From: an uncultured Bacteroides sp.
GTDB taxonomy: Bacteria > Bacteroidota > Bacteroidia > Bacteroidales > Bacteroidaceae
Length of the DNA stretch: 64,000 nt
Assembly (NCBI GenBank): GCA_944322345.1
Contig: CALUOO010000007.1
Location: 57,198-121,197, forward strand
Direction: 5' to 3'
Position 1 is the stretch's first letter, and the number at the start of each line of letters is the position of its first letter. The notes below the pieces were generated by a model. It ran no database searches, had not been told where the DNA came from, and saw only the letters and a list, made by a program, of their open reading frames with translations. This document shows positions 1-64,000 of the stretch, in pieces. The translations under genes and the position numbers were made by a program.

Positions 1-219
1 CCGTTCTGTAAACATACAGGCTGGGTAGAGATTCTTGGATGTGGCATGGTAGACCCTAATGTACTTGATGCTAACGGCATTGATAGCAAAATATACAGCG
101 GTTATGCACTAGGAATGGGAATCGAACGTATTACAAATCTGAAATATCAAGTGAAAGATTTGCGTATGTTCTCAGAAAACGACACCCGTTTCCTGAAAGA
201 ATTTGAAGCCGCTTATTAA
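1..219 (+). CDS. pheS: Phenylalanyl-tRNA synthetase alpha subunit, 3' end (partial)
   Basis: Frame 1 reads [21 protein letters not shown]...[35 protein letters not shown], the class II aaRS motif 3 region of PheS; TAA at 217-219. Confidence 0.95.
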
Positions 220-243
220 TAAACCATCTACATACCACCGATT

Positions 244-290
244 ACACGGATTCATATAAACCTTTTTGCAGGATTTATATGAATCCGTGT
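244..290. terminator. Perfect 17-bp inverted repeat after pheS (likely terminator hairpin)
   Basis: ACACGGATTCATATAAA (244-260) / TTTATATGAATCCGTGT (274-290). Confidence 0.6.
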
Positions 291-318
291 GGTTTATAGG
301 TAGAAAAAATTCCTAATT

Positions 319-1518
319 ATGGCAAAGGATAAACTTATCACTATTGACTACTGCTGTATTCTAATAGCTAATTTTTTGCTTTACTTCGGCTTTTGGTTAC
401 TACTTCCAGTACTCCCATTCTATTTGGCTGAAGTCTTTCAAGCCGGGAATTCTACTATTGGCATTGTGCTATCATGCTATACGGTAGCAGCACTTTGCAT
501 CCGCCCTTTTTCTGGTTATTTTTTAGATACCTTTGCCCGCAAGCCTCTCTACCTGTTTGCATATTTCATTTTTATGATGGCTTTTGCAGGATATTTAATC
601 GCAACTTCTCTCACATTATTCATCATCTTCCGCATAATACATGGCGTATCCTTTGGAATGGTAACAGTAGGAGGCAACACAGTAGTCATAGATATCATGC
701 CTTCGTCACGCCGAGGTGAAGGGCTTGGATATTATGGACTCGCCAATAATATAGCTATGTCAGTAGGTCCCATGTTTGGACTGTTTTTACACGACGCAGG
801 CATCTCTTTCTCCACAATCTTTTGTTATTCATTAGGCTCATGTGTTTTAGGATTCACATCAGCCAGTTTGGTAAAAACTCCCTACAAACCACCTATAAAA
901 CGTGAGCCTATCTCCCTCGACCGTTTTATCTTACTCAAAGGAATCCCAGCAGGAATCTGTCTTCTATTACTTTCTATTCCTTATGGAATGACTACTAATT
1001 ATATTGCCATGTATTCTCGCCAGATAGGACTTCAAGTTCCAACAGGATTCTTTTTTACCTGTATGGCTGTAGGAATGGCTATCTCACGAATATTTTCGGG
1101 GAGACTTGTTGATCGAGGTAAAATAACTCAAGTTATAGCAACAGGTATTTATATCGTCATACTCAGTTTCTTTCTTCTATCTTTCTGCGCCAATTTGATT
1201 GTCTGGAATTCCACTGTATGCAGTATTCTGTTCTTTACCATTGCTTTATGCTTAGGTATTGGATTTGGAATCATGTTTCCGGCTTTTAATTCGTTATTTG
1301 TCAACTTAGCACCAAACAGTCAACGAGGCACAGCAACTTCCACCTACCTTACCTCATGGGATATAGGAATCGGAATCGGGATGTTAACAGGAGGATACAT
1401 TGCAGAAATCAGCACATTCGATAAAGCATACCTATTCGGGGCTTGTTTGACAATAATTTCTTCGATTTATTTTCATTTTAAAGTAGTTCCTCACTATCAT
1501 AAAAATAAACTCCGATGA
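319..1518 (+). CDS. MFS transporter
   Basis: 399 aa, about 12 hydrophobic segments, MFS loop motifs (GYFLDTFARK; GRLVDRGK). Confidence 0.9.
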   Translation: MAKDKLITIDYCCILIANFLLYFGFWLLLPVLPFYLAEVFQAGNSTIGIVLSCYTVAALCIRPFSGYFLDTFARKPLYLFAYFIFMMAFAGYLIATSLTLFIIFRIIHGVSFGMVTVGGNTVVIDIMPSSRRGEGLGYYGLANNIAMSVGPMFGLFLHDAGISFSTIFCYSLGSCVLGFTSASLVKTPYKPPIKREPISLDRFILLKGIPAGICLLLLSIPYGMTTNYIAMYSRQIGLQVPTGFFFTCMAVGMAISRIFSGRLVDRGKITQVIATGIYIVILSFFLLSFCANLIVWNSTVCSILFFTIALCLGIGFGIMFPAFNSLFVNLAPNSQRGTATSTYLTSWDIGIGIGMLTGGYIAEISTFDKAYLFGACLTIISSIYFHFKVVPHYHKNKLR

Positions 1519-2192
1519 GAATCAAAGAACGTTACGAAAAAGTTATCGCGTGGTTTCAACAAAATGTACCCACTGCCGAAACCGAATTGCACTACGAAAA
1601 TCCCTTCGAACTACTAATTGCGGTAATTCTTTCTGCGCAGTGTACCGACAAGCGTGTAAACATGATTACCCCTGCACTCTATCAAGCCTTTCCAACACCA
1701 GAAGCACTGGCTGCCAGTACACCTGAAACAGTTTTCGAATATATACGAAGTGTTTCCTATCCCAACAACAAATCTAAACATTTAGTAGGGATGGCACAGA
1801 TGTTGGTTAACGATTTCAACAGTCAAGTTCCAGACAAGCTGGACGATTTGATTAAACTGCCCGGGGTCGGACGAAAGACTGCTAATGTCATCCAGTCCGT
1901 CGCTTTTAACAAAGCAGCCATGGCAGTAGATACCCATGTATTCCGTGTCAGTCACCGTATCGGTTTAGTATCTTCCAAGTGTACTACTCCATTCAGTGTA
2001 GAAAAAGAATTAGTAAAACATATACCCGAGAATTTAATAAGCATCGCCCACCATTGGCTCATACTACATGGGCGTTATATTTGTCAGTCACGTTCTCCCC
2101 AATGTACCAAATGCGGACTACAAATGATGTGCAAACACTTCTGCAGCACATACAAAGTAAGTGAAAAGGCATCAAAAGCCAAGAATAAATGA
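1515..2192 (+). CDS. nth: Endonuclease III
   Basis: HhH motif LPGVGRKTANV, AVDTHVFRV, and C-terminal 4Fe-4S motif C-x6-C-x2-C-x5-C. Confidence 0.97.
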   Translation: MRIKERYEKVIAWFQQNVPTAETELHYENPFELLIAVILSAQCTDKRVNMITPALYQAFPTPEALAASTPETVFEYIRSVSYPNNKSKHLVGMAQMLVNDFNSQVPDKLDDLIKLPGVGRKTANVIQSVAFNKAAMAVDTHVFRVSHRIGLVSSKCTTPFSVEKELVKHIPENLISIAHHWLILHGRYICQSRSPQCTKCGLQMMCKHFCSTYKVSEKASKAKNK

Positions 2193-2223
2193 TAAACTAA
2201 TAGTAAAAAATAGAAATTAATAG

Positions 2224-2231
2224 TAACTTTG
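2224..2231 (+). promoter_or_regulatory. Bacteroidetes -7 promoter element for pgk
   Basis: TAACTTTG matches TAnnTTTG, 50 nt upstream of the pgk ATG. Confidence 0.65.
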
Positions 2232-2280
2232 CAGGCAATCGCAATAAAGATGATTCAAACACTTTAATATTAAAAGTATT

Positions 2281-3540
2281 ATGCAAACAATTGACAAATT
2301 CAATTTTGCCGGTAAAAAGGCATTTGTTCGCGTGGACTTCAATGTACCTCTGGACGAAAACTTCAACATCACAGACGACACTCGTATGCGTGCTGCACTT
2401 CCTACACTAAAGAAAATCTTAGCTGATGGAGGTAGTATCATTATTGGTTCTCACTTAGGTCGTCCCAAAGGAGTTGCTGATAAATTCTCTTTAAAACATA
2501 TATTGAATCACCTGTCAGAACTCTTAGGCGTAGAAGTTCAGTTTGCAAACGACTGCATGGGCGAAGAAGCTGCTACAAAGTCTGCAGCCTTGAAGCCGGG
2601 CGAAGTATTGGTATTGGAAAATCTTCGTTTCTATGCTGAAGAAGAAGGAAAACCTAGAGGATTGGCAGAAGATGCAACAGATGAAGAAAAGGCTGCTGCT
2701 AAAAAAGCTGTAAAAGAAAGCCAGAAAGAATTTACAAAGAAATTGGCATCTTATGCAGACTGCTATGTAAACGACGCATTCGGTACAGCACACCGTGCTC
2801 ATGCTTCAACAGCATTGATTGCTAAATATTTCGATGCCGACAACAAGATGTTCGGTTACCTGATGGAGAAAGAGGTTAAGGCTGTAGACAAAGTACTGAA
2901 CGACATTCACCGCCCCTTCACAGCTATTATGGGTGGATCTAAGGTTTCTTCAAAGATTGACATTATCGAGAACTTACTTAATAAAGTAGACAACCTGATC
3001 ATTGCAGGTGGTATGACTTACACATTCACCAAAGCAATGGGAGGAAAAATCGGAGTTTCAATCTGCGAAGACGATAAACTTGATCTTGCACTTGACTTGA
3101 TGAAGAAAGCTAAGGAAAAAGGTGTAAACCTCGTATTGGCTGTAGATGCTAAAATTGCAGATTCATTCTCTAACGATGCTAACACCCAGTTCTGCAATGT
3201 AAACGAAATTCCTGACGGATGGGAAGGATTGGATATAGGTCCTAAGACAGAAGAAATCTTTGCTAATGTTATCAAGCAATCTAAGACAATCCTTTGGAAC
3301 GGTCCTACAGGTGTATTCGAATTCGACAACTTTACTCACGGTTCACGTGCTGTAGGCGAAGCTATTGTTGAAGCAACCAAGAATGGTGCATTCTCACTTG
3401 TTGGAGGTGGAGACTCTGTTGCTTGCGTCAACAAATTTGGTTTAGCAAGCGGCGTATCTTACGTTTCTACCGGTGGTGGTGCATTGCTTGAAGCAATCGA
3501 AGGAAAAGTCCTTCCGGGTATTGCTGCTATCCAAGAATAA
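2281..3540 (+). CDS. pgk: Phosphoglycerate kinase
   Basis: [36 protein letters not shown] and STGGGA motifs. Confidence 0.99.
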
Positions 3541-3585
3541 GATAGAAGAATTCCACTTATAATAATGGAAGAAAAATAAAAAGCA

Positions 3586-3627
3586 TAAGGCTGTCTCAGA
3601 ATCGGAAAGAAGAATGAGACAGCCTTA
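3586..3627. terminator. Palindromic terminator/REP-like hairpin after pgk
   Basis: TAAGGCTGTCTCA / TGAGACAGCCTTA, 13-bp perfect arms. Confidence 0.7.
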
Positions 3628-3750
3628 ATTAATAACCAGCTATCCCCAATACATAAGCACCCTTTTCAGTAACCTTAAAATGTAAAAAACAAAAGATCCT
3701 TCTGGAAAACCGAACTTTAATCACATGGACTGAGATAATGCAGGATTAAT

Positions 3751-5955
3751 ATGATGGACGAGAAAACCGTAAACGAACAGTATAATCACATATGTACGCT
3801 TCTTGAAAGAAAGAGATTGAAAGAAGCATTAGTCCAACTGGAATCACAGCTTTGGCAAGCTCCGGACTGGGAACTTAAAAACCAATTGGAACAATTGCAG
3901 ACTTCCTACCAATACATGTTGGAATACATGCGTCAAGGAGCCGAAGATCCTGAAAGATGGAATCTACATAAAAAGCTAATTGCAGACACATGGGAGATTG
4001 CCGACCGATCACGCATATTAATGTTGGACGCTATTTCTTCGAAATATTATCACGAGGTGCGTCGCACTCCTAAATCGGCAACTCTGGCAACATACAACCT
4101 TACCAAAATAACTAAAATACTAGAATGCTTCAACGAAATCTTGTCCACTGAAAATCAGGCATCGAAAGATACCGAAGAGCAACTCAAACGGCATGAGGAA
4201 ACCTTAAAATACCTATTCCTGCAGACGTGGACCAATACGGGATGGACATCTCAGGAGGAAGAAGCAGCGCAGGGTATGCTACTTTCGGAACAAATTTCCA
4301 TGGAAGACCTGTGCGTATTCACCAGCAGTATCATGCTAAGCCTAATGGAATGCTTCGATACACGCAAAATCATATGGCTGCTGGACGCTTACAAATATCC
4401 GCAAACACATGTCAGCCAGCGTGCACTGGTCAGCCTGCTGATTATCCTACACATCTACAAAGAAAGAATCGGGCTCTATCCTGGTTTACAAGAGAAGATT
4501 GCCTCTATGTCCGAACTTACGGCGTTCCGAAAAGACGTGGCGCAAATCTACCGCCAGATGCTGCTCTGTCAGGAAACAGAGAAAATAGACAAAAAAATGA
4601 GGGAAGAGATTATCCCCGAAATGATAAAAAACACCTCTGCATACATGCGCAGCATGCGTTTTGGCACAGAGGAAAATGAAGATGAGAACAACGACCTCAA
4701 CCCCGATTGGGAAAGTATAGAGCAATCGGGATTAAGCGAAAAGCTGCGTGAGATGAGCGAGCTGCAGCTGGAAGGGGCAGATATATACATGAGTTCGTTT
4801 GCCAGTCTGAAGAACTATTCGTTCTTTAAAGAGGTGTACAACTGGTTCTATCCGTTCACCGAGAAACACTCTGAAATATTCAAAATACAGAACAAAGAAT
4901 CGGGAGTCAATCAGTTCCTGAAATTGATTCTGCAGTCGGGATTCTTCAGCAATAGTGACAAATATTCTTTCTTCTTCACGATTCATCAATTAACAGGGCC
5001 CCAGCAAAATATGATGATAGGGCAGCTCACCGAGCAGCAGGAGGCAGAACTGATGGAGTCCGCCAACACAGAGAAGCTGAAGAAATACAGCGACCAGCCG
5101 GAAGTCATCAGCAACCAATATCTGCACGACCTTTACCGCTTCTTCAAGCTGAGCGTGCGCCGTCAGGAGTTCAGAGATATTTTCAAAGAGAAGCTCGACC
5201 TGCACCACATCCCATTGCTCAAAGAGATTCTGTATACCGAAGAAGTGTTGTCGACCATTGCCAATTTCTATTTCCAGAAAGAGCGTTGGGAAGAAGCGAC
5301 CGAGGTGTATCAGGAACTGGAAAAGCTGGGATTCCCCGCCGAAAATGCAGTCCAATACTATCAGAAACTGGGATTCACTCTACAAAAAAGAAAGAAATTT
5401 GCAGATGCAATCGGCGCTTACAGGAAAGCCGAAATACTGAAAGAAGACAACATCTGGAACAACCGGCATCTGGCTACCTGCTATCGCCTGACAAGGAATT
5501 TCACAGCAGCGCTGTCATACTATAGGAAAATAGAAGAGGCGGCGCCCAACGATCCGAACATCGTCTTCCAGATAGCCAGCTGCCTCTTCGAGCTGGGAGA
5601 AAATGAAGAAGCATTGAATTACTTCTTCAAGCTCGATTTCATGGAAAACAATTCCGTCAAGGCATGGAGGGGAATCGGCTGGTGCTCCTTCGTCTGCCGG
5701 AAATACGAACAATCCATGAAATACTACGAACGGATTATCGGACACAAGCCCTTGCCAATCGACTATATGAACGCAGGACACGTGGCATGGGCAATGGGGA
5801 ACGTCGCCAATGCTGCCGTATTCTATGGAAAAGCAATCACGGCAAACGGCGGTAACAGGGAAGAATTCCTGAGCATGTTTGAAAAAGATAAGAATGCCCT
5901 TCTCGAGCAAGGCATCCGCGAAGAAGAAATCCCCCTTATGCTGGATTTGATTTGA
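3751..5955 (+). CDS. Tetratricopeptide repeat protein
   Basis: 734 aa, helical, with C-terminal TPR-like repeats (AxxYYxKxxE, LGxCxxxLG patterns). Confidence 0.85.
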   Translation: MMDEKTVNEQYNHICTLLERKRLKEALVQLESQLWQAPDWELKNQLEQLQTSYQYMLEYMRQGAEDPERWNLHKKLIADTWEIADRSRILMLDAISSKYYHEVRRTPKSATLATYNLTKITKILECFNEILSTENQASKDTEEQLKRHEETLKYLFLQTWTNTGWTSQEEEAAQGMLLSEQISMEDLCVFTSSIMLSLMECFDTRKIIWLLDAYKYPQTHVSQRALVSLLIILHIYKERIGLYPGLQEKIASMSELTAFRKDVAQIYRQMLLCQETEKIDKKMREEIIPEMIKNTSAYMRSMRFGTEENEDENNDLNPDWESIEQSGLSEKLREMSELQLEGADIYMSSFASLKNYSFFKEVYNWFYPFTEKHSEIFKIQNKESGVNQFLKLILQSGFFSNSDKYSFFFTIHQLTGPQQNMMIGQLTEQQEAELMESANTEKLKKYSDQPEVISNQYLHDLYRFFKLSVRRQEFRDIFKEKLDLHHIPLLKEILYTEEVLSTIANFYFQKERWEEATEVYQELEKLGFPAENAVQYYQKLGFTLQKRKKFADAIGAYRKAEILKEDNIWNNRHLATCYRLTRNFTAALSYYRKIEEAAPNDPNIVFQIASCLFELGENEEALNYFFKLDFMENNSVKAWRGIGWCSFVCRKYEQSMKYYERIIGHKPLPIDYMNAGHVAWAMGNVANAAVFYGKAITANGGNREEFLSMFEKDKNALLEQGIREEEIPLMLDLI

Positions 5956-5963
5956 CAAAGACG

Positions 5964-6220
5964 TGCTGCAATCTTCCTCCAAACAGAGGAGAAAGAAGCT
6001 AGATTGCTGAAATCTTCCTCCAAACAGAGGGGAAGAAGCCAGATTGCTGAAATCTTGCCCCAAACAGAGGGGGAAGAAGCCAGATTGCTGAAATCTTCCT
6101 CCAAACAGAGGGGGAAGAAGCCAGATTGCTGAAATCTTCCTCCAAACAGAGGGGGAAGAAGCCAGATTGCTGCAATCTTCCTCCAACTAGAAAGCGAGAA
6201 ACAAGATTGCAGCAATCTTC
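5964..6220. repeat. Tandem array of ~6.5 copies of a 40-41-bp unit
   Basis: Unit AGATTGCTGAAATCTTCCTCCAAACAGAGGGGGAAGAAGCC starts at 6001, 6041, 6082, 6123 and 6164, with degenerate copies at 5964 and 6204; lies between convergent genes. Confidence 0.95.
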
Positions 6221-6266
6221 TTTAAAACAGATGACGGTGAAGAAAGAAACTCCGGACAGCGGAATA

Positions 6267-6857
6267 TTACAGATTCCTCAGCTCCCGATACAGTCGCTGA
6301 ACAGGAAGCCCCATAATGTTATAAAAGCTTCCGGAAATAGATTTAACGCCAATATACCCAATCCACTCCTGTATTCCATAAGCACCGGCCTTATCCATCG
6401 GGCTATAGCGGTCGACGTAATACTCAATCTCTTCTTCCGAAAGGTGGTCGAACAGCACGTCGGATGAAACAACAAAACTTTTCTGCCACTCGGTTGTAGT
6501 CAGGCAAACGCCGGTAAAAACCTGATGGGATTTTCCGGAGAGCAGCCGCAGCATCTCCATCGCTCCCTGACGCCCAACCGGTTTTCCAAGCACCTGCCCG
6601 TCGAGCCAAACAATCGTATCGGCAGTAATCAGCAGTTCGTCCTCTTCCATCGTTGGACGATAGGCAGCTGCCTTTTCTCTGGAAATGTACTCAGGAATCT
6701 CCCCTTCTACCAATGTATCGGGATAAGCCTCATCCACATCCGGCAAGGTCCTAACAACATAATCTATTCCCAACCCTGACAGCAGTTCTTTTCTCCGTGG
6801 AGAGTTGGAAGCAAGTATCACACGATATTTATTTAAATTCTCAAGCATATCTTTCAA
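6267..6857 (-). CDS. maf: Maf-like nucleoside triphosphate pyrophosphatase
   Basis: ILASNSPRRKELL, LLITADTIV and DKAGAYGIQ motifs. Confidence 0.95.
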   Translation of the reverse strand: MKDMLENLNKYRVILASNSPRRKELLSGLGIDYVVRTLPDVDEAYPDTLVEGEIPEYISREKAAAYRPTMEEDELLITADTIVWLDGQVLGKPVGRQGAMEMLRLLSGKSHQVFTGVCLTTTEWQKSFVVSSDVLFDHLSEEEIEYYVDRYSPMDKAGAYGIQEWIGYIGVKSISGSFYNIMGLPVQRLYRELRNL

Positions 6858-6876
6858 AAAAGAAAATCAATCTAAT

Positions 6877-8173
<1,297 letters not shown>

Positions 8174-8188
8174 TTCTTCTTTAATTTT

Positions 8189-8524
8189 CTATCGCTTGGC
8201 TATCAGCAACAATACTCCTCCTATCAATAGCAATGCCAGCGGCAATAAATAGCCCGACAATGTTCCCAGCCACGACATCACCAGTCCGATGTTCATCACC
8301 AGCCAAAGAGCCAGCAAAACAAATCCTACCGACTTGTCACGCTTAAATATCAAGAAACAGATAGAAGTATACAACAATAAATTGTCCTTATGCATTACCC
8401 ACGGAAGACCGATAGATGCAAAATGAATCAGCTTGTCTATCAAAAAGAGCAAACCGATGATGATCAGCGACACTGCCGTAGCCTTGTACGTGTCTTTATT
8501 ATTATTTGCCTTAACAGCAGCCAT
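8189..8524 (-). CDS. Hypothetical membrane protein (about 4 TM)
   Basis: 111 aa, strongly hydrophobic; fits the operon spacing. Confidence 0.7.
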   Translation of the reverse strand: MAAVKANNNKDTYKATAVSLIIIGLLFLIDKLIHFASIGLPWVMHKDNLLLYTSICFLIFKRDKSVGFVLLALWLVMNIGLVMSWLGTLSGYLLPLALLLIGGVLLLIAKR

Positions 8525-8526
8525 CT

Positions 8527-9084
8527 TTATTTACCTCCGTATTCATTAATATGAATTTTCTCCCACTGCAGATGTTCCTCATTAAAAGGTTTACGTTCCA
8601 TTCCTTTATGCCCGATAGCAATTACCGACAACACCTGAAGTTGTAAAGGAATGCCCAGAATTCCATGTACAAACTCATCGGAAGACATCCCGGTTGCTGT
8701 AAAACGTTCACGTACCTGTACCCAGCAGCTTCCCAAGCCCAAATCCTCAGCCTGTAGCTGAATCATTATGGAAGCAATAGAGGCATCTTCAATCCATACA
8801 TCACTTGCCAATGGATCGGCCAATACTACAATAGCCAAAGCAGCATCAGCAATAAATGAAGCCGACTGTTCCTTGCAATGAGACAACTCCTTCAGCTTTT
8901 CCTTATCATCTATCACTATAAACTGCCAACAATTACTACGTTTAGAGGTAGGAGCCATCAAAGCGGCTTTCATCAAAGATACCACTTCGTCCTGAGTCAG
9001 CTCTTCATCGGTAAACTTGCGCATACTGCGCCTATTCTTTATTAATTCACTGAAATTTTCCATAAGTCCAATGTTATCAAACAA
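8527..9084 (-). CDS. Nitroreductase family protein
   Basis: IKNRRSMRKF, AALMAPTS and LQAEDLGLGSCWV motifs. Confidence 0.92.
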   Translation of the reverse strand: MFDNIGLMENFSELIKNRRSMRKFTDEELTQDEVVSLMKAALMAPTSKRSNCWQFIVIDDKEKLKELSHCKEQSASFIADAALAIVVLADPLASDVWIEDASIASIMIQLQAEDLGLGSCWVQVRERFTATGMSSDEFVHGILGIPLQLQVLSVIAIGHKGMERKPFNEEHLQWEKIHINEYGGK

Positions 9085-9619
9085 TCCTCGACAGTTCGCC
9101 CGTCGTTGAATCTATTATAAATCCATATACTTTCACATCTGTTGGAATCAACGGATGGTGGATTATAAAATCAACCGTTCCACGCACGGATTTCTCCGTA
9201 TCCTCAAACCCGTCAAGCCATGCATTAAAGTCTACTCCACAGAAGCGCATCATGTCGATATAGTCCGCATTTACACCACGCGCCTTCATCTTCTCTATCA
9301 TCTCATCGCTCTGCATATGGCAGGCTCCACAGTCAGAATGGGCAATTACCATCACCTCCTCTACACCTAGTTCGTAAATTGCCACCAGCAGACTCCGGAT
9401 CACACTTCCGAAAGGATGCGATATTACTCCTCCTGCATTTTTGATCATCTTTACATCCCCATTCTTAATGCCCAATGCAGCAGGAAGTAAAGCTGTAAGA
9501 CGAGTATCCATGCATGACAAAATGGCTATTTTCTTATCAGGATATTTGTTAGTAATATATTCCTTATATCCTTCGTTTGCAACAAACTCTTTATTATATG
9601 CTAAAATCTCTTCAATCAT
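9077..9619 (-). CDS. Beta-class carbonic anhydrase
   Basis: Zn ligands CMDTR and HSDCG; KNAGG motif. Confidence 0.93.
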   Translation of the reverse strand: MIEEILAYNKEFVANEGYKEYITNKYPDKKIAILSCMDTRLTALLPAALGIKNGDVKMIKNAGGVISHPFGSVIRSLLVAIYELGVEEVMVIAHSDCGACHMQSDEMIEKMKARGVNADYIDMMRFCGVDFNAWLDGFEDTEKSVRGTVDFIIHHPLIPTDVKVYGFIIDSTTGELSRIV

Positions 9620-9756
9620 ATTTTGTAGTCACAATTTAATATTCATGTCAGCAGATACGCAAAGATAGCTAAATTGCTCTCTCATTTTATAAGTTCTCAA
9701 CAAAAATGCATCTTTTTTTGTTGAAAGAGAAATAAAAAGTATAAATTTGTGCATAC

Positions 9757-10755
9757 ATGCCACTTAAACTAACTACATACTATCACGGGAAAGACATCCC
9801 CAACCTGCCGGGAGAAAACACATTCCATTCTAAAGAGTTGTTTCAAATCTATGAATCAACCCCAAGATATTCTCCGCTCCTTATTGTGGCAACCATCGAC
9901 AGTTGTCCGGTAGCGCGTCTGCTGGCCGCTATACGAAAAACAAAGAAATGGCTTCCAGCCTCTCTTTCCAAACAATGTGTTGTATACGGAACAGGAGAGA
10001 TATTAGACAATACACACCGATTATCACATAAAGAAAAAGAAGATATATTCGGAGAAATCTTAGAGCATCTGGTACAGGAAGCCTCACGTTCTTGCCTTAT
10101 TATAGAATTCAGGAATCTAGAGAATTCAATGTTCGGTTACCGTTATTTTCGAAGAAACGGATTCTTCCCCGTCAACTGGCTTCGGGTGCGTAATTCCTTA
10201 CATAGTATGAAGAAGGTAGAAGAACGATTCAGTCCTTCGCGCATACGACAGGTAAAAAAAGGCATCCGTAATGGAGCAATCGCCACCGAAGCTTATACGG
10301 CAGATGAAATCAGATCTTTCGCCAAAATGCTGCACAAGGTATATTCATCACGTATACGCCGTTATTTCCCCAATAAAGAATTCTTCGACCATTTCAGCAA
10401 GATGCCAGTAGAAGAAAAACGGGGAAAGATATTCATCGTAAAATATAAGGAAAAAATCATAGGTGGTTCTGTCTGCATCTATTCCGGCGACAATGCTTAT
10501 CTTCTGTTCTCCGGAGGAATGAAGAAAACCTATGCAGCCCAATATCCCGGTATACTCGCTGTATGGAAAGCTCTGGAGGATGCTCATCAGAGTGGGTATC
10601 GTCATATGGAGTTTATGGATGTAGGACTCCCGTTCAGACGCCACGGATATCGCGAATTTGTGCTTCGTTTTGGGGGAAAACAGAGTAGTACACGACGTTG
10701 GTTTCGTATCAACTGGAAATGGCTCAACAAACTATTGGTCAAAATATATGTATAA
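9757..10755 (+). CDS. GNAT/FemAB-like acyltransferase domain protein
   Basis: C-terminal FemAB-like segment (GYRHMEFMDVG...LRFGG); TAAATTTG promoter element at 9742-9749. Confidence 0.75.
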   Translation: MPLKLTTYYHGKDIPNLPGENTFHSKELFQIYESTPRYSPLLIVATIDSCPVARLLAAIRKTKKWLPASLSKQCVVYGTGEILDNTHRLSHKEKEDIFGEILEHLVQEASRSCLIIEFRNLENSMFGYRYFRRNGFFPVNWLRVRNSLHSMKKVEERFSPSRIRQVKKGIRNGAIATEAYTADEIRSFAKMLHKVYSSRIRRYFPNKEFFDHFSKMPVEEKRGKIFIVKYKEKIIGGSVCIYSGDNAYLLFSGGMKKTYAAQYPGILAVWKALEDAHQSGYRHMEFMDVGLPFRRHGYREFVLRFGGKQSSTRRWFRINWKWLNKLLVKIYV

Positions 10756-10811
10756 TTATCCATAAATCAATTATTATTTCCACAATCCGACAAGCTGTTA
10801 TCAACAATCTC

Positions 10812-10857
10812 ACGAGATATGCATCTCGTACTGCATGAGATGTACATCTCGTACATC
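10812..10857. repeat. Two 23-bp-period palindromic units (GAGAT-N4-ATCTC)
   Basis: GAGATatgcATCTC at 10814 and GAGATgtacATCTC at 10837. Confidence 0.8.
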
Positions 10858-11074
10858 ACCGTTTTCCTTTTCCCAAACAGCATTACCTTACCACCCTACT
10901 TTCTTATCGGGACATCATATACAATAATCAACCTGATAAATCTGATTAGCAAACCCATTCTCTCACTCAAATTAAATGCAGAATTATTTCTTTATTAAGC
11001 AAGAAATCGTTTTCTTTGTGCAGTTTTATGCTATGCAAAAAACTGATTTAATACCAAATTAAAATTGATTCATT

Positions 11075-11479
11075 ATGAAGATTTCTCACATTGAACATTT
11101 GGGCATTGCTGTTAAAAGCATCGAAGAAGCCCTCCCTTATTACGAAAATGTGTTAGGCCTAAAATGTTACAACATTGAAACAGTAGAAGATCAAAAAGTA
11201 AGAACTGCTTTTCTGAAAGTTGGAGAAACAAAAATCGAGCTGTTAGAGCCAACTTGTCCGGAAAGTACAATTGCAAAATTCATTGAAAACAAAGGTGCAG
11301 GAGTACACCATGTTGCATTTGCCATTGAAGATGGTGTAGCTAATGCACTGGCAGAAGCAGAAGAAAAAGGTATACGTCTTATCGACAAGTCTCCCCGTAA
11401 AGGTGCTGAAAATCTGAATATCGCCTTCCTGCATCCAAAATCAACGTTAGGCGTACTGACAGAACTCTGTGAACACTAA
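11075..11479 (+). CDS. mce: Methylmalonyl-CoA epimerase
   Basis: VOC fold: IEHLGIAV, KIELLEP, GVHHVAF, AFLHPKS. Confidence 0.96.
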   Translation: MKISHIEHLGIAVKSIEEALPYYENVLGLKCYNIETVEDQKVRTAFLKVGETKIELLEPTCPESTIAKFIENKGAGVHHVAFAIEDGVANALAEAEEKGIRLIDKSPRKGAENLNIAFLHPKSTLGVLTELCEH

Positions 11480-11508
11480 TCCATAACCCTTAAAAACAAC
11501 AAGGACTC

Positions 11509-13062
11509 ATGAGCAATCAACTTGAAAAAATTAAAGAACTCATCGAACGCCGTGCCAATGCACGTCTTGGTGGTGGTGAGAAAGCAATAGCAAAACAACA
11601 CGAAAAAGGAAAATATACGGCACGCGAACGTATAGCTATGCTGTTGGACGAAGGAAGTTTCGAAGAAATGGACATGTTCGTAGAACACAGATGTACCAAC
11701 TTCGGTATGGACAAAAAACATTATCCGGGTGACGGTGTAGTAACAGGTTGTGGAACCATTGACGGACGACTGGTTTACGTCTTTGCTCAAGACTTTACTG
11801 TATCTGCCGGTTCATTGTCTGAAACAATGGCTTTGAAAATCTGCAAAATCATGGATCAGGCTATGAAAATGGGTGCTCCCTGTATCGGTATCAATGACTC
11901 AGGTGGTGCACGTATTCAAGAAGGCATCAATGCTTTGGCTGGATTTGCAGAAATCTTCCAACGTAATATTCTAGCATCTGGAGTTATTCCGCAAATTTCA
12001 GGAATTTTCGGTCCATGCGCCGGCGGTGCAGTATACTCACCGGCACTGACAGACTTTACTTTGATGATGGAAGGCACTTCATACATGTTCCTCACCGGAC
12101 CGAAAGTTGTAAAAACCGTTACGGGTGAAGATGTAAGCCAAGAAAATCTTGGAGGAGCAAGTGTACACTCTACCAAATCTGGTGTAACCCACTTCACAGC
12201 AGCAACAGAAGAAGAAGCTTTGGCTCTAATTCGCAGATTGCTCAGCTATATTCCTCAGAACAATTTGGAAGAGCCTCCTTATATCGACTGTACAGACCCA
12301 ATCGACCGTTTGGAAGATTCTCTGAATGAAATTATTCCCGATAGCCCGAACAAGCCATACGACATGTATGAGGTTATAGGTGCGATTGTTGACAATGGTG
12401 AATTCCTCGAAATACAAAAGGACTATGCAAAGAATATCATCATCGGATTTGCACGTTTCAACGGACAATCAGTCGGAATCGTTGCCAACCAACCGAAATA
12501 TCTGGCAGGTGTATTGGACAGTAATGCATCACGCAAAGGAGCACGATTCGTTCGTTTCTGTGATGCCTTTAATATTCCTATCGTATCATTAGTAGACGTT
12601 CCGGGATTCCTTCCAGGAACAGGACAAGAGTACAACGGAGTCATCCTTCATGGCGCAAAACTACTTTATGCCTACGGAGAAGCTACAGTTCCTAAAGTAA
12701 CCATTACTCTGCGTAAATCATACGGAGGTTCTCATATCGTAATGAGTTGTAAACAGCTTCGCGGTGATATGAACTATGCTTGGCCAACAGCAGAAATCGC
12801 TGTAATGGGTGGAGCTGGAGCAGTAGAAGTATTATATGCAAGAGAAGCAAAGGAACACGAAAACCCTGCACAATTCCTTGCAGAAAAAGAAGCAGAATAT
12901 ACCAAACTTTTTGCCAATCCTTACAATGCAGCAAAATATGGCTATATCGATGACGTAATCGAACCTCGCAATACTCGATTCCGCATCATCCGTGCTCTGC
13001 AACAACTTCAGACCAAGAAGTTGGCCAATCCATCAAAAAAACACGGAAACATTCCATTGTAA
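11509..13062 (+). CDS. mmdA: Methylmalonyl-CoA decarboxylase alpha / acyl-CoA carboxyltransferase subunit
   Basis: [29 protein letters not shown] and KKHGNIPL; operon context. Confidence 0.93.
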
Positions 13063-13083
13063 ACATTAAAAAGAGAAAAGATT

Positions 13084-14022
13084 ATGAACAAAAACAAAAT
13101 CGGAATATTTCTTTCCTTGTTAATGTTGATGGGACTTTACTCTTGTGGAACACAGACTTCAAACAAGAAATTACTGCTTAATGAAGTTCTTATCAATAAC
13201 CAGAGTAATTTCCAAGACGACTATGGAATACACAGCGCATGGATTGAAATATTCAACAAATCATATGGTAGTGCCGATCTGGCAGGATGTCTACTGAAAG
13301 TAAGCACCCAGCCGGGAGACACAATCACTTACTTCATCCCCAAAGGTGATGTATTGACACTGATCAAGCCACGCCAACATGCACTATTTTGGGCTGATGG
13401 TGAACCAAACCGAGGAACATTCCATACCAATTTTAAGCTCAATGCCAACACAGACAATTGGATCGGATTGTTCGATTCTGGCCGTAAACTGATAGACCAA
13501 ATTGTCATCCCCGGAGGAATTCTCGCAGAGAATCAGTCCTATGCACGTGTCAGCGATGCAGCCGATCAATGGGAAGTAAAAGGTGAAACCCCTGATAAAT
13601 ATGTTACTCCAAGCACCAACAACAAGACTATTGATAGTAACGCTAAGATGGAGAAATTCGAAGAACATGATGCAATAGGTGTTGGTATGACTATTTCTGC
13701 CATGAGTGTCGTATTTACAGGACTACTTTTACTTTATATTTCTTTCAGAATTATCGGTAAAATCTCTGTCAGCTTGAGCAAGCGCAACACAATGAAAGCA
13801 AAAGGCATTGATAAACATGAAGCCAAAGAACTTTCTCAAGCACCGGGAGAAGTATACGCTGCCATTTCAATGGCTTTACACCAGATGCAGGACGAAGTAC
13901 ACGATGTAGAAGAAACAGTCCTGACTATTACACGTGTTAAACGTAGCTACTCACCATGGAGCTCAAAAATTTACACATTACGAGGATTGCCCAATCAGTT
14001 TAAACATTCAACTAAAAGATAA
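13084..14022 (+). CDS. Lamin-tail-domain / OadG-family (delta/gamma) membrane subunit with lipoprotein-like N-terminus
   Basis: Lipobox-like LYSC, LTD-like LNEV...WIEIFN, then TM segment MSVVFTGLLLLYISF and an OadG-like C-terminus. Confidence 0.8.
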   Translation: MNKNKIGIFLSLLMLMGLYSCGTQTSNKKLLLNEVLINNQSNFQDDYGIHSAWIEIFNKSYGSADLAGCLLKVSTQPGDTITYFIPKGDVLTLIKPRQHALFWADGEPNRGTFHTNFKLNANTDNWIGLFDSGRKLIDQIVIPGGILAENQSYARVSDAADQWEVKGETPDKYVTPSTNNKTIDSNAKMEKFEEHDAIGVGMTISAMSVVFTGLLLLYISFRIIGKISVSLSKRNTMKAKGIDKHEAKELSQAPGEVYAAISMALHQMQDEVHDVEETVLTITRVKRSYSPWSSKIYTLRGLPNQFKHSTKR

Positions 14023-14030
14023 ATACTGCA

Positions 14031-14465
14031 ATGAAAGAATATAAATATAAAATCAACGGTAACTTATATAAAGTTACTATCGGAGATATCGAAGACAATA
14101 TTGCTCATGTAGAAGTTAACGGCACACATTACCAAGTAGAAATGGAAAAACCGGCTAAAGCACCGGTTGTAAAGCCTGTTGTGCGCCCTACCTCTACAGC
14201 TCCTGCAGCTCCAACAACACAAGTAGTAAAACCTGCGACTCCTTCAGGAGGAAAATCAGGCGTGAAATCCCCTCTGCCTGGTGTCATTCTTGAAATAAAA
14301 GTGAACGTTGGTGACACTGTAAAGAAAGGACAAACAATCATCATTCTTGAAGCCATGAAAATGGAAAATAACATTAATGCTGATAAAGACGGAAAGATTA
14401 CCGCTATTAATGTAAACAAAGGCGATTCTGTTCTCGAAGGCACTGATCTAGTAATTATTGAATAA
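14031..14465 (+). CDS. mmdC: Biotin carboxyl carrier subunit
   Basis: Ala/Pro-rich linker and the EAMKMEN biotinylation motif. Confidence 0.95.
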   Translation: MKEYKYKINGNLYKVTIGDIEDNIAHVEVNGTHYQVEMEKPAKAPVVKPVVRPTSTAPAAPTTQVVKPATPSGGKSGVKSPLPGVILEIKVNVGDTVKKGQTIIILEAMKMENNINADKDGKITAINVNKGDSVLEGTDLVIIE

Positions 14466-14466
14466 T

Positions 14467-15627
14467 ATGGGAGATTTCATTAACTTTTTAGGAAATAATC
14501 TGGCTGATTTCTGGACATATACCGGATTTGCGAATGCAACCGCTGGACATGTTGTCATGATTCTGGTAGGTTTGTTTTTCATCTATCTGGCAGTAGCTAA
14601 AGAATTTGAGCCAATGCTACTGATTCCTATCGGATTCGGTATCTTAATCGGTAATATTCCTTTCAACATGGAAGCCGGCCTGAAAGTCGGTATCTATGAA
14701 GAAGGATCCGTGTTAAATATATTATATCAAGGAGTAACTTCAGGTTGGTATCCGCCTCTCATCTTCCTTGGTATCGGAGCAATGACCGACTTTTCTGCAC
14801 TGATTTCAAACCCCAAATTGATGTTAATCGGAGCTGCAGCCCAGTTTGGTATTTTCGGTGCTTATATGATTGCACTAGCTATTGGTTTCGACCCGATGCA
14901 GGCAGGAGCTATCGGTATTATTGGTGGAGCAGATGGACCGACCGCTATCTTCCTTTCATCCAAATTGGCACCCAATCTGATGGGAGCAATCGCCGTATCA
15001 GCCTACTCATATATGGCATTGGTACCCGTTATACAACCTCCTATCATGCGTTTACTTACCACTAAGAACGAACGTCTGATTCGCATGAAGCCTCCTCGTG
15101 CAGTGTCTCATACAGAAAAAGTGGTATTCCCCATCATTGGTCTGTTGTTGACAACTTTCTTGGTTCCCTCAGGTCTGCCATTGCTAGGCATGTTATTCTT
15201 TGGCAATTTATTGAAAGAAAGTGGAGTAACTCGCCGTCTTGCCAACACAGCCAGCGGTCCTTTGATTGATACAATTACCATTCTGTTAGGACTGACTGTA
15301 GGAGCTTCTACCCAAGCATCTGAGTTCCTGACTTGGGATTCTATCAAGATATTCATCCTTGGAGCATTGTCGTTCATTATTGCTACAGCTTCAGGAGTTA
15401 TCTTTGTAAAAATCTTCAACCTCTTCCTGAAAAAAGGTAACAAGATTAATCCGCTGATCGGTAATGCTGGTGTATCTGCAGTTCCTGACTCTGCACGTAT
15501 TTCACAAGTAGTAGGTTTGGAATACGATCCTACAAACTACCTGTTGATGCATGCCATGGGACCGAATGTAGCAGGTGTTATTGGTTCAGCAGTTGCAGCC
15601 GGTATATTGCTGGGATTCCTGATGTAA
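14467..15627 (+). CDS. mmdB: Na+-translocating decarboxylase beta subunit
   Basis: FEPMLLIPIGFG, IGIIGGADGPT and HAMGPNVAGVIGS; ATG at 14467 preferred over TTG at 14458. Confidence 0.95.
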   Translation: MGDFINFLGNNLADFWTYTGFANATAGHVVMILVGLFFIYLAVAKEFEPMLLIPIGFGILIGNIPFNMEAGLKVGIYEEGSVLNILYQGVTSGWYPPLIFLGIGAMTDFSALISNPKLMLIGAAAQFGIFGAYMIALAIGFDPMQAGAIGIIGGADGPTAIFLSSKLAPNLMGAIAVSAYSYMALVPVIQPPIMRLLTTKNERLIRMKPPRAVSHTEKVVFPIIGLLLTTFLVPSGLPLLGMLFFGNLLKESGVTRRLANTASGPLIDTITILLGLTVGASTQASEFLTWDSIKIFILGALSFIIATASGVIFVKIFNLFLKKGNKINPLIGNAGVSAVPDSARISQVVGLEYDPTNYLLMHAMGPNVAGVIGSAVAAGILLGFLM

Positions 15628-15650
15628 AATCATCCTTTATAGCACATTCA

Positions 15651-15684
15651 TAAAACCACCACTATAATTTAGTTGGTGGTTTTA
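15651..15684 (+). terminator. Intrinsic terminator of the mmd operon
   Basis: TAAAACCACCA / TGGTGGTTTTA followed by a T-rich run. Confidence 0.75.
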
Positions 15685-15790
15685 TTTTTATTTTTATCCC
15701 CCCAAAAACCTGAACTTCATAAAAAGGAGTTGAAGAAAACTTCAACAAACCATTATTTCATTCCGGAAAGTCCTTCGAAGCAAAAATAAA

Positions 15791-15821
15791 AGAGGTTACT
15801 GCCTAACCGACAGTAACCTCT
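15791..15821 (-). terminator. Terminator of fba
   Basis: AGAGGTTACTG / CAGTAACCTCT, 11-bp arms with an A-run on the left side. Confidence 0.75.
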
Positions 15822-15853
15822 CTCCTATTGTTTAAATCAACAATCTATTTCAA

Positions 15854-16858
15854 TTATTCAGCCAACTTATTGTCTGAACCCAATACATTGATGATTTTGT
15901 GCTTATACAATTTTTCCATGTTATCGCGAGCCGGACCCAGATACTTACGAGGATCAAATTCTGCCGGTTTTTCAGCGAATACTTTACGGATAGCAGCAGT
16001 CATAGCCAAGCGAGAGTCTGAGTCGATATTGATCTTACATACAGCAGACTTAGCAGCCTTACGCAATTCATCTTCAGGTATACCGATAGCTGCTTCCAAT
16101 TTACCACCAAACTTATTGATAGTATCAACTTCTTCCTGAGGAACTGAAGAAGATCCGTGAAGAACGATTGGGAATCCCGGAAGTTTCTCCATTACAGCAT
16201 CCAAAACTGCAAATTCCAATGGAGGAGGAACTAAACGGCCAGTCTTCGGATCAACGTGGCACTGTTCTGGTTTGAACTTGTAAGCACCGTGAGAAGTACC
16301 GATTGAGATAGCCAATGAATCACAACCTGTACGAGTAGCGAAGTCGATTACCTCCTCAGGGTTAGTATAAGTATGGTGCTCTGCAGAAACTTCGTCTTCT
16401 ACACCTGCCAATACACCCAGCTCACCTTCTACAGTTACATCAAACTGATGAGCGTAATCAACTACCTTCTTAGTCAATGCAACATTTTCCTCATAAGGCA
16501 GATGAGAACCGTCGATCATTACAGAAGAGAATCCCATGTCGATACAAGACTTGCAAAGTTCGAAACTATCACCATGATCCAAGTGAAGAACAATTTCAGG
16601 ATGAGCACAACCCAATTCCTTAGCATATTCTACAGCGCCCTCAGCCATGTAACGCAGCAAAGTCTGGTTTGCATAGTTACGTGCACCTTTAGAAACCTGA
16701 AGAATAACCGGAGATTTAGTTTCTACTGCAGCCTTAATAATAGCTTGCAGCTGCTCCATATTGTTGAAGTTGAAAGCCGGAATAGCATATCCGCCTTTAA
16801 TAGCTCTCGCAAACATTTCCTTGGTGTTTACCAAGCCTAAATCCTTGTAATTTACCAT
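15854..16858 (-). CDS. fba: Fructose-bisphosphate aldolase class II
   Basis: LHLDHG, VMIDGSH, VEGELG, GTSHGAYK and VLHGSS motifs. Confidence 0.97.
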   Translation of the reverse strand: MVNYKDLGLVNTKEMFARAIKGGYAIPAFNFNNMEQLQAIIKAAVETKSPVILQVSKGARNYANQTLLRYMAEGAVEYAKELGCAHPEIVLHLDHGDSFELCKSCIDMGFSSVMIDGSHLPYEENVALTKKVVDYAHQFDVTVEGELGVLAGVEDEVSAEHHTYTNPEEVIDFATRTGCDSLAISIGTSHGAYKFKPEQCHVDPKTGRLVPPPLEFAVLDAVMEKLPGFPIVLHGSSSVPQEEVDTINKFGGKLEAAIGIPEDELRKAAKSAVCKINIDSDSRLAMTAAIRKVFAEKPAEFDPRKYLGPARDNMEKLYKHKIINVLGSDNKLAE

Positions 16859-17116
16859 TTTGTTTAAATTTTATTGTTAGTGAATCAAAATTCTATGCAA
16901 AAGTAAGCATTTCCTTATTAATAACGAACGGTGTATAAGAAAATATAGTAGAAAAAGGCTTAAATCACTATGTCCTGTTAAAAAATACACATAAAATTTT
17001 TCATAGATTCATAGAAAAGACCTATCTTTGCGCTCTGAAAAAAGAGACCATTACACACTATTTGTTACCAGACAATTAGGAAAAAGAATATTAATTATTT
17101 AAACGTACGTACAGAA

Positions 17117-17368
17117 ATGAAAAAAGGTATTCATCCAGAAAATTACCGTCCGGTGGTATTCAAAGATATGTCAAACGGCGATATGTTTTTGTCTCGCTCA
17201 ACCGTAGCTACTAAAGAAACCATCGAATTTGAAGGTGAAACTTATCCATTGGTAAAGATTGAAATTTCAAGTTCTTCACACCCATTCTACACTGGAAAAT
17301 CTACTTTGGTAGATACTGCAGGTCGTGTTGATAAGTTCATGAGCCGTTACGGAAACCGTAAGAAATAA
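17117..17368 (+). CDS. rpmE2: 50S ribosomal protein L31 type B
   Basis: [17 protein letters not shown]...[10 protein letters not shown]...AGRVDKF with no CxxC; TATCTTTG promoter element at 17023-17030. Confidence 0.97.
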
Positions 17369-17395
17369 TCTATCTGAGATTTAAGATACAGACAG

Positions 17396-17428
17396 AAGGA
17401 GACTCCCTGCGCAAGGAGTCTCCTTTTT
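17396..17428 (+). terminator. Intrinsic terminator of rpmE2
   Basis: AAGGAGACTCC / GGAGTCTCCTT followed by TTT. Confidence 0.85.
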
Positions 17429-17594
17429 GTTTGCCTTCCCCACCTCTTATTGCTACTACCCGACGTCATCTACCTATATAACAAAAGAGCCAAACGCAAC
17501 TATACACTCCCTTTCCAGCCTCTCTTTATCTAACTCTAGACGAAGATTATTATCTTCCTTCGCAAAGATTAACCTGCTTCTTCCGCAATTTTCT

Positions 17595-17685
17595 TTCGTA
17601 TCACGTAGGTATTCCGTTCGTATCACTTAAGTCAACCGTTCGTATCACTAATGTTATCCTTTCGTATCACTAAGGTGATACGAAA
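17595..17685. repeat. Four TTCGTATCAC direct repeats at 22-bp period, ending in an inverted copy
   Basis: Copies at 17595, 17617, 17639 and 17661; perfect hairpin TTTCGTATCAC-TAAG-GTGATACGAAA at 17660-17685. Confidence 0.9.
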
Positions 17686-17859
17686 TAAAATTGCAATCAG
17701 AACAGTATAGATCCACTGAAGACAAACACTAAATGCCTAATATATTTCCTTTAATGCCCTATACTGTTGAAACAAATGACTGCAACATTGCTAATATGTT
17801 ATGCAGCAGGTCTACATAAAAAACAGAGAGAAAAAAAACGGATTCCGTCTCATTTTTAA

Positions 17860-17867
17860 TAACTTTG
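17860..17867 (+). promoter_or_regulatory. -7 promoter element for the accessory operon leader
   Basis: TAACTTTG matches TAnnTTTG, about 430 nt upstream of the first gene. Confidence 0.6.
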
Positions 17868-17871
17868 CACC

Positions 17872-18204
17872 ATATTCCTGCGCCGACAATCCGTAGAGAT
17901 GGAAGGAGTGGGAATGTAGATTTATACATAAAAGGCGTTTACTTGACGCTTTGATTTTGACAATGTAAGAATCTCGCAAATTCAAACGGTTAGTCAAAGA
18001 CAAAGCAACGGTGAATGCTCTCGGGGTGTTTTTATATGCATCTGTGTACTCTTATACCTATTTATATAATAAGGTATAAAAGGAAAGGGTGTATACTATA
18101 CAGACATCGGCGTGGGGCTTTCGACGTTGCTCGTTTCGACTAACCGGGCAATGCGAGAGCCTTTACATTGTGGAACGAGCGACAGGATCGGCTCCACGTT
18201 TTTT
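17872..18204 (+). ncRNA. Putative structured leader RNA / attenuator
   Basis: Nested complementary blocks 17960-68/18163-71, 17972-78/18152-58, 17987-95/18138-46, 18004-10/18125-31, 18041-48/18097-104 and 18052-59/18072-79; a terminator-like GTGGA...TCCAC plus T-run at 18170-18204. Confidence 0.55.
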
Positions 18205-18294
18205 GTGTATAGGGGAAAGAATGTTTTATAAACCTCTTTGTTTTGGTAGCCGACAAAGAAGCATGGAAAATCGTGATTACCAACAACTGATAAA

Positions 18295-19782
18295 ATGGAC
18301 TCTGTAATCAATAAATACATTGCTGTTTATCTTGACAGCTATGTCAGGTCGTTTCGTAGTTCCTGTCGTAGTAGATATACGGTAAATATTGGTGGTCTTG
18401 CCAATTTTATTGCTATAGATGACCTAGACGTTACTTTTCTTATCAATAAGCTACATTTATACGATTTTGATGTAGTTATTTCCAAAGGGCAGGATATTAT
18501 TGATGAGATTCAGGTAGAATATACTTGTGAAAATGATGGGAAGTGTGAACTTTTTGAATATAAAATAGAGAGCCTGATTTCAATTATAAGTTTGTCAAGT
18601 AAAACAGGTATTTCCATTGTTGGAATACTCGTTATGCAAATTATCTCAAACATTATTTGTAAATCCAAGACTATATATAAAGCAATTGTACTTGATCTTG
18701 ACGACACTGTATGGAAAGGTACACTTGCAGAAGATGGTATTGAGGCAATCAAACAAAATTTAAGTTCAATTGATGCTATACCCTTCGTTATGTTTATGCG
18801 TTTCGTTCGGTTGGCAGCAAAAGAGTTGGGATTATATATAGCAATATGCTCACGCAACAACCTTGATGATGTGCAGGCTGCTATTGATAAATTTAATGAG
18901 AATGAATTTCCATTAAAAGGGCAGATAGATTGTATTGTTGCCAATTATAATGATAAAAGCAAGAACATAAAAGCCATAGCTCAGCAATTGTCGATATTAA
19001 CAAATGCTTGTGTTTTTATTGATGATAACCCATTAGTTCGTGACGAGGTTAGAAGCAATTTGCCTGAAGTATTTGTGCCAGACTGGGAGAATCACGATGG
19101 TCTGCTAACATTGTTGGAGGCTTGCTGTATTTTTGATAGATTTGAACTTTCGTTGAAATCAAGAAACCGCAAACGATTATATGCGGTTTTACAGCAGGAG
19201 CGTGAAAAAAGTTGTCTTCCACAACTATTCGTAAAAGTTAATGATGATATAAACCATGTTCAGGCTAGAAAGTTATATGCAAAATCAAACCAATTTAAGC
19301 TTATTTCTGAACAAATTAACTTTTCAAATACAAAATCTATATCCTTTGAGCTATTGCGTTCTAATGGCGAAAATTTAGGGATTTGTTCAACTATTACATA
19401 TTCAATTGATGGTTCAATATGCAGTATTCTAAATTGGGCTATCAGCTGTCGGTATTTTGAAATTGGTTTGGAAGAATTTATCATTTTATACTTGAAAAAT
19501 CACTTACCAAAAGTGTCTTTTCAATTTGCTTGTCAATTCAATAAAGACAATAGAAAAATACAGAGTTTTATAGATAAATATTATGGATGCGTATTTTCAG
19601 ATAGTTGTGATAGCGTTCCTACCGACTGTGATTTATTTATAGAACACTTTAAATATGAGCGTTGTTTTTATAATCATCTGTATGTACTTCTAAGAAACAG
19701 AAATAAATTCAATGTATATTATATTAATAACGAATCAGTTGATATATTAAAAAGTAATACAAAATTAGAGCTTTATGAATAA
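18295..19782 (+). CDS. FkbH-like HAD-IIIC phosphatase
   Basis: HAD motifs I DLDDTVWKG, II CSRN, III DKS and IV FIDDNP; FkbH-like C-terminal KSNQF and WAISCRYF. Confidence 0.85.
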   Translation: MDSVINKYIAVYLDSYVRSFRSSCRSRYTVNIGGLANFIAIDDLDVTFLINKLHLYDFDVVISKGQDIIDEIQVEYTCENDGKCELFEYKIESLISIISLSSKTGISIVGILVMQIISNIICKSKTIYKAIVLDLDDTVWKGTLAEDGIEAIKQNLSSIDAIPFVMFMRFVRLAAKELGLYIAICSRNNLDDVQAAIDKFNENEFPLKGQIDCIVANYNDKSKNIKAIAQQLSILTNACVFIDDNPLVRDEVRSNLPEVFVPDWENHDGLLTLLEACCIFDRFELSLKSRNRKRLYAVLQQEREKSCLPQLFVKVNDDINHVQARKLYAKSNQFKLISEQINFSNTKSISFELLRSNGENLGICSTITYSIDGSICSILNWAISCRYFEIGLEEFIILYLKNHLPKVSFQFACQFNKDNRKIQSFIDKYYGCVFSDSCDSVPTDCDLFIEHFKYERCFYNHLYVLLRNRNKFNVYYINNESVDILKSNTKLELYE

Positions 19783-20563
19783 AAAACACATATATACCAT
19801 TGGATACACCTTGTTTCAAAAAGGAAGTTCAATAGATATTGAGAATATGTTTAATATATTGAAAAGATATAATGTGAATTTCTTGGTTGATGTTCGCTCC
19901 GTACCATTTTCAAAACAATATCCACAATGCAATGCTGACAATATGAAAATAGTAGGAAAGAGTTTAGGCATACAGTACATGAATATGCCAGAAATTGGAG
20001 CAAAAGCAAATAACCAGCAAGATGTTTTTTCCAAGGCATCAGACATATTCTTTGAGAATGAGTTTGTTTCCATTTTCCCCATAGCAAAAAGTTATCGCCC
20101 AGAAAAAACAGAATTACATGCTGATGATGAAATAATCGATTTCCGCAAATTTAGGCATGATGAGTATTTTGTAAGAGGATTAAAACGCATTGAAGATGCT
20201 TATAATAAAGATTTTACATTATGCTTAATGTGTAGCGAGAAAAAGCCGATGGATTGTCACAGATATTTCTTGATAAGTAAAGCCCTTGAACAGAGATTCG
20301 GAGATTGGCTTGAAGTAAAACATATTATCAAACAATCAGATGATGAGATAGGATATATCTTAAATACTGAATTGGATAAACAACTTGAGAAATTTGTTTG
20401 TGAAGAAAAAAATGTATTGAGTATGATGTTCAAAAATGAAATCCTTAAAAATTATTTTGGAGAAACAGAACAAGAGAAACTTAATGACTTCTGCGATAGA
20501 TACTGGAATCTACTGCATGGATGGAAAAGGTTTAACCACAATAATAACGAAAATTATGATTAA
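19775..20563 (+). CDS. DUF488 family protein (copy 1)
   Basis: IYTIGYT, LVDVRSVPFS and LMCSEKKPMDCHR motifs; 8-nt overlap with the upstream gene. Confidence 0.85.
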   Translation: MNKKHIYTIGYTLFQKGSSIDIENMFNILKRYNVNFLVDVRSVPFSKQYPQCNADNMKIVGKSLGIQYMNMPEIGAKANNQQDVFSKASDIFFENEFVSIFPIAKSYRPEKTELHADDEIIDFRKFRHDEYFVRGLKRIEDAYNKDFTLCLMCSEKKPMDCHRYFLISKALEQRFGDWLEVKHIIKQSDDEIGYILNTELDKQLEKFVCEEKNVLSMMFKNEILKNYFGETEQEKLNDFCDRYWNLLHGWKRFNHNNNENYD

Positions 20564-21020
20564 ATTATTTAACATTGGCTTCACACAAAAGACCGCAAAA
20601 GAATTTTTCGGAATCATTAAAACAAATCGTATTAATTGCCTTGTGGATATACGACTAAATCCTAACGGGCAATTATCACGTTTTGCATTTGAAAAAGATT
20701 TACCATTTTTCCTTTCGGAATTGTCAAACGGTTGCAAATACAAACATCGTATTGACTTGGCACCGACTAAGGAATTACTAAAAGAGGTTAGGGATAATGC
20801 TTCACCTATGAGTAAGAACTATAAACTGTTTGAGGTTGCTTACAGAAAACAACTCGAAACTAAATCTCGTATTTCTAATTTTGCAGATGAATTTGGGATG
20901 TATGAAAACGTTGTGTTACTGTGCTCTGAGCCAACAAACGAAAAGTGCCATAGAAGAGTTCTTAGTGAACTACTGCTTGAAAAATTTGGAGATCGCATTA
21001 AATTTGGAGGAAATTTATAA
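20556..21020 (+). CDS. DUF488 family protein (copy 2, different subtype)
   Basis: Start MIKLFNIGFTQKTAKEFF at 20556; LVDIRLNP, LAPTKELL and LLCSEPTNEKCHRR motifs. Confidence 0.85.
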   Translation: MIKLFNIGFTQKTAKEFFGIIKTNRINCLVDIRLNPNGQLSRFAFEKDLPFFLSELSNGCKYKHRIDLAPTKELLKEVRDNASPMSKNYKLFEVAYRKQLETKSRISNFADEFGMYENVVLLCSEPTNEKCHRRVLSELLLEKFGDRIKFGGNL

Positions 21021-21661
21021 TGAGAAAACGTGTATTTCTTCTTGCTGTTAGTTGCAAAAACGGAGGGTTATGTCCGGGCGGAATAGACCTAGATAATCCT
21101 AAAGAGTGGATTCGTATAGTTCGAGACGATGGAAATTCAGGCGCTGTTCAAGGTTATGAAATAGATTTTGCCAAGCCGCTTGATATTATAGAGTTTGACG
21201 GCCGCCCAATGCCTCAAGGTAAGCAAAAAGAAAATTGGGTAATTGATAATCACTCCTGTAAAAAAATCAGTACGGAATCTATAAAAAGAGTTGTACAAGC
21301 TTTTAAAGAGTATGGCTATCATGGTTTTTGGAATAACGGCTACTCTTTTCTAAGAGAAAATGAATTAGAAAACGTGACACAACCATCAGAGTCTATTCTG
21401 CTTGTCTCCGATGTTAAGCTTTATAAAAACGACTACGGAAAGGCTAAGATTGATTTTACATGGCATAGATTACCTTATCCAATAAAAGGAATATCATTAA
21501 CTGACCAAGATTTCTACGATAAACTAGATGATAATGAGATCTGTTATAAGCACGCTATCATTGTCATATCTATACCTAAGAATGCAGATTGGACACACCC
21601 TGAAACAGGAGAAAAGAGAGCATATAAGTTTGTCAGTAAAGTATTTGGTTCTCACAATTGA
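21020..21661 (+). CDS. Dual OB-fold-like protein
   Basis: N-terminus LLAVSCKNGGLCPGGID...WIRIV resembles the LANSxKxGGxCxAG...WIRP signature of dual-OB proteins encoded beside DUF488 pairs; TAATG overlap with the upstream gene. Confidence 0.7.
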   Translation: MRKRVFLLAVSCKNGGLCPGGIDLDNPKEWIRIVRDDGNSGAVQGYEIDFAKPLDIIEFDGRPMPQGKQKENWVIDNHSCKKISTESIKRVVQAFKEYGYHGFWNNGYSFLRENELENVTQPSESILLVSDVKLYKNDYGKAKIDFTWHRLPYPIKGISLTDQDFYDKLDDNEICYKHAIIVISIPKNADWTHPETGEKRAYKFVSKVFGSHN

Positions 21662-21790
21662 TTTTTACACATCAAATTTCAAGTCATTATAGAGGAAAGA
21701 GACCTGATACAATGAAATTTATATATTCATATTTTCCATCACTTCAGGTTATTGATATATTAGGAAATGAGGTTGTGTGAATATCTCCTA

Positions 21791-21880
21791 TTGATTGAAA
21801 TAAAAATTGCCAATCATAAAGTAGAAAATATATTCAATACAGACAAGGTAACACTCTTCAAATATAATTGTGGAATATGA
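21791..21880 (+). pseudogene. C-terminal remnant paralogous to the 22782-23687 gene
   Basis: Translates LIEIKIANHKVENIFNTDKVTLFKYNCGI*, versus LVEIKIANHKVESIFNVDKVILFKYHCGIWF* in the intact gene. Confidence 0.8.
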
Positions 21881-21933
21881 TTTTAATCTTAAACGAACTT
21901 ATATCAAAACAGATTTTATTCGGGGGAAAGTAT

Positions 21934-22743
21934 ATGAAAACAATAACCTACTTACTCACCGCTTTCTTATGCCTTACCTCTTGTACAAGCAAACCAAAAG
22001 AAAGCAAAAAAGAGAATCAGTCTGTACTTCTGACAAAAGAAGAGCAGGAACAATGCATTCAGACACTATCTTTGTATTTGGAAAAGGATTCAGTCCGCAT
22101 AGCAGAGTCTGAAGAATATGCTAAATTGCTTGAAGAAGAATTGCCCGAAACGCCGGGAATGGAAAATGAATCCAACTCAATGGGAAATGATGATTTCTAC
22201 AGCAATAACATAGTACATATCGATTCCATCATGTTAAAGGGAATAGAATTGTCAAAGCAGAATAAACCCAAAGAATTACTTCTATTACTTGAAAAAGATC
22301 TGAAAAATATCCATGCACATCCCGGTAATCTACTTGAAAATGAAATACAACTGCACAGCATAATCTCTATGCTCTACTCAAAGTTCTATGCAGAGAAAGA
22401 GGCTGCCATCAAAAGTATTGCTCTTTTTGAAATAACAAGGCTTCATTCATTAACATTAATAGCCTTAAATGCAGGAGTACCCTATAGCTACCCCACAACG
22501 CTTTACGGTCTTTCTCAACTTTATAAAGAAACAGGTAATTATCCTGTTGCCATAGAAAGAGGGAGAGAGTTGTGTAATCTGATGGAACAGTTACATACAG
22601 AACAAAAAGAATCTAAAGATTACATTTACGCTCTGATGGAGCTTACCGACATTTATAAGGAAGCAAAAATGAAAGCACAACAGGACAGTTGTAACAGAAT
22701 CCTACAAGCATCACCTACTTTCAAAAGCATATACGAAGAATAA
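21934..22743 (+). CDS. Predicted lipoprotein, helical/TPR-like C-terminus
   Basis: Start MKTITYLLTAFLCLTSC (lipobox) at 21934; LYGLSQLYKETGNYPVAIE is TPR-like. Confidence 0.75.
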   Translation: MKTITYLLTAFLCLTSCTSKPKESKKENQSVLLTKEEQEQCIQTLSLYLEKDSVRIAESEEYAKLLEEELPETPGMENESNSMGNDDFYSNNIVHIDSIMLKGIELSKQNKPKELLLLLEKDLKNIHAHPGNLLENEIQLHSIISMLYSKFYAEKEAAIKSIALFEITRLHSLTLIALNAGVPYSYPTTLYGLSQLYKETGNYPVAIERGRELCNLMEQLHTEQKESKDYIYALMELTDIYKEAKMKAQQDSCNRILQASPTFKSIYEE

Positions 22744-22781
22744 TAGATAGTTACTTACTATAAATTTTAGAACAAAAAAAT

Positions 22782-23687
22782 ATGAAATTTATACTCATCA
22801 CATACGGCATTTCGTGGCTTATACTTTTAATTGCATTTGCCGTATTAAAATTAAGAAAAAGTATTTCTCGCGAAAAGAGAGAATGGTATAAAGATGCATT
22901 ACTGATACTTTTTGCACCAATTTTTGCACCAATTATAATACTAATCATCCCTATATTTTTGATAGGTGAGCTAATTGAGAATAAAAAACAAAAGAAATTA
23001 AATATGGAATGGGAGAAGGAGAAAAAGGAAGAAGAGAAAAAAAAGCTACTCGCTCAACAGAATTATCATTCCGCCATAAATCTAAACAGTACCCAATATA
23101 CACAGGATTATGCAGATATAGCATCTGCTCTTTTTAGTTTAGCAAAATCCCCCCAATATGACAAGTTATTATCTTGTCTAAACGAGCTGACACTACAATC
23201 TGGTTGGATTCTAGACGTGGATTTATGCAAAAAAAGAGGCATAGGTGATGATAGTCGTCTAATGGTAACTAAGGGTGATAACACTGATTTTAAAATATGG
23301 GATCATATAGAGGTAAATGACAGCTCAATGGCTGCATGGCAGATTTATCTTCTACACTCTCTTTGGCATGCACTTCCGCATTTTTGGCATGGAGGATATA
23401 ACAGACGTTCATATATCTTCACCAGTAAAGATATTCCTAATATAGAGTTTATAAGGTCTGAGCAGCGTAATAAGCTTATGTCAATAATCTATGATAAATT
23501 AGAGAATCTAACTCCTGAAATCATAAAGTATAATGACATGTATTATGTCACATGTTGCTACTGGTCTGATTGGGACGGACTTATTAGAGAATTGGTTGAA
23601 ATAAAAATTGCCAATCATAAAGTAGAAAGCATATTCAATGTAGACAAAGTCATACTATTCAAATATCATTGTGGAATATGGTTTTAA
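22782..23687 (+). CDS. Hypothetical membrane-anchored protein
   Basis: 301 aa; two N-terminal hydrophobic helices, a charged linker, then a Trp-rich soluble domain. Confidence 0.8.
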   Translation: MKFILITYGISWLILLIAFAVLKLRKSISREKREWYKDALLILFAPIFAPIIILIIPIFLIGELIENKKQKKLNMEWEKEKKEEEKKKLLAQQNYHSAINLNSTQYTQDYADIASALFSLAKSPQYDKLLSCLNELTLQSGWILDVDLCKKRGIGDDSRLMVTKGDNTDFKIWDHIEVNDSSMAAWQIYLLHSLWHALPHFWHGGYNRRSYIFTSKDIPNIEFIRSEQRNKLMSIIYDKLENLTPEIIKYNDMYYVTCCYWSDWDGLIRELVEIKIANHKVESIFNVDKVILFKYHCGIWF

Positions 23688-23734
23688 TCTTAAACAAACT
23701 TAAATTCAAACAGATCATATTCGGAAACAAATAT

Positions 23735-23848
23735 ATGAAAACAATAATCTACTTACTCACCACTTTCTTATGCTTTACCGCTTGTACAAGCAAACCGAAA
23801 GAAAGCAAAAAAGAAAATCTGCTTGTTCTTTTAACGAATAAAGAATGA
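23735..23848 (+). pseudogene. Truncated paralog of the 21934 lipoprotein (37 aa)
   Basis: MKTIIYLLTTFLCFTACTSKPKESKKENLLVLLTNKE*, versus MKTITYLLTAFLCLTSCTSKPKESKKENQSVLLTKEE in the intact gene. Confidence 0.8.
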
Positions 23849-24000
23849 GAATTATGTATAAAAAGGAATCAAATCCAAAAGATAAATGACTAAAATTGCA
23901 CAATGTAACAAATGTATAGGAGACGAAGTTCACTGCGAACATTATCAACCATACAATAACAACAGAATTTAATATATCAAACGCTTAAAGAATCAATAAT

Positions 24001-24807
24001 ATGCACCAATCCCAATCTCCCAAAGTTCTTATAGGAGCTATCGCAGGCGATGTAATCGGTTCTATCTACGAACGGATACGAACAAAGTCTGTAGACTTCA
24101 AACTCTTCACCCAATGGTCAACGTTCACCGACGATACGGTGATGACAGTTGCCAATGCCGAATGGCTGCTGACTGGCAACAGTTTACCTGCAATCATGCA
24201 GAAATATGGCAAACAGTATCCACGTGCCGGATATGGACGGAATTTTTGGGAATGGCTGAACACAGAATCTCCCAAACCCTACAACAGCTGGGGAAATGGT
24301 TCAGCCATGCGGGTGAGTCCTGCAGGATGGGCGTTCGACACTTTGGAAGAGACGCTTGAGACCGCTAAAAGAAGTGCAGAAATCACTCATAGCCATCCCG
24401 AAGGAATCAAAGGAGCACAGGCTACAGCCGCATGCATCTATCTGGCACGTACAGGAAATTCGAAACAGGAAATCAGAAAATACATAGAAGAAACATTTGG
24501 ATACAACCTAAACAGAAGTTGCGACGAAATAAGACCGGGCTATACATTCGACATCAGCTGTCAAGGTTCTGTGCCTGAAGCAATCATTACTTTCTTGGAA
24601 AGCAATAGCTTTGAACAAGCTATCCGGCTGGCAGTCTCCTTAGGTGGCGATGCCGATACAATGGGAGCAATCGCAGGAAGTATAGCCGAAGCATATTATA
24701 AAGAAATACCTACACATATATATGAAGAGGTTCTGAAACGATTGCCCGAAGAGTTTATCAATGTCATGTCACGTTTTTATAAAAGATTTATAGAAACGCA
24801 GAAATAA
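24001..24807 (+). CDS. ADP-ribosylglycohydrolase (ARH/DraG family)
   Basis: GAIAGDVIG, FTDDTVMT, GNGSAMRVSP, THSHPEG and GGDADTMGAIAG motifs. Confidence 0.93.
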   Translation: MHQSQSPKVLIGAIAGDVIGSIYERIRTKSVDFKLFTQWSTFTDDTVMTVANAEWLLTGNSLPAIMQKYGKQYPRAGYGRNFWEWLNTESPKPYNSWGNGSAMRVSPAGWAFDTLEETLETAKRSAEITHSHPEGIKGAQATAACIYLARTGNSKQEIRKYIEETFGYNLNRSCDEIRPGYTFDISCQGSVPEAIITFLESNSFEQAIRLAVSLGGDADTMGAIAGSIAEAYYKEIPTHIYEEVLKRLPEEFINVMSRFYKRFIETQK

Positions 24808-24855
24808 TATAAAAGAAGATCAATAGGAATCATCTAGTATTAAAGCCAATAATAT

Positions 24856-24904
24856 AAAAGAAACTCCGAAGAAAAGTGTCATTCACTATTCTCCGGAGTC
24901 TTTT
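24856..24904. terminator. Bidirectional terminator between the ARH gene and oadB
   Basis: Imperfect AAAAGAAACTCCGAAGAA / TTCTCCGGAGTCTTTT hairpin between convergent genes. Confidence 0.6.
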
Positions 24905-24925
24905 ATAATGTATCTGTTTCTTCGT

Positions 24926-26161
24926 TTATGATAAGAAAGAGATTAAAACACCTGCAGCAACAGCTGAACCAATAACACCAGAAATGTTACTTGCCATACA
25001 ATATTGCAACACATGGTTTTTAGGATCATACTTAAGAGCTATCTCGTTTGCAACACGGCTTGCCATTGGAACAGCACTCAAACCTGTCGCACCAATCAAC
25101 GGATTGATTTTCTTTTTAGAGAAAAGATTGACGAGTTTCACAAACAGAATACCTCCGGCAATAGACAAGGCGAAAGCAAGGAATCCGCCGATAACAATAC
25201 CAATAGTGGTCCAGTTTAAGAAAGCCTCTGTCGTCATGGTTGCTCCTACTGAAAGGCCAAGGAAAATAGTGGCAGCATTCATAATGCTATTCGAAGCAGC
25301 ATCGAACAGACGAGAAGTATTACTTCCAATTTCTTTTACCAGATTACCAAACATTAGCATACCGATCAGAGGAACAGCACTCGGCACAAATAAAGCAACC
25401 ACAGTAGTAACTACAATCGGGAAAATAATCTTCAACACACGCAGATTCTTAATCTCAGTTTTTGAAGGATACTTCTTTTCCTGTTCTTTCATGTTGATAC
25501 TCAGTTCCTTTTTTGTACACAGTAATTTTACTACCAGTGGAATAATTACCGGAACTAACGCCATATAGGAATAAGCAGCAATAGCGATAGGGCCTAACAA
25601 ATGTGGAGCCAGTTTAATGGTAGTAAAAATGGCTGTCGGGCCATCTGCTCCACCGATAATTCCTAAAGAAGCAGCCTCACGAGGAGTAAATCCCATCAGA
25701 ATGGCCACCAAAAGTACTGTAAAGATACCCAATTGGGCTGCTGCACCAAATATAGACAGACGAAGATTACGCAACATCGGACCAAAATCGGTCAAAGCAC
25801 CAACCCCCATAAAGATGATCGGCGGAAGAAATCCTGTCTTAATCAGCATATAATAGATGAAGTTCATCAGTCCCAGCTCGTGGGCGATTTCATGCAAAGG
25901 CATTTCCCAGATGTTCTTCATCACTCCGTTCACAGCCACCATACCATTCTCATCTGCCTGTATGACACCCATTTCCCCACCAGGGAAATTAGCAAGTAAA
26001 ACCCCAAAAGCAATAGGAATCAGCAATAGAGGCTCATACTGCTTCTTGATGCCCAAATAGAGCAGAATGAAGGCAATGGCATACATTATCAGAAACTGCG
26101 GATCAGCAATAATATTGCTGAACGCAGTCATGTCGTACAACTTTTCAAATATCTCGTTCAT
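24926..26161 (-). CDS. oadB: Oxaloacetate decarboxylase (Na+ pump) beta subunit
   Basis: YEPLLLIPIAFG, GIIGGADGPT and MASNISGVIGS motifs. Confidence 0.93.
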   Translation of the reverse strand: MNEIFEKLYDMTAFSNIIADPQFLIMYAIAFILLYLGIKKQYEPLLLIPIAFGVLLANFPGGEMGVIQADENGMVAVNGVMKNIWEMPLHEIAHELGLMNFIYYMLIKTGFLPPIIFMGVGALTDFGPMLRNLRLSIFGAAAQLGIFTVLLVAILMGFTPREAASLGIIGGADGPTAIFTTIKLAPHLLGPIAIAAYSYMALVPVIIPLVVKLLCTKKELSINMKEQEKKYPSKTEIKNLRVLKIIFPIVVTTVVALFVPSAVPLIGMLMFGNLVKEIGSNTSRLFDAASNSIMNAATIFLGLSVGATMTTEAFLNWTTIGIVIGGFLAFALSIAGGILFVKLVNLFSKKKINPLIGATGLSAVPMASRVANEIALKYDPKNHVLQYCMASNISGVIGSAVAAGVLISFLS

Positions 26162-27996
26162 TATCCAATCTTCATTAATACATCATCTTCTGATACAGAG
26201 TCTCCCGGATTTACACAGATGGCAGTCACCGTACCACTGAATTCTGCACGAATGGCATTATAAGTCTTCATTGCCTCAATATAGCAGATTACGTCACCTT
26301 CCTTCACTACATCGCCTACCTTTAAGGCGGTTTCGCTGGCATTCTTCACCAGGAAGAACTTACCTTCCAGTGGTGAAATAACGTCTTTTCCTTCTCCGGT
26401 TGGAGCTGCTGTTCCACCTGCAGGAGCAATCGGAAGCTCAGCATCACCGTATGCCACCGTCACACGATATGCTTGTCCGTCGACTTGTACCGTCAGTGTC
26501 TTAGGTTTAACATCTTCCAACGGAGACTTGTCCTTCTCGGCACGACGTTTGGCAACATCGGCAAGAAAATCTTCTTTTGCCTTACCGCTCTTGTAGGCTT
26601 CGTACTGAGCCGGATGCATAGCATATTCGAAGAGTTCTTCATCATCCTCGCCGGTCTCCCACTTCTTTTCTTTCATCATCTTGCGATATTTATCAAGAGC
26701 ATCCGGATAGTTGTCCTGAGGATTACCTTCGAAGAACTTACGTCCCTCACGTTCAGCTTTTTCAACAAGCTCAGGAGCCAGTTTTCCGGGCAAACGCCCT
26801 GCTTTGCCAAGAATCATATCCCAGATGTCGTCGGCAATCATGCCCCAACGTTCTTTTCCTTTCTCCATCGCCATCACGTTCATCAGTGCAAGGTTCTTGA
26901 CATACTGGCTAAACGGAGTTACCAATGGAGGATAGCCTACACGAGGCCATACGTATGCCACTTCGTTGAACAGTTTTATGAGCAACTGGTCTTGTGTCAT
27001 GAACGGAAGGTTGCGTTTTGCCTTATATTTATTGATGGATTCAAGATTGGATTCGAGGTCGGCCATCAGGCTGCCCATCATACCGCCGGGAAGACCGGGA
27101 CCTATCAGCAGGGAATTCATCAGACGGTTGCGCGGACTGATATAGAGACCGAGGAAGTCATCCATAAACTCCTGAATCATACCACGTACTTTCATGTATG
27201 CCTCCATGTTGATTTCCGGCACTTGGAATCCGGCATCCTTCAGCATTGCCTGCACGCTGAGCAGGTCAGCATGTCCTGTACCCCACGACAATGGTTCCAT
27301 ACCAACGTCTACATAGTCGCAACCTGCCTCACAGACTTCAAGAATGCTTGCCATATTGAATCCGGGACCGGCATGGCTGTGATACTGCACCGGTATGTCG
27401 GGATGAGCCGCCTTGATGTTGGCAACAATCTTTCCTAACGAAACAGGGCGTCCGATACCTGCCATATCTTTGATGCAAATCTCGTCCGCCCCCAGTTTAA
27501 TCAGCTCCAACGCCATGTTGGTGTAGTATTCCACCGTATGAATGGGTGAGTGAGTGATACAGAGCGAACACTGCGAAATCATTCCTGCCTCCTTGGCATA
27601 AGTGATGGAAGGAGCGATGTTGCGGATATCATTCAAGCCACAGAATGTACGAGTAATGTCCGTACCTTGGGCTTTCTTTACTTTATAAAACAATTTGCGG
27701 ACATCTGCAGGAACGGGGCTCATGCGAAGGCCATTCAGAGCACGGTCGAGCATGTGTGTCTGTATGCCGGCTTCGTGGAAAGGCTTTGTCCATTCGCGCA
27801 CGGCACGGTTCGGATTTTCTCCAAACAACAGATTTACTTGTTCAAATCCTCCTCCATTGGTTTCTACACGGGCAAAGCAACCCATTTCAATGATGGCAGG
27901 AGCCACTTTTACGAGCTGGTCTACACGGGGTACATATTTTCCGGCTGACTGCCACATATCCCGGAACACCAGACTAAACTTTACTTCTTTCTTCAT
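26161..27996 (-). CDS. oadA: Oxaloacetate decarboxylase alpha / pyruvate carboxylase subunit B
   Basis: FRDMWQS, IKDMAG, HSHAGPG, PGGM, PPLVTPFSQ and C-terminal biotinyl motif EAMKTYN. Confidence 0.9.
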   Translation of the reverse strand: MKKEVKFSLVFRDMWQSAGKYVPRVDQLVKVAPAIIEMGCFARVETNGGGFEQVNLLFGENPNRAVREWTKPFHEAGIQTHMLDRALNGLRMSPVPADVRKLFYKVKKAQGTDITRTFCGLNDIRNIAPSITYAKEAGMISQCSLCITHSPIHTVEYYTNMALELIKLGADEICIKDMAGIGRPVSLGKIVANIKAAHPDIPVQYHSHAGPGFNMASILEVCEAGCDYVDVGMEPLSWGTGHADLLSVQAMLKDAGFQVPEINMEAYMKVRGMIQEFMDDFLGLYISPRNRLMNSLLIGPGLPGGMMGSLMADLESNLESINKYKAKRNLPFMTQDQLLIKLFNEVAYVWPRVGYPPLVTPFSQYVKNLALMNVMAMEKGKERWGMIADDIWDMILGKAGRLPGKLAPELVEKAEREGRKFFEGNPQDNYPDALDKYRKMMKEKKWETGEDDEELFEYAMHPAQYEAYKSGKAKEDFLADVAKRRAEKDKSPLEDVKPKTLTVQVDGQAYRVTVAYGDAELPIAPAGGTAAPTGEGKDVISPLEGKFFLVKNASETALKVGDVVKEGDVICYIEAMKTYNAIRAEFSGTVTAICVNPGDSVSEDDVLMKIG

Positions 27997-28028
27997 GTGT
28001 TTCAGTATTATACTGTTTTTGTATTTGT

Positions 28029-28289
28029 TTATATTCTCTCTACTTTAGTAACTTTACCTTTTCCATGTGTCACCACACTGACCGCAGCTGCAATAGCTGC
28101 CATCACGTTACCCGGCACGGGTGCCACACCTCGAGGAGCATCCTTCTTGGCTGGAAGCACTTCTTCGGGAGCATACCTGTTGACAAGGGAAATCAGCAGT
28201 TTACCAAAATAAATGACGATCAGAAGGATGACAAAGACAGTAGCCATCCCCACGACCAATAGCAAAAGCGCCGTTTCAATATTTTCCAT
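28029..28289 (-). CDS. oadG: Oxaloacetate decarboxylase gamma subunit
   Basis: N-terminal TM GMATVFVILLIVI, Ala/Pro linker, and AAIAAAV. Confidence 0.88.
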   Translation of the reverse strand: MENIETALLLLVVGMATVFVILLIVIYFGKLLISLVNRYAPEEVLPAKKDAPRGVAPVPGNVMAAIAAAVSVVTHGKGKVTKVERI

Positions 28290-28489
28290 ATAATAAACTA
28301 TTAGTAATTAAGCCGCTATCATTAAAAATGCGCCCGAAATTACCTTTTTTCTCTTATAAAGAGAAGAAAGAATAAATAAAAAAGTATAAATCGGCAGGTT
28401 TTTCCTGTTATCGGACACAGAGAGAGATGAACAAGGGGAAGAAAGTAAAAAGTATGTACATCACAAAGTCACCGGAATCTGCCTTCTAA

Positions 28490-28627
28490 TGACATACGGA
28501 TGTCATGGGGCATGAGATACGTATGTCATGGGGCATGAGATACGGATGTCATGAGGCATGAGATACGGATGTCATGAGCAACGACATACGGATGTCATTG
28601 GCATCGACACACGGATGTCACTCTGAC
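28490..28627. repeat. Six 23-bp-period units, GA(C/G)AT-ACGG-ATGTC
   Basis: Cores at 28491, 28514, 28537, 28560, 28583 and 28606. Confidence 0.92.
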
Positions 28628-28771
28628 AGTCTTCAGCATACTCATTATCAACAGATTACGCAAAAACAAAAAAAGAGAAAAAGAAGCCCTGCTTCGTTCC
28701 CGCCGGGATGAGACGGCGAGAGAAGCAAGGGAACTTTGATAGGTAATATATACAGACAAAAACAAGTCTCG

Positions 28772-30346
28772 TCAGAACTCCGAGGTGAAGTGGAAGCGGA
28801 TGTGCTTAAAGTCCATCTGCGCCATCTGAAGCACATAACCCGAGTCGGCAAGGAAGACGTCGCGCCCTTCGCGATCTTTCGCCATATACTGGTACTTCCG
28901 CTTCTTGAATGCCTCCAGTTCGTCGGCATCATCGCTCTCTATCCAGCATGCCTTGTAAAGGCTGACCGGCTCCCAGCGACAGGAAGCGTTATATTCGTTG
29001 AGCAGGCGATACTGAATGACCTCAAACTGAAGCTGCCCTACAGTACCAATGATCTTACGTCCATTAAACTGATTAACGAAGAGCTGTGCCACACCTTCAT
29101 CCATCAGCTGGTCGATACCCTTTGCCAGTTGTTTCTGCTTCATGGGGTCGGCATTCTCAATATACTTGAACATCTCGGGCGAGAAGCTGGGCAGCCCGCG
29201 GAAATGGAGCTGTTCGCCCTCGGTCAGCGTATCGCCAATCTTGAACGTCCCGTTGTCAGGCAGTCCGATAATATCGCCCGCGTAAGCCTCGTCGATAGTT
29301 GTCTTACGTTGTGCCATAAACTGCGTGGGCGATGAAAAACGCATCATCTTGCCATGACGAACGTGCAGGTAGGGGGCATTGCGGACAAACTTCCCCGAAC
29401 AAACCTTACAGAATGCGACACACGAACGGTGGTTGGGATCAATATTCGCCGTAATCTTAAAGATGAATCCGGTGAACTTAGGTTCTTCGGGCTTCACTTC
29501 GCGTTCTTCTGCCTGTACAGGACGAGGACTGGGAGCTATCTGCACGAAGCAGTTCAGCAGTTCCTGTACACCGAAATTATTAAGTGCCGATCCGAAAAAC
29601 ACGGGAGCACACTCTCCTGCCAGATAGCTGTCGACATCAAACGCGGGATAAACCCCTTCTATCAGTTCCAAGTCACCACGCAACTTGTCTGCCAGCGGTT
29701 TCCCGATCTGATTGTCCAGTTCTTCAGTATGTATGTCCACCTCCATCTTTTCGGTCACCACCTGTTTGGATGGCTGATAAAGGTCAAGCTTCTGTTCATA
29801 GATATTATACACGCCTTTAAATCGAGGTCCCTGTTCGATAGGCCACGACAAGGGACGCACCTGAATCATCAGCTCCTCCTCCAATTCGTCCAACAGATCG
29901 AAGGGGTCTTTACCCTCGCGGTCCATCTTGTTGACAAAGATAATCACCGGAGTGTTACGCATGCGACACACTTCCATCAGCTTACGTGTCTGTGTTTCCA
30001 CACCTTTTGCACCATCTACTACGATGATTACACTATCCACCGCTGTCAGTGTGCGGTAGGTATCTTCAGCAAAGTCCTGGTGTCCCGGTGTATCAAGGAT
30101 ATTAATCTTGTACCCCTGATAGTCAAACTCCATAACAGAGGTGGTCACAGAGATTCCACGTTGCTTCTCAATCTCCATCCAGTCGGAGGTAGCTGTCTTC
30201 TTGATTTTATTGCTCTTCACCGCGCCTGCCACCTGAATCTGCCCTCCGAAAAGCAGCAGTTTCTCGGTGAGCGACGTCTTACCGGCATCCGGGTGTGCGA
30301 TGATGGCGAATGTCCGCCTTCTTACAATTTCTGTATTATCTGCCAT
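28772..30346 (-). CDS. prfC: Peptide chain release factor 3
   Basis: [28 protein letters not shown] and VGQLQFEV motifs. Confidence 0.98.
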
Positions 30347-30349
30347 TGA

Positions 30350-31198
30350 TTATAACTTATTAATACATACGGCAAGACTCTCTTGCCAATGGGGGATTTC
30401 AATATCGAATGTCTGTTTGATTTTCGTCTTGTCAAGTACCGAATAGGCCGGGCGATTTGCTTTTGCCGGATACTCGGCAGTATGCAAAGGTTTCACCTGA
30501 CATGAGTTAATACCAGCCAAGCGATGGATGGCAAGCGTGAAGTCATACCACGAGCAGACTCCTTCGTTGCTAAAATGATAGATTCCTCTCACAATACCTT
30601 TATTAATTATTGTATAGATAACCCTTGCAAGGTCGTGTGCATAGGTGGGGGTTCCTATCTGGTCGAAGACAACCCCTAATGTGTCCTTTTCCTGCCCCAG
30701 ACGAATCATTGTCTTCACAAAATTATTGCCAAAGGTAGAGTAAAGCCAAGCCGTACGAATCACTACTGCCTGTTCACAATTATCCATTACTCCTTGTTCT
30801 CCAGCCAATTTGGTAATACCATACACTGAGTTTGGACAGGGTTTACAGTCTTCTGTATAGGGTAAATGTGCCGTTCCATCAAACACATAGTCTGTTGAGA
30901 CTTGTATCATGGCTGCTCCATTTGCCTGTGCCGCCTTAGCCAATTCTGTAGGAGCTTCACAATTCAACTTATGTGCCAATTCCCGATTGTCCTCCGCTTT
31001 ATCTACAGCTGTATAAGCAGCGCAGTTCACTACCATCTCTATCTTCTGCTCGGAGATGTATGTCCACACAGCCTCCCTATCACAAATATCCAATTCTTGC
31101 ACATCGGTAAAGAAATAAGTATGTTGAGGATTTTCCTTTGCAAGTATTTGCATTTCATTCCCTAATTGCCCGTTGGCTCCGGTCACTAATATTCTCAT
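30350..31198 (-). CDS. rfbD: dTDP-4-dehydrorhamnose reductase
   Basis: GANGQLG, NCAAYTAVD, STDYVFDG, YGITK and RPAYSVL motifs. Confidence 0.96.
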   Translation of the reverse strand: MRILVTGANGQLGNEMQILAKENPQHTYFFTDVQELDICDREAVWTYISEQKIEMVVNCAAYTAVDKAEDNRELAHKLNCEAPTELAKAAQANGAAMIQVSTDYVFDGTAHLPYTEDCKPCPNSVYGITKLAGEQGVMDNCEQAVVIRTAWLYSTFGNNFVKTMIRLGQEKDTLGVVFDQIGTPTYAHDLARVIYTIINKGIVRGIYHFSNEGVCSWYDFTLAIHRLAGINSCQVKPLHTAEYPAKANRPAYSVLDKTKIKQTFDIEIPHWQESLAVCINKL

Positions 31199-31743
31199 TC
31201 TTCGTCTAATTTTAATTCACCTTTACGGTCTTTATCATAATAATTTGCCAGCATAGAAAGAAAACTACTAATTGTCTCCACAGCTTTTTCTGTACCCTCG
31301 CTAAGAGGTTTCTTTTGCAAACGAAGTAATAGCACTCCATACAAAGCCTCGAAACAGGTTTCAAGTTCCGGTTCTTCCTTTTTGCCGTTCCGGCTTCGCA
31401 ATTCTACGATAAAAGGCAAAGCCTTAAAATAAGCAGCATTATAAAAAGGAAACTTAGGAGAAGAAAGCAACTGCTGATGGAGTTCGGTCAGGTTAATAAT
31501 CACATTCTTATTAATCTGCAAATGTCCACAATCACATACCCCTTCTTCTCTCATCATAGTAATCAGATTACTATACCACTCACGCATATCCGGCCGTTGT
31601 TTTTCCGGATAACGTACAATTATATTAGCCTCTATCTCTTCCAGTTCACAATGATTAGCACGAATTAAGTCTTCTTCCTGCCACATATATATGAGGTATT
31701 CTGCAATGTTGCTATCTCTTAACCTCTGTGCAACTTGATTCAT
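31195..31743 (-). CDS. DUF4924-like conserved protein
   Basis: NIAEYLIYMWQEEDLIRA N-terminus, typical of this Bacteroidetes family. Confidence 0.75.
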   Translation of the reverse strand: MNQVAQRLRDSNIAEYLIYMWQEEDLIRANHCELEEIEANIIVRYPEKQRPDMREWYSNLITMMREEGVCDCGHLQINKNVIINLTELHQQLLSSPKFPFYNAAYFKALPFIVELRSRNGKKEEPELETCFEALYGVLLLRLQKKPLSEGTEKAVETISSFLSMLANYYDKDRKGELKLDEE

Positions 31744-31759
31744 AATTTTTTGTTTCCTC

Positions 31760-32413
31760 TTAGTAAATTGATTCTCCCAATAATGTATAAATCAGTCCCG
31801 CTACAGAAACAACCACCACGATGCTGCCAATAACACGGTTCAACATCCAAATTCCTCTCAGATTGAAACGGGTACGCACCTTATTAACAAAATAGGTAAT
31901 ACCAAACCACCACGACAATGCTCCCAACATAATAGCAAAATATCCTGTTATCTCTTCAAACACCAATACCCCTGGCTGTACAAAAGCAAAACGAGCAAAA
32001 AGTCCAATAAACAGGAAAATTATAAGGGGATTGGAAAGAGTCACAAAAAAAGCGGTGATAAAATTATGGAAATAAGAACCTTTATTAGTAGAAGCAGGAC
32101 GAATAGAACGGACAGGATTACTGCGAAAAGTATAAATACCAAAAAGCAGCAGCATAACACTGCCCAACAATTGAAGATAAAAGATATTCTTATTGATGTA
32201 GTCAAATACAAAACTCATACCATAGCCCGTCAGTAGAGCATAAGCAATGTCACTTAACGAAGCTCCAAGTCCTGTCACAAAGCCATACCAACGTCCCTTA
32301 TTCAAGGTTCTTTGTATACAAAGAACTCCTACAGGACCCAGCGGAGCCGATACAACTACACCTATAATAAATCCCTTAACTAATATATCAATTATTGTCT
32401 CTATCTGAATCAT
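31760..32413 (-). CDS. LysE family translocator
   Basis: SAPLGPVGVLCIQRTL and TLSNP motifs; hydrophobic. Confidence 0.9.
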   Translation of the reverse strand: MIQIETIIDILVKGFIIGVVVSAPLGPVGVLCIQRTLNKGRWYGFVTGLGASLSDIAYALLTGYGMSFVFDYINKNIFYLQLLGSVMLLLFGIYTFRSNPVRSIRPASTNKGSYFHNFITAFFVTLSNPLIIFLFIGLFARFAFVQPGVLVFEEITGYFAIMLGALSWWFGITYFVNKVRTRFNLRGIWMLNRVIGSIVVVVSVAGLIYTLLGESIY

Positions 32414-32465
32414 GTTGCAAATATCGTACTTTTTTGTGAGATAGAAAACAAGAAAAATAAAACAA

Positions 32466-32505
32466 TATGAGACCGGACTTCACTTTCATGAACCCCGGTC
32501 TCATA
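32466..32505 (-). terminator. Terminator hairpin
   Basis: TATGAGACCGG / CCGGTCTCATA, 11-bp arms. Confidence 0.7.
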
Positions 32506-32540
32506 AATATTCTGATATTCCAGTATAGCTGTTACAATTG

Positions 32541-34259
32541 TCACTTATTGCAATATTTTTCAATAAGAGGAGCGACATTGGGATCCCCCAGTTCTTTCGC
32601 CTTTTGAAAACTATTACAAGCTTCAGCATTCTTTTTCATTTGAATCTGACAAAGGCCAAGTAAACGATACCCTTCTCCATATTTAGGATTATCTTTTAGT
32701 ACTTGATTCAATATTTTAGCAGCCTCCTCATTACGTCCTACTCGCATATTAATAACAGCATGCTCAGCCTGATAGGTCAACTCCTTAGGATTCAATTCTA
32801 TAGCCTTAACAATATCATCTAATGCACGCTGATATTGACGTGATCTCAATCCGGCCTGTTCACGATAATAATAAAACACATCGTTTACCTGACCATCTAC
32901 AGCTTTAAAATATGTGTCATAATCCAACAATGCCTTTCGAGGTTCATTAGCATTCATATACATTTGAGCACGCTCCAATACATAAGCCGCAGTCTCAGCA
33001 TTTAAAGGCTGAGCACAATGAGCAATACAGCTATCCATCAATGCTAAAACTTCTTTCGGGTCACTCTTCATTATCTCTTTCGTTTTAGCAGCACTAAAGA
33101 ATGTAACCGGTGAAGCTAACTCACTTGCATTTACTTTTTCATAACACGCTAACGCTCCTTCATAATCCTGCTTAGCAAAAAGTATATCACCTTCCAATTG
33201 AGAATAAACTGGAAGAGGATTTTGTGCAATGGCTTCACGTACATTCTCCAATGCCTTGTCGTATGTCCAGTCTTTATAAGTTTTCTCTGGTTTTGATAAC
33301 TGATAAGAATAAATCAATCTTGCTTTACTGTAAAGTACTTCATCCTTTTTGTCTGTGATTTTCAGAGCTTCCTCAAAGTCTTTATTTGCATTTTCAAAAA
33401 GACTTTCATCATCTTTAGCATTTGCCACATAATAATTAGCTCTACGATAATATCCTTCGGCACTACTAGGAAACAGTTTTATAAAATCATCTAGAGCCTG
33501 TTTATAATTTTCAGGACTCATCTGTGTAGAAGCCATCATTAAATAAATCAAGGCCTGATCTTCTTCTTCTGGAAGTCCTTTGCGAATGCCAATACTACGC
33601 AACGTTGCATCTCCCAATGACAAAGCTCCAATCTTACGAGACATAGCAAATGTAGCATCTACGGCATAACAAACACCTGCTACATCATTAGCCGAAGCCT
33701 TTTGAGATATTCCAACAACCAGCCCTTCTTCATTCATCACCGGACAACTAACCATTTTATCTTTCATTGTCATCTCCAAGGTATAATAATTATAGCTCCC
33801 TTCAAATTTCATAGTCTGTTTCACCTTCCCAGATTCGCAAGCTATACTCTTTTGAGTAGAATAAGGAAGCATCCAGATATTCGCACCGACTTCCGGAACC
33901 GTAGATGTAATCTCTAAGGCAGGAACTTTCTTTCCTATAATTGCAACCTTAAACTTAATCACATCATACATATAATCTGCCCCTAAAATCATATCGACCG
34001 GCATTTTTTTACCATCAGCGGTCACTACTTCTGCGCTTTCAGCCCCTTTAAATAATGTATAATCAGATAATGCTAATCCATCCTCAGAAACAAAAAAACC
34101 GTTTCCAGTATTCAGCATCTTACCATCCTTATCATATGTTATGACAGAAAATACCGCACGTTTTGCCTTTTCCACCCATTTTGGAGTTATTTGTGCCAAA
34201 CTTGTCTGTACATAAGTACACACAAAAAACACTAAATATACAATTAAACTTTTTCTCAT
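32541..34259 (-). CDS. Exported trypsin-like (probably inactive) domain plus TPR protein
   Basis: Signal peptide, GNGFFVSEDG and CPVMNEEGLVVGI trypsin-2-like segments, then many TPRs. Confidence 0.8.
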   Translation of the reverse strand: MRKSLIVYLVFFVCTYVQTSLAQITPKWVEKAKRAVFSVITYDKDGKMLNTGNGFFVSEDGLALSDYTLFKGAESAEVVTADGKKMPVDMILGADYMYDVIKFKVAIIGKKVPALEITSTVPEVGANIWMLPYSTQKSIACESGKVKQTMKFEGSYNYYTLEMTMKDKMVSCPVMNEEGLVVGISQKASANDVAGVCYAVDATFAMSRKIGALSLGDATLRSIGIRKGLPEEEDQALIYLMMASTQMSPENYKQALDDFIKLFPSSAEGYYRRANYYVANAKDDESLFENANKDFEEALKITDKKDEVLYSKARLIYSYQLSKPEKTYKDWTYDKALENVREAIAQNPLPVYSQLEGDILFAKQDYEGALACYEKVNASELASPVTFFSAAKTKEIMKSDPKEVLALMDSCIAHCAQPLNAETAAYVLERAQMYMNANEPRKALLDYDTYFKAVDGQVNDVFYYYREQAGLRSRQYQRALDDIVKAIELNPKELTYQAEHAVINMRVGRNEEAAKILNQVLKDNPKYGEGYRLLGLCQIQMKKNAEACNSFQKAKELGDPNVAPLIEKYCNK

Positions 34260-35026
34260 ATATCAAAATTTCGTTGTTTTACAGCCTCATATATCAAAAT
34301 TCCAGCAGCTACAGAAACATTCAACGATTCAATTGTTCCAAGCATCGGAATCTTTACCCACTCATCACAAAGTGCTAGATTATCGTACGTAACACCCGTA
34401 TCTTCTGCTCCCATTATAATACAAAGGGGACCCGTATAATCCGCTTTGGTATAATCATAGTCTCCTTTTTCTGTAGCAGCCACAATACGAAATCCACTAT
34501 CCTTCAAATACTGTAGTGTAGTACGAAGATTCTGTTCGCGACAAACCGGAAGAGTATGAAGTGCACCGGCCGATGTTTTAACCGCATCTGCATTTGCAGA
34601 GGCTCCTCCTTTCGTCGGAATGATAATAGCATCTACTGCAGCACACTCACAAGTACGAGCAATAGCTCCAAAATTACGTACATCTGTCACTCCGTCTAAC
34701 ATAACAAAAAAAGGATTTTTCCCTTGCTCAAACAAATAAGGAACCATCTCCTCTGTCTTCTGATAAGTGATGGCAGACATAAAAGCCACGACCCCCTGAT
34801 GATTTTTCCGAGTAATACGGTTGATACGTTCCACCGGAACACGCTGAACCGGAATTATCATTCCCTTTAAAGCAGCAAACAGTTCTTTGGACAGATCACT
34901 TTGAATATCTTTCTTTATTAAAATCTTATCAATCTCTTTCCCTGCCTGTACAGCCTCAATTACTGCACGAACTCCGAAAATCATAGTTGATTTTACATGT
35001 TCGTCTTTTCTATTTCTATATTCCAT
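34256..35026 (-). CDS. rlmB: 23S rRNA 2'-O-methyltransferase (RlmB/TrmH family)
   Basis: LDGVTDVRNFGAIART, MGAEDTG and ESLNVSVAAG; start moved to the ATG at 35026. Confidence 0.92.
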   Translation of the reverse strand: MEYRNRKDEHVKSTMIFGVRAVIEAVQAGKEIDKILIKKDIQSDLSKELFAALKGMIIPVQRVPVERINRITRKNHQGVVAFMSAITYQKTEEMVPYLFEQGKNPFFVMLDGVTDVRNFGAIARTCECAAVDAIIIPTKGGASANADAVKTSAGALHTLPVCREQNLRTTLQYLKDSGFRIVAATEKGDYDYTKADYTGPLCIIMGAEDTGVTYDNLALCDEWVKIPMLGTIESLNVSVAAGILIYEAVKQRNFDI

Positions 35027-35045
35027 AATCTTTCTCGTTGTCAGT

Positions 35046-36731
35046 TTATCTGTTTTTACTTTCTTCGCCTTGTGAAACCGAAAGTAACGAACGTGCATTG
35101 TCTAATGCGGCTTTTGTTAGAGTTGCCCCACTAAGCATATGTGCAATTTCCTCCACTCGTTCGTCTTGGGTTAATCGGCGGATATGACTATTCGTCTCAG
35201 TATCACTATCTTGTTTATACACTTTATAATGTATACGTCCACGCGAAGCTATCTGCGGTAGATGTGTGATGCTTATTACCTGACGCCGACAATCTCCCAT
35301 TTCCTGCATGATATCAGCCATTCGGTCAGCTATTTCTCCAGATACTCCTGTATCAATTTCATCAAAAACAATAGTAGGTAATTTTACAGCACCAGTAATC
35401 ATCGCCTTTATCGAGAGCATCACGCGAGCTATTTCCCCACCAGAGGCAACTGAAGATATATTTTGTAATGTTCCATTTTTATTTGCCGAAAATAAGAAAT
35501 TGACTGTGTCTTCTCCCTGAACTCCTAGTTCTTTCTTTAATCCCATTTCCACCTTAAAGCGAACATTTGGCATACCTAGAGGAATAAGGCGAAGAACCAG
35601 CTGTTTTTCTACCTCATAAGCCATCTTCCGACGAATATTTGTTAATATCTCAGCCTGCTCTTTTGTCTTTTTATAAGCTGTATCTCTTCTCACAAGCAAA
35701 TCAGCAATACGATCATCATATGAGGTTATTGAATTTATTCTTTCTCTATATTCATCAGAGAGAGCCATCAGTTCTTTCACAGTCTGTACATGATGCTTCT
35801 GCTGCAGCGAATAAATCAGATTCAAACGACCATTTACTTCATCCAAACGAACCGGATCAAACAAAACTGTTTCCTGACATGAAGCAATCTCCTGAAAAAT
35901 ATCCTTCAAATCAATATATGTACTCTCTATACGATTTGTCAATTCTTTAGCAGGCTGATAAACCTTTTGAATACCATTCAGTGTATTTAGGACTTCTTTT
36001 AATTCGGTAAGAAGCCCACCTTCATCCGAACTAAAACTCTGCTCTACTCGATATAGACACGTTTTTATTTCTTCGGCATGACTTAGTGTCTCTATTTCCT
36101 GTTCTAATTCTTCTTGCTCTCCCTCACATAAATGAGCATCTTCCAATTGTTCCAGTTGAAAGCGAATATAATCCTCATCCGATTTATTCTGTTCTGCCAA
36201 CGAAATAAATTCAGCCAATTCACGTTCTATTTGCTTCCATTCCTTATAAAAAACATGATACTGCTCCAATAATTGTTCGTTATGAGCTAGAATATCCAAT
36301 ACATTCAATTGAAAGCCTTCCTGATTCAACAAAAGATTCTGATGTTGGGAGTGTACATCAATAAGCTGTTCTCCAAGTTCCCTCATCATCGACAAGGATA
36401 CCGGACTATCATTAATAAAAGCACGACTTTTTCCAGATGACAGTAATTCTCTACGCAAAATACATTCATCATCATACTCAAGTTCGTTTGTATCAAAAAA
36501 TGAACGCATATTATAAGCAGAAATGTCAAAATAAGCCTCTACCACACATTTTGAAGCCCCCTGTCGAATAGCCTTTACATCAGCTCGTTGCCCTAAAAGC
36601 AAACCTATGGCTCCCAAAATAATGGACTTACCGGCACCTGTCTCGCCTGTAATAACAGAGAATCCTCTTTCAAAATCAATGTCAAGTTTCTCTATCAATG
36701 CATAATTCTGAATATATAATGAACGTAACAC
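35046..36731 (-). CDS. recN: DNA repair protein RecN
   Basis: ITGETGAGKS, ASGGEIARVML, FDEIDTGVSG and ITHLPQIA motifs. Confidence 0.98.
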   Translation of the reverse strand: MLRSLYIQNYALIEKLDIDFERGFSVITGETGAGKSIILGAIGLLLGQRADVKAIRQGASKCVVEAYFDISAYNMRSFFDTNELEYDDECILRRELLSSGKSRAFINDSPVSLSMMRELGEQLIDVHSQHQNLLLNQEGFQLNVLDILAHNEQLLEQYHVFYKEWKQIERELAEFISLAEQNKSDEDYIRFQLEQLEDAHLCEGEQEELEQEIETLSHAEEIKTCLYRVEQSFSSDEGGLLTELKEVLNTLNGIQKVYQPAKELTNRIESTYIDLKDIFQEIASCQETVLFDPVRLDEVNGRLNLIYSLQQKHHVQTVKELMALSDEYRERINSITSYDDRIADLLVRRDTAYKKTKEQAEILTNIRRKMAYEVEKQLVLRLIPLGMPNVRFKVEMGLKKELGVQGEDTVNFLFSANKNGTLQNISSVASGGEIARVMLSIKAMITGAVKLPTIVFDEIDTGVSGEIADRMADIMQEMGDCRRQVISITHLPQIASRGRIHYKVYKQDSDTETNSHIRRLTQDERVEEIAHMLSGATLTKAALDNARSLLSVSQGEESKNR

Positions 36732-36762
36732 TTTCCTATTTCTTTAATACTAAAAAGATCTT

Positions 36763-37971
36763 TCAAGACTCTTTATCGGATAATGAACACAAATAATCTA
36801 TAATATCTTTTGCGACTTCTTGCTTGAGTTTTAGTGGATAAGTCGTACATCCTTTACGATCAATAATACTAATTTTATTCGTATCATAACGGAATCCCGC
36901 TCCTGTATCATTCAAAGAGTTTAATACAATAAAATCGAGGTTTTTCCGTTCCAATTTATTTTGTGCATTTTGCTGTTCATCATGTGTTTCCAATGCAAAC
37001 CCAACCAATCGTTGCCCCTTTCGTTTCAAAGCTCCCAGTCCAGCTGCAATATCTTGAGTCGCTTGTAAATGTAGTGTCATTTGCTTTTCTTTTTCACGTT
37101 TTATTTTTTCTTCTGCCACTACATCAGGTCTGAAATCGGCGACTGCAGCACATAATATAGCGACATCAGAAGACTTAAAACAATTCAGAGATACTTCATA
37201 CATATCCTGTGCAGACTCTACATTTATTCGATGAATACGTGAATGAATAGCCTCTAGTTGCACAGGCCCACAGATTAATGTTACCTCTGCTCCTCGACCG
37301 GCACACTCCTCAGCCAATGCAAATCCCATTTTTCCAGATGAATAATTACCAATAAACCTTACCGGATCTATTTTTTCGTATGTAGGTCCTGCTGTTATCA
37401 TCACCCGTTTACCAACTAAATCTGTATTAGCAACAAAAAATTCATCTAGCACTTGAATAATACGTTCAGGTTCTTCCATCCGTCCTTTTCCCACCAAATG
37501 GCTAGCAAGTTCTCCTATTCCCGGCTCAATTATGTAATTTCCATAAGAGCGAAGTATTTCTAAATTCTGTTGCGTGGACGGATGTGCATACATGTCCAAA
37601 TCCATTGCCGGAGCCACAAATACAGGAGCTTTTGCTGAAAGATAAGTAGTTATCAACATATTGTCGGCTATTCCATGAGCCATCTTTCCAATTGTCGATG
37701 CAGTAGCCGGAGCTATCAGCATAGCATCTGCCCACAGCCCCAAATCCACATGACTGTTCCAAGTACCATCCCGTTGAGCAAAAAACTCACTGATTACTGG
37801 CTTGCTGGTAAGTGCAGAGAGTGTAATGGGGGTAATAAATTCTTTGCCTGCAGGAGTAATTACAACCTGTACCTCTGCTCCCCGTTTTATCAATCCCCGA
37901 ATAATATAACAAGCTTTGTATGCAGCGATGCTTCCCGTAATGCCGAGAACAATTTTCTTTCCCTTCAACAT
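36763..37971 (-). CDS. coaBC: Bifunctional PPC decarboxylase / PPC synthetase
   Basis: GITGSIAAYK, APAMDLDMY, TAGPTYEKIDPVRFIGNYSSGKMG and GFALET motifs. Confidence 0.98.
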   Translation of the reverse strand: MLKGKKIVLGITGSIAAYKACYIIRGLIKRGAEVQVVITPAGKEFITPITLSALTSKPVISEFFAQRDGTWNSHVDLGLWADAMLIAPATASTIGKMAHGIADNMLITTYLSAKAPVFVAPAMDLDMYAHPSTQQNLEILRSYGNYIIEPGIGELASHLVGKGRMEEPERIIQVLDEFFVANTDLVGKRVMITAGPTYEKIDPVRFIGNYSSGKMGFALAEECAGRGAEVTLICGPVQLEAIHSRIHRINVESAQDMYEVSLNCFKSSDVAILCAAVADFRPDVVAEEKIKREKEKQMTLHLQATQDIAAGLGALKRKGQRLVGFALETHDEQQNAQNKLERKNLDFIVLNSLNDTGAGFRYDTNKISIIDRKGCTTYPLKLKQEVAKDIIDYLCSLSDKES

Positions 37972-37973
37972 GA

Positions 37974-38762
37974 CTATTTCGTAATCAGGTTACTCATTTC
38001 ACGTAAGCGAATCTTGGTCAACATTGCTTTTGTATTCAGCGTAAAGTCGCTATTCAGAATCCAGCCGTAATATCCAGGATCTTGCTTCAAAACATCAGCA
38101 ACCTTCATTCCTTTATACTTTCCAAAATTGAAAACTTCATCTCCATTATCATCATATACCATTCTTCCAGCAAAATCTACATTCTTTGTAAAACTAGAAT
38201 AGTCAGCAAGAAAAGCAATGTCATTCTGAAGTTCCGGATAACGATCAAGCTGAGCCTTCAAGACCTCGTATGTTGCACGCGTATCCGCCTCTGCCGTATG
38301 CGCATCTTCCAGATTCTTATTGCAATAAAACTTATACGCAGCTGATAATGTTCTCTGTTCCATTTTATGGAAAATCACCTGCACATCCACAAACTTGCGT
38401 CTACTCATATCAATATCTACGCCGGCACGTAAAAATTCTTCGGCCAACACCGGTATATCGAAACGATTGGAATTAAATCCAGCCAAATCACACCCTTCAA
38501 TATCTTTAGCAATGCTTTTTGCCACTTCCTTAAAAGTTGGACAGTCGGCCACATCTGCATCATAAATACCATGTACTGCCGACGATACCTCAGGAATATG
38601 CATCTCAGGGTTTATGCGCATAGTCTTCGACTCTTCATTTCCGTTTGGGTACACTTTTAAATAACAGATTTCGACAATACGATCCGTATTGATATTAGTT
38701 CCCGTTGTTTCCAAATCAAAAAATACAATCGGGTTTTTCAGATTCAGTTTCATTTGTTTCAA
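37974..38762 (-). CDS. DEDDh 3'-5' exonuclease (DnaQ-like)
   Basis: FFDLETTG, GFNSNRFD and AHTAEAD motifs. Confidence 0.92.
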   Translation of the reverse strand: MKQMKLNLKNPIVFFDLETTGTNINTDRIVEICYLKVYPNGNEESKTMRINPEMHIPEVSSAVHGIYDADVADCPTFKEVAKSIAKDIEGCDLAGFNSNRFDIPVLAEEFLRAGVDIDMSRRKFVDVQVIFHKMEQRTLSAAYKFYCNKNLEDAHTAEADTRATYEVLKAQLDRYPELQNDIAFLADYSSFTKNVDFAGRMVYDDNGDEVFNFGKYKGMKVADVLKQDPGYYGWILNSDFTLNTKAMLTKIRLREMSNLITK

Positions 38763-39883
38763 TCATTAAGCATCATAGGCATCAACAACATCAACAGATC
38801 CTCATTTTCTTCCTGTTCTGCAGGTATAATCACTCCGGCACGCGATGGATCTGCAAGTTCTACTATCACTTCTTCAGCAGCAATATTATTCAGTATATCA
38901 ATCAGAAAGGTAGATTTAAATCCAATACTCATAGGCGTCCCTATATACTGACAAATCAATGTTTCTTCGGCCGATGTTGAAAAATCAATATCTTGTGCAG
39001 AAATCACAATCTGATTTTCATGTAATCGCAATTTAATCAAGCTACTAGCTTGTGAAGAAAATATAGAAACTCGGCGCAAAGCTCCCAACAGTTGCTGACG
39101 GTCAACTATAACCTTATGGGGATTATTTTGTGGAATTACAGAATTATAATTAGGATAACGTCCTTCGATTAGGCGGCAAACCATCCGATAATTTTCAAGC
39201 ATAAATACGGCATTTCGCTCATCAAACTCGACCACTACTGTTCCCTGTTCTTTAGAAAGAAGATTTTTCAATAACATCGCAGGTTTCTTAGGTAAGATAA
39301 AAGCAGCACGTTCATTACCTCTAGCAGCCAATGTTTTACAGCGAACCAATTTATGTCCGTCAGATGCTACCATTGTTATATCATCTGTCGTTATATCAAA
39401 ATAAATGCCATTCATCACTGGGCGCAATTCATCATCAGCAGTTGCAAAAACAGAACGGTTAATCCCTCCCAATAAGATATCCGCTTCTATCTCCACACGT
39501 ACTGCATTATTACCCAATATAGCAGATTGAGGAAATTCATCTGCATTTTGTCCCATTAAACTATATTTTCCATTTTGATACTGTATTGTAATTTCAAATG
39601 TATCTAAATTCATGTCAAATGTCAAAGGCTGTTCAGGGACTTCCTTCAACGCATCAAGCAACGTCTTTGCTACTACTGCGAACCGACCATTGGCATCACT
39701 TTCGTTTACTTCAACAGCAGTCACCATCGTCGTCTCGCTATCGGAAACAGTGACAGACAAAGTCCCATCTTCCAAATTAAAAAGGAAGCAATCAAGAATA
39801 GGCAATGCATTCTTTGAATTGATTACACGGCTAATAGCCTGCAAATGGCTAAAAAGAGCAGTACTTGAGACGATAAATTTCAT
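38759..39883 (-). CDS. dnaN: DNA polymerase III beta clamp
   Basis: Start MKFIVSS at 39883; DELRPVMNG, ASDGHKL, LIEGRYPNY and LLMPM. Confidence 0.98.
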   Translation of the reverse strand: MKFIVSSTALFSHLQAISRVINSKNALPILDCFLFNLEDGTLSVTVSDSETTMVTAVEVNESDANGRFAVVAKTLLDALKEVPEQPLTFDMNLDTFEITIQYQNGKYSLMGQNADEFPQSAILGNNAVRVEIEADILLGGINRSVFATADDELRPVMNGIYFDITTDDITMVASDGHKLVRCKTLAARGNERAAFILPKKPAMLLKNLLSKEQGTVVVEFDERNAVFMLENYRMVCRLIEGRYPNYNSVIPQNNPHKVIVDRQQLLGALRRVSIFSSQASSLIKLRLHENQIVISAQDIDFSTSAEETLICQYIGTPMSIGFKSTFLIDILNNIAAEEVIVELADPSRAGVIIPAEQEENEDLLMLLMPMMLND

Positions 39884-40037
39884 ATAGTTTCGTATATTTA
39901 AGTTTTTAAGATTCCGAATGCACAAAGTTAAGGAAAAAGATGTTAGCCAAACAAGAAAAACGAACAAAAAACAACCACAATGCAATGACTATTCTCAAAA
40001 AATTGTAACTTCGCGCCATGAATCTAAATTTATTATA

Positions 40038-40412
40038 ATGGAATTTACAGGAAAAATAATTGCAATACTTCCTCCAAGAGGTGGAATTTCAAAGACTAGT
40101 GGAAATGAGTGGAAATCACAAGAATATGTAATCGAAAACCATGATCAATATCCACGTAAAATGTGCTTCGATGTATTTGGCGCAGAAAAAATAGAACAAT
40201 TCAACATACAAATGGGCGAAGAACTGACCGTATCTTTTGATATTGATGCCCGTCAATGGCAAGATCGTTGGTTTAATAGCATACGCGCATGGAAAGTTGA
40301 ACGTGTAAACGCTACAGCTTCTATAGCACCGGGTATTCCTGTACCTCCTCCTACTCCCTCCATTACTCCTGAATTTACTCCTGGAGATGCAAACGACGAT
40401 TTGCCATTCTAA
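40038..40412 (+). CDS. DUF3127 family OB-fold/SSB-like protein
   Basis: Start MEFTGKII at 40038; WKSQEYVIE, FDIDARQWQDRWFNSIRAWK; C-terminal DDLPF. Confidence 0.85.
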   Translation: MEFTGKIIAILPPRGGISKTSGNEWKSQEYVIENHDQYPRKMCFDVFGAEKIEQFNIQMGEELTVSFDIDARQWQDRWFNSIRAWKVERVNATASIAPGIPVPPPTPSITPEFTPGDANDDLPF

Positions 40413-40426
40413 TAACCGTTGAAGAT

Positions 40427-40476
40427 TATCAACATTTCCTTTTTGAATCATGTTATTCAAGAAGGAAATGTTGATA
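40427..40476 (+). terminator. Terminator hairpin after DUF3127
   Basis: TATCAACATTTCCTT / AAGGAAATGTTGATA, 15-bp perfect arms. Confidence 0.7.
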
Positions 40477-41025
40477 AAATTATTATTAAACATTTTTATC
40501 ATAAAAATATTTTTGGGTACCAATAAATAGAATCTTTAACTTCATTCAACCTAGATTCAACTCTTTCGATAAATTCATTTTCCAAGACTTCCAATCCGAA
40601 TTATCTAGAGTATCATAACACAGATAAGCTTCATATTTTCCAAAAGACTAAACTGTTCAACATAATCACCCTCGAATAATTTAAACTTGGTTTTATGCTT
40701 ATTTTATAGCATTAAAAATTACCATAAAGTCTACTCTACAATTTACGAATGATATAATCCTAATACAGCACTATCCATATCTATTACTTTGTGATACCAT
40801 TTGTACACTATTTAGGAGCATCATAAAAAACAGATAACTAAAAATGACAATATCTAAAAAAAATACTAATGACATAAAGGCAAGTCGAAAATGATTATTC
40901 ATGCCAAATATCAATTAAATCTTTTGAGAAAAATATTGTTAGAAAGATTATTTGAGTAAAAAATACTTCTAAAAAACTAACATTAAAATAATAAAATGTA
41001 GACAATTTAAATCTAGCATAAAAAC

Positions 41026-41060
41026 AGAGGCCATCTCAAGATCATCTTGAAACAGCCTCT
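41026..41060 (-). terminator. REP-like terminator after PFOR
   Basis: AGAGGCCATCTCAAGAT...ATCTTGAAACAGCCTCT imperfect hairpin. Confidence 0.6.
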
Positions 41061-41092
41061 TATTAATCAGATAAAATACAAATTAAAACATA

Positions 41093-44000
41093 TTATTCAA
41101 CTTCCGTTCCCCAATTTTCTTTTGCAAGACGCTTATAACTGTTATAACGCCATTTTGCATTATCCTCAGCAGCTTGGAACAGTTGTTCTGCTTCTGCTGG
41201 ATATTGTTTCATCACAGAAGCATAACGAACCTCTCCTTTTAAGAAATCCTTAAATCCTGCCCAATCTGGTTCTTTACTATCTAACGTGAACGGATTTTTG
41301 CCTTCAGCCTCCAAAGCCGGATTGTAACGCCATAAGTGCCAATAGCCACATTTCACTGCTTTTTCTTCCTCGGCCTGACTCTTACCCATACCAGCTTTCA
41401 GACCATGGTTAATACACGGAGCGTAAGCAATAATTAGTGACGGACCAGGGTATGCTTCTGCTTCACGCAATGCTTTCAGCGTTTGAGCCTGATCTGCTCC
41501 CATAGCAATCTGTGCTACATATACATAACCATAAGTAGTAGCCATCAATCCAAGGTCTTTCTTACGTACACGTTTACCTGCAGCTGCAAACTTAGCAATA
41601 GCACCTACCGGAGTAGCTTTGGATGACTGTCCACCAGTATTAGAGTAGACTTCTGTATCCAATACCAAGATATTAACGTCCTTACCGCTAGCAATAACGT
41701 GATCGAGACCACCGTAACCTATATCGTACGAAGCTCCGTCACCACCGATAATCCACTGGCTTCTCTTCACAATATATTGTTTCAGACCATAGAGCTGAGC
41801 ACATACCGGACAATTGTCTTTGGCAGCCTCCAGCATCGGAACAATGCGATTGTAGATTTCTTTAGTTTTATCTGCATCAAGACTGTTTTCAATCCATTCT
41901 GTGAAGATTGCCTTGTATTCAGCCGGGGTTTCGTCCGAAGCAATAGCTTCGTTCATCAGCTTGGCGATACGTCCACGCATCTTTTCATTTGCCAATTCCA
42001 TACCCAATCCAAATTCACAGAAGTCTTCGAACAGTGAATTAGCCCAAGCTGGTCCGTGTCCTTTTTCGTTTTTAGTATAAGGAGTAGAAGGTACAGAACC
42101 TGAGTAGATAGATGAACATCCTGTAGCATTAGCTACCATTTCGCGATCGCCGAACAGTTGAGAAATCAGTTTTACATACGGAGTCTCTCCACAACCGGAA
42201 CAAGCACCTGAGAACTCGAACAGCGGCGTAGCAAACTGAGAATTCTTCACGTTGGCTTTAATGTCCACCAGATGTTGTTTACTCTTCACGTTCTCTACGC
42301 AATATGTCCAGTTGGCAGCTTCTGACAGTTGACTTTCAAGATGTTTCATCTCAAGTGCTTTACCGCCCTTCTTCGGGTTACCCGGACATACATCAGCACA
42401 GTTACCACAACCCAGACAGTCTAGTACGTCAACTTGCATACGGAATGTCATGCCGTCGAACACCTTACCTACAGCTTTCAACTGAGCAAAGTTTGCACCC
42501 TTCTGCTCGTCTGCATCAAGAACAAACGGACGGATAGCAGCATGAGGACAAACGTAAGCACATTTGTTACATTGGATACAGTTCTCGGGATTCCATTCTG
42601 GAACGAATGCAGCTACACCACGTTTTTCGTATTGTGCAGTTCCTTGTTCCCATGTACCATCTTCGATACCTTTGAATGCTGATACTGGCAACAAGTCACC
42701 ATCTTGTGCATTGATAGGACGAACAACCTCATTGATGAATGCCGGATCGTTATTTTCAACTTTTACATCGTCCGGGAGGTTAGCCCAAGCCGGGTCAACT
42801 GTCAGTTGCTTATATTCGCCACCACGATCAACGGCTGCATAGTTCTTGTTGACTACATCTTCACCCTTCTTACCGTAAGACTTCACAATAAATTTCTTCA
42901 TTTGTTCAACAGCCAAGTCTACAGGAATAACACCTGTGATACGGAAGAATGCAGACTGAAGAATAGTATTGGTGCGATTACCCAAACCAATCTCTTGTGC
43001 AATCTGTGTTGCATTGATATAGTAAACTGTAATATTGTTCTGTGCGAAGTATTTTTTTACCTTATTCGGTAAGTTTTTAGCCAGTTCTTCACCTTCCCAA
43101 ATAGTATTCAACAGGAATGAACCGTTCTTGCGTAAGCCACGAGTTACATCGTACATGTGCAAATAAGCCTGTACGTGGCAAGCCACAAAGTTGGGAGTAT
43201 TTACCAAGTAAGTAGAACGGATCGGAGTGTCGCCGAAACGAAGATGAGAACAAGTGAAGCCTCCTGACTTCTTAGAGTCGTAAGAGAAATAGGCCTGACA
43301 GTGCTTGTCGGTGTTGTCACCGATGATTTTTACAGAGTTCTTATTGGCACCTACTGTACCGTCAGCGCCCAAACCATAGAATTTAGCTTCAAACATGCCT
43401 TCACCACCCAGCGCGATTTCTTCTTCTTGTGGAAGAGAAGTGAAGGTAACGTCGTCTACGATACCAATAGTGAAGTGATTCTTCGGCATCGGCAGAGCCA
43501 AGTTCTTGTAAACGGCAAGGATTTGTGCCGGAGTTGTATCTTTTGAGCCCAGACCGTAACGCCCGCCTACGATAACCGGAGCATTTTCAATGCCATAGAA
43601 GCAATCTTTTACGTCAAGGTACAGAGGTTCGCCGTTAGCACCCGGTTCTTTGGTACGGTCGAGCACAGCAATTGTCTTAACTGTCTTAGGCACAGCAGCC
43701 AGGAAGTGTTTAGCAGAGAATGGACGATACAAGTGTACGGCAACCAAACCTACTTTTTCGCCTTTGTTTGTCAGGTAATCGATTGCTTCACGGGCGGCTT
43801 CTGTTACAGAACCCATTGCAATAATAACACGTTCTGCATCTTCTGCTCCGTAATAATCGAACAATCCATATTTGCGACCGGTAATTTTGGAAATTTCGTT
43901 CATGTACTCTTCTACGATTGCAGGTACTGCTTCGTAATAATTGTTGCATGATTCACGGTGTTGGAAGAAATGGTCAGGGTTTTCTGCCATGCCACGGGCT

Positions 44001-44647
44001 ACCGGATTCATGGGGTTCAATGCGCGTGCACGGAATTCAGCCAATGCTTCCCGATCGATAAGCGGAGCGAGGTCTTCATTTTCCAGCATTTCAATCTTTT
44101 GGATTTCGTGAGAAGTACGGAAACCATCAAAGAAGTTAACAAACGGTACACGTGACTTAATTGTAGATAGATGAGCTACTCCGGCCAAGTCCATGACTTC
44201 TTGTACAGATCCTTCTGCCAACATAGCAAAACCTGTCTGACGAGTAGACATTACATCTTGGTGATCACCAAATATACACAATGCATGAGAAGCTAGCGTA
44301 CGTGCAGATACGTGGAATACACATGGCAGGAACTCACCAGCAATCTTATACATGTTAGGTATCATAAGAAGAAGTCCTTGAGAGGCTGTATAAGTTGTAG
44401 TCAATGCACCTGCTTGTAATGAACCGTGAACGGCTCCAGCCGCACCGGCTTCCGACTGCATTTCCTGCACTAATACTGTTTCGCCGAAGATGTTCTTACG
44501 TCCTGCGGCAGCCCATTCGTCCACGTATTCTGCCATCGTAGACGACGGGGTGATGGGGTAGATAGCTGCAACTTCCGAGAACATATACGAGATATGTGCA
44601 GCAGCTTGGTTACCATCACAAGTGATGAATTTCTTCTGTTTAGTCAT
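41093..44647 (-). CDS. nifJ: Pyruvate:ferredoxin (flavodoxin) oxidoreductase
   Basis: YPITPSS, QSEAGAAG, two CxxCxxCxxxCP ferredoxin motifs, GACSGCGE and the GGDG TPP-binding motif. Confidence 0.98.
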   Translation of the reverse strand: MTKQKKFITCDGNQAAAHISYMFSEVAAIYPITPSSTMAEYVDEWAAAGRKNIFGETVLVQEMQSEAGAAGAVHGSLQAGALTTTYTASQGLLLMIPNMYKIAGEFLPCVFHVSARTLASHALCIFGDHQDVMSTRQTGFAMLAEGSVQEVMDLAGVAHLSTIKSRVPFVNFFDGFRTSHEIQKIEMLENEDLAPLIDREALAEFRARALNPMNPVARGMAENPDHFFQHRESCNNYYEAVPAIVEEYMNEISKITGRKYGLFDYYGAEDAERVIIAMGSVTEAAREAIDYLTNKGEKVGLVAVHLYRPFSAKHFLAAVPKTVKTIAVLDRTKEPGANGEPLYLDVKDCFYGIENAPVIVGGRYGLGSKDTTPAQILAVYKNLALPMPKNHFTIGIVDDVTFTSLPQEEEIALGGEGMFEAKFYGLGADGTVGANKNSVKIIGDNTDKHCQAYFSYDSKKSGGFTCSHLRFGDTPIRSTYLVNTPNFVACHVQAYLHMYDVTRGLRKNGSFLLNTIWEGEELAKNLPNKVKKYFAQNNITVYYINATQIAQEIGLGNRTNTILQSAFFRITGVIPVDLAVEQMKKFIVKSYGKKGEDVVNKNYAAVDRGGEYKQLTVDPAWANLPDDVKVENNDPAFINEVVRPINAQDGDLLPVSAFKGIEDGTWEQGTAQYEKRGVAAFVPEWNPENCIQCNKCAYVCPHAAIRPFVLDADEQKGANFAQLKAVGKVFDGMTFRMQVDVLDCLGCGNCADVCPGNPKKGGKALEMKHLESQLSEAANWTYCVENVKSKQHLVDIKANVKNSQFATPLFEFSGACSGCGETPYVKLISQLFGDREMVANATGCSSIYSGSVPSTPYTKNEKGHGPAWANSLFEDFCEFGLGMELANEKMRGRIAKLMNEAIASDETPAEYKAIFTEWIENSLDADKTKEIYNRIVPMLEAAKDNCPVCAQLYGLKQYIVKRSQWIIGGDGASYDIGYGGLDHVIASGKDVNILVLDTEVYSNTGGQSSKATPVGAIAKFAAAGKRVRKKDLGLMATTYGYVYVAQIAMGADQAQTLKALREAEAYPGPSLIIAYAPCINHGLKAGMGKSQAEEEKAVKCGYWHLWRYNPALEAEGKNPFTLDSKEPDWAGFKDFLKGEVRYASVMKQYPAEAEQLFQAAEDNAKWRYNSYKRLAKENWGTEVE

Positions 44648-44675
44648 AATTACATTAAATATTTAAGTAAATAAA

Positions 44676-45230
44676 TCATTTCAAAAAAGGTATGGAAAGT
44701 GGATATTTCCATGCTTGCCCGGACATTCCCTTGATACCTCCTATGATGGGGAATGCCAAACATGCTAATCCCGCCAACACTATTATTGGGAACAACCAAA
44801 GTACACCTTCAACAAGAGCTGGAACAGGAAGTGTATCTAGTTCTATTTCCAACTCTTCCAAGTGAATACAACTGATTATTGCTGCCGGAAGACTAACTAT
44901 GGCTGCAATAACAAATATCGTTCCAAAAATAAACCAAGTGATATACCAGTTCAGGATATATTTCCCTTGACTGTTTATTTGTACGGAAGCATTTTTTCCC
45001 AAAGCCCATAAGATGATAGGTATCAGCCATCCTACATATGGAATAAGAATCAGAAAGTTCATTAGGGCTAAGTAGGAGTTTTCTTGTAAACCCATTGGAA
45101 TCATTTCATTGGAGCAATTATATTTAGCTTCTTCCGCAAACAATTTTTGTTTTTCGCGTTCAAACTCTTCGTCTGTCAGAGCTCCTGACAAACGTAACTT
45201 ATTTAATTCATCCAATTTTCTGTAATCCAT
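44676..45230 (-). CDS. SHOCT + DUF4870-like membrane protein
   Basis: N-terminal LDELNKLRLSGALTDEEFEREKQKL (SHOCT); GKYILNWYIT and WKYPLSIPF. Confidence 0.75.
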   Translation of the reverse strand: MDYRKLDELNKLRLSGALTDEEFEREKQKLFAEEAKYNCSNEMIPMGLQENSYLALMNFLILIPYVGWLIPIILWALGKNASVQINSQGKYILNWYITWFIFGTIFVIAAIVSLPAAIISCIHLEELEIELDTLPVPALVEGVLWLFPIIVLAGLACLAFPIIGGIKGMSGQAWKYPLSIPFLK

Positions 45231-45242
45231 ATTTCCAAAATT

Positions 45243-46421
45243 TTAATATAAAAAGCCAAACATCCAAAGAGGAATTTGATTGTCACATCCTATTTCCGAC
45301 TTGTGTATTGCATACACTACTCCGGGAATATTCTTAGGTTTTGTCTTATCCGAACAAATCTTGAACGGTATTTTTTCGTCCACAAGAAATGAGCTGTTCT
45401 TATCTCCTCGGTGTACTTTATGGTCTTTCCATAAAGTGTTAACAAAAAAGGTTTCAAGTACATCCTGTTCTTCTACCTTTACCGGATAAATGGAATACAT
45501 CAGGTTGGAATTGTGCATCATAATCTTAGAGGGTTTTTTGGGAAATTCTTCGCCTTTAGGATAGACCAAGTTGATGAGTCGTGCATCTGCCAAATATTTA
45601 ATATAGTTCATTACAGTAGCACGAGAAGTCTGAATGTCATTTGCCAACTGGCTCACATTAGGAGCTTTAGGGCCATCTACAGCCAATAGATAGAGTAATT
45701 TTTTTATCTTAGAGAGATATTTTAGTTCAATTTGTTTAATTAGTAGAATATCAACTTCTACCATCATATTCATTGTTTTCAATAGATTCTCAGAAAAATT
45801 TCTTTTTTCGAGAAAAAAAGGATAAAATCCATGATGAATATAATCTTGAAGATAATCCAATGGACGTACTTTGGATATTATTCCTTTTGCAATTTGTTCA
45901 TGATTCTTGAGTATTTCCTCAAGCTTATAAGCACGAAACTTCATTCCAGTTTGCAAATTCAAGAATTCTCTGAATGAAAAACCACGTAAATTATAACTCT
46001 TTACAATGTCACGAAGCTCAGAGCCTTCTTCTTTCAGCCTCATTACAGAAGAACCTGTAAATACAATTTTCAAATCAGGAAAGCGATCATAACATGTATG
46101 CAACTCTTTGCTCCATTCCGGATGTTTGAACACTTGGTCAATTAATAATACTTTCCCTCCTCGTTTCTGAAACTCAGCAGCAAAATCAACAATACTGTGT
46201 CCTGAAAAGTAAAAATTATTCATATTAATGAAAAGACAGGAACGATCTGTTCCAAACTTTTCTTTAGCATACTGAAGAAGGAAAGTCGTTTTACCTACAC
46301 CACGTGTTCCCTTAATGCCAATCAATCGGTCATTCCAATCTATTTCATCCATAAGGTCACGACGAACAGGAGCATTGGTATGCTCAACAAGATAAGCGTG
46401 TGTACGATAGAATGATTCCAT
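45243..46421 (-). CDS. AAA_14 / DUF4143-type ATPase
   Basis: GTRGVGKTT, LLIDQVFK and FTGSS motifs; start moved to MESFYRTH at 46421, with a TATATTTG element at 46446-46453 on the minus strand. Confidence 0.85.
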   Translation of the reverse strand: MESFYRTHAYLVEHTNAPVRRDLMDEIDWNDRLIGIKGTRGVGKTTFLLQYAKEKFGTDRSCLFINMNNFYFSGHSIVDFAAEFQKRGGKVLLIDQVFKHPEWSKELHTCYDRFPDLKIVFTGSSVMRLKEEGSELRDIVKSYNLRGFSFREFLNLQTGMKFRAYKLEEILKNHEQIAKGIISKVRPLDYLQDYIHHGFYPFFLEKRNFSENLLKTMNMMVEVDILLIKQIELKYLSKIKKLLYLLAVDGPKAPNVSQLANDIQTSRATVMNYIKYLADARLINLVYPKGEEFPKKPSKIMMHNSNLMYSIYPVKVEEQDVLETFFVNTLWKDHKVHRGDKNSSFLVDEKIPFKICSDKTKPKNIPGVVYAIHKSEIGCDNQIPLWMFGFLY

Positions 46422-46588
46422 TTCAATCCTTTCAGTTTTGGGCGACAAATATACTGTTTTTTTTAGTATTTGCAAAGTAGAGATAGCAAAATTACGTTCT
46501 ATAAGCTAAGTTTTACGTAGGATTGAAAGCTATCGATTATTTCTTGTATATATTTGCAAAATAAGCAGTTGGTTATATTGCATTAAAG

Positions 46589-47797
46589 ATGAATTCACAA
46601 ACAATCTATATATTTAATCCAGATCATGATCTTGCGCTTGCTAGCGGTGAAACAAATTATATGGCTCCGGTGTCAGCACGTCAAATGGCTGCAGACCTAG
46701 CAGTCCTTCCTGCATGGTACATGCCAGATGAAGCACACATATTAGCTCCTTCCGCTTATCATCTGGATTTTCTCGCCACAATGAGTAACCGATTCCATCG
46801 TCCTATGTCACTGATTACAGCCCCTGAATTGTGTAATCAAGAGCATATCAAAATTTTTCCTTGGGGATGGAATCATTCTCTGCTGAAACGCTTGTTGTCA
46901 ATAGGTATAGATGAATGTTATTTACCTACCAAATCTTACATTCAACTAATAAGAAAATATGCTCATCGTTTCTATGCATCAGAGCTACTCTCCCGATTAC
47001 AACTAAATAATTTTTTTTGTGGCGAAGCTTTTTGGTTGAGAAATGAAAATGATTGGAAGGATTTTATTGAAAAGCATGAAAGATGTTTACTAAAAGCGCC
47101 TCTATCTGGAAGCGGCAAAGGGCTCAACTGGTGCAAAGGGACATTTACTTCTTCTATTAAAGGATGGTGTTCTCGCATCAACACCTCACAAGATGGAATC
47201 ATAGCTGAACCTGTCTATAACAAGACAGAAGACTTTGCTATGGAATTCTATTCTAACGGAAATGGGAACGTACATTTTGTTGGATTTTCTCTATTTCATA
47301 CCAACAAAAGTGGTATGTATACCTCAAATCTACTTCTCTCTAACGAAGAAATATTACAATATCTTTCAACATATGTTCCTATAGAAGAACTAATACAGTT
47401 AAGGGATTGTCTAATCAAAGAATTATCTGTTCTGCTAGGTACCTTCTATCATGGGTATTTGGGAATAGATATGATGATTTGCCACTTTCCTGAGCAAAAG
47501 CCATTTTATAGAATACATCCTTGCGTAGAGATTAACCTACGGATGAATATGGGAGTTACATCCCGTTTTCTTGCAGACCGTTATCTAGCTCCTGGAGTAA
47601 CAGGCGTTTTTAAAATCATTTACTCATCTTGTCCCACAGATATCATGAAGGTACATTTGCACATGAAAGATTCATATCCTTTACAAACAAGAGAAGGACA
47701 GATTATCTGTGGCTATCAACCATTAGTTCCTATTACACCTCAAAGTCATTATTTAGCATTTATATGCTGTGGTGCAGATTTTTCTAATTATAAGTAA
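46589..47797 (+). CDS. Conserved hypothetical protein with ATP-grasp-like motifs
   Basis: LLKAPLSGSGKG, IIAEP, GYLGIDMM and CVEINLRMNMG. Confidence 0.7.
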   Translation: MNSQTIYIFNPDHDLALASGETNYMAPVSARQMAADLAVLPAWYMPDEAHILAPSAYHLDFLATMSNRFHRPMSLITAPELCNQEHIKIFPWGWNHSLLKRLLSIGIDECYLPTKSYIQLIRKYAHRFYASELLSRLQLNNFFCGEAFWLRNENDWKDFIEKHERCLLKAPLSGSGKGLNWCKGTFTSSIKGWCSRINTSQDGIIAEPVYNKTEDFAMEFYSNGNGNVHFVGFSLFHTNKSGMYTSNLLLSNEEILQYLSTYVPIEELIQLRDCLIKELSVLLGTFYHGYLGIDMMICHFPEQKPFYRIHPCVEINLRMNMGVTSRFLADRYLAPGVTGVFKIIYSSCPTDIMKVHLHMKDSYPLQTREGQIICGYQPLVPITPQSHYLAFICCGADFSNYK

Positions 47798-47856
47798 ACA
47801 GAAAAATATAGTCTTCCGAGCAACAAAACTAAGTAAGAACATCTCTCTGAAAATAA

Positions 47857-47889
47857 AGAGGCTGTGCAAAATCATCTCGCACAGCCTCT
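47857..47889. terminator. Bidirectional REP-like terminator
   Basis: AGAGGCTGTGC / GCACAGCCTCT, perfect 11-bp arms between convergent genes. Confidence 0.75.
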
Positions 47890-47941
47890 CGCATTAAACC
47901 AATACGTAAAATCTCAAAAGATTACTTATAAAAAACAAGTA

Positions 47942-48421
47942 TTATCTGTTTTTCAATTGCGCATCAACATAGAAGATTCCGGCATCACCAGCCTTTTTCA
48001 ACTTATCTACAATACCTTGTGCTGTAGCTTCTTCTTCTACCTGCTCGCGTACAAATCCCCACAAAAAATCTTGAGTTGCCTTATCTTTTTCAGCAGAAGC
48101 CACATCAACCAATGTATTAATAAGTTCAGACACATGACATTCATGTTTGTAAACATGTTCAAACACTTCCATAGGAGTCCCCCAACCGTTAGGAACCACA
48201 TCTACCTTATCCACCTTCGGGGTACCTCCACGTTTAACAAGATACCCTGCCATTGCACAAGCATGTTCCATCTCTTCCTCAGATTGTTTTTTCAGCCAAT
48301 GTGCAAAGCCATCGAATCCTTCTTTGTCCATATAGAAAGACATTGCAAGATAGAGGTTAGCCGACCACATCTCAGCATTGATTTGGCCATTAATAGCATT
48401 TTGTAATTTTTCTGTAATCAT
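47942..48421 (-). CDS. ftnA: Ferritin
   Basis: Ferroxidase residues: QINAE...LYLAM, QSEEEMEHA and FVREQVEEE. Confidence 0.96.
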   Translation of the reverse strand: MITEKLQNAINGQINAEMWSANLYLAMSFYMDKEGFDGFAHWLKKQSEEEMEHACAMAGYLVKRGGTPKVDKVDVVPNGWGTPMEVFEHVYKHECHVSELINTLVDVASAEKDKATQDFLWGFVREQVEEEATAQGIVDKLKKAGDAGIFYVDAQLKNR

Positions 48422-48549
48422 AATTATATCCTTACATTAATAAAATGTTAATCAAAAATCGTCCTCATCGAACGCGATGCAAACATAACTATCTTCTAGT
48501 CCCTATTGTTCAAGTACAACAGAACTTTTAATTTATATTCACACAAAAT

Positions 48550-49713
48550 TCAAATAAGCTCATCGGACAAATATCCTTTCGGCAACTCTCTGCAATTATA
48601 CCCCGAAGCCATAATTTCACCATATGCACCAGCTGATCGCAAAGCAATCAAATCACCTCGATATGTTTTATTCAGATCTATCGCCTTTCCAAACACATCA
48701 GATGATTCGCAGATAGGTCCAACTACATCATAAGTCTCGATTGGCAAGTCGGAAGTAATATTTTCGATTTTATGATATGCTTGATAAAGCGCAGGACGAA
48801 TCAAATCTGTCATCCCCGCATCAAGAATAACGAATTTTTTATTGGTCCCTTGCTTCACATACAGTACACGAGAAATCAAAGAGCCACATTGAGCAACAAC
48901 CGAACGCCCTAACTCAAAATGAAGAGTTTGATAGGAACGGAGTTTCAATTGCCGAGCATAAGTAACAAAATATTCTCTGAAATTAGGAATAGACTGACGA
49001 TTGGGATGCGTATAATCAATTCCTAGTCCACCTCCAACATTAATATGTTCCACAAGAATACGACGTGCCTCTAATTTATCCTGCAATTCATTTATTCTAT
49101 TACACAATGCAATAAAATCATTCATATCCAGAATCTGCGAACCAATATGAAAATGTAAACCTATGAACTTTACATTTTTCATTGCTTGTGATACATCAAT
49201 TACTTCGTCCATATCCTGCATACTAATACCAAACTTATTTTCTGCAAGTCCGGTAGTAATATTTGCATGAGTATGCGCTCCAACATCTGGATTAATACGA
49301 AATGCCACATTGGCCACTTTATTTTGAGCTGCAGCTAATTCGTTGATAACCTTCAATTCAGGAATAGATTCAACATTAAAGCAAAAAATGCCATATTCCA
49401 GTGCCAGATTGATCTCCCAGTCAGACTTTCCTACTCCTGCAAAAACAATCTTCTGTGCAGGAAAACCGGCACGAATTGCAGCGCGAATCTCACCTCCACT
49501 TACACAATCAGCCCCTAACCCCTCATCACTAATCAAAGACAAAATCTTAGGATTTGCATTTGCCTTGACAGCATAATGCACCACAAAACCAGGATATTTC
49601 GCAACTTCCTGCCTTATAACAGACAACGTCTGTTGCAAAATATTTACATCATAATAATAAAAAGGAGTGCGCATCTCCTTCAGTTTATCGACTGGGAATA
49701 TTCCTTTCATCAT
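48550..49713 (-). CDS. lysA: Diaminopimelate decarboxylase
   Basis: YAVKAN (PLP lysine), HFHIGSQ, NVGGGLG, ELGRS, GPICESSD and GAYG motifs. Confidence 0.97.
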   Translation of the reverse strand: MMKGIFPVDKLKEMRTPFYYYDVNILQQTLSVIRQEVAKYPGFVVHYAVKANANPKILSLISDEGLGADCVSGGEIRAAIRAGFPAQKIVFAGVGKSDWEINLALEYGIFCFNVESIPELKVINELAAAQNKVANVAFRINPDVGAHTHANITTGLAENKFGISMQDMDEVIDVSQAMKNVKFIGLHFHIGSQILDMNDFIALCNRINELQDKLEARRILVEHINVGGGLGIDYTHPNRQSIPNFREYFVTYARQLKLRSYQTLHFELGRSVVAQCGSLISRVLYVKQGTNKKFVILDAGMTDLIRPALYQAYHKIENITSDLPIETYDVVGPICESSDVFGKAIDLNKTYRGDLIALRSAGAYGEIMASGYNCRELPKGYLSDELI

Positions 49714-49795
49714 CAAATAACTTTTTAAATGGTTAAAAAAAGCGCTTTTACCCATCGGTCAAAAGCGCTTTATGCGTATGTCCTTATATGCAAAA

Positions 49796-51112
49796 TCAAC
49801 TATTAAACAGCATATCGCTTAAAGCTTGCAATGCAGCTTTTTTATCACACTCTCTAATCAGAAATGAAATATTATAATTGCTACCTCCAAAAGAAATCAT
49901 TCGTACAGGTATGTCGCGCATAGCATCTAATGCTTTTGCTTCAAAACCAACATTTTCCCATTCCAAATCACCTACGACACAGATAATACACATATCTTTA
50001 TCTACTGTAACTGTGCCATATTTCTTCAAATCATCTAATATTTCATTTAAATGTTTTATATTGTCAACTGTAACTGATACTCCTACTTCTGAAGTGCAAA
50101 TCATATCAATAGAAGTCTGATAACTTTCAAAGATTTCAAACACTTTACGTAAGAAACCATAAGCAAGCAACATTCGACTAGACTTTATTTTGATAGCCGT
50201 AATATTGTCTTTAGCTGCCACAGCCTTAATTTTTCCCTTTTCTGTATCATTGGATATTAATGTTCCCGGTGCTTTGGGATCCATTGTATTAAGCAACCGG
50301 ACAGGAATATTAGCATATTTGGCAGGTTGTACACAAGTAGGATGCAAAATCTTAGCACCAAAATAAGCCAACTCTGCAGCTTCTTCAAAATGCAGCTGAC
50401 GTACCGGAGAAGTTTTATCCACAACACGTGGGTCATTATTGTGCATACCATCAATATCTGTCCAAATCTGAATCTCAGAAGCATTTATAGCTGCGCCTAT
50501 CAAAGATGCAGTATAATCACTTCCACCACGTTGCAAATTATCAATTTCTCCGTATGCATTACGACAAATAAATCCCTGTGTTATATAAATATCCGCATCG
50601 GGATAAAGTCCTAGTTGTATCTGCAACTTTTCTTTTATATATACCAAATCGGGCTCCGCATTCTTATCTGTACGCATAAATTCTAAAGCTGGAATCAAAA
50701 CAGACTTTACTCCAGATTCTTGCAAGTACAAATTCACCATCGCCGTAGAAATCAGTTCACCTTGAGCCAATACAACTTTCTCTTCAAACAATGTGAAAAG
50801 ATCTTTAGTATAAGAACGGATGTAATCAAAGTGAGACTTTATAACTTCTAACGCTTTCTGCTTATACTCTTGAGTTGCATAAAGTTCATCAACATGATGT
50901 TTATACTTAACCTCCAGTTTATTGATAATCTCATTTGCTCCCTCCGGGTTCTTCTTATACAGATAGTCTGAAATCTCTACCAATGTATTTGTAGTTCCCG
51001 ACATGGCAGAAAGAACAACAATTTTCTGTTCACCATCAGTAATTAATTTGGCTACTTCTTTCATCCGTTGAGCAGAGCCTACAGAAGTTCCTCCAAACTT
51101 TAAAACTTTCAT
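49796..51112 (-). CDS. lysC: Aspartate kinase
   Basis: KFGGTSVG, RGGSDYTA, WTDIDG and GAKILHP motifs; C-terminal ACT domains. Confidence 0.96.
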   Translation of the reverse strand: MKVLKFGGTSVGSAQRMKEVAKLITDGEQKIVVLSAMSGTTNTLVEISDYLYKKNPEGANEIINKLEVKYKHHVDELYATQEYKQKALEVIKSHFDYIRSYTKDLFTLFEEKVVLAQGELISTAMVNLYLQESGVKSVLIPALEFMRTDKNAEPDLVYIKEKLQIQLGLYPDADIYITQGFICRNAYGEIDNLQRGGSDYTASLIGAAINASEIQIWTDIDGMHNNDPRVVDKTSPVRQLHFEEAAELAYFGAKILHPTCVQPAKYANIPVRLLNTMDPKAPGTLISNDTEKGKIKAVAAKDNITAIKIKSSRMLLAYGFLRKVFEIFESYQTSIDMICTSEVGVSVTVDNIKHLNEILDDLKKYGTVTVDKDMCIICVVGDLEWENVGFEAKALDAMRDIPVRMISFGGSNYNISFLIRECDKKAALQALSDMLFNS

Positions 51113-51129
51113 TTCTATTATTATTTAAA

Positions 51130-51852
51130 TTAATCTATATTTAATTCAATCTCAATAGTTTTCTTTCGAGATACATATTCATCTGTTACATCCATAATAT
51201 GATGATCAAAGCAACGATATACCCTTCCGGAATATTCCCTCAGCAATTGCAAATTATGCGTGGTCATAACGACAGATGCGCCCGAAGAACAGATATTATG
51301 CAACAATTCCACAATAGCTTTTCCTGTTTCCACATCTAAATTGCCTGTCGGCTCGTCTGCAAGAATAATTTCTGGAGAATTCAGCACTGCACGCGCTATC
51401 ACAATTCGTTGTTGTTCTCCACCTGATAATTCATTGGGGAACTTATATCCTTTATTAGACATGCCCACAAGCTGTAAGACCTCGTCAATTCGTTCTTTTA
51501 TCTCCTGTTTATTCTTCCATCCAGTAGCTCGAAGTACAAATTCCAGATTATTATAAACAGTACGATCAATCAACAGTTGAAAATCCTGAAATATAATTCC
51601 AAGCTTTCTTCGTAACTGAGGAATATATTTCCGCTTAATAGAGCACATATCATATCCTAACACTTCTGCCTCTCCATCTGCCACATCTAACTCTCCATAC
51701 ATAGTTTTAAGCAGACTTGTTTTTCCTGAGCCTACCTTCCCTATTAAATACAAAAACTCTCCCTTATGCAATTCCAAATTTACATTTTCCAAAACCGAGA
51801 GTTCTTGTTGACGGATTTCTACATTCTTATATTTAATCAGTGCTTCTTCCAT
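51130..51852 (-). CDS. ftsE: ABC ATP-binding protein, FtsE-like
   Basis: GKVGSGKT, FQDFQLL, LSGGEQQR and ADEPTGNLD motifs. Confidence 0.85.
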   Translation of the reverse strand: MEEALIKYKNVEIRQQELSVLENVNLELHKGEFLYLIGKVGSGKTSLLKTMYGELDVADGEAEVLGYDMCSIKRKYIPQLRRKLGIIFQDFQLLIDRTVYNNLEFVLRATGWKNKQEIKERIDEVLQLVGMSNKGYKFPNELSGGEQQRIVIARAVLNSPEIILADEPTGNLDVETGKAIVELLHNICSSGASVVMTTHNLQLLREYSGRVYRCFDHHIMDVTDEYVSRKKTIEIELNID

Positions 51853-52469
51853 GTACTGCTATGCCTTTCTTGCAACTCACGAGCAAGATCTTCAAGACTG
51901 TACCCTTTTGATGTAAGTAAGACGATAAGATGATAAATTAAATCAGCTCCCTCATAAATCAAACGATCGCTAGTGCCATTGGTTGCTTCAATTACTGTTT
52001 CCACAGCTTCTTCACCAACCTTTTGTGCCATTTTATTTACTCCAGACTTAAATAAACTGGTCGTATAAGAACCTTCTGGCATTTCAACATGACGTCTATC
52101 AATAAAATCCTGTAAATTCTTTAAGAACATAATAGGTTCTTCATTCTTTTCTCCCCAACATGTATCTGTTCCTGTATGACAAACAGGTCCAACAGGATTT
52201 ACCATAATCAACAGCGTGTCGTTATCACAGTCCGATTTTATCGAAACAACATTCAAAAAATGACCACTTTCCTCTCCTTTCGTCCATAGACGTTTTTTAG
52301 TACGGCTAAAAAAAGTTACTTTTCCTGTTTCTACAGTTTTACGATAAGCATCTTCATTCATAAATCCCAACATTAATACCTTACGAGTCTCATTATCTTG
52401 TATCACTGCAGGAATTAATCCATTCATTTTATCAAAATCCAGTTCTAACATTCTATCCTTAATTTTCAT
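51837..52469 (-). CDS. hisIE: Phosphoribosyl-AMP cyclohydrolase / phosphoribosyl-ATP pyrophosphatase
   Basis: LWTKGEESG, DCDNDT, CHTG and KVGEEAVE motifs. Confidence 0.97.
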   Translation of the reverse strand: MKIKDRMLELDFDKMNGLIPAVIQDNETRKVLMLGFMNEDAYRKTVETGKVTFFSRTKKRLWTKGEESGHFLNVVSIKSDCDNDTLLIMVNPVGPVCHTGTDTCWGEKNEEPIMFLKNLQDFIDRRHVEMPEGSYTTSLFKSGVNKMAQKVGEEAVETVIEATNGTSDRLIYEGADLIYHLIVLLTSKGYSLEDLARELQERHSSTWKKH

Positions 52470-52530
52470 TTACCAATACTAAATAGCAAAACATTTTCCT
52501 CTGCAAATCATTTACTTATTACTTCAACCA

Positions 52531-53289
52531 TCAGACCATACGCATTGGAATATTCTGTGCGCAAAGATACGATTTTAATTCGGGAATTTTAATTTCTCCA
52601 AAATGAAAAACACTGGCAGCCAATGCCGCATCTGCTTTTCCCAACAAAAAAGCATCACGAAAATGTTCCTTCTGACCAGCACCTCCCGAGGCTATCACAG
52701 GTATCGAAAGTTGTTCTGACAGCATTGCCAATGTATCATTTGCATAACCAGTCTTAACGCCATCATGATCCATGCTTGTAAACAGAATTTCTCCCGCTCC
52801 GCGCTCTTGAGCCTCCTTCGTCCATGAAAATAATTTTTTATCTGTTTTAACTCGTCCACCGTTTAAATAACAGAACCAACTATCCCCACATCTCTTAGCA
52901 TCAACAGCCAACACACAAACTTGTGAGCCAAAATGCTGAGCAATCTCATCTATCAGTAAAGGATTGCGGATAGCAGCCGAATTAATAGAAATTTTATCTG
53001 CTCCGGCATTCAACAAGCGTTCTACATCGCCCAATTCATTAATGCCTCCTCCTACCGTAAATGGAATATCAATATTAGCGGCGATCCGTTTAACTAGTTC
53101 CACAAATGTTTTTCGCCCCTCATAACTAGCTGTAATATCCAAGAAAACAAGTTCATCAGCACCTTGAGCACTATATGCCCGCCCTAATTCGACAGGATCA
53201 CCTGCATGCCGCAAGTTCAAAAAATTTATCCCTTTTACAGTTTGCCCATCTTTAATATCCAGACATGGTATAATTCTTTTCGCTAACAC
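52531..53289 (-). CDS. hisF: Imidazole glycerol phosphate synthase cyclase subunit
   Basis: [22 protein letters not shown] and IASGGAG motifs. Confidence 0.97.
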
Positions 53290-53326
53290 AATTCACTACT
53301 TTTTTTCTAATTCAACTTTTCCTATT

Positions 53327-54049
53327 TTAATCAAAAAAAATCTTCAAATCTTTCAATGCAATCTTTCCCTCATATAATGCCTTTCCTAGAATAACACCAG
53401 GAATATGCGCCTCTTCTAAAGCAATGATATCATCCAATCTTCCCACACCTCCACTAGCAATCAATTGCAAATCTGAAAATTTAAACAATATTTCTTCGTA
53501 TAAAGAAAGAGAAGGTCCTTTTAGCATTCCATCACACGCGATATCAGTGCATATCACCTTACGAACTCCTTTACTAACATACTTTTCTAGAAAAGCAAAC
53601 AATTCAAAATGGCTTTCCTCCTTCCAGCCATTCATTGCAATATTACGATCCTTTACATCTGCTCCTAAAATAATACGCTCACTACCATACTTCTCTAACC
53701 AACGGCAAAAGGTATCAGGCTCCCTCACAGCAATACTGCCTCCTGTCACCATTTGTGCTCCACTCTCAAAAGCAATTTTCAGATCTTCATCACTCTTTAC
53801 TCCTCCCCCAAAATCTATCACCAAAGAGGTACAAACTGCGATTTGTTCCAATATCTTATAATTCACAACATGGTGAGAAACAGCACCATCCAAGTCAACA
53901 ACATGAAGTCGACGGATACCATGCGCTTCAAACTCTTTTGCAACCTCAACAGGATTTTCATTATACACTTTCTTACTAGTATAATCACCTTGAGAAAGAC
54001 GAACACATTTCCCCTCAATAATATCAATGGCTGGAATTATCTCGATCAT
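53327..54049 (-). CDS. hisA: ProFAR isomerase
   Basis: [28 protein letters not shown] and TDIACDGML motifs. Confidence 0.97.
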
Positions 54050-54063
54050 CAGATTATTATATT

Positions 54064-54657
54064 CTATATCTTTAAAAAATTAGCTAAAATCTGTTCTCCT
54101 ACTTTTCCACTTTTTTCCGGATGAAACTGAGTAGCATAGAAATTATCCTTATTTAGTGCAGAACTAAAAGACTGAATGTAATCAGTTTCAGAAGCTGTAA
54201 AATCACAAATAGGCACATAATAACTATGGACAAAATACACATACTCTTTTTCCTTAAATCCATCAAATAGATGACCGTTCATCCTATTTATTGTATTCCA
54301 TCCCATATGAGGGACTTTATCAGTATGCACTAATGGAGAGAACCTCTTCACATCCACATCAAAAATTCTCAGGCAGTCCACTTCTCCTTCTTCTGAGTAA
54401 CGACACATAAGCTGCATACCCAAACAAATGCCCAGCACTGGTTGACGCAAACTTTTTATTACTCCATCCAAACCCGTCTTTCGTAAATATTCCATCGTGG
54501 TTTTAGCCTCCCCGACTCCGGGAAAAATTACTTTATCAGCAGACAAAATTTTTTCTTTATCAGCCGTAATTATCGCTTCTGCGCCCAACCGCTTCAAAGC
54601 ATAATCCACAGAGCAAACATTCCCAGCATTATATTTAACTATTACTATCTTCATCAA
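54064..54657 (-). CDS. hisH: Imidazole glycerol phosphate synthase glutaminase subunit
   Basis: [18 protein letters not shown] and QFHPEKS motifs. Confidence 0.97.
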
Positions 54658-55538
54658 CTAAAAATTACAGTTTTATTTTTATAAGCTAAGATCTTACGTT
54701 CAATATGCTTTTGAACGGCACGGGACAGAACTATTTTTTCAAGATCCTTTCCCTTATTAATCAAATCTTCTATCGCATCTTTATGTGTAATCCTCACTAC
54801 ATCCTGTTCTATAATAGGACCTGCATCCAGTTCGGTTGTCACATAATGGCTAGTCGCACCAATAATTTTTACTCCTCTCTCAAAAGCAGCATGGTAAGGT
54901 CGAGCCCCAACAAATGCAGGAAGAAAAGAATGATGAATATTAATGATCTTGTCCGGGTAAGCATCAATAATCCGTTCTGAAAGCACCTGCATATAACGTG
55001 CCAAGACTATAAATGTAATTCTGTGTTTCTTCAATAATTCCAGTTCCTTGCGCTCCTGCTCTTCCTTGGTTTCCTTAGTAATGGGGAACAAATGAAAGGG
55101 TATGCCAAATCGTTCTGCAACATGTTGCAAATCCGGATGGTTACTAACAATAAGAGGGATCTCTACATTCCATTCGCCTGCAGTATAGCGCGCCAACATA
55201 TCAAAGAGACAATGAGACATCTTGGAGACAAATATAGCCATTCGAGGTTTTACATCTGAAAAATACAGTTGAAAATCCATTTCATATTTCTGCGCATAAA
55301 GAGTTCTAAAATAATCTTCTATTTTTTCCCGAGGAATCAAGAAGCACTCTAATTCCCACTCTATACGCATAAAGAAAATATTCTCAACACGATCAACATA
55401 TTGATCCAAATAAACGATATTTCCCTTATTTACAGTAATAAAATCTGTCACATCCGCTAAAATTCCCGGTTTGTCGGGGCAATGTAATAATAATTTAGCC
55501 GTAATCATCATTTGCCTTGCCTGTTTATATTTCATCAT
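54654..55538 (-). CDS. purU: Formyltetrahydrofolate deformylase
   Basis: CPDKPGI (ACT), LARYMQ, INIHHSFLPAF and LDAGPIIEQ motifs; the true start may be a later Met. Confidence 0.96.
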   Translation of the reverse strand: MMKYKQARQMMITAKLLLHCPDKPGILADVTDFITVNKGNIVYLDQYVDRVENIFFMRIEWELECFLIPREKIEDYFRTLYAQKYEMDFQLYFSDVKPRMAIFVSKMSHCLFDMLARYTAGEWNVEIPLIVSNHPDLQHVAERFGIPFHLFPITKETKEEQERKELELLKKHRITFIVLARYMQVLSERIIDAYPDKIINIHHSFLPAFVGARPYHAAFERGVKIIGATSHYVTTELDAGPIIEQDVVRITHKDAIEDLINKGKDLEKIVLSRAVQKHIERKILAYKNKTVIFS

Positions 55539-55962
55539 TTAATTTTCAAAATGCAAAAATAACGAATTATTGCAAATAGCGGATTAGATTAACATAAAGT
55601 TTGCAATAAATATTTATTTTCTTACATATAGAAAGCCATTCTGTAATAAAAACAACCATTATAATCTATAAAAACTCACATAATATACCATTAGTCTATC
55701 ATGTAAAATATAAAACAGAAAACATAAATTCAGCTATACATTATCTATCCATAAGAACCAACCGCTTCTACAATTAATACTACAACATAGGCATTTACGA
55801 CATAACCAACTCCCAGATAGCAACATATAAAGACAAAATCGTCTTTACACACGTTTTACCAGACGCCTTCTATTCCCACAAAACAAACCTTTTCTTTCAA
55901 AATGCAGAACGATATACAAAGTTTTATAAACGTCAATTCCTACATAAAGGCAGCAACTTTAT

Positions 55963-56030
55963 ACGAGATGTACATCTCACAAAGTACAACATGCTCATCC
56001 CGTACAGTGCGAGATGGGCATGTCGTCCAT
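55963..56030. repeat. Three 23-bp-period units of the GA(G/C)AT-N4-AT(C/G)TC family
   Basis: GAGATgtacATCTC at 55965, AACATgctcATCCC at 55988 and GAGATgggcATGTC at 56011. Confidence 0.75.
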
Positions 56031-56297
56031 ATCAGATAATCTATCGCCCTAAAATAACAGACTAAAGATACACTTCCTTCAATAAAAAACCTATACTTCG
56101 ACTGATATCAACTGAGAAAAAATTCTCTATGTAATAACTACAAATTACTCACCAACAAAAAAACAGACATAAGATCTTTCATATTCAACCACACATCACT
56201 GTACGTTTTATATCTCTGCACCAGACTATTGCTAAAGAAGAAATTCAATTTTATAATAAAAAAGGACTCTACCATTTGCATATTCGCAAAAAAGCAC

Positions 56298-56305
56298 TAC
56301 CTTTG
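56298..56305 (+). promoter_or_regulatory. -7 promoter element for the tRNA-Asp pair
   Basis: TACCTTTG matches TAnnTTTG. Confidence 0.7.
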
Positions 56306-56342
56306 CACCCGCGAATTGAGAGAAATTCATTAGATAAATATT

Positions 56343-56416
56343 GGTGCGTTAGTTCAGTTGGTTAGAATACATGCCTGTCACGCATGGGGTCACGGGTTCG
56401 AGTCCCGTACGCACCG
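56343..56416 (+). tRNA. tRNA-Asp (GTC), copy 1
   Basis: GGTGCGT acceptor stem, D-arm AGTTCAGTTGGTTAGAA, anticodon loop CT-GTC-AC, T-arm GGTTCGAGTCC. Confidence 0.97.
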
Positions 56417-56442
56417 CTTTAAAATAAAACCAATTTATAATT

Positions 56443-56516
56443 GGTGCGTTAGTTCAGTTGGTTAGAATACATGCCTGTCACGCATGGGGTCACGGGTTCG
56501 AGTCCCGTACGCACCG
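56443..56516 (+). tRNA. tRNA-Asp (GTC), copy 2
   Basis: Identical 74-nt sequence 100 bp downstream of copy 1. Confidence 0.97.
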
Positions 56517-56540
56517 CTTTAAAAATAAAGTTATAACAAA

Positions 56541-56578
56541 AAGAGCTCTGATTTCATTAAGAATCGGAGCTTTTTTAT
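56541..56578 (+). terminator. Terminator after the tRNA-Asp pair
   Basis: AAGAGCTCTGATT / AATCGGAGCTTTT hairpin followed by a T-run. Confidence 0.7.
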
Positions 56579-56690
56579 TTTCCAACTCAATCATCCCAAC
56601 CAATATACAATTAAATTCATTCCAAACAGATATATAATACCTTAACGAAGAAATAAAAAAAGATGCCACTTAATGGACATCTTTTTTGAG

Positions 56691-56764
56691 AGCCTCTTGT
56701 CGGATTCGAACCAACGACCCCGAGATTACAAATCACGTGCTCTGGCCAACTGAGCTAAAGAGGC
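56691..56764 (-). tRNA. tRNA-Thr (TGT)
   Basis: Reverse complement GCCTCTTTAGCTCAGTTGGCCAGAGCACGTGATTTGTAATCTCGGGGTCGTTGGTTCGAATCCGACAAGAGGCT; TACCTTTG promoter at 56782-56789 (minus) and a terminator at 56655-56687. Confidence 0.95.
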
Positions 56765-56864
56765 TTTTTCGTTTTCGGGTGCAAAGGTAGAAAAAGAATC
56801 TGAAACTACAAATATCCAAATAACTTTTTCGTATATTTGCTGGCAGAACTTTAACCATAGAAAT

Positions 56865-57467
56865 ATGAAAAAGCAAATTCTAATAGTAAGTACAATTTTC
56901 CACATAATCTTTTTTTGTTCATCTTGTTCTGAAAAAGGGAAAATTGAGAAAAAAATTCAAGATACAACAGATAGCATAAAAGCTCCACTTCAAAAATCAT
57001 CTACAAAAGCTGACAGCTGTGGATACATAGTAAAAACAGGAGATATTGCGCCCGATTTTATCATCACATTGACCGATGGTAAACAGATAAGTTTATCTTC
57101 ATTACGTGGTAAAATCGTTATGTTGCAGTTTACTGCTAGTTGGTGTGGTGTCTGTCGCCAAGAAATGCCATTTATAGAAAAAGATATTTGGCAGAAACAC
57201 AAAAATAACGATGATTTTATGTTAATAGGAATCGATCGTGATGAACCGCTCGAGAGAGTAATTGCATTCGCTAAATCCACAGGAGTCACCTACCCGATTG
57301 GATTAGATCCTGGAGCCAATATATTTACAAAATATGCATTACGAGATTCTGGTATAACAAGAAATGTACTTATCGACCGCAATGGAATAATTATACAGCT
57401 GACTCGCCTTTACAACGAAAAGGAATTTTCTTCCTTAGTACAGAACATAGATAAACTTCTGAAATAA
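56865..57467 (+). CDS. TlpA-like thiol-disulfide redoxin, exported or lipoprotein
   Basis: APDF, ASWCGVC (CxxC) and a signal/lipobox-like N-terminus. Confidence 0.9.
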   Translation: MKKQILIVSTIFHIIFFCSSCSEKGKIEKKIQDTTDSIKAPLQKSSTKADSCGYIVKTGDIAPDFIITLTDGKQISLSSLRGKIVMLQFTASWCGVCRQEMPFIEKDIWQKHKNNDDFMLIGIDRDEPLERVIAFAKSTGVTYPIGLDPGANIFTKYALRDSGITRNVLIDRNGIIIQLTRLYNEKEFSSLVQNIDKLLK

Positions 57468-57478
57468 CTACATAAACA

Positions 57479-59734
57479 ATGTCGGAACTACCTACACTCA
57501 TTGCCGATCTTTCACTAATCCTGCTCTGCGCAGGAATAATGACATTACTTTTCAAAAAGCTAAAGCAACCTTTAGTTTTAGGATATATAGTAGCAGGATT
57601 TTTAGCAAGCCCAGGAATGCCCTATACACCTTCCGTCATTGACACTACAAACATCAAAATATGGGCAGATATCGGAGTTATATTTTTACTATTCGCTCTT
57701 GGGCTAGAATTCAGCATCAAAAAAATCGTAAAAGTAGGAGGTACAGCTGTCATAGCAGCATGTACCATTATTTTTTGCATGATCTTGCTAGGCATTGGTG
57801 TGGGCATGTCATTCGGATGGCAACATATGGACTGTTTGTTCTTAGGTGGAATGATTGCCATGTCATCCACAACCATCATCTATAAAGCCTTTGATGATTT
57901 AGGATTACGAAAAAAGCAGTTCACAGGGTTAGTATTAAGCATTCTGGTCCTAGAAGATATACTTGCTATTGTACTAATGGTTATGCTTTCAACCATGGCA
58001 GTAAGCAACAACTTTGAAGGAACAGAGATGCTAGAAAGCATTGGCAAACTTTTATTTTTCCTTATTTTATGGTTTATCGTAGGAATTTATTTAGTCCCCG
58101 AATTTCTAAAACGCTCCCGTAAATTTATGGGAGAGGAAACCTTGCTTATAATATCGTTAGCACTCTGCTTTGGAATGGTAGTCATTGCAGCCAGAACTGG
58201 ATTTTCAGCAGCCTTCGGAGCTTTTATTATGGGTTCAATTCTAGCCGAAACTATCGAAGCCGAATCTATCACACAAATAGTAAAGCCTGTAAAAGACCTT
58301 TTTGGAGCCATATTCTTTGTATCAGTTGGTATGATGGTTAATCTTCACATGATTGTAGAGTATGCAATTCCAATTCTTATTATCACAATAGCGGTCATTG
58401 TTGGACAATCGACTTTCGGGACATTCGGAGTATTACTTTCAGGAAAAACATTGAAAACAGCAATGCAGTGTGGATTCAGCCTAACACAAATTGGTGAATT
58501 TGCTTTTATCATAGCAACATTAGGAGTCTCTTTGCATGTCACAAGTGACTTCTTATACCCAATTGTTGTAGCAGTCTCAGTCATCACAACTTTCCTGACA
58601 CCATATATGATACGGTTAGCTGAGCCAGCTTATAATTTCGTAGACAATCATCTTCCAAGCTCATGGAAAAAATTCCTCCAACGATATTCTACCAACTCTT
58701 CAACAGTGGTTAATCATGAAAATCTATGGAAAAAGTTATTAATAGCAATCACAAGAATTACTATTGTATATTCTATTGTAATTATCTCAATCATTGCTAT
58801 TTTTTTCCGTTTTATAATACCATTTTTAGAAAAAAGCTTACCCTCTTTATGGGCTTCGATCCTTGGAGCAATAATCACGATTATATGTATCTCACCATTC
58901 CTTCGCGCCATCATGGTCAAAAAAAATCGTTCTGTAGAATACATGACGCTATGGTACGAAAATAAAGCTAATAGAGCTCCATTAATATCAACAATTGTAA
59001 TTCGAATAATGATAGCAGCTTTATTTATCATCTTCGTTATATCCGGATTATTCAAAGCATCAATAGGAATAGTTAGCGGAATAGCAGTACTAACCATCCT
59101 ACTAATAATATGGTCACGACGTTTAAAAAAGCAATCGATTTTAATTGAAAGACGTTTCTTCCAAAATTTACATTCCAGAGATATACGTGCTGAATATTTG
59201 GGAGAAAAAAAACCTGCATATGCAGGACGATTACTATCCCATGATTTACATTTGGCAGATATTGAAGTACCAGAAGAATCGTCATGGGCAGGAAAGACTC
59301 TTCAAGAACTCAATCTAGGTAAAAACTATGGAGTACACATTGCTTCTATCTTACGTGGGAAAAAAAGAATTAATATCCCTGGCGGCAACGAACGTATATT
59401 CCCCTCCGATAAACTTCAGGTTATAGGCACAGACGATCAATTAAATACTTTTAGCGATAATATACAAAAAGGAGCTATTCCACAATGGGAAACCTATGAA
59501 CAAAGTGAAATGAACCTAAAGCAATTTATCATAGATGCAAACTCCATTTTCTTAGGAAAAAATATCCGGCAATCTGGCATTCGGGAGAAATACCACTGCA
59601 TGATAGTCGGAATAGAACGAGAAAATGGTATTTTGATGGCACCAAACGTAAATATCCCCTTCGAAGAAGGAGATATTATTTGGATAGTAGGAGAAAAAGA
59701 GAATGTATATCAATTAATAAATCAGAAACAATGA
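57479..59734 (+). CDS. CPA2 cation:proton antiporter with two TrkA-C domains
   Basis: LKQPLVLGYIVAG, LLFALGLEFS, EDILA, FFVSVG and IGEFAFI motifs; C-terminal RCK_C repeats. Confidence 0.93.
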   Translation: MSELPTLIADLSLILLCAGIMTLLFKKLKQPLVLGYIVAGFLASPGMPYTPSVIDTTNIKIWADIGVIFLLFALGLEFSIKKIVKVGGTAVIAACTIIFCMILLGIGVGMSFGWQHMDCLFLGGMIAMSSTTIIYKAFDDLGLRKKQFTGLVLSILVLEDILAIVLMVMLSTMAVSNNFEGTEMLESIGKLLFFLILWFIVGIYLVPEFLKRSRKFMGEETLLIISLALCFGMVVIAARTGFSAAFGAFIMGSILAETIEAESITQIVKPVKDLFGAIFFVSVGMMVNLHMIVEYAIPILIITIAVIVGQSTFGTFGVLLSGKTLKTAMQCGFSLTQIGEFAFIIATLGVSLHVTSDFLYPIVVAVSVITTFLTPYMIRLAEPAYNFVDNHLPSSWKKFLQRYSTNSSTVVNHENLWKKLLIAITRITIVYSIVIISIIAIFFRFIIPFLEKSLPSLWASILGAIITIICISPFLRAIMVKKNRSVEYMTLWYENKANRAPLISTIVIRIMIAALFIIFVISGLFKASIGIVSGIAVLTILLIIWSRRLKKQSILIERRFFQNLHSRDIRAEYLGEKKPAYAGRLLSHDLHLADIEVPEESSWAGKTLQELNLGKNYGVHIASILRGKKRINIPGGNERIFPSDKLQVIGTDDQLNTFSDNIQKGAIPQWETYEQSEMNLKQFIIDANSIFLGKNIRQSGIREKYHCMIVGIERENGILMAPNVNIPFEEGDIIWIVGEKENVYQLINQKQ

Positions 59735-59762
59735 TTACAGGCCTTTATCTTTATAAACAAAA

Positions 59763-60179
59763 TCAATCATCATCTTCCCAGTCCAAATCAAAATCATCAA
59801 TAAATTCAGGAGTAGTAAATTCTTCCAAACTTCTCCGTTCTTTTTTAGTAGGACGTCCTGTTCCACGCGCACGATCAACAAATCCACTAACACGACTCAT
59901 TTCTAACAATTCATATTGTTCTGGAGATGTCACGTTCTCCATCATTTCTGACACTTTTTTTGCCCCCACTCGTTTCTCTATAGGCTGCAATACTTTAAAT
60001 GAATATGTAACAGGTGGTTTTCTCACCTGAATTATATCGCCAAACTTTACCATGCGCGCAGCTTTTACCTGAGAGCCATTAATAGTTACCCTGCCTTTCT
60101 TACAAGCTTCGGCTGCAATTGTACGCGTTTTAAAAATACGTACAGCCCACATCCATTTATCAATTCTAGCTTCAGCCAT
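59763..60179 (-). CDS. hslR: S4 domain RNA-binding protein (Hsp15)
   Basis: RIDKWMWAVRIFKTR and GRPTKKERR motifs. Confidence 0.93.
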   Translation of the reverse strand: MAEARIDKWMWAVRIFKTRTIAAEACKKGRVTINGSQVKAARMVKFGDIIQVRKPPVTYSFKVLQPIEKRVGAKKVSEMMENVTSPEQYELLEMSRVSGFVDRARGTGRPTKKERRSLEEFTTPEFIDDFDLDWEDDD

Positions 60180-60185
60180 AAAGAT

Positions 60186-60755
60186 TTATTTTTTATTATA
60201 TTGATTCATAGTAACATCCAAACCAGCAAGGCAAAAACTTTTAATCATTGCTCCTGCTGTATTCAAACGCTCATCCATTATTTTCCAATCTTCATCTGTA
60301 AAATGACCAAGCACATAATCCACCTGACCACCACGAGGAAAATCATTTCCAATACCAAAACGTAAACGGGCATAATTCTGAGTACCTAAAGTAGCAGCAA
60401 TATGCTTCAGACCATTATGACCTGCATCACTCCCCTTACCCTTTAAGCGCAAACTCCCAAAAGGCAATGACAAATCATCCACTACAATCAAAAGATTCTC
60501 TAATGAAACATTCTCTTTCTGCATCCAATAACGAACAGCTAAACCACTAAGATTCATAAAAGTAGAAGGCTTAAGCAAAATTAACTGACGCCCTTTAAGA
60601 GAAAAATTTGTAACAAACCCATATCGTTTATCAATAAACGGCGGTACATTATTAGTCTTAGCCAATGCATCCACAGTCATAAACCCTATATTATGGCGGG
60701 TTTCATGGTATTCCATACCAATATTACCCAGCCCCACAATCAAATACTTATCCAT
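60186..60755 (-). CDS. pth: Peptidyl-tRNA hydrolase
   Basis: GLGNIG, TRHNIGF, TFMNLSG and GHNGLK motifs. Confidence 0.97.
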
Positions 60756-60872
60756 CCTATTTAAATTCTACAAATACAAAAAAGCACGAATTAATGCAAT
60801 AATACAGAATAAATCTGTCTAAACTGCATTAATTCATGCTATATTTTTTCTTTCTAATTATTCAGGAAGGAT

Positions 60873-61463
60873 TTATTTTCCTGCAGCAGCTGCAGCACCT
60901 CTTGCCGCACGAGTCAATTTAACAGCACACACAACTGCTTCTTTAGCATTTATTAATTCAAGACCTTCAAAATTCAATTCACCAACCTTAATAGTCTTAC
61001 CAAGGCCTAGATGTGAAACATTGATCACTAATTTCTCTGGGATAACATTATACAAGGCTTTTACTTTCAATTTACGCATCTGCAAAGCCAATTTACCACC
61101 AGCTTTCACACCCTCAGCCAAACCTTCCAATTGAACTGGAACTTCCATCACAATAGGTTTGGCTTCATCTATCTGATAGAAATCAACATGAAGAACGGTA
61201 TCTTTCACAGGATGGAATTGAATATCTTTCATAATAGCATTAACTTTTTTGCCATCAATAATCAAGTCCACTACATAAATATGAGGAGTATAAACCAAAT
61301 TACGAAGACTTTCACTAGTCACAGTAAAATGAACAACCTCATTTCCACCATAAAGTACACAAGGTACACCACCGTTTTTACGAATTTCTTTTAAAGCTCT
61401 AGTTTGTTCAGAAGAACGTTCTGCAATAGTTCTTGCAGTTCCTTTTAATTCAAATGATTTCAT
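60873..61463 (-). CDS. rplY: 50S ribosomal protein L25 / Ctc
   Basis: VPCVLYG, IQFHPV and HVDFY motifs; TACTTTTG element at 61542-61549 (minus). Confidence 0.96.
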   Translation of the reverse strand: MKSFELKGTARTIAERSSEQTRALKEIRKNGGVPCVLYGGNEVVHFTVTSESLRNLVYTPHIYVVDLIIDGKKVNAIMKDIQFHPVKDTVLHVDFYQIDEAKPIVMEVPVQLEGLAEGVKAGGKLALQMRKLKVKALYNVIPEKLVINVSHLGLGKTIKVGELNFEGLELINAKEAVVCAVKLTRAARGAAAAAGK

Positions 61464-61610
61464 TTTTAATTTTTTTTGTGTTACTCTAAATTAAGTTATT
61501 TTTGCTCAATTCACCATCACACGATGCTGCAAAAATCGGTGCAAAAGTATATATATTTTTTAGAATATCCAAATTCTATATCAACCGACATTCAATATAA
61601 GATAAAATTC

Positions 61611-62003
61611 TTAGAAATCAATATCAATTTTGATTTCTCCCTCTACTTTCTTGTCCACATTATTATTTAAAAGAGTAGAAGAGCCTTCCACATTCAGTCC
61701 ACCATCATGTTCTTGCTCATTATTATTAATAAAATCAATTGCTTGCGACAATCCTGCCATAAACTTCTCAAAATCTTCCTTATACAGGAATATTTTATGC
61801 TTCTCAAAACTAACCTGAGAGTCATCCCCTTCACCCAATACGATTTTTTTACTTTCCGTAATGGCTAGAAACATTTCATCTTTACGATTCTTTTTTACGT
61901 CAAGATAATAGATACGTTTACCGGCTTTAATTGATTTTGAGAATATAATCTCTTTATCATTAACATCTGTACTCATTTTACTTTTTAATTCTTCCATAAT
62001 CAT
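61611..62003 (-). CDS. DUF3276 family (PUR-like nucleic-acid-binding) protein
   Basis: IFSKSIKAGKRIYYLDVK, LAITESKK and KHKIFLYKEDF. Confidence 0.85.
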   Translation of the reverse strand: MIMEELKSKMSTDVNDKEIIFSKSIKAGKRIYYLDVKKNRKDEMFLAITESKKIVLGEGDDSQVSFEKHKIFLYKEDFEKFMAGLSQAIDFINNNEQEHDGGLNVEGSSTLLNNNVDKKVEGEIKIDIDF

Positions 62004-62166
62004 TCAGTCCGTTTATTATCGGCTTCAAAATTGGATATTTTTTTTTAACTACCCAAAGAAAATAAGCAGAGAATAAAAGGTAACATTAAAAAATGTGATT
62101 TATTTATGGATACTCATCAAAAATATCTACTTTTGCATTTTAAAAGTAACAGTTTCAATTAAAGTT

Positions 62167-63093
62167 ATGATTAACAGAGTTCTTATTCGTCTTAAGATTA
62201 TACAAATTGTATATGCTTATCATCAAAATGGCAGCAAAAATTTAGATGCAGCGGAAAAAGAGTTATTTTTTAGCCTTTCTAAAGCATATGACCTTTACAA
62301 CTATTTATTAATGCTAATGATAGCTATAACCGAGTATGCACAAAAACGTATTGATGCTGCAAAAGCTAAACTTGCGCCAACCACAGAAGAATTGTATCCT
62401 AACACAAAATTCATAGAAAATAAATTTATTGCTCAATTAGAAATAAACAAGCAATTGACCAATTTTGCAACAAATCAAAAAAGGACATGGGCGAACGACC
62501 AAGATTTCATCAAAGGACTTTATGATAAAATCATTACCTCTGATATCTATCAAAGCTATATGAACTCCGAAGAAAATTCATACATAGCAGACAGAGAATT
62601 ATGGAGAAAAATCTATAAAACGTTCATTTTCAACAATGATTCGCTTGACCAAGTGTTAGAAGATCAAAGTCTATATTGGAATGATGACAAAGAAATTGTA
62701 GACACATTTGTTTTAAAAACTATCAAACGTTTTGAAGAGAAGAATGGAGCAGATCAAGAATTACTTCCAGAATTCAAAGATGATGAAGATCGAGAATTTG
62801 CTCGCCGCTTATTCCGCCGTTCAATCTTAAATGCAGATTACTATCGGCATCTTATTAGTGAAAATACTAAAAATTGGGATTTAGACAGAATTGCATTCAT
62901 GGATATCATCATTATGCAAACAGCACTAGCTGAAATATTAAGTTTTCCCAATATTCCAATTAGTGTATCTTTAAATGAATATGTTGAAATAGCTAAACTA
63001 TACAGCACCTTCAAAAGTGGTAGTTTTATCAATGGAACCTTAGATGGAATTGTCAACCGGCTCAAGAAAGAAGGAAAATTAACTAAGAACTAA
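62167..63093 (+). CDS. nusB: Transcription antitermination factor NusB (Bacteroidetes long form)
   Basis: Start MINRVLIR at 62167 downstream of TACTTTTG at 62128-62135; NWDLDRIA, NEYVEIAK and FINGTLD motifs. Confidence 0.93.
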   Translation: MINRVLIRLKIIQIVYAYHQNGSKNLDAAEKELFFSLSKAYDLYNYLLMLMIAITEYAQKRIDAAKAKLAPTTEELYPNTKFIENKFIAQLEINKQLTNFATNQKRTWANDQDFIKGLYDKIITSDIYQSYMNSEENSYIADRELWRKIYKTFIFNNDSLDQVLEDQSLYWNDDKEIVDTFVLKTIKRFEEKNGADQELLPEFKDDEDREFARRLFRRSILNADYYRHLISENTKNWDLDRIAFMDIIIMQTALAEILSFPNIPISVSLNEYVEIAKLYSTFKSGSFINGTLDGIVNRLKKEGKLTKN

Positions 63094-63135
63094 AAAATTC
63101 TGTATATTATAACTAAAGAATCAAAAGCAATTATT

Positions 63136-63456
63136 ATGAATTTATTAACCGTACTTATGCAAGCTCCAGCTCCAGCAAATAATGGAGCCATGATGTGGAT
63201 TATGCTGATAGCAATGTTTGTTATCATGTATATTTTTATGATTCGTCCACAAAACAAAAAACAAAAAGAATTAGCAAACTTCCGTAAATGCCTTGAAGTA
63301 AATCAACAAGTAATAACTGCTGGTGGAATTTACGGAAAAATAAAAGAAATAGAAGATAACTATGTTATTCTAGAAATAGATCATGACGTCAAAATTAAAA
63401 TAGACAAAAATTCTATTTTTGCAGATGCTTCGTCTACTATCACACAGTCTAAGTGA
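63136..63456 (+). CDS. yajC: Preprotein translocase subunit YajC
   Basis: MYIFMIRPQNKKQK and VITAGGIYG motifs. Confidence 0.96.
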   Translation: MNLLTVLMQAPAPANNGAMMWIMLIAMFVIMYIFMIRPQNKKQKELANFRKCLEVNQQVITAGGIYGKIKEIEDNYVILEIDHDVKIKIDKNSIFADASSTITQSK

Positions 63457-63477
63457 TAAAAGTCAAACTATGTCATT

Positions 63478-64000
63478 ATGTTAAATCGTAAAAAAATACG
63501 ATATATACAATCAATGTATTTCAAACAAATTAAGAATTTCCTGCTCAGTGATAAGAGCAGGGAGTTCTTTATTTTTTTATTCTTCTTTTTTATCGCAAGT
63601 GGTTTTTGGCTGCTTCAAACACTAAATAATGATTACGAAACAGAATTTTCTATTCCTATACGGATAAAAGGAATTCCTAATGAAATATTACTAACCTCTG
63701 AGCCTGCCACCGAGATTCACATAAAAGTAAAAGACAAAGGGACAGTTCTTTTAAATTATATGTTAGGAAAAAGTTTCTTCCCTGTTAATCTTAATTTCGA
63801 GGATTATAAAGAGAGAGGAAATCATGTAAAAATTGCAATAAGTGAAATTGAAAAAAAAATATTGAGTCAACTTAACACATCTTCTAAAATCCTCTCAATA
63901 AGACCTGATACATTAGAATACATCTATTCTGCTGGCAAATCTAAACTAATTCCGATACGTTTTTTAGGAAAAGTTTCTGCAGAATCACAATACTATATAT
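63478..64000 (+). CDS. YbbR/CdaR-like protein, 5' partial
   Basis: Reads MLNRKK...REFFIFLFFFFIASGFWLLQTLNNDYETEFSIPI... and runs off the window; position after yajC fits. Confidence 0.75.
   Translation, partial: MLNRKKIRYIQSMYFKQIKNFLLSDKSREFFIFLFFFFIASGFWLLQTLNNDYETEFSIPIRIKGIPNEILLTSEPATEIHIKVKDKGTVLLNYMLGKSFFPVNLNFEDYKERGNHVKIAISEIEKKILSQLNTSSKILSIRPDTLEYIYSAGKSKLIPIRFLGKVSAESQYYI

Follow-up and report, generated by a model that had tools for sequence, protein, structure and literature searches.

A Bacteroidales family of strongly folded leader RNAs with a predicted terminator/antiterminator switch ahead of unrelated operons

The window, a stretch of 64,000 nucleotides from an uncultured Bacteroides sp., carries on its + strand an operon encoding a HAD-like protein, two DUF488 proteins and a DuOB protein. 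This operon resembles the PADLOC candidate defence system PDC-M45. Upstream of it lies a long element which, judged by comparison with its homologues, is one copy of a strongly folded leader RNA family of about 340-420 nt that extends across the order Bacteroidales. The parts are given below in window coordinates.

17860 to 17867, + strand: -7 promoter box TAACTTTG of the Bacteroidota type, with a transcript start predicted near 17872
17872 to 17917, + strand: P1, a two-tier 5' hairpin with the outer stem AUAUUCCUGC/GUGGGAAUGU, GCCGA in the internal loop and a variable inner hairpin
17877 to 17886, + strand: segment a, CCTGCGCCGA, the P1 5' strand plus internal loop, complementary to 18107-18116 in the rod
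17922 to 17932, + strand: P2 5' arm TTATACATAAA, the A-tract side of the closing helix, pairing with 18198-18213 in the minimum-energy fold
17933 to 17951, + strand: P3, a small hairpin (AGGCG / CGCTT) whose 3' strand ACGCUUU resembles a terminator tail
17960 to 18171, + strand: the rod, helices H1-H7 with a variable apex hairpin and conserved internal loops, e.g. GGGCAA at 18146-18151
18106 to 18116, + strand: segment b', ATCGGCGTGGG, on the rod 3' strand, with rod 18017-18028 as partner or, alternatively, segment a
18170 to 18197, + strand: P5, a terminator-like hairpin (GTGGAAC...GCTCCAC) whose first two bases are the last two of rod helix H1
18198 to 18213, + strand: U-tract GTTTTTTGT (18198-18206) followed by GTATAGG, together the P2 3' arm
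18235 to 18259, + strand: HP-D, a downstream hairpin with the stem TCTTTGT/ACAAAGA and the loop TTTGGTAGCCG
18295 to 21661, + strand: the operon behind this copy, with the HAD-like protein (495 aa), the two DUF488 proteins and the DuOB protein, from Pfam and PADLOC scans

The rod contains six nested block pairs on the + strand, namely ACAATGTAA (17960-68) with TTACATTGT (18163-71), TCTCGCA (17972-78) with TGCGAGA (18152-58), CGGTTAGTC (17987-95) with GACTAACCG (18138-46), AGCAACG (18004-10) with CGTTGCT (18125-31), TCTGTGTA (18041-48) with TATACAGA (18097-104) and TTATACCT (18052-59) with AGGTATAA (18072-79). The arms of the terminator-like hairpin, GTGGA (18170-74) and TCCAC (18193-97), are followed by T6. 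Segment a, at 17877-86, can form 10 of 10 pairs with TCGGCGTGGG at 18107-16. A sequence-only reading of this DNA had described a structured RNA leader that carries a promoter box of its own, and this description holds. All six of its nested block pairs were recovered at the positions it gave or within 1 nt, and the overlap that it noted between the rod base and the terminator-like hairpin is present at nucleotides 18170-18171.

RNA folding of 17860-18215 gave -126 kcal/mol for the + strand, compared with -88.2 +/- 5.3 kcal/mol for 100 dinucleotide shuffles (z -7.1), none of which was as good. The fold of the + strand is well beyond chance. The - strand of the same segment folds to -94.4 kcal/mol only, and this difference is a first hint that G·U pairs are numerous on the + strand. 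P1 is seen in the minimum-energy fold of the window copy, in which the AGGCG strand of P3 extends P2 instead of closing P3. Within the rod, GG 18109-18110 of segment b' is bulged. The structure supported by covariation exceeds the originally flagged span, extending from the promoter box at 17860 as far as the downstream hairpin at 18235-18259.

Of 201 genomes from the same taxonomic family that were searched at the DNA level with the leader core (window 17923-18211), 105 contain the element. They cover 28 of 35 genera, with 68-81% identity and up to five matches per genome. The sampled family is GTDB Bacteroidaceae, as judged by the named hosts. The window's own genome holds a single copy. Among nine other genomes sampled from the genus Bacteroides only one carries the leader, and this rarity may explain why the family went unnoticed. 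The fba-rpmE synteny is kept across the genus; beyond rpmE, the sequence found in relatives has no counterpart in the window, and we could not delimit an empty site.

When 185,579 species genomes were scanned for an exact pattern, at least 119 leader loci were returned. The hosts among the matches listed are Bacteroides, Phocaeicola, Prevotella/Segatella, Alloprevotella, Parabacteroides, Muribaculaceae, Rikenellaceae, Tidjanibacter, Odoribacteraceae, Odoribacter, Butyricimonas and Paludibacteraceae. Cultured strains that carry the leader include Segatella copri HDE04 and Bacteroides caecigallinarum ET12, with two copies each, and Prevotella ihumii Marseille-P3385, with one. A few matching contigs are labelled as Firmicutes metagenome-assembled genomes, which is probably due to mis-binning. 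A class-level sample of 250 other genomes yielded one match, and as this came from the same order, we take the range of the family to be the order Bacteroidales. No match was found in 50,697 phage and 72,556 plasmid records.

Searches against known families gave no relative. With cmscan at E<=1, the window copy and 15 other copies had no Rfam 15 match on the element, so the family is absent from the database that the sequence-only reading had proposed to search. The 6S, OLE, GOLLD, ROOL, raiA and HEARO models likewise gave no match to these copies at E<=1. The family is not described in the literature searched, including a 2026 review of small RNAs of gut commensals and a Segatella copri transcriptome preprint with its supplements. 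The 272-nt SrcF RNA is reported to be confined to the S. copri complex and is therefore probably unrelated. The earlier suggestion of an undescribed Bacteroidetes ncRNA family thus survives as to its being undescribed in Rfam 15 and the literature searched; its range is narrowed to the Bacteroidales rather than all Bacteroidetes. The family appears to be new to science, while its kind, a cis-regulatory leader RNA, is already known.

For the comparative analysis, 80 copies with flanks and 108 copies from the pattern scan were oriented, aligned with a profile HMM and reduced to 178 at <=97% identity. The order of parts is common to all copies: TAnnTTTG box, P1, P2 5' arm, P3, rod, P5 with U-tract, P2 3' arm, HP-D and start codon. 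The box, whose consensus as the Bacteroidota -7 element comes from the Segatella copri transcriptome preprint, lies 80-95 nt 5' of the CGCTTTG anchor in most of the 80 copies. The region equivalent to P1 forms a hairpin in 64 copies, with a mean z of -3.1. The rod spans 162-233 nt (median 203), and its apex of 24-100 nt is a single unbranched hairpin in 173 of 175 copies.

Pair statistics were our own base-pair counts on the profile-HMM alignment. Across the 178 non-redundant copies, the 54 defined pairs are 96.6% canonical. In 300 column shuffles this share was 86.7% (87.2% at most), and it fell to 37-43% when partners were displaced by 1-3 columns. Compensatory pairs, in which both sides had changed in at least two sequences, were seen at 29 of the 54 positions, compared with a shuffle mean of 18 and a maximum of 22. 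Alignment columns 170-364, for example, hold GC 58, UA 40, CG 36 and AU 32, and columns 168-366 hold AU 57, CG 31, GC 28 and UA 19. A mutual-information scan that assumed no structure placed its top pairs in rod helices H1, H2, H3 and H7 and at the P5 pair 371-392, where GC 132, AU 28 and GU 12 were counted. The sequence-only reading had named covariation among homologues as its test, and the rod is indeed kept by compensatory substitutions. P3 is nearly invariant (99% canonical pairs) and so covariation provides no proof of it. Neither P3 nor the register of P5 is fixed by covariation.

The same 54 pairs contain 785 G·U cells and 110 A·C cells. This excess indicates that the functional form is the + strand RNA. 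Such a bias would not be expected of a palindromic DNA repeat and points to selection on one strand. At the level of sequence, these comparisons demonstrate the leader family, its architecture, its covariation and its strand specificity. Long unpaired stretches such as UUGGUUUUG and GGGCAA are invariant. A leader peptide or small protein was considered and rejected. In many copies an ORF begins at an ATG within the conserved GCAATGCGA, but the frame shifts across P5 (mod-3 counts 69/55/47), the ORF lengths run from 4 to more than 40 codons, and no reading frame is conserved across the leader copies.

Three pairings reach beyond the rod. The first joins segment a to b'. Native a:b' duplexes average -17.1 kcal/mol. 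Cross-pairing between copies gives a mean of -15.2 kcal/mol, with none of 5000 permutations reaching the native value, and shuffled 5' regions against b' average -11.9 kcal/mol. The position facing the rod bulge G18109 shows G-C 42, A-U 5 and U-A 2, and that facing the bulge G18110 shows G-C 52, A-U 4 and U-A 1. The bulged GG has no partner within the rod, yet it changes together with the P1 loop. The position facing G18115, which is paired in the rod, shows G-C 24, A-U 18 and G-U 12. Of 126 usable copies, 66, or about half, can form eight or all nine of the flanking a:b' pairs. The pairing of the 5' segment with the rod that had been proposed from the window alone is thus borne out here by 10 of 10 pairs and in homologues by compensatory changes.

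The second pairing is P2, whose native arms pair better than arms combined across copies; the comparison covered 80 copies, and none of 5000 permutations equalled the native pairing. Its co-varying cases run at least 10 nt past the U-tract. In the third, the HP-D loop (type GGGAGYC across copies) can pair with the 3' strand and loop of P5, ATCGGCTCCA at 18187-18196 in the window. Native P5/HP-D pairing again beats cross-pairing in all 5000 permutations, and double changes such as GACUCC/GGAGUC, GUCUCC/GGAGAC and GGCUUCA/UGAAGCC are found. At least six contiguous complementary bases are present in 143 of 177 copies, mostly 40-54 nt after P5. HP-D itself is held at a fixed distance, 15-25 nt 5' of the start codon.

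Downstream genes were inspected at the 77 loci with enough sequence. A + strand ORF starts 35-135 nt past the U-tract in 54 of them, with a mode near 65 nt (59-70). Only one of the 54 spacers between U-tract and start codon contains a TAnnTTTG box; as the other 53 have none, the downstream genes appear to rely on the promoter of the leader. By its placement, the element is a leader and not a free-standing gene. A conserved neighbouring regulator gene was also sought, and the flanking ORFs of 20 loci formed no clusters.

The proteins behind the leader are mostly unrelated, with 163 singletons among 251 downstream ORFs. Their Pfam families include BspA-type LRR, ResIII/SNF2/DEAD helicases, DUF6175, acyltransferases, glycosyltransferases, radical SAM, CarboxypepD_reg and DUF3575; lipoproteins and a methyltransferase are found as well. 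A PDC-M45-like operon stands behind only two of the roughly 77 copies. One is the window copy, and the other, L033, precedes a first gene that is 65% identical to the first gene of the window operon. The leader was therefore rejected as a component of PDC-M45, since its association with DuOB/DUF488 genes is not constant and other copies carry unrelated cargo. For the same reason it is not specific to defence.

Several features at the 3' end of the leader suggest a terminator. P5 alone has a median dG of -8.6 kcal/mol in the 178 copies, and at least 6 U are found within the 10 nt after it in 165 of these (93%). Conservation is higher in the U-tract than in the A-tract that it pairs with in P2. 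P5 has a large loop and was missed by a simple terminator scan. Besides the two nucleotides shared by H1 and P5 (18170-18171), two further P5 nucleotides can pair with U residues just 5' of H1. The two outermost P5 pairs are uncompensated when they vary, whereas the competing lowest pairs of H1 are compensated.

The alternative folds were compared in silico. In minimum-energy folds from the predicted start to the U-tract, the rod is formed and P5 is absent in 48 of 63 copies. Enforcement of a:b' was tried in 26 copies, namely those able to form at least 10 of the 11 a:b' pairs. Unconstrained, 23 of these fold H1 without P5. With a:b' enforced, H1 was lost in all 26, as topology dictates, and P5 formed in 20, at a mean cost of 15 kcal/mol. 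The a:b' state is therefore less stable than the rod state by this amount, and kinetics or a helper would be needed to reach it.

From these folds we predict that the leader is a cis-acting conditional terminator/antiterminator, with a probability of roughly 0.55. We infer its transcript ends, the termination and the direction of the switch as follows. Transcription would start at the leader's own TAnnTTTG promoter, near 17872, and the nascent RNA would fold into P1, P3 and the long rod. H1 would take up the first nucleotides of P5, which directly precedes the conserved U-tract, and we propose for this reason that the complete rod is the antiterminator. Once the rod is complete, the polymerase would read through, P2 and the P5/HP-D contact could form in the longer RNA, and the operon would be expressed. 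In this read-through RNA, P2 and the P5/HP-D contact may lock the 'on' fold or put it to further use. If a (17877-86) pairs with b' (18106-16) instead, the outer rod would not form, P5 would fold, and transcription would stop near 18200-18206.

The predicted switch would thus have three parts: the rod as antiterminator, P5 with the U-tract as terminator, and a:b' as anti-antiterminator. The balance might be set by a protein or a metabolite, or else by 'a' segments that other leader transcripts provide in trans. The sequence-only reading had likewise proposed an RNA switch. The fold switch is reproduced in silico and the three-part logic is close to that proposal; the role it assigned to the switch, in a toxic operon and infection, is not supported.

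A possible though doubtful alternative is a purely post-transcriptional 5' UTR, in which the closed fold (P2, rod and P5/HP-D) governs mRNA stability, processing (e.g. by RNase III at P2 or the rod) or translation start, and the main use of the U-tract is as one strand of P2. In favour of this, the covariation of P2 continues well beyond the U-tract, and the HP-D loop, at its fixed 15-25 nt from the start codon, covaries with the P5 3' strand. As both contacts lie partly beyond the U-tract, the longer RNA must be a selected structure, which fits a post-transcriptional role equally well. The rod without P5 is also the minimum-energy fold in most copies. However, the U-run is near-invariant while its A-tract partner varies, and together with the covarying hairpin adjoining it this suggests that the U residues are selected for their own sake. 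The a:b' complementarity would also be left with no obvious role in such a UTR.

It is unlikely that the element is an independent trans-acting sRNA gene, whose product would be the terminated RNA of about 335 nt, acting by base-pairing or protein binding, with the operon expressed by leak-through only. An own promoter box, a terminator-like end, the long invariant unpaired stretches (UUGGUUUUG, GGGCAA) and the presence of several copies would suit such a gene. An sRNA gene would need neither a co-oriented ORF at a tightly fixed distance without its own promoter box, nor a covarying structure that continues beyond the terminator, yet both are seen.

By analogy with processive antitermination, as at lambda PR'-tR' with Q, HK022 put, EAR or the UpxY leaders of Bacteroides, the leader might instead be a platform at which a factor, or the leader RNA itself, modifies RNA polymerase to ignore P5 and later terminators in long accessory operons. 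The cargo does consist of long surface, capsule-like and defence operons that look horizontally acquired, the leader stays constant while the cargo varies, and loop nucleotides are strongly conserved. We nevertheless regard this as quite improbable, as the copies have no NusG-like or Q-like gene linked to them and do not resemble the Rfam put or EAR models.

The sequence-only reading had favoured a defence-specific sensor that silences a toxic operon until phage infection. The PDC-M45-like cargo in the window agrees with it, as do the ResIII/SNF2 helicases and the methyltransferase behind some other copies. This reading is nevertheless contradicted and must be considered very improbable, since the same leader precedes unrelated operons, most of them non-defence (BspA-type LRR, glycosyltransferases, acyltransferases, radical SAM, DUF6175, lipoproteins), and the phage and plasmid collections gave no match. 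Scarcely credible is a DNA-level palindromic repeat of the MITE/REP type devoid of RNA function: the element is multi-copy, imperfectly palindromic and variable in its flanks, but its promoter box lies at a fixed distance, its long-range pairings covary without being palindromic, and the excess of G·U over A·C together with the fixed orientation to the next gene (co-oriented ORF at 54 of 77 loci) led us to reject such a repeat.

Gut Bacteroidales toggle surface structures and defence systems against host immunity, phages and competitors. The switching devices known in this order are DNA inversions, NusG-like UpxY factors and sigma/anti-sigma pairs. A conserved leader of 340-420 nt with at least three covarying long-range pairings, carried by about half of the sampled species of GTDB Bacteroidaceae, would add an RNA-based layer of control. 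RNA biologists would gain a large new structured RNA, and microbiome researchers a handle on the gating of accessory operons. More tentatively, the leaders may form an order-wide RNA regulon that answers a common signal and gates dozens of unrelated surface, capsule-like and defence operons. The signal would be either a metabolite or protein bound by the invariant loops, or the 'a' segments of other copies, which would act in trans on leaders of the same complementarity class, much as in P4-type immunity. We consider this a speculative extension and rather unlikely. If it were true, one RNA device would gate dozens of unrelated operons in gut Bacteroidales.

Among known systems, the terminator/antiterminator leaders (riboswitch platforms, T-box, attenuators) share with this family a promoter, a structured leader, a hairpin with U-tract and a co-oriented ORF lacking its own promoter. 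As in those leaders, two helices (here H1 and P5) share nucleotides, and in silico a third segment (here a) can displace the putative antiterminator. In contrast, the Bacteroidales leader is without Rfam match and, at about 340 nt including a rod of 200 nt, much larger, and unlike riboswitch and attenuator leaders it occurs in several copies before unrelated operons and has selected structure (P2, HP-D) past the terminator.

The sequence-only reading had drawn an analogy with the phage P1 c4 and P4 CI RNAs. In these too, a 5' segment can pair with a later site of its own transcript, and this pairing is proposed to stop downstream expression. The complementarity classes GCCGA/UCGGC, GCUGA/UCAGC and CUCGC/GUGAG of the leader also recall immunity specificities. 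However, the Bacteroidales leader is chromosomal and without homology to these RNAs, and its cargo does not consist of phage functions. Membership in the P1 c4 / P4 CI family (Rfam C4) was rejected, with no covariance-model match and no phage or plasmid match. What remains of the analogy is the complementarity in cis; the family membership and the context of phage immunity fall away.

The lambda PR'-tR' region with Q and the UpxY capsule leaders of Bacteroides also place a short terminated leader before long accessory operons that need read-through. The Bacteroidales leader differs from both in having an RNA-intrinsic alternative fold and neither a linked antiterminator gene nor shared sequence. 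Retron msr-msd elements are similar in that flanking inverted repeats close a small and a very long hairpin 5' of an ORF, whereas the leader has no adjacent reverse transcriptase and its downstream genes vary. A retron was rejected: no reverse transcriptase is among the 25 commonest of the 93 Pfam families matched by 112 downstream proteins, the window cargo is HAD/DUF488/DuOB, and no msr model matched. The ornate ncRNAs OLE, GOLLD, ROOL and raiA are comparable in size, dense covariation and invariant loop nucleotides. They are stand-alone RNAs, whereas the Bacteroidales leader is strictly placed and oriented 5' of its genes and carries a terminator-like module.

Synteny of fba and rpmE is kept throughout the genus, and similarity ends at the end of rpmE (window position 17370 onwards). 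The 1.5 kb following rpmE in nine relatives found no match anywhere in the 64-kb window, which places the leader and its operon in a variable region. At L014, a locus carrying another copy of the leader, a tRNA gene (2269-2354) lies on the same strand about 380 nt upstream of that copy. This neighbor is consistent with leader-plus-cargo units residing in variable, island-like regions. The features considered here are as follows.

Features in the window
17595-17685, direct repeats TTCGTATCAC, four copies at a spacing of exactly 22 nt
18107-18112 and 18121-18126, UCGGCG sites (alignment columns 305-310 and 319-324)
18149-18151, ATG inside GCAATGCGA, the most conserved stretch of the leader
18263-18307, upstream ORF of 14 codons, with its ATG at 18263
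18295-21661, tightly coupled operon for a HAD-like 495-aa protein, two DUF488 proteins and a DuOB protein

The operon matches the PADLOC candidate PDC-M45 A/B/C. The leader copy L033 from another genome also precedes a first gene, which is 65% identical to that of the window operon. The 14-codon ORF begins right after HP-D, the hairpin downstream of the U-tract; it is in a different frame from the first operon gene and extends over that gene's start codon.

Most leader copies carry UCGGCG twice in the 3' strand of the rod, while the second site of the window copy reads UCGACG instead. Mutual information was detected between the middle base of this second site and the C/U of the GCCGA loop in the 5' hairpin P1, with the combinations CG (73), UA (29) and UG (17). 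Either a second docking site or subfamily structure alone could account for this signal.

The ATG in GCAATGCGA opens an ORF of at least 20 codons in 99 of the 178 non-redundant leader copies. We rejected this ORF as a selected reading frame, since its frame is not kept and its length varies from 4 to over 40 codons; it is therefore a by-product of RNA conservation.

The rpmE terminator (17394-17427) and the leader promoter flank the TTCGTATCAC array, whose last repeat forms a perfect palindrome, TTTCGTATCAC-N4-GTGATACGAAA. No similar repeats were found upstream of 19 other leader copies. In appearance, the TTCGTATCAC repeats resemble iterons, the binding site of a regulator or the arm sites of a recombinase.

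Among the matches listed, the exact family motif is also present on MAG contigs labelled Oribacterium, Acutalibacteraceae, Agathobacter rectalis and Lachnospiraceae. These Firmicutes-labelled loci (L125, L139, L147 and L155) probably reflect mis-binning of Bacteroidales contigs, not transfer to Firmicutes.

What the first reader, a model, noticed from the sequence alone, without database searches (positions are those of the whole stretch)
18295..21661. Candidate new system: FkbH-like HAD phosphatase + two DUF488 proteins + dual-OB-like protein in one coupled operon
Seen: four genes with overlapping stop/start codons (8, 8 and 1 nt), in AT-rich DNA. Gene 1 keeps all four HAD motifs (DLDDT, CSRN, K, IDDN) and an FkbH-like C-terminus but has a short N-terminal domain. 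Genes 2 and 3 are divergent DUF488 subtypes that both keep CxE...CHR motifs; gene 2 has a long insertion between its DVR motif and its CxE motif. Gene 4 resembles dual-OB proteins. Established, as I recall it: FkbH enzymes transfer glycerate from 1,3-bisphosphoglycerate to an acyl carrier protein in PKS or surface-polymer clusters, and DUF488 has been computationally linked to Cys-dependent rhodanese/phosphatase folds and to dual-OB partners in predicted conflict operons. There is no ACP, PKS or glycosyltransferase here, so the FkbH-like enzyme is out of its usual context. Inference: a nucleic-acid-sensing (OB) defence module in which Cys-phosphatase-like DUF488s and a repurposed glyceryl/phosphoryl transferase modify or de-modify nucleotide or protein targets. 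The HAD addition is the part I do not recognise from described systems.
Basis: partly seen in the sequence, partly recalled or inferred. Interest (0 to 1): 0.8.

Follow-up and report, generated by a model that had tools for sequence, protein, structure and literature searches.

The report
DUF488-DuOB defence candidate with FkbH-like enzyme
Three of the four genes are an already catalogued but untested candidate anti-phage cassette (two DUF488 enzymes plus a double-OB nucleic-acid binder), and the fourth, an FkbH-like phosphatase/acyl-transfer enzyme without its usual carrier protein, is a constant part of one mobile subtype, giving a first biochemical handle on what these cassettes do.

Summary
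Four translationally coupled genes at 18295-21661 (+) encode a HAD-IIIC/FkbH-like protein, two DUF488 proteins and a DuOB protein, in low-GC DNA. Genes 2-4 are the PADLOC candidate system PDC-M45, which is catalogued but untested, so the trio is not new.

The HAD gene is an integral fourth component of one subtype:
- All 29 loci from other species with readable downstream DNA carry HAD, DUF488, DUF488 and DuOB in the same order. Two are natural HAD-DUF488 fusions.
- None of 48 ordinary FkbH-like loci has DUF488 or DuOB.
- The four-gene loci form one clade in all three partner-protein trees.
- The enzyme keeps every FkbH catalytic residue, including the Ser-Cys-Arg cysteine. It has a changed carrier-binding loop and a new 125-residue N-terminal domain.
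- No carrier protein lies nearby (0 of 39 loci, against 42 of 48 ordinary loci).

The cassette is sporadic (about 1-3% of species) and often lies beside integrases. Many copies have a long hairpin leader.

Defence function and chemistry are inferred, not shown. I could not read the paper that defined DuOB, so the novelty of the HAD link is provisional. I rate it a new variant of a known kind, of moderate to high interest.

The parts
17862..17869 (+). TAACTTTG, a Bacteroidetes-type -7 promoter box (TAnnTTTG). It is the likely operon promoter and would give a 5' leader of about 420 nt.
   Evidence: Read directly in the sequence. A TAnnTTTG box lies 210-435 nt upstream of the HAD start in 19 of 33 related loci. 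That TAnnTTTG is the -7 consensus rests on my own knowledge of Bacteroides promoters.
17900..18215 (+). Structured leader: a long imperfect inverted repeat that folds as an RNA rod of about 275 nt. Its 3' part (18108-18206) can also form its own 28-bp hairpin followed by a U run, like a terminator. It is associated with the cassette but is not universal.
   Evidence: MFE -133 kcal/mol, z -5.6. It is 59-70% identical in nucleotides in L037, L050, L032 and L052, about the same as the coding DNA. A covariance model finds it in 6 loci strongly and 2 weakly. No Rfam family matches. Only 1 compensatory pair was seen.
18295..19782 (+). Gene 1: an FkbH-like enzyme with three parts. These are a subfamily-specific N-terminal alpha/beta domain (aa 1-125), a capless HAD-IIIC phosphatase domain (about aa 128-300) and a GNAT-like C-terminal domain carrying S384-C385-R386 and E393.
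19775..20563 (+). Gene 2: a DUF488 enzyme (PDC-M45B type). It carries a subtype-specific insertion of about 30 residues (aa about 77-107) and a C-terminal extension with the motif NDFCDRYWNLLHGWK (aa 237-251). In two other loci it is fused in frame to the HAD protein.
20556..21020 (+). Gene 3: a DUF488 enzyme of the 'active N3' subclade (PDC-M45C type).
21020..21661 (+). Gene 4: a DuOB (dual OB-fold) protein (PDC-M45A type), the presumed nucleic-acid-binding subunit.
   Evidence: No solved relative by sequence.

Best explanation
This is a four-gene, horizontally mobile subtype of the DUF488-DUF488-DuOB cassette (PADLOC candidate PDC-M45). The most likely role is a conflict or anti-phage module acting on nucleic-acid termini or nucleotides.

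Shown here:
- An ancestral cassette acquired an FkbH-like enzyme once, and every sampled descendant has kept it.
- That enzyme keeps the full FkbH catalytic set: the HAD Asp nucleophile motifs plus the Ser-Cys-Arg cysteine of the GNAT-like domain.
- It has lost the acyl-carrier-protein partner that ordinary FkbH-like genes have.
- It has changed the loop that in GNAT folds binds the pantetheine pyrophosphate (generic SCRV-x-G-R, here SCR[YF]-F-E-I).
- It has swapped its N-terminal domain.
- Its DUF488 neighbour has gained matching insertions, and in two lineages the two proteins are fused.

Inferred:
- DuOB holds a single-stranded nucleic acid or an end.
- The two Cys-dependent DUF488 enzymes carry out phospho- or sugar-phosphate transfer on it.
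- The FkbH-like enzyme docks on DUF488 gene 2. There it either (i) loads a small phospho-acyl group, such as (phospho)glyceryl from an acyl phosphate, onto Cys385, dephosphorylates it and passes it to a non-ACP acceptor in the complex, or (ii) uses its open, capless HAD site to remove a phosphate from the bound macromolecule, as PNKP does.
- A long hairpin leader probably controls expression.

My odds: HAD is an integral subunit, about 0.9. The cassette has a defence or conflict role, about 0.5-0.6. Chemistry (i) specifically, about 0.15-0.2.
For: Family assignments and the PDC-M45 match.

Co-conservation:
- 29 of 29 subfamily loci with readable downstream DNA have HAD, DUF488, DUF488 and DuOB in the same order, in Bacteroidota of several orders, an Ignavibacteriales genome and three MAGs labelled Oscillospiraceae, Roseburia and 'bacterium'. 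0 of 48 ordinary FkbH-like loci have DUF488 or DuOB.
- Six further Bacteroidaceae contigs carry the same cassette at six different chromosomal sites, each beside an integrase.
- The genes overlap or abut in every locus examined.
- In-frame HAD-DUF488 fusions exist in L034 and P0120.
- The four-gene loci form one clade in the DuOB (99/99), DUF488-B (100/100) and DUF488-C (86/76) trees.

The enzyme:
- D134, D136, T138, S/T186, N188, K221, D243, S384, C385, E393 are kept in all 42 subfamily members, and D244 and R386 in 41 and 40. The same positions are invariant or nearly so in 48 ordinary FkbH-likes.
- The generic G389 and R390 are replaced by E and I.
- The model shows a HAD plus GNAT fold (pLDDT 84).
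- Carrier-like ORFs lie next to 42 of 48 ordinary loci and 0 of 39 subfamily loci.
- This is the only FkbH-like gene, and these are the only DUF488 genes, in the genome.

Distribution:
- DuOB is in 10 of 401 Bacteroidota and 10 of 351 Acidobacteriota genomes. The HAD N-terminal domain is in 4 of 301 genomes of the same family.
- The cassette lies in low-GC DNA in an interval that differs in relatives.
- Neighbours include integrases, transposases and a few defence or candidate-defence genes.
Against: - No experiment exists for any DUF488-DuOB cassette. PDC-M45 is one of 145 untested candidates (bioRxiv 10.1101/2024.01.29.577857).
- Defence-gene enrichment among neighbours is modest, about 7 of 113 ORFs.
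- Most DuOB cassettes (18 of 20 found from the DuOB side) work without any HAD, so it is an accessory to the core chemistry, not a requirement.
- A housekeeping ACP acting in trans cannot be excluded.
- The donor and acceptor of any acyl group are unknown.
- The N-terminal domain has no recognisable relative.
- No phage or plasmid record carries the subtype.
- Several hosts are MAGs, so the cross-phylum spread partly rests on binning.
Confidence: 0.6

Rival explanations
1. The cassette is a cargo module that modifies or repairs the nucleic acid of its own host or mobile element. Examples would be end healing, a protective end or base adduct, or anti-restriction. It would not be an immune system that senses and stops phage. 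The FkbH-like enzyme would supply the group that is attached.
For: The cassette travels with integrase-borne islets inserted at many sites. Neighbours are richer in mobile-element genes than in defence genes. From memory of its abstract, the paper that defined the clade predicted DNA-end processing and nucleic-acid modification (Burroughs and Aravind 2023, not readable here).
Against: PDC-M45 was picked because it is found embedded in BREX, DISARM or type I RM loci. A few defence genes do lie nearby. No partner nuclease or restriction component that would read such a mark is conserved beside the cassette.
Confidence: 0.22
2. The HAD protein is only a phosphatase that reverses or limits the DUF488 reaction, acting as a safety or antitoxin-like subunit. 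The GNAT-like domain would serve as a scaffold with no acyl transfer.
For: Capless HAD enzymes typically dephosphorylate macromolecules such as PNKP, CTD phosphatases and MDP-1 (my own knowledge of the superfamily). MDP-1 is among the top fold matches. Three-gene cassettes function without the HAD gene. The pantetheine-binding loop is altered.
Against: S384 and C385 are kept in all 42 subfamily members and R386 in 40, despite only about 35-45% overall identity. That is hard to explain for a mere scaffold.
Confidence: 0.13
3. The HAD/FkbH-like gene is an unrelated surface-polysaccharide or polyketide enzyme that merely lies next to the trio.
For: Ordinary FkbH-like genes are common in polysaccharide and PKS clusters, and the closest solved relative, BF1531, is a Bacteroides fragilis protein.
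Against: 29 of 29 loci show co-occurrence in fixed order. The genes overlap, fusions exist, the loci form a single clade, and no carrier protein is present in any related locus. Glycosyltransferase and PKS genes were not systematically searched for. One Bacteroidaceae contig (L001) has polysaccharide genes about 4.5 kb downstream, outside the islet.
Confidence: 0.02

Closest known systems
PADLOC phage-defence candidate PDC-M45 (components A = DuOB, B = DUF488, C = DUF488). It comes from the 'guilt-by-embedding' screen of Payne et al., bioRxiv 10.1101/2024.01.29.577857.
   Same: Genes 4, 2 and 3 match PDC-M45A (E 4e-12), PDC-M45B (6e-27) and PDC-M45C (2e-35). Like the three-gene cassettes sampled here, this one is compact, sporadic and mobile.
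   Different: - PDC-M45 has three genes and no PADLOC model matches the HAD protein.
- This subtype has a fourth, always-present enzyme.
- Its DUF488-B carries extra segments.
- It often has a long structured leader.
- PDC-M45 itself is untested.
FkbH / OzmB-type glyceryl-ACP-forming enzymes (TIGR01686). From my own knowledge: a HAD domain plus a Cys-bearing C-terminal domain take 1,3-bisphosphoglycerate, form glyceryl-S-enzyme and pass the glyceryl group to an ACP (Dorrestein et al. 2006).
   Same: - HAD motifs I-IV.
- The SCR cysteine and E393.
- A HAD plus GNAT-like two-domain fold.
   Different: - It scores below the family cut-off (99.3 against 146.65 bits).
- The N-terminal domain is different and shorter.
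- The generic G389/R390 are replaced.
- No carrier protein lies in any of 39 loci, against 42 of 48 ordinary loci.
- Its partners are DUF488 and DuOB.
The RapZ-C/DUF488/DUF4326 clade and the DuOB-linked DUF488-N3 systems predicted by Burroughs and Aravind (NAR Genom Bioinform 2023, lqad029). I recall the abstract only; the paper is not held.
   Same: It uses the same domain families (Pfam DUF488, DUF488-N3a, DuOB). The predicted theme is also the same: Cys-dependent phosphate or sugar chemistry on nucleic-acid ends in biological conflicts.
   Different: I could not check whether that paper lists a HAD/FkbH-like partner. If it does, the link is already known computationally.
Polynucleotide kinase-phosphatase (PNKP) end-healing enzymes, as a functional analogy only.
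   Same: Both have a capless HAD phosphatase working beside nucleic-acid-binding and phosphotransfer modules.
   Different: There is no kinase or ligase domain. The HAD domain here belongs to the IIIC/FkbH branch and is joined to a Cys-bearing GNAT-like domain.

Membership tests
PADLOC PDC-M45 | Co-located genes matching the component models A (DuOB), B (DUF488) and C (DUF488) | tested here: met
   gene 4 matches PDC-M45A (4.1e-12, partial coverage 3-128), gene 2 matches PDC-M45B (5.7e-27) and gene 3 matches PDC-M45C (2e-35). The genes are adjacent and overlapping.
PADLOC PDC-M45 | Three-gene composition | tested here: not met
   A fourth gene (HAD/FkbH-like) is translationally coupled and present in 29 of 29 related loci. 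No PADLOC model covers it.
Pfam DuOB (PF22557) | Score above the gathering cut-off over the full model | tested here: met
   119.4 bits against a cut-off of 27, profile positions 1-210 of 210.
Pfam DUF488 (PF04343) / DUF488-N3a (PF22751) | Score above the cut-off, with the conserved DxR and CxE...CHR motifs | tested here: met
   gene 2 scores 69.1 bits (in two stretches, because of the insertion). Gene 3 scores 66.7 bits, and 41.8 bits for N3a (cut-off 27).
HAD-IIIC phosphatases (TIGR01681) | Score above the cut-off, with HAD motifs I-IV | tested here: met
   47.7 bits against 35.75. DLDDT, CSRN, K221 and IDDN are located.
FkbH (TIGR01686), glyceryl-ACP-forming enzymes | Score above the curated cut-off | tested here: not met
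   99.3 bits against 146.65.
FkbH (TIGR01686), glyceryl-ACP-forming enzymes | HAD catalytic residues plus the conserved Ser-Cys-Arg cysteine in a GNAT-like C-terminal domain | tested here: met
   (the residues are invariant or nearly so in 48 ordinary and 42 subfamily sequences). (HAD plus GNAT fold).
FkbH (TIGR01686), glyceryl-ACP-forming enzymes | A dedicated acyl carrier protein (or carrier domain) as acceptor, encoded nearby | tested here: not met
   0 of 39 subfamily loci against 42 of 48 ordinary loci. Pfam PP-binding was found in all 7 ORFs tested of the first carrier type, 5 of them above the family cut-off. A second type, in 14 loci, was not confirmed by Pfam. A housekeeping ACP acting in trans cannot be excluded.
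FkbH (TIGR01686), glyceryl-ACP-forming enzymes | Uses 1,3-bisphosphoglycerate and forms a glyceryl-S-enzyme intermediate | not testable with these tools
   Needs enzyme assays and intact-protein mass spectrometry.
Validated anti-phage defence system | Protection against phage on expression, dependent on the catalytic residues | not testable with these tools
   Only context is available: sporadic distribution, integrase-borne islets and a few defence neighbours.

The most novel reading that the evidence does not exclude
An FkbH-type enzyme that no longer serves an acyl carrier protein loads a small acyl or phospho-acyl group, such as glyceryl from 1,3-bisphosphoglycerate, on its conserved cysteine. 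It then hands the group, through the DUF488 enzymes, to a nucleic-acid end or nucleotide held by the DuOB protein. That would be a previously unknown acylation or 'capping' of nucleic acid, used in phage defence and fed directly from a glycolytic intermediate.
Probability: 0.12. Interest if true: 0.9.

Novelty: new variant of a known kind. Interest (0 to 1): 0.62.

Why it matters
No experiment on a DUF488 protein or a DUF488-DuOB cassette turned up in the searchable literature or in the solved-structure searches. They are catalogued only as an untested defence candidate.

This subtype ties them, by strict co-inheritance and by gene fusion, to an enzyme family whose chemistry is understood: acyl-phosphate capture on a cysteine plus HAD dephosphorylation. 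That turns an open question into defined experiments:
- look for an adduct on Cys385;
- look for its transfer to DUF488, DuOB or oligonucleotides;
- compare phage protection with and without the HAD gene.

It is also a clear case of a biosynthetic loading enzyme being re-used without its carrier protein. The cassette is common in human-gut Bacteroidaceae, where few defence systems have been tested.

Tried and rejected
- **Key paper not readable.** Burroughs and Aravind 2023 is not held by DOI or PMC id. Full-text searches for DUF488, DuOB, PDC-M45 and FkbH plus defence found nothing that describes this cassette. The papers that test PDC systems did not test M45.
- **N-terminal domain of the HAD protein.** The model is confident (pLDDT 88.8), but no PDB fold match is better than E 0.014 or TM 0.37. 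It also has no Pfam or NCBIfam hit.
- **Solved structures by sequence.** None for DuOB or for DUF488 gene 3.
- **Phage and plasmid collections.** They hold only ordinary FkbH-like genes, and no DuOB in phages.
- **Rfam.** No family matches the leader.
- **Earlier lead of a carrier-KASIII partner in Acidobacteria.** Ten DuOB loci sampled from 351 Acidobacteriota genomes were not reproducing it, and I found no HAD gene there either.
- **Empty-site comparison.** The closest genomes held are only about 84% identical and carry three ORFs of 350, 1010 and 432 aa instead, so I can show a variable interval but not a clean insertion.
- **Leader as a universal part.** Rejected. It is strong in about half of the four-gene loci and absent from the environmental branch.
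- **Complex prediction.** Not possible with the tools at hand.


Full report
**1. What is in the sequence**

Four + strand ORFs lie at 18295-19782, 19775-20563, 20556-21020 and 21020-21661. They overlap by 8, 8 and 1 nt. The third start is the ATG at 20556; the longest ORF in that frame starts at 20436. Homologues confirm the first start at 18295. The cassette is 32.8% GC, against 39.5% for the rest of the window. A low-GC stretch runs from about 17.4 to 24 kb.

**2. Family assignments**

- Gene 1 passes the HAD-IIIC model (TIGR01681, 47.7 bits, cut-off 35.75). It matches the FkbH model over residues 127-403 at 99.3 bits, below the 146.65 cut-off.
- Genes 2 and 3 pass Pfam DUF488. Gene 3 also passes DUF488-N3a.
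- Gene 4 matches Pfam DuOB end to end at 119 bits.
- In PADLOC-DB, genes 2, 3 and 4 match PDC-M45B, PDC-M45C and PDC-M45A. Gene 1 matches nothing meaningful.
- PDC-M45 is one of 145 'phage defence candidates'. They were chosen because they are found embedded in BREX, DISARM or type I RM loci, and they are explicitly untested (bioRxiv 10.1101/2024.01.29.577857). Later papers that tested some PDCs did not include M45.

So the trio is catalogued. The open question is the HAD gene.

**3. Is the HAD gene part of the unit?**

*From the HAD side.* A profile search of 1.84 billion cluster representatives shows a sharp break. About 38 representatives score below 1e-30. The full-length ones among them (about 20) also cover the N-terminal 125 residues. 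Below that come thousands of ordinary FkbH-like proteins of about 600 aa that align only to residues about 105-400.

A scan of 185,579 species genomes returned 80 loci.
- 33 belong to the specific subfamily. All 29 with readable downstream DNA carry HAD, DUF488-B, DUF488-C and DuOB in that order, with overlapping or abutting genes.
- The other 4 subfamily loci are cut by contig ends.
- None of the 47 ordinary FkbH-like loci from that scan, or of a 48th counted with them, has a DUF488 or DuOB gene.
- Hosts are Prevotella, Bacteroides, Muribaculaceae, Marinilabiliales, Flavobacteriales, Chitinophagales and Ignavibacteriales, plus MAGs labelled Oscillospiraceae and Roseburia.
- HAD protein identity to the window runs from 42% to 74%.

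Six further Bacteroidaceae gut contigs carry one 68%-identical version at six different chromosomal sites. Each copy lies next to a tyrosine integrase. All six also share a 510-aa unknown gene downstream, and most also an HTH_17 gene.

Two independent in-frame HAD-DUF488-B fusions exist: L034 (783 aa) and P0120 (719 aa).

*From the DuOB side.*
- DuOB occurs in 10 of 401 genomes of the window's phylum and in 10 of 351 Acidobacteriota genomes.
- Only the window's genome and one other (L018) have the HAD gene.
- The rest are three-gene cassettes or remnants of them, in the order B-C-DuOB or DuOB-B-C. They lie next to genes such as MazF, a Mob relaxase or DUF4268.

*Trees.* In maximum-likelihood trees of DuOB, DUF488-B and DUF488-C, the 30 four-gene loci form one clade. 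Support is 99/99, 100/100 and 86/76. With midpoint rooting the clade sits among the three-gene diversity.

The simplest reading is one acquisition of the HAD gene, no observed loss in intact cassettes, and later horizontal spread.

**4. What kind of enzyme is gene 1?**

- The AlphaFold model (pLDDT 84) has three parts: an N-terminal alpha/beta domain (1-125), a HAD domain and a C-terminal alpha/beta domain.
- Fold search matches the HAD part to BF1531 (3slr) and MDP-1. It matches the C-terminal part to GNAT acyltransferase folds such as AprA GNAT, CBU0801 and RimI. By sequence, 3slr is the only solved relative.
- Aligned with 48 ordinary FkbH-like proteins, the window protein keeps the positions that are invariant or nearly so in them: D134, D136, T138, S186, N188, K221, D243, D244, and S384-C385-R386 with E393.
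- Most of these are invariant in 42 subfamily members and the rest nearly so.
- Two changes separate the subfamily. The generic motif S-C-R-V-x-G-R-x-V-E becomes S-C-R-[YF]-F-E-I-G-L-E, so G389 becomes E and R390 becomes I. The N-terminal domain is replaced by a shorter one with no detectable relative.
- In GNAT folds the R-x-x-G-x-G/A loop binds the pyrophosphate of CoA or pantetheine. That is my own knowledge of the fold. Reading the change as loss of carrier binding is inference.
- The inference fits the gene context. A carrier-protein-like small ORF lies beside 42 of 48 ordinary FkbH-like genes and beside 0 of 39 subfamily genes. Of the 42, 28 are of a PP-binding type: Pfam found PP-binding in all 7 tested, 5 above the family cut-off. 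The other 14 are a second 'LDSLG' type that Pfam did not confirm.
- The genome has no other FkbH-like gene and no other DUF488 gene.

**5. Changes in the partner**

DUF488-B of the four-gene clade differs from its three-gene counterparts in two ways.
- It has a conserved insertion of about 30 residues (QDVFSKASDIFFE..IFPI.KS.RPE, window aa 77-107).
- It has a C-terminal extension ending in NDFCDRYWNL[LM]HGWK (aa 237-251).

The DVRS and MCSE..P..CHR motifs are kept in both types. Together with the fusions, this points to DUF488-B as the docking partner of the HAD protein. That is inference.

**6. Setting**

- The subfamily's N-terminal domain is found in only 4 of 301 species genomes of the same family, each in a different genus. 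Two of the four are fragments.
- Three sampled same-genus genomes keep rpmE and the downstream decarboxylase genes, about 6 kb apart. Two of them examined carry three ORFs of 350, 1010 and 432 aa between them, where this genome has the cassette.
- Among 113 ORFs flanking 30 four-gene loci, the commonest families are integrases (5) and transposases (4). Defence or candidate-defence models hit PDC-S01 (2), TmtA, PDC-S02, AbiD, a type II methylase and a Cas-associated PD-DExK protein.

This is a mobile-element setting with modest defence association.

**7. The leader**

- A Bacteroidetes-type -7 box (TAACTTTG, 17862-17869) precedes a region of about 420 nt that folds into a single rod of about 275 nt (-133 kcal/mol, z -5.6).
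- Its 3' part can also form a 28-bp hairpin followed by a U run.
- The region is 59-70% identical in four loci whose coding DNA is 60-74% identical.
- A covariance model finds it in 6 loci strongly and 2 weakly.
- Upstream regions of the four-gene loci fall into three sequence clusters. Fourteen loci, with members from all three clusters, share GCGTGGG(G)C, then 64-76 nt, then CCACG[CT]TT.
- Fifteen of 26 upstream regions (including the window's and two copies of one Bacteroidaceae element) fold with z of -3.5 or lower, against 2 of 15 three-gene loci. These are rough mononucleotide shuffles.
- A TAnnTTTG box lies 210-435 nt upstream of the HAD start in 19 of 33 loci.
- Rfam has no match, and covariation support is minimal.

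I treat the leader as a frequent but not universal regulatory part. It could be an attenuator or a processing site.

**8. Mechanism**

*Shown:* composition, co-inheritance, retention of both catalytic centres of gene 1, absence of a carrier protein, and co-variation with DUF488-B.

*Established knowledge (from memory):*
- FkbH/OzmB enzymes capture 1,3-bisphosphoglycerate, form a cysteine-bound glyceryl intermediate after HAD dephosphorylation, and pass it to an ACP.
- Capless HAD enzymes usually act on macromolecule-borne phosphates.
- DUF488 belongs to the Cys-dependent rhodanese-phosphatase superfamily and has been predicted to act on sugar-phosphate groups at nucleic-acid ends.

*Inference:* DuOB holds a single-stranded nucleic acid or an end, and the DUF488 pair processes it. 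The FkbH-like enzyme, docked on DUF488-B, then does one of two things.
- It delivers a small acyl or phospho-acyl group to a non-ACP acceptor in the complex.
- It removes a phosphate from the bound substrate.

Conservation of Cys385 favours the first option, or a hybrid of the two. The fact that most DuOB cassettes lack any HAD gene shows it modulates the core reaction rather than defining it.

**9. Comparison and novelty**

The trio is a member of PDC-M45. Gene 1 is FkbH-like in fold and residues. It fails three membership features of the FkbH family as it is usually found: the model cut-off, the ACP partner and the N-terminal architecture.

I found no description of a HAD/FkbH partner for DUF488-DuOB cassettes in the searchable literature or in PADLOC. 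I could not read Burroughs and Aravind 2023, which defined DuOB and the DUF488-N3 clades, so the novelty claim is provisional.

Verdict: a new variant of a known, untested kind. Interest is moderate to high because it offers a concrete biochemical entry point.

Noticed in passing
window 17598-17685: Four direct copies of TTCGTATCAC plus one inverted copy (GTGATACGAA), just after the rpmE terminator at the left edge of the low-GC stretch. This could be a recombinase- or regulator-binding array, or a relic of a mobile-element end. It has no match in the related loci.
   Followed up: partly
window 21790-22043 and 23591-23844: A direct repeat of about 254 bp at 85% identity brackets the lipoprotein and membrane-protein gene pair (21868-23687) just downstream of the cassette. 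The pair is not found next to the cassette in other loci, so it is not part of the system.
   Followed up: partly
window 24001-24807: An ADP-ribosylglycohydrolase gene (PF03747, 125 bits) lies at the right edge of the low-GC stretch. It is not conserved beside the cassette elsewhere. A link to the ADP-ribose-type chemistry proposed for the DUF488 clade is untested.
   Followed up: no
window 19588-19710 (HAD aa about 432-472): A Cys-rich insertion (DSCDSVP..CD..I.HF) in the C-terminal tail of the HAD protein. It is present in only a subset of homologues and has low model confidence. Its role is unknown.
   Followed up: no
L017, L019-L024 (DUF488-B of three-gene cassettes): The C-terminal tails of three-gene DUF488-B proteins carry short D/Q-x-x-LF or DMF motifs that resemble sliding-clamp-binding peptides. 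The window's protein lacks this segment.
   Followed up: no
L136:6217-7518 and L143:9850-11337: In two of ten Acidobacteriota loci, AMP-binding (acyl-adenylate-forming) enzyme genes lie directly upstream of three-gene DuOB-DUF488 cassettes on the same strand. This may be chance or another acyl-activating partner.
   Followed up: no
L118-L120 (same-genus genomes, between rpmE and the decarboxylase genes): These genomes carry three ORFs of 350, 1010 and 432 aa (sizes typical of an RND efflux operon; not annotated here) where this genome has the cassette. The interval is therefore a variable spot.
   Followed up: partly
window 14031-15627 and 24926-27996: Two paralogous sets of decarboxylase-type membrane and biotin-carrier genes flank the region. 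The beta-subunit-like proteins are 44% identical.
   Followed up: no
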